Source: Folioceros fuciformis
Lineage: Eukaryota
DNA length: 54,972 bases
Direction: 5' to 3'
NCBI GenBank assembly: GCA_049999805.1
Contig: JBNGIO010006379.1
Span: forward strand, 856,177 to 911,148
Part shown: piece after piece, positions 1 to 54,972 of the stretch
Layout: each line of letters starts with the position of its first letter
Position numbering within the stretch: the first letter of the stretch is position 1
Program-made: the position numbers and the translations under genes
Notes under the pieces: generated by a model
What the model saw: the letters and a program-made list of their open reading frames with translations, nothing else
The model's database searches: none
Told to the model about the DNA's origin: nothing

Positions 1-699
1 GTCTCCTTGTGCGCCGTGGAAGATCTTGTGTGGCCCCATGTGTAAACTCTCTATATGTTTCTCCAATCCAAAATGTTTTTCAATAAAAAATTTAATAACT
101 TTTAATCATTTAAAAATCATTATTTTACGCTATTTTGTATGTTCTTGATGATGTTTATATTGGTTTTGAGAGAAAAATTTCACTTCGATTTTGATATCGC
201 TAGTGCAAACATTGCACGTAATGTGAACATTGAAAATTAGTAACGATGAACAAATCTAGAGCTTTCGAGTTACGCTAATTTTAGCAAGTTATATTTTTGG
301 AAAAAAACTATGTCTTGTAAAATTTATGGTATCCTTTGTTGCATAGGGTGCACAAATTTAGTGACAAATTTAGTGGCTTGAAATAGTGTATACCAATTTC
401 TAATGACATTGCCTTAAAGCTTCGCATTATATTTCATTCACGTGAATGTTACTTTTTTTTATTTTCTAAAAGTAAGGTTTTTTTTAAGTGCATTAGTAAA
501 ATGAAGGAAATTAACGATCTTGACTAACTTCCAAATCAAGTGATTGTAGAGCAAGTAATTCCAATCCTAGGATTTGACTATCTTTTTTTCTCTTGTGAGA
601 GGCTTTGAACCAACCTACTAGTGCGCTCAAGTACATGCCACAAGCCCACTACAAGTATGCACTACTAACCTATTGGTGCATTCTATGACGAGAGCTCAC

Positions 700-905
700 G
701 AGCACTTCATGCTAAGAACTAGTTAGCAAGCATTTGTTTATGCCAAGAGCTAGTTGGCACGCCAAAGTGTGCACTAGCAACTAGTTGGCATGCCCAAGTA
801 TGTGCCAAGGGTTGGTTGGCATGCCCAAAAAAGTACACTAGCAACTAGCTGACATGCCCAAGTATGTAGGCCAAGAGCTAGTTAGCACGCCAAGCACGCA
901 CTAAT
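700..905. repeat. Degenerate ~30-bp tandem repeat with ~60-bp higher-order alternation
   Basis: Alternating units such as CCAAGAGCTAGTTGGCACGCCAAAGTGTGC and ACTAGCAACTAGTTGGCATGCCCAAGTATG, about 6 copies. Confidence 0.7.
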
Positions 906-1822
906 TGGTTCACATTAATGAAAATAAAATATAAAACAAATATACAAATTTTATTTCCTTTTTTTTTAACACTAAGTACATCATCCCATGAAATTTTTGC
1001 ACCGTTTTGTTTATTTGTTAATATTTTTGAAAGTTTTTTTTAAGATTATCATTGTTATTCTCAACTCTTTTAGCATACTTGTAAAGTACAAATATAAACT
1101 CAACCTGGCAAGCCCGCACCTTTCTTATCGTAATCTTATCGTAATCTAAATTGTAAATAAATAGGAAAAACTTATGGGGTGCTTTATATCTTGAGATGTT
1201 TAGCTTAAGGTAGGCTCAAGTTTTAATTTTACCCAACTTATTATAGTATGATACATGGATCCAAAGCATAAGGTAATTTGAATGTATCTTGTCTCAAATT
1301 ATGAGGGACATCTTCTATAGAAATATAAGAGCAATTATAGTTTTAAGGGTAATGAATGAAAGACATGTTTGCATTGTAGAATTTGAGTATGTTCTAAAAA
1401 CATCCTGAAAATCTATATTCCGGCTAGACTTGATAATGAATGAAGAGGAAAACTGGAATGTGGGTTTTATGGGCCATTTATAGCTAGAAAATAAATGTTG
1501 GATTTCAGTGTGTGGGTGAGAGCTAAAGGGCCAAATCTTTGGATCAGATGAAATACGAGTGATTGAGAAGTATGGGGCAAAAATTAAAAAGGGGTCTGAT
1601 AAGCTTTTGGATTGTATATGAAGAGAAACTTCAACCTCCCAAAGACAAGAACAGGGTATACGCCATGCCCTAGCTTCACCCACTGCGACCTTGCTTACCA
1701 TCGAACTAGCAGTAGACACAACTAGACCTCGCATGAACTGTTGCGGGTCCAGTTCATCATCTCCAATTACTCCTAGAGCTGCTTCAATTCCCCATAGCAA
1801 CTGGTGGTCTCAAGTTTAGCCT

Positions 1823-1990
1823 ATGGAGAACGTATCTGACAATAGCTTGTGAGAATTGGAGACGAGCTTTCTCAAAGTATCTTATGATACTTTGTGCGGA
1901 TTGCAAACTCATTTCTTCAAAGGGGCTTGAATGATTGGCATGTCCATTACTAGGAGTATCATAACTAGTTGCCTTGAAACCTTAGAATTG
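1823..1990 (+). pseudogene. Possible remnant of cysteine-containing LRRs (F-box/LRR type)
   Basis: Manual translation across a frameshift gives ENVSDNSL*EL and ADCKLISSKGLE*LA, resembling the LRR-CC pattern CxxITDxGLxxLA. Short and interrupted by stops. Confidence 0.3.
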
Positions 1991-2399
1991 GGTGAAGTTT
2001 TACATCACATGTATTTTTATCTACATAAATAAAACCTAAACTCTTTAAAATGATCATTTTTTGTGTGGATTTTTCAATATGGAAAAACCTTCAAGTATAA
2101 AAAAGGTTTCAAGATAAACCCTTTCTCCCTAGATATTGTTCGATATGGAAAGGCATATATCCTTGTCTTGGCACCAATGACATATTTATTTATCCCCATG
2201 TTGGTACCTGTAGCGTATTTTGTTATTCGAACACAAGCATAACTTAGGCAAAATCATATGATGCTTCCAATCATACGTGCAAATTATAAATCGTATACGG
2301 GTTCAATTAAACTTAAACAAGGATCAAAATTACATCAAGAGGTCCTTTTTGCTGACATAACCAAAACCAAGCAAACAACCACCAACCATTGTGCTTCCT

Positions 2400-2580
2400 C
2401 TAATGATAATGTTTTGAAGGTTCAATTTCCACAACTAGGTCAATTTTGCAAAGATAACCAATGGAGATAGATCATTCCTACTTTAATAAGCAATCTAAGT
2501 AACTTGGAAGAGTTAAAATTGAAAAGAGGTCAACACTTGAAAGTAATATGTCTCCAAGGTATCCCAAACATTGTGGAAGC
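2400..2580 (+). pseudogene. Remnant of plant extracellular LRRs (RLK/RLP type)
   Basis: CFEGSISTT in one frame, then DNQWR*IIPTLISNLSNLEELKL in another; matches NxLxGxIPxxIxxLxxLxxLxL with a stop and a frameshift. Confidence 0.4.
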
Positions 2581-3439
2581 CAAGCCTATTATTTTGTTTG
2601 AGGTTTACATAATAATGGAATAAGCACAACATTATAGGGGAGGTTGCAGCTTGGATAGAAAAGGCCTCAATAAATATTCCCATGGTAAAAAATAAGTCCC
2701 ACATGATGCAGCTAATACACTTGTGTGATTCAAAGGCATTGAAGAACATTCACGACCAAGGAAGAATAAAGTTACTTAGCTAGTATAGTGAACCCAACAA
2801 TAACAGGAAAAATGTAGTTATTTCTTTCCTTTTTGTCTTTGAAGCCACCAACGGACTCTTAAGTATTATAACAACTATGATAGTGATTATTATGTCTTTG
2901 AGGCCACCAATTTTTCAAGTGTATAAGGAGTCTTAATAGCTTCTCTAAGCCACTACCTTTGTCAATAGGGTGCGAATCTTTGGATTTTGTTTTGGTTCGC
3001 ATTGTGCTTTCATTATGTGCTTGGTTTTGTTACATATTGGGCTTTCGCTCAGTTTTGTTACGCATATGAAACTCCGCTTGGCCTATGCGTCTCAACCAAC
3101 ATCCTCAACAAGTTTGGCTGCACAAGCAGGCTTGGCTTAAATATCAGTTCGCCAAGGTATGACCTGGCGAACCGACATGCCATGCCCTGAGCATGGCCTT
3201 CCTCTCCTCTCTCTCGTATCCGTGCCAACCCGTGATACTCTGGCGCGATACAAAGTCGAACTCGTCGGCATGCACAACGTTCAAGCATGCGTAGGTGGGA
3301 CGCACTGAGGCAAGCGTGGAGGAGGATCACCAAGACGAGTGGAGAGGACAATTACTAAGACTGAGTTTTTGATTAATTGCAGCATTGGTCAAAACATCTG
3401 AAGGAAGACATTATTGGCACCTACATTGCACCTACACCT

Positions 3440-5975
3440 ACGCTAGTTTTCTTTGTCTGCTGATAACTTCCAAGTCATTCTCTTCTTCTTTTTCTTCGGT
3501 GGTGTGAAGAATGGCTTATTCTTGACGATGTCGTTGTCTGCCTCGTTGGTGGTGAATGCTTGAAGAGGCTACCGTGCTGTAGGCATTTCCTGCTCATATG
3601 CAATCAAGCGCTGGACATCCATAAGTTTACGTTTCACCAAAAGTGCTGCATCCCCCACGACTTCCTTATTCTTGTGCATCAAATTCACAATAGCATTGCA
3701 ATCTTGTTCTAGGAAGCGAATCTGATCTTCTGTTCCGCTTTCGTCACATAAAACACCCTCCACAACGGGTTGTAGGTTGCACGAAACGCTTTCCATCAAC
3801 TGTTCTCTATTATCACATAAAGTAAGAGTCGTTATAGGCTCCTGAATTACCAGACCATTCGTTGCTGTATACTGACGTTTCATCCGGAGTGTGTATGAGA
3901 GCACTCCAAGCATATCTTGCACTTTCATGATGTGTTTACAAATAAGGTCTTTCCTCCCTTGAGCACACTCACATGTAGCCCACATGGAATCTGCATTCTC
4001 AATTGTATATGTCACATGGGCATCTGTTGAACTCCTGCATAAAGCTGTGGTATAAGGTGGAGAAGGCAAAGTAACATTATCATTCTCAATTAGAGTTGCC
4101 CCATCTATTACAGTGTGCACCAATTTCTCCTCGACTGTGTTAACCACATACCCTCCTTCTTTGCAATGGTTCACATACCAATAATAGGACGCAATTACAA
4201 AGCACAATTGATGTAACAGCTAGTCCACTTGTCTGCCAACAAGAGATGCTCTCGTAAGACTAAGTTTCTGCTTAAAAAACCGATGCCATGCCTCTATAGC
4301 ATAGGCACAGTCTTGCCCTGCATGCGGAAGCATGCGGGCACTTTTTATGAACATGCCTGCAATCAAAACAGGCCTTGTGAAGATGTGTATGTGCACACGC
4401 TTGAAAAGGGAGAATACGAGGCTGGAGATATGGACTAACCTAGTTGTGCACCCTAGGTTGTTCTGAAATAGCCCACGAACGCGAGTTGTCGTTTCTCCCA
4501 CTTGGCAGAGAAGGAAAATAGCAATTGCTCACCCTCCCGAATTGTATCTCGAATTGATGTGCTGGAGCCCTTGACGTACATCAGTTCACCTAATTCCTGC
4601 CATATGGCTTCCTTGTCTTCCCTGTTTTGGACTTTCTTAATAAGATTACGAAGCCAAGCACAACACACATGCCGGAGGCAAAGTAGAACAGGAACACTGT
4701 ATTTGTAAACCTTTCGAATTGCAGCAATCTCAACTGCACAATCATCAACCAATATTGGAGGGCAACCAAGTTGCATCCTTACTTAACAGGATCTTATGGA
4801 AAGATGTCAACCACTTGGCTATGTTGACACTTGTACCGTCCTTTGCCAAAACGCACGCTACTGGAATACCATTCATATGAAGGTCGAAAGCCATAATTGT
4901 GAAGAATTGGTACTTGTACTGGTTTACACCAAATGTAGAGTCAATCCCGAGCACATTATTCCTACCATGTGTCAAACAGGTCTGAAGTATGAACGAGGTC
5001 TGAATCCCCAAACAAAACGACTGATTAGCAGTGGACTTGTGAAACACAAATGCAACATTAACCCGCATCCATATACCCACACTAATATTGTCATGCTAAT
5101 GATGTTTCCACACTGTACCTTGCAAGTCGACTGCAAGATTGTCAATGTCTGCACGTGTCAAGACATCATCTCTAACCTGGACATATTGTGACTCATGCTC
5201 CAAGCTTGTTGAAAGCCCACAACATTTTGCCCGCACCTGCTCCAAGTGTCGTCTAAGAATCTCTGACATAGAGACATTACACAGTAAACCATGTTTCACC
5301 CATGCCTTCTTGTCAGCACTCAAGTGAGGAGCCCTGAAAACTCTTAGCATGCCTACGTACTCTGGGCCATGACACACTCTTCCAGAAACATCCATGTACA
5401 AAGTTTCATATAATGTTACTTGAGCAATTACTGGTCATCTTCGTAATTGCGCAATGGCAAACAAAGCTTGACAATCGTGTTTGATGCTTTCATCGTTAGC
5501 AATCCGAGACCGTCTACGCTTCTTCTCACGTCCACAGTAATAGGTACAGGTGGTGGAGGTATGGGAACATTCCGCAAGTCCCTTGGCCCATATCCACACC
5601 AATAACTGCAAGCAAAACACTGAAGATGAAATCTTTCAATGATACCAACAAGCAGAAAGTTAACGGATTGAATCCTTAGGGTCCATACATACCGTGTTGT
5701 GACAATGGCTGCATCTAGCTTCAGACAACTTACTGCTGAAGTATTGCTGGCCAGTCCTCTATGAGATGCGTTGTAATAATTTGTAGGAGCATGTGGCAAT
5801 GAGTTCATGCCCTCTATGAAATCCTGCACTCTGGTCCAAGGGATGTAAGCTAGCTGTCGTTGTTTGTCTTGGCTAGGACAAGTTGAATGCTTGTATGAGG
5901 ATTCCTGCCATTCCAAGTCATTGAAAGAAAATTTCCCTCCACCAAGCCTCTAAACTGCAACCTCAATCCATCGCT
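3440..5975 (-). mobile_element. Disabled MULE-transposase/SWIM zinc-finger gene (At1g60560/At4g13970-like family)
   Basis: Collinear fragments FSFNDLEW...LAYIPWTRVQDFIEG, YWCGYGP, GRVCHGP, LGIQT...GIDSTFGVNQYKYQFFTIMAFD...GIPVACVL (MULE domain), ILVDD, AWLRNLIKK, AIEAWH and SWIM CEC...CKH. One GT-AG intron at 5606-5692. Several in-frame stops and frameshifts. No TIRs identified. Confidence 0.8.
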
Positions 5976-6551
5976 TGAGCACGATCAGTATACGTGCAGC
6001 CTCCCCAGCCTTCAGTCTTTCAACTCTTACCGTGTGCCGTGCTTTGAACAGAGCGCTCTCTCCGCTCTCGTTCTCAACTGAAACGAACGAAGGGTGAGCA
6101 GTATGCCTTTCCAAATGTGGACACATGGGATGGTTTATTTATTCTAGTAGGTATATTGAAAAGTGTACAATACGCCTAGCAAGATCTACCCACAAGAACC
6201 AACATAGTAATTATGGATATAGTAATTAATCCAATGGATATAATAATTAATCTATTAATTATTTTACTAAAAATATTTTACAAGGTAATTAACTAAACCA
6301 AACCACAGAACTAGGAAATTTATCTTATAAATATAGTAATTATCTTATTAAATACGTTACTAAAAATATTTTGAAAGTCTATAGTATAAATTCAATACCC
6401 TTTACCTGGAATTATTTCATTATACGCTTACATCTTGTGTTTTGCTCCTGACTCTTCCTTACTCAAGCTTCCATCTTATGTTTTGCTCCCTATTCTCATT
6501 TTGTGTTTCACTCCTTGCTTCCATCTTGCTTTTTTGGGGCAATTTTAAATC

Positions 6552-7190
6552 ATGAAGAAACAAGCAGAGATCCTATCTTCTATACTAGCTTCCAAGGATT
6601 CCTCAAAACTAGAATTGCCTGTTTATAATTCCGATAGTTCTAATTGCAAAGTGCCAGGTTGGCCCTCATCAAAGGACAGAGTATCATCGCGATGGCCATT
6701 TATTAAAGTCTTGTTAGTTATTGTGATTTTTTTATGTTTCGCTAATATAGTATTCAATGGTGAGTTTATTGCAAAGTTTTGTATAAGAAAATCTTGATTA
6801 ATTTTGAATTTAATCTAGTCTATCATGATTGACTTATGTGCTAAAGGATTTTTGTGTTTCATAGGGCTATTGAAGACGATACTCAAAAACAACAATCGTT
6901 TGTCAAATGCAGCCGAATTGACACGGCAAGCGCAACAGCAGGAATTGGAGCGGCAAACTCGTGAACGAGAATTGGAATGGCAAGCTCAAGTGCGCAAATT
7001 TCTTGCTGAACCCGCAATTCCTGAAGATGTATGGTTTCATAAAGTCAAGCCAAAGCTTCATAGAGGGGAGGATGTTTTAGATGACTTTGCACCTGACATG
7101 TATTATGTGAACGAAGAAATGAGCTATGCTCCAATTGCAGACCTTGAAGAACAATATAACCATTCTTTTAAAAGTTCTATAGATGAGTGA
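6552..7190 (+). CDS. Putative two-exon orphan protein (~177 aa) with one hydrophobic helix and a coiled-coil-like stretch; exons 6552-6759, 6865-7190
   Basis: Donor G|GTGAGT at 6760 and acceptor TTTCATAG| at 6864 join two ORFs in frame. FIKVLLVIVIFLCFANIVF is hydrophobic; ELTRQAQQQELERQTRERELEWQAQ looks helical. No recognised family. Confidence 0.4.
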
Positions 7191-7533
7191 ATAGGCTTAG
7201 TCTTCCTCTTTTGTGTATTTTAGCATTCTTTCCAATGCACTATACCAACACACATTGGTGAATAGGCTTAGTCTTCCTCTTTTGTGTATTTTAGCATTCT
7301 TTCCAATGCACTATACCAACACACATTGGNNNNNNNNNNNNNNNNNNNNNNNNNNNNNNNNNNNNNNNNNNNNNNNNNNNNNNNNNNNNNNNNNNNNNNN
7401 NNNNNNNNNNNNNNNNNNNNNNNNNNNNNTAATATAGAGATGACATCAACAAACTCCAATGATAGTAGATGCTTTCTTCTTTAATATAGAGATGACATCA
7501 ACAAACTCCAATGATAGTAGATGCTTTCTTCTT
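7187..7533. other. Scaffold gap (7330-7429) with duplicated flanks
   Basis: A 71-bp unit occurs twice immediately left of the Ns and a 52-bp unit twice immediately right. Confidence 0.85.
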
Positions 7534-7829
7534 GGTATCTTAGACGCCATTCGATATCTAAGGCACATTGATAATAAGTTGATGCTTCCTCCCTCCTTCT
7601 AGACCATGACATCTTAGGCTGAAAAAAAAAGATGGGCGGAGAGGATAGTGAAGGTGAAGATGCACAGGCCAAAAGCTCTGACCCGGTCACAGAAAGGATG
7701 AAAAAGAGGTTCACTTGTCCAACTTGACGACATTGTATTGGCTACGCACATGTTGCGTGTGAGGGCGGGCGAGTACCATTGACACGCAAATGTCAGAGAA
7801 ACGTGTGTGTGAGCAAGATCAAACAACGC

Positions 7830-9019
7830 TGCGTGACAAGGAGTTATAGTCAGCGTGAGAAACTGGACCGCAGGGGCCAAGTGTTGAGGACCCATTTTAA
7901 CCAGCTCAAGCAGTTAGAAGGCAGTCTCCAAGTCGAGTGTCTTTCCTCGAGGTTCTACAGAGATTATGTAGCGTCAGGAGAAAAGAGCAGATAGAGATAA
8001 GTGTCTCAAAATAGGGATAAATGTAATCAGGTGAATCGGAAACAGGCCAGCCAGACAATCATAGGACCAGCTTGCGAACCAGAAAGGATGGCATGTGACA
8101 TCGGATACCTGTCAGGCAGTATTGGTATGCAAAAGAACTAGCAAGGTCATCAGCTCTGCCCACGTTCTCCAGACAAGAGTTCCCTCAAGCATGGCATGGG
8201 CTGCATGAGGCAGATTCAGCTCTAACCTCTTGCTGTAATGTTGGAAGAGCCTTCTTCAAATTGTCCACAGAGTCTACTCGCTCTGCTCTCAGGCCACGAT
8301 GCCATTCATGGAGTATTAAATGCCACTCAGCCCAAGTAGCCCTTCCATAGGCTGGTAACGGCGCCAAAACCACCCCTGTAGTCACCTTGGCAGTTTCCTG
8401 TCACGTCCCAGCTAGGATTAGGCTCCAAATCAAAACAGAATATACGCTACGAGAAGCTAGTTGGCTTGTTCAGGTTCTTACCAAGCTACCAGGATTCCAA
8501 ACACCTGTTGGTGGAACACCAAGGTTCTCACAGAGTGCCTCCATCCCTTCGGATCTGTTGAAGCAAAAGAACGCGCCAAACAACATGTTATAGCAGCTCC
8601 CACTGTTTCGACACAGAGAACACCATTTACCACGGGCATTATTGATCCAAGGTGCTCACTCCATGCAAATTTCGTCACTCCTTTCAGCATACAGACGGAA
8701 TATTGCATCAATGGTCTCCTGCTCCCTGGCTGCTCCTTTAAGGCCTGACCCTAAAGACACCCACACGAAAACATGAGTCTGTGAGAAAGAAAGACAGGGC
8801 GATATGAGGAAAAAAATCCCGCCATCAAGACTCACTCGAGTCCAGAGAAAGCCAGTGATTGCAGCCGAATGGCCTAAGGCCACCAAATTGTAATGGTTGG
8901 CTAGAGACGAAACAAGAGCAGCTTACACAAACCTTTACAGAAAGTGGAAGAGAGGAGAGCTTGGATTACATGGTAGATTCTCATCTTCAAAGTACATTTC
9001 CGCTCTGGGTGGTGGCATG
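7830..9019 (-). pseudogene. DCN1-like (cullin neddylation, DCUN1D4/5-type) intron-containing pseudogene
   Basis: Spliced fragments SGLKGAAREQETIDAIFRLYA, SEGMEALCENLGVPPT, EWHRGLRAERVDSVDNLKKALPTLQQE, AYQYCLT and EPRGKTLDLETAF*LLELV follow plant DCN1-like order. In-frame TAA at 7914-7916; the ILMLAWK-equivalent exon is degraded. 5' boundary uncertain. Confidence 0.7.
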
Positions 9020-10342
9020 AGCTTTGGTCAAAAGGAGGTACTATGCCAATGCATTGGGGGCTTCGTTGCGAATGTCACCGTCGACACCAAACGCCTCCAC
9101 CGTCTCACGGGATAGACACAACATCACGTGATACCAGAAAATGCGAATGCACTTCCAGCACACTCTGCGAGTGCATATCTTTCAAACAGGAGAAACTGGC
9201 TAAGTTTTCCATTTGCCAAGGCAGAAAACATCTCATCTTCAGAAATAGGCGGCACCCGCATGGAATCAGACACTCGCGGAAAAAACCACACTCCATTTGG
9301 ATCCTTACACGATGTCCCAGCTATTTTGTGTGACACACCGAGTCTGTGTCACACACATTTTGTCACCTGTGGTGAACATGGCTTAGGACGAGGAACTTCC
9401 CAGCCATATCTTTCCGCTTCTGCTTGATTGTGATGATAAGAACCTGCAAAGATGAGAGACAAATGGGAACCGTGCGCACTAGCTCCCAGCTTGGAGGTGA
9501 TAAAAATAAGAACGTACACCCCTTGGCTCGTGTAGTGTGCTGACGATCCACAAGATAAGCAGGAACTGGACCTTCCTGGACCTTAACGACTGCCAGCGGT
9601 GGAAACTTGAATCTCCAGACAGAACGCAAGATAATTGAGGGTATTGCAGATTGGGAACCTTTTACTTTTCCTTCATGGTAGCCTTCTCCTGGTAGCACTT
9701 CCTCGATAACCAAATGCCTTCGATACCCAGCGCCTGCATTCAGCTCTCAACAAACACGTGATCACGCAAACCAAACATTCTGACACCTGCAGACCATCCA
9801 CTCGTGACGGTGGTTTGTGGAGGGGCATCCAAAGGTCGTGAGCGTGACGACACTTACACGGCCTGTCACGACTCCGATAAAAAATATTATTAATATAGGA
9901 GACGATGAGTATCACTGTTATGCAACACTCTTTAGCCCCGTTCCTTTCTCGACTTCGCTTTGAAATCTGGACCAGCTACTAAACCGTAGGATGTTCCACG
10001 TCATAGTTTGTCTCTACAACCGGAATCAGCTGCCGATGTCTGTGAGACTCTGCACATGATCTGCCTCTGATGCCGGTGCAGGGGAAGTCAGAGCCTAGTG
10101 GGAACTTACGACACGACTGGAGCTCCCATCCTATCTGCTGCTTGTTCTATATGATTCGAGAGGGCACTTGTTTTCAACCTGGCAGGGCTCCGGTAGGTTT
10201 CTCCCGCAGACTCGCTACATCGTCGACTCGTGAGTGTGCCTTGCATTTCATCTTTGCTCACAAGGAGTCTGCAATGACACTAGTCAAATTCTGTCTAAGC
10301 GCACATGTATCTCGTTCTGGCATTTGCAGGCAACAAGGAGTC

Positions 10343-12540
10343 ATGAGGCCCCGGATTGGAAACATTTTAGTCAGAATCAGAGGCTTTGTGTTTAGGCATG
10401 TATGGCGCTTGTCTCTGGCACTGGTAGTCGCGTACCTGCTCCTGAACGGTATATACGCAAACAAATATCTACTAGGCGCCTGTAAGTGAAACATCTCTGC
10501 ACGGTTACAACTAGGCACGCATGTCCTCGGGTTGGAACGTTATTTTGATCGAACAGGCTGGTGCGTAAACCGGTGGTGGAGCAGAGTTGGAAGTAGTGCT
10601 GTCGAAGATACTTAGTCTCCACCGCAGTTCGTTTTGCAGATGACAGTGCGAAGGTGACCCGGTGGATCAACGCTGAAACTGAAGGAGAAGAGCATCGTGA
10701 TTCAAGGACAGCATCCGCCTCCACTCCGGAAACATCAGCTGCAGAGCCGGCTCGAGGAGTAGGTTTGGAACCCTCTGCTTGGGACCTTCATCATCGTTAC
10801 CCAAATTCGGGAGCTCTCGTGGCACGGGAACCACAACAGATCCGCGACCATCCACACGTCTATCATGGTACGGTCGATGTGCCTAAGACCGAGAGTACAC
10901 CTAGTTCCAGGGCCGACAAGGGATTCACTCGGAATGAAACTCGAACATCTCCGGGTGAGCTGAACTCTCCTTATCGCTGGAAAATTTGATCACCCAAGCT
11001 AATCTTCTTAGAAGAGAGTCGTCTCCGGAGTGTCGATTCATTTAGCACTCATGTTTCATCCGGCTCATTCTGGTGCGTGTTGACGGAGTCAGGCACTGTA
11101 CAAGGAATTGGTCCAACTAACCTGCATTGTTGATGAACAGAGCTCAACATTGTACCTGATCAGGATACGAACATGCCTCATACTGAAGAAGGCAGCCACA
11201 GGAAAGTCAAGGAGAGTTCAATGCCACACGCGTTCAACCGTCGAAATGGGACCAGAGCTCTTACAGCTGGTGAAACGGGAGATGTATTTTCGTGTGATCG
11301 CTCGCATTTTCGTGCGGATATCTGCCACATGCGAGGGGATATACGCGTGAGAGGTGGAGCGGAGTTTATGTGCGTGCTCCACACTGTTGATCACGCACTT
11401 GAAGGGAGACAGACTATCCGACCGTATCCTCGAAAGTGGGAGGAAAGCAGCATGGAGAGAGTGCAGCAAGTCAGCTTGCGGAGCGAGTATTCTTCATCCG
11501 CAAAAAAGAACGATACTTGTGAAGTTCGACATGTGCAACCCGCACTTCTGTTCTCGACTGGGGGCTTTTCCGGAAGCGTGTATCACGACTTCAACGACGT
11601 CCTCATTCCTCTCTTCATCAGCTCACACCGCTATGGAGGAGAAGTGAAATTCCTGGTCACAGATTACAAAGATTGGTGGATCAGAAAATACTCCAGGATA
11701 ATAAGCCAGCTTAGCCAATACGAGCCCATCGATTTTCAGGGGGACGAACGTGTTCACTGTTTCAATGACCTCACGGTTGGTCTTCTTGTCCACGGGGAAC
11801 TAGAAATCAACCCTCGCCTATCGACTGATGGGCAAAGCATCGAGAGATTTCGGAAGATGCTTGTTCATGCTTTGAAGAATCCGAGTGGCAGGGAGGATGC
11901 GAAGCTGAAGTGGAAGATTTCTCGACAGTTGAACAAGTACGAATGTGTCAAGCCAAGAGTAAAACTCGCCATTCTGGATCGCCTGCGCAATCGAGTAATC
12001 CTCAATATAGAGGAAGTGGTTGACTTGGCCAGGCAGACATGCTTCAATGTGGCAATCCTTCGACCGACAGACCAGAATGACTTGACAGAGATTTTCCACT
12101 TGGTAAACTCTGCTGATGTGGTATTGGGAGTTCACGGTGCGGCCCTTACCCACATTCTTTTCATGAAGCCTGGTGCGGTGTTTATTCAGATCATCCCTCT
12201 TGGGACTGAGGAACCTGCTTCTCAATACTACGGGAACCCTGCTATGCAAATGGGCCTACGATACCTACCCTACGTGGTGAAACCGCAGGAGAGCACATTG
12301 ATTTCAGTTCACAACATCAGTGATCCCGTCATCACAGATGCTGAAACCGTTGCCTCTGAAAGTTGGGACTTCAGAAGAATCACATATATGGAAACCCAAG
12401 ATGTCAGCCTACACTTAGAACGCTTCGTGAAATGCCTGGAATATGCCCAGAAGCTGGCAACATCTCCAAGCACAACGGTGGCTGCAACAAGACTGGATTG
12501 GGAGGCATCGACTGGATGCGCCGACTTGACGGATGACTGA
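10343..12540 (+). CDS. Glycosyltransferase family 61 (xylan arabinosyl/xylosyltransferase-like), type II membrane protein; exons 10343-10481, 10640-10954, 11141-12540
   Basis: N-terminal TM (LSLALVVAYLLLNGI), long stem, then CDRSHFRADIC, IRPYPRKWE, FSTGGFSGSVYHDFNDVLIPLFISS and GVHGAALTHILF. Phase-compatible GT-AG introns. Confidence 0.9.
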
Positions 12541-12855
12541 TGTTGCAAAACAAAGTTGATCCGTTTGCATAATCAGGTTAGATAGGTGGGAGACATAATT
12601 TCAGGTGACCACGTCAGGGGGCCTTTTGAGGTAGTTTACGGTAGATAAGGAGTAACTACCTTAAGGCAAATGTACGTAGAGTAGAGTGCAGCTGTCGCTA
12701 CTAATTGTAGTTCATATTGGTTGTGATTGTTTCGATTGTTGACCACCAAATTATCTACGTGCCAATTGCCGAATTCGGGGTTGTAAGTCGTGGAATGGTT
12801 GCCAGCGAACCGCTGAGTCCCTATCCACTGTCGAGAGTTCAGAGGGGCCAAGGGA

Positions 12856-25538: not shown

Positions 25539-27516
25539 TCATAAGGGTATACCATCCGCCTTGGACACCTCGTCGCAACTCAGAAGGATGCCCTCCACGT
25601 TGGTTGGGAGGAGACACATTCCGATTTGGCAGCCGGTGGGAACAGACTCTGGAGGAACTATCATGAGCACATTGTCCTGACGCTGAACCACACCCAGGAC
25701 TGTCACCGTGCTGCCTTCCTTGATGTAGCTGCACCGACGAGGAGAAAAGAGGTTCAGGGACGAGAAGAGGGCTACAGCATTGGTTGCCTCCCCGAATGGG
25801 AGACAGGCAGGGGCAGAATGAAACGGTGGACGAACATGGAAGGAGAAGGGTTTGGAGAAGAAGGGCATAGCAGACGTTACCCCTCTCTCAGTTGCATGAT
25901 TCGATCGTCGCTTGAGAGGTTTCTTTCCCGAAGCCAGCGCACGAAGTCGGTGGGAAGCTCCTTACTTTGTGGGGAAACATCGATGATGGTGCTCTCCTGC
26001 ACGTAGGGAGTGACTCTGGCTCCGTACCCCGCCTTCACCAAAGCCGTCAGCCCGGACTGGAAGTCGAATATGTAGAAATCCACGACATGCCTCTGCACGT
26101 ACATGACATTGTAGAGAAAGTTGGAGGTGAGGCAACAAGTGCAGGGGGCTTCCTTCCTCCTCCTCCTCCTGTCTGGAGACATTGAGGCAAGAAGGCTGCG
26201 AGCTCGGTTGGTGCACGTACCTCCAGGTGCCGCAATCCCCATGTGAAGAGCCTGTGCTTGTCGTTGGCAGGTTTGGACCTGAAGCGCTTGTACTCGTAGA
26301 GCCCTGTGGATGTGTATATACATCTGTTCACTTTCTGGTAGCCTGACTCCAGAGGCACACTCCCACACCTGACCACCTGCACGGACCGGGGGGAGGAAGC
26401 AACGGTGACAGCACCCGGTTTGAGATGGAGGCACGGCAAAGGAGCTGCATTGTGTGTCATGGTAAGCGCAAGAGCAGACAGAAGCAGAGAGGAAGAAGCT
26501 TCTTTAAGACTTACCCCAGTGACCTTGACGTAATGGCCATCCAGAGCCTTGCCCAGCTCGGCATCGGGGTACTTCATCAGGTACCTGGTGACAGCCGCCT
26601 CGCCCCAGCAGGAATTCCACGTCCACAGCAGCGCCACCAGCAGAAACAGACTGCCCACCACAGCCAGCAGGATGGGACTGTGCACGATTGCCACGAAGTA
26701 CGCCCCCACCCCGAAACCCAAGATGAAGAGCACTACCACGGTGAAGACGATAGGCCTGGGGAAATTCCTCATGAAAGAAGGGCCCCTCTCGTAGCCCAGA
26801 TTGTTGATGGCGTGGCCGCTGGTGATGAGAATCTTGGAGGAGGCAGAAGAGTCGAGCGGGCCTGACGCCCGCTTGGGCGCCGGGGCGGAGCCCGAGAGCG
26901 GGCCGGAGCTCTTGTGAATGAGACCCGAGGTGGAGAGCGGGCCGGAGGTGATGAGCCCAGTGGGCGGCAGAGACGGGGGATTCAGCGGACCGGAGGTCTT
27001 GAGCGGCGGGCCGGACTGCTTTCCAGGATCGGGGCCCTTCACCATGGGCCCGCTCTTGGGGCGAGCGGGCGGCGGGGGAGCTCCTGCGAGCGGCCCAGAC
27101 TTGGAGCCCACAGCCCCCTGCTGTCCCTGCCCCTGCACCTGAAGCCCCGAGTGCGAAAGAGAGCCGGACTTGGAGCCCACGGAATTCTGGCGCGCGATGC
27201 CCGCTGCCGAGGAGAGCGGGCCGGACGTGGAGAAGGCGGACCTGGGCCCCGATATGGGCCCTGAGTGCGCGCCCACAGCGCCAGAAATCGGGCCCGATTT
27301 CCTCTTCACGATAGGGTTGTCCACAGGGATGTCGAACATCTTCCCCAGCTCCCCGGATTTCTTGATGTCCCCTCCTGTATACGGCATTGCCCCCGATGTG
27401 GAGAGCGTGGCCTTCTCCTTGTACTGGTCGGGGTGGCCCGAGACGTAGAGCCCGTTGCTGAGCTGGTGGGAGGGGAATCTGGTGCTCCCCGCATTGTTCA
27501 TGCTGTTGCTGCCCAT
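25539..27516 (-). CDS. SHOU4/SHOU4-like membrane protein (At1g78880/At1g16860 family); exons 26515-27516, 26221-26376, 25881-26092, 25539-25728
   Basis: RFPSHQLSNGLYVSG, MPYTGGDIKKSGELGKMFDIP, SGP[LIM] repeats, two TM helices, VKVTGVVRCGSVPLES, VVDFYIFDFQSG and YIKEGSTVTVLGVV. Confidence 0.88.
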
Positions 27517-27779
27517 TCTCGGCGATGATCAGAATTCGCTCCCCCTACTTCCTGAGCTTGAAAAGCCAATTGGGCGCTCCCCAATGCCCCGCAAGAAAGG
27601 AGGGACGGTCGGAACAAGGAAGCTCTGGCAATGTGGGAGCAAGCGAGAGCAAGGGAGGGGAAGGGAAGGGCAGGAGGGGAAGGAGAAAGCCGGAAGGCGT
27701 CAGAGTGGGGGGCGCAGCATGTTGGTGGTCCGCCTAGGGGGCAGGCAGCAGCAGAGCGGGGGAGGCGGGAGGCAGGAGG

Positions 27780-27782
<3 letters not shown>

Positions 27783-27821
<39 letters not shown>

Positions 27822-28700
27822 GCGGAGAGATCAAGAGCTCGGGAGTGGAGAGACAGTGAAGAGGCAGAGGAGGAGGAGAGGGGGAGTGCGCCCGGACCGG
27901 ACCCCAGGCCAGCCCAGCAGGAGGAGGAGCAGCAGGAGCAGGAGCAGGAGCAGGAGCGGGGTAGCAATCTGTCAACGTCGCCCAGCGCCCGGACTGGGGG
28001 TCCTGCTCCCAGCTGCAGCTGCAGCGGGCAGGATAGGCCACGCCACGCCACGCCACGCTGCTGCACACCGGTCCGGACCGGACTGGCGCACTGCTGGGCA
28101 GCGCAGCGCAGAGCCCTGGAACGGGAGCAGTGCTGAGCAGAGGAGAGCAGTGCAGTGCAGTGCAGTCCTGCTGAAAGAGCTAGACCAGCTGCCTGCCTGC
28201 CTTGGCTTGCCTTCCTCACCTCAAAGCACGCAAGCAAGAGCCTCGCCTCACCTCGCCTCGCCTCGCCTCCCTCCAACCCAGCGAGCGTGCAAGCGCAGCG
28301 CGCGGGCAGGAAGGCAAGGAGGGAGGGCAGAGCGGGGCAGGGCAGGGCAGGGCAGAGCAGAGCAGAGCAGGACAGGGCAGGGCAGCCAAGACAACGGGCA
28401 AAGGCACACACACAACACACAACACAGGAGACGGCGAGAGGCAGCGGAGAGAAAGGAGGGAGGCGATGCAGGGCAGGGCAGGGCCAGGCCGGGCCGGGCC
28501 GGGCCACCAGGGTGGCCGCTGCCACTGCCCGCTGCCTGGCTGCCTGGCCCAGCCTCACCCAGCCCAGCCCACCCCGACCTCCTCCTCTCTCTCCTCTCTC
28601 CTCTCTCCTTTCCCCTCCCTCGTCCGCCTCTCTCCCTCCTTCCCTTTCCTTCCCTCGCTTCCATTCCACCTCGCTCGGCTGCACTGCACCGTGCACTCTC
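27783..28700. repeat. Low-complexity block: ~35-nt poly(A), then (GCAGGA)n, (CACGC)n, (CAGTG)n, (CCTCG)n, (GGGCA)n, (CCGGG)n and CT tracts
   Basis: Read directly upstream of the SHOU4-like gene; accounts for the many long spurious ORFs. Confidence 0.85.
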
Positions 28701-30528
28701 TCGCCCCCTCTCTTCGCTGTCTCCAACCCCAGTCGGACTCTCTGCCAACTCGCCACCCTCCTTTTGGACAGTCCTTTCACACACTCTACAATCGCTCTCC
28801 AACTTTTGCTTCCCTCGCCCACCTTTTATTTCATCCACTATCCCTCCTACTCCCACCCCAGCGCACCACTCCGCTTCTTGAAGACTCCATACACATCACA
28901 AAGACAACATAATGCAAAAGCTTCAAAGCCACCATGACTTCTAGTACCACATTCCACCAATGTACTTCGTCCTCACAGTAACACACTGCAAGTTGTCCGA
29001 AAGCATATCTTCATTTCATGCTACAGAGTCCGCTACTAGTTGCACAACCATAGATATTGCCTACACCAACACCCAATCTCAATCCAAGTAAAGGTTACCC
29101 ATCCAATCCCAATCCCAATCCCGGACAGTTGCAGGTTGCCCTCTTGACTCTGACCCTTCAATTCCGTCACACCTCAACGTCCATCTACATCCCTCACAAG
29201 TCCAATCCACTTTAACACAGTCACATCCATCTTGGTCACATCCCTAACGTCCTTGTACAAGTCTTTAGAATTGTTCACATTTGTACGAGCCACCTAGCCA
29301 AGCTTGTCTGTGTCAAGCCTTGGGTGTTTCAAATCGATCACATTCTTGGTACTATGCTTTGTCATAACAACTTTAAGATTGTATGTGTGAAGATCTTCCA
29401 CTGCACCCTGCAGCACCGCCAAACTGTCATTCAACCGTAACGGTTCTTGTGGCCATTGAAGTTCCCGACCATCTGACCGTTTGTTGTCAGGCTCAAGTAG
29501 TTGGGATTATGATCCCTCATCAATCTACGCAATTGTGGTCGTGAATTTGTTTCCACCCATCATCAATGGTACTATGAATTCAAACCAGAGTTGTCTTCTT
29601 CCAGTAGTATCAATGGTATGTACCTAAAACTTTCACGTCTAGTCCAAAAACTTAATGCTGCATATCTTGTCCTTTCACGACCACTCCAACGTTCAGTGCT
29701 TCTTTTAAGACTTTGAAATCGTGAAGCACATTACCATCACCAAGTACCATCAAGTTTCGCCTTGCCTAGTATGCTTGAACCATAATAAGAGAGTATTAAG
29801 TTTAGGGTTAGAATTAGGGTTAGGGTTGGTGGAAGGAATAGGGCTCTCATGGAAGAGTGTTGTGAACTCAAATGCGCAAGCTATAATAACCTTTTCTACA
29901 GCGACTTGAGTGGAGTGGAAGGATCTTTTACAGGATGGAAAGAAACCTGATAATTATTAGTAAGGCGTTGAAACATGTAGAAAGAATATACAGGGGGAAT
30001 AAAGATATTATCATGCCCATAAAGGCAGAAATCCCACGTATGAGATACTCTGATGCGGGTTTTAAAATATCGGGGGGCCGTTGTTGGAGACCCCTCCTGC
30101 GGCTACTGCTGCAGACACAGTGGTCGCACGCGCACGACCCGGTGTTGGATAACACGTAAAGCGTAAGCAGAAGTGGGGATAAGGGGCGGTTCCAACAGGG
30201 AGCCGGGCTGTTAACTTTTAATTAAGGTAAGTAAGTACGGCGGCGTAGGACAAGGCAACCGAGGAGATGATGGGCGAACAGGCAGGCAGGCAGCGATGCC
30301 AGCCTGGCCAGGCCGCGGCCACGGCGGCGCCAACCTCCCTTCCGCTCTCGAGGGCCTGGCCGGGCCGGGCCTTGCCTTGCCTTCACTTCTGGCGCATTCC
30401 TCGCGCTCCTTCACGTTCCAGTTCCTCCCTTCGCCGATCCCTGCGCTCCTGTTCCTCCTCCTCCTCCTGCTGCTCCGCTTTCTTGGCCTTCTGCCTCGTA
30501 GCATTGGTGGAAATTTGGAGGGATGCAT

Positions 30529-31522
30529 ATGGCGCCGCCGGCAGCGTCCCGCCTCCCGCGGTTCCTCTTGCTCGCCTTTCTCGTCTTCACGCACTGCCTG
30601 GTAATGTGACAATTTTCTCCTCCTCGCCGTCAGCTTTGGTTTTGCGTGATCATTGCTGCATTTGGATGCTGCTGCTCGAGAATTGTGCTCCAATTTGAGT
30701 GAAGTGCCTCACGTTGTGAAGCTTTTTTGTTGTTGTTGTTGTTGTTAACGTCGGAGGCCGCTGTTTTGTGTCATGCAGACTGTTAGCGCTGAGAGCCTGC
30801 GCGAGGAGTCTCAGGTACTGCTTCTTGTGAGACCTGTCGTGTACGATTTTGTCTTTTGCTGTGACAGTGCAGCCATTGTACGCAATTGTTCTCGTTCTAG
30901 AGGGGGAGGTTTGGAGCAGCTCGAGTGTTTGTTAGTTTCTTCGGCTGCAGAAGAGTTGTGCGTTTTTCGCTTCGTAAGCGAAGGGAACGCTTTTTTGTGT
31001 GGACTGTAATTCAAGGCGTCTGAGTTGTCGTGGCGAACTGGCTCTGTGTTTTTTTGTTTTTTGTCGTCTCTGTGACTACATCTTGTGTTTGAGTTGTCGT
31101 GATTGTCTCTCGTCTTTGCAGATTACAGGTTCGGATGATGATCTTGATGCACCTACTCCGGCGAGAGGCCCGTCAGTGGCACCTACCTTTAGCATCAGTG
31201 AGTACCGCTGAGTCGCAGCGAGAGCACGTGTCAATGGAATGTGCCCGTTCTTTCTTGCTTCTTCTTGCATGAAAGAGTGTAACTTTCTTTTCTTCTCACG
31301 TCCAAGAAAGTCACGTATTGCTGGTGTGTCGCTTGTGCAGACTGTGGCAAGCAGTGTGCTCGCAGGTGTTCGGAAGCATCCAGGCAAAACCGGTGCCTTA
31401 AGTACTGCAACATCTGCTGTTTCAAGTGCAGATGTGTTCCTCCAGGAACGTACGGCAACAAGGAAGTGTGCCCCTGCTACGCCAACCTCAAAAATTCTAA
31501 GGGCACATCAAAATGTCCCTGA
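30529..31522 (+). CDS. GASA/Snakin cysteine-rich secreted peptide (~121 aa); exons 30529-30600, 30779-30814, 31122-31197, 31341-31522
   Basis: Signal peptide [28 protein letters not shown]. Last exon encodes [59 protein letters not shown], with 12 Cys in GASA spacing. All junctions are GT-AG and phase-consistent. Confidence 0.93.
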
Positions 31523-32021
31523 TCCATTCTGTTTTTTAATTAAGCATGTCTGGGGCATCCGATGGACCCAAATTCCGAAACGAGGAGGAAACGTTGCCTA
31601 CCGCACACTCATTTCTGCAAATGACAGGCGGATGACAAACACCTACACGACGCTGTCCTGTACAGGGTAGGAATCGAGATTACAGATAATTTAAGTATGT
31701 ATCATATTATGAGCCTAGTCATTACTGTGCGGATATCAAAACTGTGCCGTTCAGTCCGGCTCCTGGGCAGCTTCAAGTTGCCTTCCACGGTACCACCATC
31801 CCTGGGAGCATAATGAGTCGTGTGACACTCGGTCCAGAAGAGTGCAGTACCCACTTCTCCACAGTCTGAGAGACGGGAAGACTACAGCTGGAATCCGCCC
31901 CAGCTTGGTCCAACTCCGCCCCTGTGACTGTCCTCAGTCCTTGCTCACTCGTTGGCTGGCAACGCTGACTGCAAACAGCGGGAAGGGAAGGGAAGGAAGG
32001 ACATGAGTGCCACCATGTGGG

Positions 32022-33247
32022 CTATCCTGACAGACCGGCCTTCTGCTTGGGCTCCGCCCAGGGCCCTACTGCACTGTCCATGCAGCCTCCCGGGCAATCA
32101 CAGGTGCCTCCCAGGAAGAGAGGCAGGTCCGCTGCATCGACAGCGTCCAACAGGTCATCCAGCCCGTTGCCCTTGTGGATGCGGATTCTCTTCTGGGTTT
32201 GATCGTCGATGAAGGGGCTCAGCATCTCCCACAGCAGCTTGAAGGTAGCCGGGGTGTTGATGATGATGAGCCGGCCCAGGTACTCCGGAAAGTAGGAGGA
32301 AAAGCATTTCGCCAATTTGGGCAGCACCTTCCTCACATGAGAGTTGGTGAAGGTAATCGTGCTCTGCTCATGTTTCCACCACACTCTGTGTCATTGCGGC
32401 AAACCACATGGAGGTGCATGCAAGGGGTCCTCAGGAGCAAGTGTGTGAGGACGAGCAGCTTCAAGGCTGGGTAGGTGGGGTGATGGGAGATGGAGACTCA
32501 CCACACACTTGAGGTCGATGATGACCGTGGCTCTCCCCACGTAATGGCCTGCTGCAGCAGAGCAGGCGGGCAGCTTCACCTCGTGGAGGTCCTCCCACAC
32601 CCACAGAACCCTTTTCAGCAGCCTCTCTTCCGTGGTCTCGCGAAACAGCTCTTGGATCCGCAGCCTGATGCAGGCACTGTTAGCGAGCGCTACAGCTAAG
32701 GGCGGCAGGCTGCTTAATCACAATACGGCCTCCGTTCTGCCAGCAACTTCAAGGGCTTGCCTTGGCAACATGGGACACTTCACACCTTGACAGCAGCTGG
32801 ATGTTGATGGGTCGACCGAGCTTGTCAGTCTTGTGCCAATTTTGAGGCCAGGTTCTGAGAACCCGATCCAGCTCTGGGTACTGAAACGTCTGCATTCGCG
32901 TCAGATATGTGAGAAGCTGAGAAACACCTGCAACCCCGCGGCCTCCGCTACCGGACAAGCACCAGCATGCGAGACGCAAGCCAAGCACGCGTGCGCACAG
33001 CACAGTCGTAGACCTGGAGGAGAGAATCCACGTTGTTGACGCGGCGCCATTGCACAAAATCGCCATACATGGCCAGGGCTTTTCTCAGATCCAGCTGCTT
33101 CGCCCTCAGGAACCTGAGCAACGTCTGGTCGTCTGCTCTGCGAGGGCAATCGTAGCCTCTCGCCATGGTCACCCCTTTGAAGCGTGTCAATAAACTCGCC
33201 TCTTCCGCCGTGATGTCATCCTCGTACATCTCCCTCGCGGGCTGCAT
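32022..33247 (-). CDS. SEC14/CRAL-TRIO lipid transfer protein; exons about 33014-33247, 32786-32889, 32502-32664, 32022-32363 (both termini uncertain)
   Basis: DDQTLLRFLRAKQLDL, WHKTDKLGRPINI, KLPACSAAAG...TVIIDL, YFPEYLGRLIIINTP and LPLFLGGTCDCPGGC. Confidence 0.88.
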
Positions 33248-33858
33248 TCCCGCTCCCCGATCTGCTCCCAGTTTCGCTCCCCGATCTCCCGAAGCTCGTC
33301 CTCCACACCGGACACTCTCACAGACGCAGCCTCCCGCCCAAAGTCTTCAATGCCTTCCAAAACTGCGGACTCCGAGAACGTGAAAATGCAATGCAAGTTG
33401 GGGTAGGGGACGAAACATCGGGCCCGGTGCAACCTGAGAGGAACGGTCACGACCCGCAATTCAGCACCCAGGTGATGGGATGTGGGATGCGGGGAACGCG
33501 AGCTTGCTCGCAGGTAGCACCCGGTGACGTCTGGTCGGCGGGACGTCAATGTTTTGAATGTCATCTCCACCACGTAACGTATATATTTGCAACATGCTGT
33601 ATAAGGAAACGGAAGGAAAGATACGCAGCAGTGTCCAGTGACCTCCAGCCCGTCACCGACAGTTTACCCTTCACAACTCAAGTCCGTACAGTACGTTTAA
33701 TAGGTGGCGGGAACAACCAGCAGCACTCATTCCTGATTCCATGTAATGAGAAGCACTCGATCCGGCCATTTTTCCTTTGCTAAACAACAAAATTTAACTG
33801 CCGACCGCTACCCCGTTACGGGAGAGAGCCGCAAGACCTAGACACCTAGCATGGGACC

Positions 33859-35936
33859 TCAATGATCTCTCCATCTCATCACATGGGAGGAATCCAACTG
33901 GTACTCTTCGCAAATGTTCTCTATTGTCATATCCTCGATTGCCTCGGTTGAAGTCCTTGAAATGTCCACCAGATTCTCCAGTCTCTCTGAAGGGACCAGT
34001 ACCTGTAGAAACAGTCCTCGCATGTGTGAGAGAGGAGACACAAACGTGTCGAGAGGAAGGAAGCGGCAATGATAACAGACACTCACCCAAGGATGGTCCT
34101 CGTTGACAGAACCGTCGTTACCGCCTTGTTCTGATATCGAACCATCGTCTTCGGAAATTTGAGGTTCTACTGAGCCATTGGTTACCAGTGACTGTAACCT
34201 CTTGCTACCCTGTTTCAGAAGGCACCTTCATCAGCAAGGAGAAATAATTAACGCGAATCGTGACACCCAGGAGACAGCAAGACCCTCGGCCGCAGAGTCA
34301 GACCTGGAGAGCTCGCCAATGGGCATGAGCGCGGAAAACATTCCAAAACAGGGGGAGATTCGGCATGGGCAGCACCTGATCCCCACAAACGCATGGTGAG
34401 AAAAAGGAGGGCCCACGTTGCATGTCCTCCAACACATGCACTTCGTTTGCATTTAGTCAGACTCACCCCTAAAATGACGGTGAATGGGAGAAACGCGAAA
34501 GATCCGTACATGAGTCGTTGATGGACAACAGTTCCGCTGTGAACCAAACACCACCCTTCACTAAGCTTGTCAACGGCTTAACATGGCGGACACAATCCAT
34601 GTGTTGACTCTCACCTTTGAGCCACATGCCGTACCCTTCGCCTCACTAATCTTGGGTTCATGCTGCAACAGACCGAACATTCCACAACACTATTTCAGCC
34701 TCTACTCCGTCTCCTTGATATCTGGACTGCCAATCATAAAGCCATGTCCTGAAGGTTTTCAGTCGACCGGTAAGAGGGATAGATAGGCATAATCACAAGT
34801 AGACCGTCAGATGCTCCTCAACTAGTTGCTCTCAAAGCAAGGGACTTGTTCAGTTTGAGCATCCAGCTGCTAACTTCTATCACGAATGTAGCACAGTGCA
34901 TACTATGTTCCTGCAAAAGATTGGCCAGGGGAGAGAAGAGAATGTCACTTACCTACGTGGATAGATTATCTCAATTTTGTGTGTATCTCGGGGAATGGTC
35001 TTCAGAAACGACTCCGATGGTTGAAGTCTGGCAAGCAGCCTCTGCCCTACACTGCAGATAGCAAATCAATATGAACATACGAGTGGCGCTCTCTCGTCCA
35101 CAACGACCCCAAAAGCACTCCAGTAGTTGTGGGGCCATTCTTACAAGTAAAAACCCACGATCAAGCCTACAGCAACGAAAGCAAATTGCGCAGCTCGCTT
35201 CAGCAGCATATTCCTTCACAGTTGCTTACACATACAGGTCCAGGGACATTTTCTAAAGAGCGTCCATCAACAAGATTCGTCCACCTTACTTATATATTCG
35301 ATGTCGTATACTCTTCTCTGGTGCATCCTGCAGTGCAGTCCACTTCTCGTGCATCTGGATAGAAAACATATAACAAAGCTGATACATCCACCCATTCCGA
35401 CGACACAGAACTGTCGTTCAAGCCACATGATGTGCTGAACATCCAAAAGCCCCCTCTCCCTAACACAACTCCGTCCAAAACGATAGACCGAGACAAAAGG
35501 CTTAAACCCTAAACCCCGAAAAATCAACTTTGCAACCAAGAATCCCCAACACTACCAGCCACCATACTCACGGACACCACTAGCTTTCCTGGTCAGTAAT
35601 CCTTCCAGCACATCGTTCCAAGTACACGAAATCAATCCGCAGCCAATCCAAAATCGCAGCCGCATCACACAAATCCTCTCACGCATGGGGAATGGCACTC
35701 TGTAATCACTCATATCAATCCTACGAATCCTTGCCTAACACCCAAACACTTGCCTTGTCCGACACAAAATGCGTGGCCAGCTCCAGCCTGTCGCCAAAAT
35801 TATCTATCCCCCTCATCTGCTGCACCAGCTGCCCCAACGAAGTGGCCTGCTCCTTCCCGAGCCCCGCAGCTTGCGCCACGGCGCTGAAGGCCCACTTCCG
35901 GCCATTAACAGGGAACACGACGATACGAGTCGTCAT
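33859..35936 (-). CDS. At1g53760-like 'K+/H+ exchange-like' protein, probably mitochondrial; 8 exons
   Basis: Exons give MTTRIVVFPVNGRKWAF, MHEKWTALQDAPEKS, LLARLQPSESFLKTIP, MNPRLVRRRVRHVA, LPFTVILG, VLPMPNLPLFWNVFRAHAHWRALQ, GSKRL and VLVPSERL...ICEEYQLD. Intron 1 appears to be GC-AG. Confidence 0.82.
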
Positions 35937-36777
35937 CCTCCTCCTCCTCTGCACTGCGGCAGTCACTCCATCCTACCGCTATCCCACCAGAATCTCATCC
36001 ATCTGTCCTCCTCCAGAGCGTCGCCAGCCTGCTGATGGATCTATTCCAGTGGATCCCGATTCTCCCAGCATCAAGCTGGAGCTCGCATTTCGCAGCGTCT
36101 CCCGATAATCGAACGCAATTAAGCCCGTAACCCGCTTTCAATCGCCTCCTGCCACTTAAGCAGCTTTATGCTCAGTTGATAGATACAACAACGAGATGCA
36201 CAGCGCATCGGTGCTGGGCCACGTCCATACCAGCATACCGCTTACGCGTGGTCGCACGAAGTCCGACGGGCAGCTCCACTCTGCCCGGTGCCTTCTGCCC
36301 GTCACTCACTTGCCCGCGCTGCCCCTGCCCGCTGCCCGCTGCCCGCCGCCCCTGCCCGCGAAGCTCAAACCTGGTCGGTGTCATTGGCCGGTCGCCGCCC
36401 GCGTCCCCAGTCCCCACCTGAGTTCTCACCGGTTTATACGTCACAGGAATATGTACACAAATTGTTGATGTAAGCATTGAAATTTTTTGCCCGCGGTGGA
36501 AGGATCTCTTGCACCGTCCAATATACTTTAGGACTGTCAAGTTCGCAGATCTTGGTTTGCCAGTGGGCGTGCAATTCATTTTGGAATTTTTTTTGAGGTA
36601 TAATATAAGTTTTTATTGTCCAATGACAAGCATTTTAATCAGGACAATGAAAACTTCTCATGCTATTGGGGTTGAAATAGAGTTGAAGTTGATGCTAGCT
36701 TCCAAGAGACTATTAATTCTCTTCACCCACAATCATTGGCACTTCCTTCTAGGGAGATTATGAACGCCCTTTATTTG

Positions 36778-36810
36778 CAAACCCTAAACACTAAACCCTA
36801 AACACTAAAC
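36778..36810. repeat. Short interstitial telomere-like repeat (AAACCCT/AAACACT)
   Basis: AAACCCTAAACACTAAACCCTAAACACTAAAC; similar motifs near 29800-29826 and 37183-37204. Confidence 0.6.
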
Positions 36811-38054
36811 TTGTGCGCACTAGTTTGCTCCTAGCATAAACTTTTGTGTGACAATTGGTTCTTAATATGGACCTGTAAATGCTACTTGGCTTTTAACTCA
36901 CACTTTTAGATACTAGTAAATTGATTTAAAGGCTCCTAAACGTGGGGAGAGTAAAAAGATCATGAAACCCTAGAATTTGAATCCTTAAATCCTTTATCAG
37001 CCGTTTTTAAAGGTGTTTAAGGTCACTACAACATCTTCAATGCCTCCATAATGTAATTCAAAAGGCGGAGGAAGAGATAGAGAGAAATAGCACCCCTAAT
37101 TCTTTGGTATTACATGTGATTACTTTCATATAAACCCAAGATAATTATTGACAAACACCTATAAATTTGTCTAAAAAAATGGATTAGGGTTTAACCCTAA
37201 ACCCAAGAACTAATAATCCTATATTGTATAATGTATCATAATCCTAATCCCTTACAACTAATCATACTTTCACCACCACCTTAAAGAACTTTTTGTTGAA
37301 ATAAGATGAAAGAAAAGAAGTTGTTGGGTAGATGGGTCAAGTGGAAATGAGATAGGCTCTCTAAGAGAAGTGCTTGTTTACTTATTTAGGGCACATGCTT
37401 ATGTTCACATGACTTGTATCAAAGACTAGCTTGTGTTACTCCTTGATTCCCAAATTGTCTTGCATTTGTCTACTAAGAACTCGTACAAGGAGCACACAAG
37501 CACACTGAGAACACTCCAAAGTTTCCATTGCTGCTTGCATTGGGAAGAGCTCATATAGTAGTTCATACAAAAGACAGAGAAAATATCACAGTCCACATGC
37601 TTCTTCATACACTCTCTTGCATAGGCAAACAACTTAGAAGATGTGTACACTGTAAGCTATAGCCCAATGCTAAGGGAGAAGGCCACGTTACTCAAGTTTG
37701 GAGAAGAGGACATAAACTCATACCTTTCACCTATTGTACTTACTATTGAGTATGAAAATTGAATTGTCTTGCACATTCACTTCCATGCTCTAACATACAT
37801 CAACGATCTTGGAGTAGGTACACAACTACATAAGGTTGCGGTGCCACTTATTTAATGCCCTTCAAGCTCCTCAAAACTACAAAGAAAAAATCGATATGCC
37901 AACGAGGGACTGTATGCATGTCGACAATCTGCTGATAATTCGAGTAAAAGACAATCGTGCTACGATTCTGCTCGGGCCTGAAATCATATGGCGACGCTCG
38001 TCTTTATTCTAATTAAGCTGTTCCGGACTAAGAACCAAATACTGTGAAACACGC

Positions 38055-38060
38055 GGCCCA
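38055..38060 (+). promoter_or_regulatory. Site II-like motif GGCCCA upstream of the complex I gene
   Basis: Lies about 45 nt before the ATG. Site II (TCP) elements are common in plant nuclear respiratory genes. A single 6-mer, so weak. Confidence 0.3.
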
Positions 38061-38103
38061 TAATTACTCCTTGCGTCCTTGGGCGAGGATCGTAGTGGGA
38101 GCC

Positions 38104-40790
38104 ATGGCGGTCGCGGCAAGGAGGGCAGCTCTACGACTGTCACGGTTCCATGTCGCCAGCTCGCGGCTACGTTATGCGTCTACGGCGGCAGCCAAGGATG
38201 ATGGTGTCGAAGTTTTCGTGGATGGGGAGCCTGTCAAAGTTGCGAAAGGCATGACGGTTCTCCAAGCTTGTGAAGCTGCTGGGGTGGACATTCCTCGCTT
38301 CTGCTATCACCCGCGGTTGTCCATTGCCGGGAACTGTAGGATGTGTCTGGTTGAAGTGGAGAAGAGCCCCAAGGCTGTGGCCTCCTGTGCCCTGCCAATT
38401 TCGGCAGGTAGTTTGGAAAGCACTGGACCTAGAAATTCATGTCAACGTATGCGGGTTGCATAGCCGGTGCCCTCACTTTTGTGGTTGGTTCCGGCATTGT
38501 GGTAGGCATGAAAATAAAAACCACGTCGCCGATGGTGAAGAAAGCTAGGGAGGGAGTCATGGAGTTTTTGCTGCTGAATCACCCTCTGGACTGCCCGATC
38601 TGTGATCAGGGAGGCGAGTGTGATTTGCAGGACCAGTCCATGGTGTTCGGTTCTGACCGTGGCCGCTTCATCGAGACCAAACGGTCAGTCGTGGACAAGA
38701 ATTTAGGGCCATTGGTGAAGACAGTTATGACTCGATGCATTCAGTGTACAAGGTGAGTTGACCTGAAGCGCAGCAGAGTATTTGTGGTCTTGGGATGATG
38801 TGGTGCCTAACCTTCTTGCTACTTGGCGGAAGTGCGGAGTTAGATTAGCTGAAAGAAACTGTGATGTTAAAACTAATGTTTGGGGGATCACTAGCGTAGC
38901 TCTTACCCGGGTGATAGGACTGATTTCTGTGATTACAGGATGCACATCTGCTTTTCTTACTTCCGACCGTCCTTGCATTCCCTCTGTTCAGGTGTGTGCG
39001 GTTTGCGTCCGAGATTGCAGGGGTTCAGGACTTGGGCGTGCTGGGACGGGGTTCGAGTGAAGAGATTGGTACTTATATCGAGAATTTGATGACAAGTGAA
39101 TTATCAGGCAACGTGATAGATGTCTGCCCTGTTGGTGCTTTGACTTCAAAGCCTTTTGCTTTCACCGCAAGGAGCTGGGAACTGAAGAGCACTGAAAGCA
39201 TTGACGTTACTGATGCCGTGGGAGCAAATATAAGAATCGATAGTCGAGGGCCAGAAGTTATGCGCATTCTCCCTCGGTTGAATGAGGTACATCACGGTAG
39301 ATTCTTAGGCTCTGTGTTGCTGTTCAAGACTTCTTTCTTTGAGTGAGATTCCTTCCTGTTGACCGCATCATCGGTTTCCCTGTTTTAATGTTGCAGGACG
39401 TGAATGAGGAATGGATTTCTGATAAGGCAAGATTTTCATATGATGGCCTTAAGAGGCAGAGGCTTAATGAGCCAATGATTCGCAATTCCAGTGGTCAACT
39501 GCAGCCTGCAAGTTGGCATGACGCTCTTGTAGCAGTTGCTCAGGCCGCTCACAGTGCAAAGCCAGAAGAGATGGCGGCTATAGCTGGCAAGCTTGCTGAT
39601 GCTGAATCAATTATGGCTCTGAAAGATCTGCTGAATAAGTTGGGATGTGAGAGGATGTGGTGTGAAGGAGATGGTGATGCTGCTGACGCGGATGTGCGCT
39701 CTAAGTTTCTGCTGAACTCAAGCATATCGGGAATTGAAGACGCAGACGTTGTGTTGTTGGTTGCAACAGAGGTGAGACGCGTATGGTGAAGACCTGCTGT
39801 GTATGTCAATCTGAACCGAACGATTTTTAGTCTTGCTGATTTGTAGGATTTGTGCAGGTCAGGACTGAGGCTGCTCTGGTAAATCTGCGACTGAGGAAGA
39901 GTGTGAGAGCAGGCCGGACTAGAGTTGCAGCCATTGGTCCTCCTGTGGACCTGGGTTATAAATATGAGCATTTGGGCGCTGGCACAGAGACTCTGGGCCG
40001 CTTAGCTGAAGGTCGCCATCCTTTTTGTTCTGTTTTAGCCAAAGCTAAGCGACCAGCGATCATTGTTGGAGGTGGGGTTCTGCAACACAAGGACAAGGAC
40101 GCAATTTTGGCTGCAGTGCAGAGTATCACAAATCACGCGAAAATTATAAGGAAAGATTGGAATGGGTACAATCTATTATTGTTAAATGCCGCACAAGGTG
40201 CAGGGCGGGATCTTGGTTTCGTAGCTTCTTCAAGGGCTGTGAATGAGAAAAGCAACCTGAAGTTTCTGTATCTACTCGGAGCTGATGAGTTGAATCCAGA
40301 TGAGATCGCCCGAAACGCTTTTGTAGTGTACCAGGGTCACCATGGAGACCGAAGTGCATATCGTGCAAATGTCATTCTACCTGGAGCTGCTTTCAGTGAG
40401 AAGGAGGGGATTTACGTAAATGTAGAGGGTCGACCCCAGCTGACCAGCCCTGCAGTTCCAACTGTAGGTGATGCTAGAGATGACTGGAAGATTATAGTTG
40501 CTCTTGCAGAGATTGCTGGCGTGCCGCTGCGTTACAACAGCTTGAAGGGAATTCGAGCTCGCATGGAATCTGTTTCACCTCATTTGTTCAAGGTTGATGA
40601 GCTCGAGCCAGCTACTCCTTGGTCCAGCAACGTGCAGGCAAAGTCTTTCTCCAAACTGAAACTGGCACCCTTCACCAAGGCGATTGACAACTTCTATATG
40701 ACAGATCCTATCACACGGGCATCAAGAGTTATGGCGCAATGTAGTGCCCTGCTCCTGAAGCAGAGAGCTGAAAATAAGGCTCAGCGATAG
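38104..40790 (+). CDS. NDUFS1: Mitochondrial NADH dehydrogenase 75-kDa Fe-S subunit; exons 38104-38407, 38506-38752, 38992-39286, 39397-39771, 39858-40790
   Basis: [70 protein letters not shown] and [11 protein letters not shown]; presequence-like N-terminus. Confidence 0.97.
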
Positions 40791-41825
40791 TAGTACCGTT
40801 GTGGAGGCACCTAAGCCTATGAACAGGTTGTGGTCCAAGACGAAAAGGCGTCCAATCTGGGCAGCTGGCTATTCTTTTGTAACAGCGTGAAGTCTCTGTC
40901 CCTAGCTATGCTGCCTCGACCGTGTAGAACAGGATGGTCCTGGCTGGGACGATTTAGTGACTGGCCTAAGAGAGTTGTCCTGCTAGTGCGTAGGACGTGA
41001 GACATCGGATGATGATTTGTCGTGGAGGTGCGCACGCCTGGTAGAAGTAAAAGATTCCAGTTTGTCACCCCCCGAAAAAAATGGTGTGAATTCTGGCTGG
41101 TGCACAATTTCTGAGAAGATAAGTGGATGACACTGCACCATCGATTTTTGCAGTGACGTTCCGAGTGTGATCCGTATGGTTTCACGCCTTCCTTTTTTCC
41201 TTAGAAAGAAGGCCTTTCTTAATTCTACTGGTACGGGTGATATATATTATATTAAATGAATATATATCTATATATAGACACGTACAAAGCGTATAGTAGA
41301 AAGCTTGCTGGGTGATGAGGTGGTTCCCTTTAGTACAAAAGAGGGGAATGAAAACTTTTATGAGAAGCAAGAGAAGATGGATGGAAGCTATTCTGCTTAG
41401 TGGAAATCAACTAGATACAAAGTTGTTTTGCTTACTAGAATGCTTGTTTGGTGATAAGCTGGATACAAAGTTATGCAAGAAAGCTTGATTGATGACGAGG
41501 TAGTTCTCCTTGGATGAAAGCTTGTTAGTGAGACAAATAGCATGTAAGCTTGTTCTCGTTAGGCTAGGAGTAAGATTGGATGTAATTCTAAGCTTCTTCA
41601 TGGGTTATTAGTCGTGATCATGTAGGGCGAAATCATTTAGTTTTGAACATGAAAGGTGATCATTCCCAGGGTAATCGGTTTCAATGGTATGCTAACTATA
41701 CCTTTCATCTCAAGTGCTAGCTAGGCTAACTAGGTGAAATGTTCTGGAGACGGAGACGATGTCTTTTTGATATTTAATGTATATTATTTGCTTGTGCCAC
41801 TGCTAGGTAATGCCTAGCTCGGTAG

Positions 41826-41967
41826 GTGAGAGTGTGAAAGAGGGTGCAGGGCAGGACAGGGAAGGCCCGGGCAGGGCAGGGAAGGCCCGGGCAGGGCAGG
41901 GAANNNNNNNNNNGGCAGGGAAGGCCCGGGCAGGGCAGGGAAGGCCCGGGCAGGGCAGGGCAGGGCA
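41826..41967. repeat. 20-bp GC-rich tandem repeat (GCAGGGCAGGGAAGGCCCGG) spanning a 10-N gap
   Basis: Read directly. Confidence 0.85.
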
Positions 41968-43184
41968 CATTCCCAAGGGTAGCTCAAGGGGGTGGCGAGG
42001 TCGTGCGGCGTGGGGGCTGCCCCAGAGCTGCCCGCGGGCAGCGCAGAAAGGGTTGTTACCCTAATATCCCGCTACAGTAGGTAGCGAGTGGCGGGCGCCG
42101 GGCACCTTCTTCCTGGCGTGCATCGCCTGTCTTCCCCCTCCCTCTCCCTCTCCTTCTCCCTCATCTCGCATTCACTCACTTGTCTGGACTCCTCTCACAG
42201 TCTTCTCCTTCTCTCCGCCTGAGGCCTCTGTGGTGTGCAGTGCAGTGCAGTGCTGCTATGCCTTCCGTCTCTGGCTGAACGTGTGCCCCCCCCTGCCTGC
42301 TGCCTGCCTGACCTTCCTTTCCTTCCCTCGCTCGGCTTCGTCCCGAGTCCTCGCTCTCGAGAGCCTTCGCTCTCTGGCTGTCTCTCTCCCCCCGCCTCCC
42401 GTCTCCCGTCTCCCGTCTCCCGCCTCCCGCAACCCCCCCGCCGGTGCCACCCTTCCTTCTCTCCCTCCCACGCGCTCGGTCCCTTTCCTTGCTCGCTCTG
42501 GCTCTGTTCCCTGTTCGGTTGCCGTTGCGCACCTTGTCTCATCTCCTACCTCTCTCTACGCCCTCGCGCTCCGGCCGCTGCCGCTTGCATCACTGGGAGA
42601 GAGACGGCGCCTCCCTCCCCTGCAGCACCACCGGCAGCGGTAGCTCGCTCTCCTCGCTCCGCTTCTACTGTCTAGTAAGATATCGTGTCTCGCTCCAGTC
42701 CTGGGTCTGTGCTGGTGCTCGAGAAGGCAGTCTGGACTGCTCCAACACACAACCTTCCTCTTCTCTTTCTTTGCTGCGCTCGCCCTCCCCTCTTCTCACT
42801 GCGGCCCAGCCGAGCCCAACCCAGCCCAGCTGCCCTGCCCAGCTGCAGGTGTGTGCCTGCCGCACAAGTCCAGTGCTCTCTTCTCACAAGTGCATTGCCC
42901 TCTTCTCTCTTTCCTTTTCCCGGGTGGTCTCCTTCGACTGGACTGGAGTGGACTGGAGTTGCCTGGACCTGGACTGCTGCTCCTGCTCCTGCACCTGCCG
43001 GATCGGGGAAGCTCTCTCTCTCTATCTCGAGGCCGCCCGCGAGTTTGCAGCACCCATCCGGCAGTGGCGGCAGCTGCGGCCTGCTCGGGCGTCCCTCCCC
43101 CAGCTCCAGCTCCAGCTTCGGTTGCTCCTCTCTTCTCTCTAGTTTCCTTTCTCTCTAGTCCTGCCAGTGACTGCCGCCGCCTTC

Positions 43185-44369
43185 ATGGAAGATGAAGGCA
43201 AGCTTATAGCACAGCACCGGAAGCCGCCGTCGCTGCACAGCCATGGGCTGCACCCGCACGCTCTGCATCCGCAGCAGCACATGCAGCACCAGCACCTGCA
43301 GCAACACCACCAGCACCAGCTCCATCAGCAGCACCCTCAGCAGCAGCAGCAGCACCAGCAGCACCACCACCCGCAGCAGCAGCATCATCAGCAGCACCAG
43401 CACGCGCAGCACCAGCACCCGCAGCATCAGCACCAGCACCCGCAGCAGCATCAGCATCCGCTCTCGGATCACAATTTCCTGGCGGTTTGCGCGGAGCGGG
43501 ACGCCCTCATTATGCAGCGGGACACTGCGGTGGCGGAGAAGGAGGCGGCCTGCGCGGAGCGAGACGCGGCCATCCTGCAGCGGGACACCGTCATCAATGA
43601 GTACAAGGTGGTGGTAGCGGCTCTGGATTCCCTCAAGGCCGAGAGGGATGCGCAAATGCAGGGACGGAAGCGGTACCCGGAACCGTCCACGGAGGGATCC
43701 AAGCTCTTCCAGGCGGTGGACAACTGCTCCTTCTCTGACGATTACGATCTGCTAACTAACCGATCGGCTCCCATGGGAATGGGCATGGGCCTGGAAGCGG
43801 AGCCCATGGCCAAGCCAACCAAGCAGGCGGCTCCTAAAGAGGGGGGTAAGAAGCACGCTCGGTCAGCCACCCCCGGCAAGAAGGCGGCTGGAGCCGGCCA
43901 GACTCCTAAGCGCAGGAAATCTCCGGGGAAGAAAGGGCAGTGGCAGGTGCAGGACGGCCAGGAGTTTCCCGACGGTGTTAAGCTAGAAGAAGGCGCAGAA
44001 GGGGCTCCCGACGACCAGCAGCAGCAGCAACAGCAGCCGCCGCCTCCTCCGCCCAAGAGGACCGGGGTCTATGATAGTGCAACCACCCCGATTCCTTATT
44101 GCTCTTGCACTGGGGTGACGCAACAGTGTTACAGATGGGGGAACGGTGGCTGGCAGTCTGCCTGTTGCACAACGTCCATGTCGCAGTATCCTCTGCCCAT
44201 GAATCCCAAGAAGCGCGGGTCGAGGTTGGCTGGAAGGAAGATGAGCGCTGGAGCATTTGAAAAGCTCTTGGAAAAATTGTCGCTGGAAGGTGTGAACATC
44301 AACTACCCGGTTGATCTTAAAGAGCACTGGGCGAAGCATGGCACCAATCGGTATGTTACGCTTAAGTGA
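43185..44369 (+). CDS. BBR/BPC GAGA-binding transcription factor, class II-like (394 aa), no intron in the CDS
   Basis: Alanine zipper [33 protein letters not shown]-terminal [29 protein letters not shown]...[20 protein letters not shown]-rich tract. Confidence 0.95.
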
Positions 44370-44973
44370 ACTCTCCTACATATATAACTATGCAGTAGTT
44401 TTCAAGCTTGTAGATCAAATTCGCGATCGTGCACCCTTGTACCTGCTTCCTGATTTGTACCACAAAGATGCAAGTCTGGTGGTGGCTTTTCGCATTTCAT
44501 GCACACTTCCGGCACGGGGAAGGGACTCAGGTGTAGGGGCACGGATGATAGTGCTGCTGACCTATCTGTCTGAAGTAGAAGAAAGATATCCAAGACAGTT
44601 ACCTCATCTCCTCAGGCGAGGCACACTTTATTCATCTGTCACTCAAGTGTTTTCCGTTCCCAAGAAAGTAGTAAAGACGCCGAGGAAGTTCCCCTCACAA
44701 TTCTTGTAACTGGTGCACCACCTCGTGTTGCGGGGTAGTTTGAAGGCAGTGAGCAATGGGTTTGGAACACAAAGTTCAGCAACTGAGCCTCCACAGGAAA
44801 CATATGGTTCAAATAATTAAGTGGTTGCGGGAAGGCTCTAAGATAATGGAAAACACTTGCCTTCATATCTCTTCCACGGATTGCCTACCTTTGTTTCTAC
44901 TTGAGGCTCCGGGCACATCTTTAAGGAAAAGTTCTCCGCGTATCACGAAGCCCCTAACACCTTCAGCAACCTA

Positions 44974-47900
44974 TTAGATTTCTGCGAGGAAAGGAACTTC
45001 TTGCGACTTTCCATCGCTTTCACCTTGAGCCATTCGGCTGGGCCCCAGGAGCTCATGACCCTGCGGAGGTTTAAGGACAAAGCCTTGCACAAGAAACACG
45101 GTGAGAGAGCATGAGTGAGAATTCACATCGGCACCGCATGCAATAGGTTCATCTCCATGCGACAGTCTTCGCATGTAACTGAAGTACACCAGGTAGGGGA
45201 GCAAGTTGTGTGAACATACCTATGGACCAAATTGCCGCTGCCACAAAATAGACGCAGGTAAGAACCAAGGCCGTGAACCGCCAATCTTGCGCCCAGTCCT
45301 GAAAAACAGAACCAGCAATGTGAGGAATTGATGTCGGAGCCATCCGCGGACTGCATAGACAGTTTGAGCGTATCTCCCCACCTGGAATTTGCCGACAAGT
45401 GGTGATGAAGGAACATCTCCAAAGACATGGATGAGAACAGTGGACATGGCCATCGCCAGCGGCCTCATTTCAGGAGACACACTTCCTATTGAGATTTTAT
45501 TTACAGGTCCCTACAGACATGCGAAGGACAGAGACATTCGTGAATAAGGTTGCTGGAAGACTACAGGAACGTTTTGGGTTTGGTTAGTCAGGTTTTACCT
45601 GGGTCGCAAAAAGGAAAAATTCTCCAACACCAAGCAAGAGTATGAAACTCCAGACAGCCTTTGATAGGAATGCAAATATGCATCCCACTCCTCCAACAAA
45701 CGTGACAACTGCGAGAAACTACCAGGAACAAAAACGCTTTAACATCTATGAGCGTTAAAAAATGTCAGATGCAGTTCAGCATTAATCTCTGGAGTGAGGG
45801 CTATAACAGACCTTAAGTCCATTGGTCCCTGTTGAGCCAAAGTAGTCAAACAAAATCCCACCGAATACAGTTCCAAAGACTCCAGCCAGAATTGTTACAA
45901 CGCCAAACACAATATCGGCATTATCCTGGGAACCGGAAAAGTTCCAGACGCCTTCGTCAGTCACGAAATTTCAGTACGAAGTAATTGCTACATATTCACC
46001 CGGGCTTACAAGGTTGTAGATGGCTTGACCAGCTTTTGGACCCCAGTATGAGTAAGCACCCAGGACAAAGTTGAAGGCAACATAACCTAGCGAAACAACG
46101 AGAACGTCACACTACGCATATAGTAAAGCATTCTCCTTCAAGATGATACTGACAGGCTAATTCACACCAAACACAAAACAACAATGAGATCAAAGCTTCA
46201 GCAAATAAGTTTACAAGTACCGAGGACATTGGTGGCATAAACTTTGCTACTGAAAAGCACCTTCAAATCAACGAAAAGATCCAACCACCAAGAACAGAGG
46301 CGCTCCCACCTGGAAAAAGTGTCAAGATATGGACGACATGCAGATGACGATCTAGACCAAGCTACAAAGCTGCTCGGCAAAATTTCTACGCTTGTTAGCT
46401 CTGCACTAGCTACAACCATATCTCCAACTCACATGCTGGTCCCCTTGCTTTTCTCAACAATTGAATCCTCCGGACCACCCTCCAAAGCAATATGCACTGC
46501 AAGTACAACAGGAACTGGGTAGTTAGAAAAAGCTGCAAAAGAAGGTGATTGTGACTTTCTTTCTTTGTAAAACCTTGATTAATTAGAAGATATGGCTAGG
46601 TCAAATAATTTAATACATAAGCCCGTGCAGTTGCCACCATGAATTACAATTTCCAACATTCATGTATTGCGGATGTTAATATCCTAGTTCGGCTCTAACC
46701 TGTCAGATGATCCAAATCCGAGAAGTCAATGTGTAGAAAACTTGAATTGAAGTCTGAATAGTATTGATCATCTAGTTAATTTTCTTTCGGGACAAAATCC
46801 AGTCGTCTAGTTATGTTTCAGCCAAAGTTAGGAAGCAGCAGTCCAGAGACAGAAGTCATGACTGATTGGATTGCTAAAGGTTAGCACAACTGATGTAAAT
46901 TCCAACAACCATGCACTCTCGACTTAAACAAAAAGGCAGCTGACCTTTCATTTGGAGGGGTTTTGAAATGAATCCAAATACAGCAAATGGCAACATGAGC
47001 AAAGCTTCAATGAAAAAGGCAGCACGCCAGTGTAATAGGCCACCCACCTGCAGATAGTCCCCCAAGTTAGAACATCCATGATAAATAAAAGCGTTAACTG
47101 CAAACATCCAAATGGGTGAGATCGATTAAGACCCTACCAGACCTCCATAAACGTAGCCAGCTGCCACACCTACTGGAATGCACATGTAGAAAATGGACAA
47201 CCAAATTGTTCCCTGGAAAACCAAAGGTGTGAACTGAGCAGGCTGGCTCGTATGGGCACCTGACAGAAGAAAAGCCAGGACAACTCCATAGTCACGACCA
47301 TTAAGCTACTGTCTATCTATGGCTGGTCCCCTCTGTTATTATCCTTGAATAAAACGTGGCTCGACATCCTGCAATAACACCCAAACCTACAAGGTTCTGC
47401 AGTTTGAAACATCTGCACAGGCTGTTGAAGTATGACGCTAATGTGATCTTAGTACCAATAAAACGAATCTACAACTAGAGATGGTCAAATAGTCTGCAAG
47501 TACCTGGCCTGGGGGAGCAACGTCGTCAATGAAAGGAGCTGCAAGGCTAACAAAAGAGGCCTCACCAATCCCGACCAACCTGCCCACCACCATCTCAATT
47601 CAGCGCAAACCCCAGAGCCATCGACCACGTCACTCTAACTCAACTTACTGTGAATATAGCCATGGACATTACATCCGGGATAACGTGATGGACCAAAAAC
47701 CAACAGATAGCCCGCAGCTAAATGTGGCAATCGTCCAGAATAAGAGGCCAACTCCAATAAGTCTGAATGGATTGTATCTGGTTCAAGATTGAAAGACGAA
47801 TGAGTCCAAACCTTCTCTCTCACAACCTCCCTAAAATCCTGACACCAGATCACCTTTTCGATAGTTGAGCAAACACTGGCGATAGCGCCACAAACCCAAC

Positions 47901-48620
47901 CATGAAAGCGGAAGATATGATGCCATCGTGATAATTATCTAGCCTAAAATCTCCCCTGCCAGGCAGAAAAAACATTGGTGAGAAAAGAAAACCTTTGCGG
48001 AAACACACCCATCGCAGGACCCAACGAAAACAAATCAAAGTGCCTACTGGATACCGGAGCCGCTGAAGCAAGCCTCAGATTCCTGGCATGTTGGATCACC
48101 AGCAACACCGTTTACACCATTGCTTGCTATGGCACCTCGATCAAGGTAATTAAGCAGATTTATCACACAAAATATGAATAGCAACCTGTACACAGTCACC
48201 CCGACAGTGAGTCCACCTTGTGTGGGACAGGACATGCTCAGATGCGGCATGACATCACCCATCCAAGACATCAAAATACCAATTCCGCACTAGCCACGGT
48301 TAGCAAGCTCAGCACAGTATCAGGACAAAGTAGCCATTTCTACCCGCAACGTTAGCCCCAGGTGTGACGGGAAACCATCCAGGCTAGAAATGCACATACG
48401 TTCAACTACTCTGTCTTCTCCTGCTCAATTGCTTCTCAGCTCACAGATTCCGATAATCCGAAATTCAACAAGAAGAAAATTTGCCTTGCCTGAGGCATAG
48501 TCATCGGGAACGGGAAACCGGACTGTACCGCTTAGGCGTAAACCACGATGGTTGATCTGGATGAATCTTCAGAGCAGCGGAATCCCCGTCTGGTGCAGTG
48601 GCATCCTCTTCGTCCGCCAT
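44974..48620 (-). CDS. Spinster-like MFS transporter (probable sphingolipid transporter family), multi-exon
   Basis: PSWFTPKR|LLFIFCVINLLNYLDRGAIASNGVNG, GIISSAFMVG, GEASFVSLAAPFIDD, WRAAF, YSYWGPKAG and RPLAMAMSTVLIHVFGDVPSSPLVG. The 3' exon boundary is less certain. Confidence 0.9.
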
Positions 48621-48814
48621 TCTGGAATCTTGAAATTGTCTGACTGCAGGAGCGGGTCTGATGACCGGCGACTGCGATTTCGCTAACAACTCGAGCGGGC
48701 ATGTGTCGCAGCGTGGTGAGTCGACTTCAGGCGATGCATAGACCCATCACTTGCTCCTGCGCTTGTCGAAGATCAGGCCTCCCCACAGGGAACTTATGTG
48801 CCCGCTCTACCCCT

Positions 48815-50620
48815 TCAGATCAAGCAACCTCCGATTATTTTTGGGCGTAATCCTAAGCTCACTCTCCTCAGACTTGTCCTAACCCTAGGCAAGTGTCTTA
48901 AATCAGATCCTTTCCGCCTGGTGTCGATAATCGATTTCGGAAGGTCGCCGTCTGGGCAATCCTCCCATTCTGAACTAGAGTACTCTCTGTGGTGGACCCA
49001 CTCCAAAAGATGCCCTTGTTTTACCGCATCCAACGTTTCTGTTTTGGAAGCTTCATGCGAGAGCGAAAGAAAGACGCTGTTTAACGACAGGGCCCCGTCA
49101 AGACTCCTTGCGCTGGTAGTTAGGCGAATTATAGCATCGCTTACCTCTCCTCTTGTCCCACCACATGACAGACTCTGGGAAGTGTGGATGCTACAAAACG
49201 CTCCCGCTACTGCGCCTGGCCGCCACCCTTGACGGAAAATGCTTCCCCAGCCATCCAGTCGCTTGTGAGAGTGTCCGGCTGCACCTGAAGGCTTGGTGTG
49301 CCGAAGGCTGACAACTTCACCTCCTGAAGCTTCTGGTAAAATTGATTCCCAGCAGCCCCACAAATTGAGATTTGTTGGGTCCACAGTGGATTTCGTTGGC
49401 ATATTTTGGCCAACTAGAGGGCACCGGAGGAAAGGTCACAACCGACCATGTGCGCTGTGGCAGGGCGGTACGTCTAATTGACTGCCCCAATGTTAGATGT
49501 GCACATTTCCAAGGACAAAAGGTCTGTCGGAAGAGCACGCTAGGAAGGTACAGTAGCTGTGTCTTCATGATAGCCTTAATGTTGCGGCTGCCCTTGCATT
49601 GCTTGCGGATCTCTGGTTCTCGAAGAACAGGAAGCTGCTTGTCACAAGCTCGCAAGCAGGCTGAAGCCATATGAGATTTGCTACGTGCTTCCATTCCCAC
49701 GTGGTCAAATACATGTGCACATGGGACCACCACGTGTTCACATGGCTGCTCAGGGAGCTTTGCACCGTCCAGAGCATGTAGCATCATCCGTTTCAGCATC
49801 GTCGCTTTCTTCTTTTCTGGACGGGGGCTATTTCATCATTTGGCTCCTCTTCCTTGGATAAGCTGTCATGGATGTTACCAACTGCAGCAAAAGATTGCAG
49901 TACATGAATAGAAGTGCCCAGTATTTTCACCAGCCAGAGGTGTACGCTTCTGGAGTCTTGTCGCTATCAAGTGCCCTCCACAAGAGTATGGAGGACTGTT
50001 ATCTAGCCCGTATTTCACTGTGTGATGCTCAGGAATTCCGTCGGCATTTTCCCGGTAACTCTTACAGGTATCATACTGCTCGGGGTCGATTCAAACGTAC
50101 TCAGTACTCGGATTCAAACCCAGTGACGACCAAACCAATCCCACAGACTAGGATTGTCATGACCGGATCTCCTTCTGTCGAACAAGCTGCTGCAAGCTTT
50201 GTGGGATGCTACCGGTGAGGTTGTTGAGCCCAAGATTCGCAGTGTTTAACAGTGAAAATCTTCCCAGAGAGGAAGGAATCGCACCCACAGATGATTGCCC
50301 AACCCAACCCTGCAGGTGCAACTCGGATACGCGTGAGAGTTGCGGAAAGGATTCTGTGTTCGCGCAGTGAAGTGATTGTAGCTCCAGGCGAGCCTCTCCA
50401 AGGTGGTCCTGTACCCTACGAAGAGGGCCTGTGAGAGAATTTACGATGGCCCCAGCCGGGACGTGTCCGAAACATCATTTGAGCTAAAACGACGACTACC
50501 CTTGGGACAACCTGCCGGAAGCTTGGCGATGCTGCCAGTGAGCTAGTTGTCCGCAAGAGACAAGGAGGTGGGTGGAGAGTTTCCCGAAAATGGGGGAATC
50601 GTCCTCTGCAGAAGATTGCG
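48815..50620 (-). pseudogene. Decayed LRR receptor-like kinase, truncated within the kinase domain
   Basis: LSLADN*LTGSIA, TTLERLAWSYNHFT and LNNLTGSIPQSLQQL, then kinase-like GGEVVS, KTETLDAVKQGHLL and EDCPDGDL in RLK order, with many frameshifts and stops. Confidence 0.6.
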
Positions 50621-51469
50621 TCGCATGTCCGAGTGAGAGCTATGCGAAGGATGCAGGAATTGGCTGCGTGAGGTTGTTGTGGTTTTCGTCTTCATGGTCA
50701 TGTACTCGGCTAACATGCCGGCTGGTACCCGGCTAGCGTCCGTGGGCTCCAAGCCCTGCTTGATTGAGGATCCTACTGCACAAATGTTGCTGCCTTGTCC
50801 ACAAATCTTCACCAACACGTATGGGTGTGATGTCAGTACTGGAGGCTTTGAATGCATAGTTGGAGCCCGTGCATCAGGTTCCTGAACTGGCTGGTTTGGG
50901 TCTCCTACTTCGCAACTTGTCTCATACAGCTGTTTTTGATTTTTGAGAAGAATTAATAGAACGATAGAGTCTAAGATCGGTCGAACAATTGATAGAAAAG
51001 ATTCATTTTGATCATAAAAGCTCCATGGACTCTATTCCAGTTATTAGTAGAGTACGCAGATGGTGATGAACTGAAAGATGCAAACCAGGTTGACGTAATA
51101 ATTAGCCAGACAGATAAGTGAATGCAGTACAATTCTCTTAACGGACTCAGAGATTTAAAGGTTAAGAAGTTTCTGGAAATAGTTTAGGATGCACTGACTA
51201 GTACCCAGAAGGTTCTCTGCCTTGTTTATTATGATCACCTGCAGGCTCTGTAGTCTCATAGTCTCTAGATGTGGGGTGGAGTGTGAGACAGCAGTGAAGC
51301 TGAGCTGACCTACATTTTCTTCCATGACCGGAGAACAGTGACCTGAGTTGAGCCTGGAGTTGTGGAGAGTGCTTTCTTGCTTTCTTTCTTCTTTGATCAG
51401 CTTCTCACCATGAGTCATGGGATGGAACGTCTGTTACCATTTGAGCTGAGGGACAAAATTTTGAAGCCG

Positions 51470-53447
51470 ATGGCGGTTCTTGTGTACGTTTTGTTCCTGC
51501 TGTGCTGGTGTGGATCAGCCAACGCCGTGCTGTCCACAGGATATTACGATCAACAGTGCCCAGGCGTGGAGGCGCTCATTAGAGCTCGCGTGCAGGAGTA
51601 TTACAACAACGACACGCGCGTGGGCCCTGGTCTGCTGCGTCTCCATTTTCATGACTGCATGGTTCGGGTATGTACGTCGCACCGTGCTTGGAGCGGGATG
51701 ATTTCTAGATGGACGCCGACTCTCTTGCTAACCCTGTCCCGTTCGTGTGTCTTCTTGCAGGGATGCGACGCGTCTATCTTGTTGGAACCCCCTGAGGGCG
51801 TGCAAGGGGAGTTGGCTTCCGATTTGAATGCTGGAATGAGGTTCCTCGACGTTATCTATGATATCAAAGCGTTAGTCGAAAGATTGTGTCCCGGTGTCGT
51901 GACCTGTGCTGATATTCTAGCGTTCGCCGCTCGAGACAGCGTCAATCTGGTCAGGATCTTCTTTCGTCAAGTCGATGTCTGGATTTCATTTCGTTTCAGG
52001 ATAGACAACGTCTCTTACATCCGAGTTGCGTACGTGCAGGCAGGAGGGCCAGTGTGGGAGGCGGAGTCCGGTAGGTTAGACGGATTTGTTACCTTGAAAG
52101 CGGATGCAGACGCAGCTCTTCCGGCACCGAATATGACGCTTCGTGAGCTTGAAGCTAAATTCAGCGAGATCGGCATTTCCTTGGAACAGATGGTGACATT
52201 ATCTGGTACTGCTACGCGTGCTTCATTCTTCGTTTGGAACTGTGTAGGTGTGTTCTAGCTCTAGATTTATTGATGAGGTGTTTCATCTGTGATTGCCTTG
52301 ATCAGGCGCACACACCGTGGGTCAAGCGCGCTGTTCTACTTTCCTGGACAGATTAGAACCCCGCATTGCACCTGACTTGGATATCGGTTATGGGATTTCA
52401 CTTCAAAGACAGTGCAGATCTGATAACCTTACGGGAGACCTTCATCACGAAACTAGAGTATTTTTGGATGTTGCAACTCCTACGCTGTTTGATGATCAAT
52501 ATTTCAGTAATCTGGCAAGACGACGAGGTCTTCTTGATTCTGATCAATTGCTTTTCGAAGAGAATAGCACAACAGCACTTGTACGAAGATACATGAGAAA
52601 TAGACCACTATTTTTCGCAAATTTTGCACAGGCTATTCTTTCTCTTGGCCGAGTTGGTGTACGGTTGCAAGGCGACAGCCAAGCAGAGATTCGACTTGAT
52701 TGCCGAAGAACGAATCCTACTGCTTTTGGCAACAGTACTCGTTCTGGCAACGATACGCACGACAGTACTCCTTCAGTCAACAATATTCCTCGTGGCAACA
52801 ACACCGCTCCTGGCAACTATATTACTCCTGGCAACTATACTACTCCAGGCAACAATACCGCTGCAGGCAACCATACCGCTCCAGGCAACTATACCACTAC
52901 TCCAGGCAACAATACCGATGCAGGCAACCATACCGCTCCAGGAAACCATCTCGCTCCAGGCTACCACCTCGCTCCAGGCAACAATACCGCTTCAGGCAAC
53001 CATCCCACTCCAGGCAACAATAGCGCTTCAGGCAACAACACCGCTGCAGGCAACCATACCGCTCCAGGGTTCCATACCGCTCCGGGCAACCATCTCGCTC
53101 CAGGCAACCATACTGGTCCAGGCAACTATCGCACTCCAGGCAACAGCAGTACTGCTCCAGGCAACAATAGCGCTTCAGGCAACAACACCGCTCCAGGCAA
53201 TTATATTATCCCAGGCAACTACACTACTCCAGGCAACAATACCGCTGCAGGCAACCATACTGCTCCAGGGTTCCATACCTCTCCGGGCAACCATCTCGCT
53301 CCAGGCAACCATACTGGTCCAGGCAACTATCCCACTCGAGGCAACAGTACTGCTCCAGGCAACAATACCGCTCCGAGCAACAATACCACTTCAGGCAACA
53401 ATACCGCTTCAGGCGACGTTATCGCTTATCACATTTTGACAATGTAA
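51470..53447 (+). CDS. Class III secretory peroxidase with long repetitive C-terminal extension; exons 51470 (or 51410)-51667, 51761-51949, 52040-52205, 52306-53447
   Basis: Signal peptide, [31 protein letters not shown] (distal His), CPGVVTCADILAFAARD, GRLDG, LSGAHTVGQARC (proximal His), TPTLFDDQYF and EIRLDC. Canonical 3-intron layout. Confidence 0.95.
52788..53415 (+). repeat. Coding 18-bp minisatellite, about 35 units (consensus CCAGGCAACMATACYGCT = PGN[NH]TA)
   Basis: In frame with peroxidase exon 4; unit-length variants are +3 nt and preserve the frame. Confidence 0.95.
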
Positions 53448-54580
53448 TTCACTCTTTACCTTCTAACTGATTTGATATAGAATAACTTTACTTATTATGC
53501 CATGATTTTGGCGTAGTACATGATGTTGAAGATGTATTGTATGAACTCCTTGTGAATGTATAATAGATCAATAAAATGATTTTTAATATTTCTTCTTCTT
53601 TTTTTCTGATTTAGATATAAATAAAAAAATTATATGTCTTTTATTATTTTTATATATAATATATATTTTAATGATAGTTTAAAATAACAGTCAAGTTAGA
53701 AAAGATAAAATGCAGAAACATGACGTGTCCAACGTGTTTATCAAATTTGAAGGAGTAATATGAACTGTTCCAATATTGTCCTCTAAGACAATCAAAGACT
53801 ATGAAGCATGATTAGCAAGCGATATACGTTCATGACATACATTACATCATGACTACTAAACACTTCAATCACTTACTCATATCGTTGAGGAATGACGTAC
53901 ACAATGACTTGTACACACTACTGCATCTAGGAGTCTACCATATGAACAACTGGTCCCATAAATCTAATTCTATTTTGTTGATGGATTGAAGTTCAATGTT
54001 ATTAGAATGACCAATGTAATATTATATATTTTATTCTCTAAAGAATTATATTTAAAGCTATAAAAATATGTGTAGACCCAACAACGAACGTCTTTCTTAA
54101 AACAAGAAGAAGACGAAGACTTTATTAAAAAAACAGCATCTATTCGATTTAAACAATGAAGTGAAGAGAAGACCGAAAGTAAACGGATCCGGTGTACGAC
54201 ACACCTCCCCTGTTGAGCACAGGTTTTTAACAAGCGGGGTAGTATAACACTAAACGGGAACTTCCCGCTCGAGAAGAAACGCGCCGCGGAAGCAAGTCAA
54301 GTGTTCAGTTGGTAGTTGCTGGCGGAAAGGGCGTTACAGCGCGCACACGAGCGCACTGAAGTCGCTGGTGCCAAGACACCATACCAGCGCCCAGAGCCAG
54401 CCACCCAAGATTCCCGACAACTCGCTTATGCATCTCCCACTCCTGCCAGAGATCCGGGTGCCCTTTTGCGCAGGCGGCTGGAATCATCAGGACTGCCGCC
54501 TCCTGGATTAGCCCAGGATGCTGCAGTGATACCCGTGGCCACCACAATTCTGCAGGAGGGAAATAGCGGAAGAGGATCAG

Positions 54581-54972
54581 ATGAACAGGAGGAGGATGGA
54601 CCCCAGGCACCAGAGCCGCTTGGTGATGCAGCAGCAGCAGCAGGCGCTTATCCGCTCGCAGCTGGCGCAGGCGGCCGCAACCATGCCCCCGGAGCAGCTG
54701 AATGCGTACATGGTGGCGTGGCACGGGCACGGGCACGGTCACGGGCATGGCGGACCAGTGCGGGGAGGAGCAGGAGGAGGTGGGCGAGCAGCGGGGCCGG
54801 GCCCTGGACCTATCCCCAGCCTCTCTTCAGGCCAGGGCTTCTACACTGTGGAGTCGCTGCAGGGAACCACGGCCGTGCCGCCCCAGGCTGTAATTGCGCA
54901 CAGCGGGCACGGGCTGATGAACATGCGGGCTCCCCTGGCACAGCCCGCCTTTGACGGGCATCATCCGGTGCA
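54581..54972 (+). CDS. Possible 5' part of an unidentified gene running off the window (Q/H/G-rich N-terminus)
   Basis: Open frame from ATG 54581: MNRRRMDPRHQSRLVMQQQQQALIR...HGHGHGHGHGG...FDGHHPV. The overlapping frame 54316-54954 is also open, so the true frame is ambiguous. Confidence 0.35.
   Translation, partial: MNRRRMDPRHQSRLVMQQQQQALIRSQLAQAAATMPPEQLNAYMVAWHGHGHGHGHGGPVRGGAGGGGRAAGPGPGPIPSLSSGQGFYTVESLQGTTAVPPQAVIAHSGHGLMNMRAPLAQPAFDGHHPV

Follow-up and report, generated by a model that had tools for sequence, protein, structure and literature searches.

Class III peroxidases come in dozens of near-identical forms, and what directs them to different sites in the wall has yet to be explained. 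The locus described here bears on this question. It lies near the end of a window of 54,972 nucleotides (the whole stretch of DNA that was analysed), and its reading frame continues past the end of a peroxidase into a hexapeptide repeat that is dense in N-glycosylation sequons. Is this fusion transcribed, where did the repeat come from, and what might it do for the enzyme? The arm is discrete and deletable, 243 residues long, which makes one answer to the problem of peroxidase placement directly testable. We argue that the product is most likely a peroxidase that is secreted and active, and that its arm forms a disordered glycan brush, which would hold and shield the enzyme in the wall or matrix, a reading to which we give a probability of roughly 0.55 and in which the steps that follow transcription are predicted.

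The gene and its transcript

By scanning for splice sites we modelled a four-exon class III peroxidase gene at 51410-53447 on the forward strand, as are all parts of this gene given below. Its last exon falls in a frame of 381 open codons (52302-53447). The spliced product has 584 residues from the ATG at 51410, or 564 from the ATG at 51470, and is computed to consist of a 302-residue haem-enzyme part (33.5 kDa) followed by a tail of 24 kDa, i.e. the 243 residues between the peroxidase-end motif (ending CRRTN) and the TAA at 53445-53447. The coding part of exon 1 (51410-51667) holds the distal Arg/Phe/His motif and matches the N-terminal piece of PF00141 (E 2.3e-5). Exons 2 (51761-51949, 189 nt) and 3 (52040-52205, 166 nt) follow, and the peroxidase part of exon 4 (52306-52715) carries the proximal His, the proximal Ca and Asp motifs and the last Cys. 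The introns (51668-51760, 93 nt; 51950-52039, 90 nt; 52206-52305, 100 nt) are all GT..AG and sit at places usual for the family, and the sizes of the two inner exons are ones that we take to be usual in class III peroxidases.

Exon 4 alone scores 70.2 bits against PF00141 (cut-off 27) and matches 26 PDB sequences, the best of which is sorghum SPC4 (7.2e-21). The distal Arg/Phe/His, the proximal His with its Asp partner and two sets of Ca-site residues were found at 75, 87, 102, 107, 204, 258 and 280, using an HRP residue numbering of the motifs that, apart from His170, we presume to be correct. All eight conserved cysteines are there (C50, 83, 88, 129, 135, 214, 241 and 337 of the spliced product), and eight Cys forming four disulfides are described as a feature of class III peroxidases in passages of 10.1101/851881 and PMC4322221. 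Hydropathy reaches 3.05 over residues 22-32, right after Met21, in a protein whose start ATG has several candidates. Judged by its sequence, the gene product is a class III plant peroxidase, with catalysis predicted. The core is divergent: the closest paralogue is 44% identical in exon 4, at the strict threshold of E<=1e-15 one of 534 candidates was a relative (38% identical), and identity is at most 37% among 106 long peroxidase records, for a query that contained introns. No orthologue was found among the 534 core candidates or the 106 long records, a result that does not imply absence.

Five ATGs lie towards the 5′ end of the transcript, at 51324, 51410, 51417 (out of frame), 51422 and 51470. 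The first of these opens a five-codon upstream ORF in the 5′ leader, and the last is directly followed by the signal-peptide-like hydrophobic stretch. The neighbours at 11137-44369 are ordinary and unrelated (28 frames scanned), e.g. a glycosyltransferase 61, ribosomal L10, an amino-acid permease, an ARC6-like protein and the complex I 75-kDa subunit, together with a GAGA-binding factor that has a Gln/His repeat at 43271-43456.

The fusion was read by the earlier note from the DNA, and transcript data bear it out. Contig 1 of run X1 is 1305 nt long, is without all three introns, and shows 0 differences from the genome at 51281-52860 over 1297/1297 aligned bases. It extends from the 5′ leader (51281-51409, as far as the spliced contig goes), runs past the point where paralogues stop, crosses a 26-residue linker (52716-52793, with two sequons and degenerate repeat units) and continues into the array. 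The spliced fusion is therefore real, and the transcript check found no stop near 52720 and no end or splice before the repeat. The contig 1 comparison reaches 52860; the TAA and the 3′ UTR are predicted, with an AATAAA at 53570-53575 as a candidate polyadenylation signal in the genomic sequence. The evidence comes from one run of one study, and the RNA nature of X1 is a guess, supported by the skipping of the introns. Introns 1 and 2 are in frame and stop-free, such that an ORF at 51347-52258 spans both and their retention would add 31 and 30 residues respectively; contig 1 has both removed.

A second contig of X1, of 90 nt, equals window positions 53163-53252. It differs from 52794-52860 at six places, and these differences plus 15 loose letters are the reason for placing it further along the array. 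Its depth is 444, against 108. When a k=31 assembly was simulated from the spliced model, contigs of exactly 1305 and 90 nt were obtained, with the first break at 52868. Since a 38-nt internal repeat causes this break in the simulation, we do not regard 52868 as a transcript end. The array stretches covered by RNA contigs are thus 52794-52868 and 53163-53252. Sampled words extend the coverage: 0.74 of 114 words from 52306-53560 are present in one of three runs, and as query words upstream of 52839 account for 0.44 and those from 53382 onward for 0.12, the remainder of the array has to supply a share of about 0.18 or more. The other two runs, X2 and X3, gave no aligned sequence, and none of the runs is recorded as RNA, which speaks neither for nor against the fusion. 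Contig 1 and the simulated contig sizes let us reject both an artefact of assembly and a mis-called stop that is read through. The peroxidase and its tail are transcribed as one spliced piece, which is presumably translated.

Composition and origin of the repeat

Tandem Repeats Finder places an array with a period of 18 nt at 52794-53414 and gives it 34.2 copies, 75% matches and a score of 551. Counted one by one there are 34 units at 52794-53411 (206 residues, 24 sequons), with the consensus G-N-N-T-A-P; 32 of them are six-codon units and two are seven-codon units, both the result of 3-nt insertions. Degenerate units are few and are found in the linker and at the tail end. The last 11 residues (53412-53447) are mildly hydrophobic and finish with a Met and the TAA; their mean hydropathy of 1.05 is the highest 11-residue value in the tail. 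Overall there are 26 N-X-S/T sequons in the tail and four in the core. The earlier hand counts of about 25 sequons and about 35 units were right, as were the remarks that the two length variants preserve the frame and that many units bear His. A sequon starts 23 of the 34 units and 11 have none, while His occurs in 13 and Tyr in 8.

Shuffled tails of the same residues (n=10,000) contain 9.1 +/- 2.5 sequons, with a maximum of 18 against the 26 observed. We attribute this excess to periodicity, not to selection, because copying a founding unit with one sequon gives such a density. At a GRAVY of -1.0 the tail is hydrophilic; its 243 residues include 38 Gly, 29 Pro, 15 His, 9 Tyr and 2 Val but no Lys and no Glu, and its PAST content is 45%.

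The repeat unit is confined to this locus in the 87 Mb genome, which holds all 5/5 protein matches and 8/8 DNA-pattern matches here and 0 for a control pattern. It was therefore amplified in place, with higher-order block duplications inside the array (offsets of 201 and 384 nt) coming later. Capture of a dispersed minisatellite or a mobile repeat is ruled out by the same matches. Further afield, a search of 8000 word candidates (209-665 aa) gave no tail homologue at E<=0.001. Among 1.84 billion representatives there are 114 tail matches (best 1.7e-22, identity 18-54%); these look compositional, and the peroxidase motif occurs in 0/114. Atlas scores for the tail do not exceed 0.79; for exon 4 the highest is 0.89, to peroxidase clusters. 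A few of these 114 matches are unrelated eukaryotic proteins with Pro-Gly-Asn-x-Thr runs of their own, such as a subtilase from a chytrid, an NGF-domain protein of a fish and a Mucochytrium protein, which we read as probable convergence.

Is the tail under selection? The two closest block pairs have 8/12 synonymous changes against an expected 25-29% (p 0.003-0.008), or 6/10 without overlapping copies (p 0.02-0.04). The four best pairs, which are not independent, give 20/50 (p 0.02-0.07), and the two older pairs alone 12/38. Among the distinct unit variants 8/25 are synonymous, as under neutrality, and 5 of the 17 non-synonymous ones fall in the two sequon codons, which is about the chance share. 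In these counts selection for the reading frame shows weakly, and the sequons show no special conservation.

A second frame also deserves mention. The +1 frame is open for 280 codons (52597-53439) and encodes a more uniform hydrophobic repeat, L-Q-A-T-I-P, and 48 of 88 unit deviations hit the first codon position in the peroxidase frame, which is the wobble position of the +1 frame. The distinct variants show no preference for it, with 9/25 synonymous in the +1 frame and 8/25 in the peroxidase frame. As a real product it is rejected, because recent changes are synonymous in 1/12 cases there versus 8/12 in the peroxidase frame.

Possible roles of the tail

In the glycan-brush reading, a plausible idea already raised in the earlier note, the last exon would have gained a tandemly amplified 18-nt unit, in place, within this lineage. 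The product would be a haem enzyme followed by a disordered Gly/Asn/Thr/Pro arm. The action of this arm would resemble that of the Pro-rich or Pro/Lys-rich arms carried by peroxidases of moss, ferns and grasses, and that of the glycosylated arms in chimeric arabinogalactan proteins (AGPs), except that its sugar would be mainly N-linked. We favour this reading because contig 1 enters the array, the Cys and catalytic motifs are intact and the tail is hydrophilic, rich in Pro and Gly and modelled as coil. It is further suggested by the recurrence of repeat arms on peroxidases (17 of 106 long records, and the paralogue L018 described below), by the synonymous lean of the closest block duplicates and by the Pro-Gly-Asn-x-Thr repeats on unrelated proteins. 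Ala-Hyp-Gly, observed in moss secreted proteins according to parts of PMC11252719, points the same way, as the tail has 13 APG tripeptides. Counted against it are the weak selection, the 11/34 units without a sequon, the lack of an orthologue in the records searched and the 0 sites in the tail under the stricter extended Pro-hydroxylation code. No function for analogous peroxidase arms is reported in the literature searched.

The kind of sugar is less clear-cut than the earlier note supposed. Its contrast between this tail and Hyp O-glycosylated wall repeats went too far, for 24 [STAGV]-Pro dipeptides occur in the tail, with glycomodule spans at tail residues 31-99, 116-196 and 213-220. The rule for chimeric AGPs, as given in sections of PMC12209756 and PMC11252719, asks for at least three such dipeptides, spaced by no more than six residues, plus a Pfam domain. 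This rule, which has been applied to bryophytes, describes the tail beside its PF00141 domain well, and because arabinogalactan glycomotif rules of this kind apply, the tail may bear O-glycans as well as N-glycans. Of the domain types recognized in the bryophyte survey (FAS1, plastocyanin-like and nsLTP) the protein has none, PF00141 being the sole domain found. Likewise there is no contiguous Pro in the tail, hence no extensin-type Ser-(Pro)n with n>=2, and a GPI-anchor signal is missing in that no long hydrophobic C-terminal stretch exists (maximum 1.05). As for the N-glycans, HRP C1A has 8 of its 9 sequons occupied, as stated in part of PMC4322221, which makes occupancy plausible here and is silent on sites six residues apart. 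Should the sequons prove to be occupied, the tail would be an extremely dense, naturally occurring plant N-glycosylation module, useful for studies of crowded-sequon occupancy and usable as a solubility or retention tag.

The rival that survives best is that the arm does nothing in particular. A coding minisatellite may have expanded past the peroxidase end and been tolerated, the enzyme working in spite of a tail that may be glycosylated or clipped without consequence. Such a near-neutral run-on is possible because the tail shows little selection and no special conservation of its sequons: the share of synonymous unit variants is that expected under neutrality, and codons of the sequons are not depleted of change. 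It also fits a repeat at one locus only, with no homologue among the 1.84 billion representatives, and the observation that the lengths of the unit copies and of both insertions are divisible by 3, as 18-nt slippage yields without selection. Nevertheless, the newest block differences lean synonymous (8/12), this enzyme family has acquired repeat arms repeatedly, and 25 distinct units have evolved, still with no stop. We consider the run-on unlikely, if worth keeping in view. Were the tail neutral, the locus would be a clean, spliced case of a coding minisatellite making a new protein region.

At the other extreme is a more ambitious version of the brush, which we regard as doubtful. Here the tail would be a newly born, functional plant ‘N-glycan mucin’ with about 26 N-glycans plus Hyp-linked O-glycans, interleaved on one arm, and its His and Tyr would let the peroxidase lock into mucilage or the wall. 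Armed peroxidases would then form an unrecognized class, evolved several times over in mosses, ferns, hornworts, grasses and spurges, with this enzyme as its N-linked member; where such an enzyme works would be decided by its arm and not by its active site.

The tail could instead be an oversized C-terminal propeptide, whose last 11 residues route the enzyme to the vacuole while the arm is trimmed, as with the short propeptide of horseradish C1A. The mildly hydrophobic tail end with its final Met would suit this, and parts of PMC4100196 describe C-terminal vacuolar signals as having no fixed motif, with 4-7 residues being possible. Then again, these 11 residues resemble a degenerate repeat unit and may be a by-product, and known propeptides are short. 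An added C-terminal N-glycosylation site made barley lectin fully secreted (PMC4100196, in part), and here the sequon nearest to the C-terminal end is 16 residues away. We think a propeptide improbable.

Lower still we place a reactive module, its two forms both raised in the earlier note, in which the 9 Tyr are oxidized by the attached enzyme and cross-link it into the wall, and/or the 15 His bind Cu, Zn or Mn close to the haem domain. What speaks for it is that His (13/34 units) and Tyr (8/34 units) occupy one fixed unit position, and that extensin cross-linking runs through Tyr-rich motifs (PMC11252719, in part). However, most of the His and Tyr are inside a sequon, next to the glycan, and the His, Tyr and Asn codons there are one base apart and may reflect drift. 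The tail is also without Lys or Tyr-X-Tyr, hence without the extensin cross-link motifs. This makes the module a long shot.

Least probable of all is a folded beta-roll or beta-solenoid with Asn/His ladders and a flat binding face, either a left-handed hexapeptide beta-helix or something like the grass ice-binding domain. A regular beta-solenoid was proposed in the earlier note, and the regular six-residue period, with Asn and His alternating at one position and Gly at another, does invite the idea. The left-handed hexapeptide beta-helix consensus has an aliphatic residue preceding the Gly in each hexapeptide, whereas the residue before Gly here, which is the final residue of the six-residue unit, is Pro 22, Ser 5, Ala 4 and Arg 1 times (n=32), and no hexapeptide Pfam match appears at E<=10. 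The grass domain is likewise a repeat that replaces part of another secreted protein, but its NXVXG / NXVXXG motif (both points from parts of PMC5744647) is not followed, as Ala/Thr stand where the core Val would be (the tail has 2 Val in all). The tail has 0 matches to PDB sequences at E<=10, and against Pfam nothing above the cut-off at E<=10, only sub-threshold collagen scores. Both AlphaFold2 models of the tail are coil, with a pLDDT of 34-36; as they were built from 1 and 4 sequences, and the peroxidase part is unfolded too, they are weak evidence. The Pro found in 22 of 32 units is the stronger argument, and we regard the solenoid as unsupported.

Comparison with known systems

The earlier note did not recognize this architecture, and in the full-text literature searched there is no description of this fusion; long tails go unmentioned in passages of PMC8792609, 10.1101/851881 and PMC12837394. 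Parallels to the architecture nonetheless exist, since other class III peroxidases bear repeat arms and two of those arms are sequon-rich. From 4054 candidates we gathered the 106 peroxidase records of 430-2000 aa, many of which are doubled or fused gene models. By our own reading of these gene predictions 17 have low-complexity repeat arms: five C-terminal (three isoforms of one Ceratodon gene and two from Adiantum), ten N-terminal and Pro-rich (nine grasses and Fragaria) and two N-terminal and sequon-rich (Ricinus, with 14 sequons in 240 aa, and Mercurialis, with 10 in 223 aa). No sequon-dense tail at the C-terminus turned up among the 17: the five arms located there have 0-1 sequons, versus 26 in the present tail. 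These database records suggest that peroxidase arms arose several times.

The genome itself offers further examples. There are 28 exon-4 matches, with no other on this contig. Of 27 paralogous loci, 25 have a scorable end, and in 22 of these 3-7 residues follow the last Cys. The remaining three extend by 20, 25 and 108 residues. The longest is L018 (G000:C5482:41989-42375, reverse strand), which has a Pro-rich repeat tail, and adjacent to it, in convergent orientation, is L021 (C5482:37129-37515, forward strand), with a 20-residue Ser/Ala/Pro tail; both are possible chimeric HRGP-type peroxidases. The third, L006 (G000:C6258:205724-206122), has an acidic C-terminal extension of propeptide size. 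As a side observation, the genome has a several-exon gene of the LCIB family (L034, G000:C1919:3950-4891), with an LCIB match over the cut-off that is absent from 14 controls. It points to a plant with pyrenoid-type carbon concentration and, as LCIB among land plants is to our knowledge a hornwort trait, probably to a hornwort.

Among wall glycoproteins, chimeric AGPs are alike in joining a secreted folded domain to a disordered region with spaced Ala-Pro/Thr-Pro dipeptides. They are unlike in that the domain here is a peroxidase, not fasciclin, plastocyanin or nsLTP, and in that the tail has a PAST content of 45%, dominant N-sequons, no GPI signal and putative Hyp. The grass ice-binding beta-roll (LpAFP / IRI domain) shares a short Asn/Gly-containing repeat on part of a secreted protein, whereas our tail has no Val core, Pro in most units, a period of 6 residues instead of 7, and no sequence match to it.

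Compared with ordinary class III peroxidases such as HRP C1A, sorghum SPC4 and barley BP1, the protein has the same signal-peptide-like N-terminus, 8 Cys, distal Arg/His, proximal His, Ca-site residues and four exons, but 247 residues beyond the last Cys and 30 sequons versus 9 in HRP C1A. The ‘Peroxidase 7’ proteins of Ricinus communis (P0195) and Mercurialis annua (P0196), known as database records, with no functional paper found in the literature searched, likewise combine a class III domain with a sequon-rich tandem-repeat arm of 220-240 residues. In these proteins, however, the arm sits at the N-terminus, is acidic and rich in Glu, Gln and Lys, reaches about half the sequon density and is unrelated in sequence. 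Closest in layout are Ceratodon purpureus (P0183-P0185), Adiantum (P0173, P0189) and L018, where repeats of 108-330 aa come directly after the last Cys. Those tails are Pro/Lys/Glu-rich and extensin- or PRP-like, with 0-1 sequons, whereas the present one is rich in Asn, Gly, Thr and His and has 26. Judged by these comparisons, it is a lineage-specific, sequon-dense variant of the loosely known ‘peroxidase plus repeat arm’.
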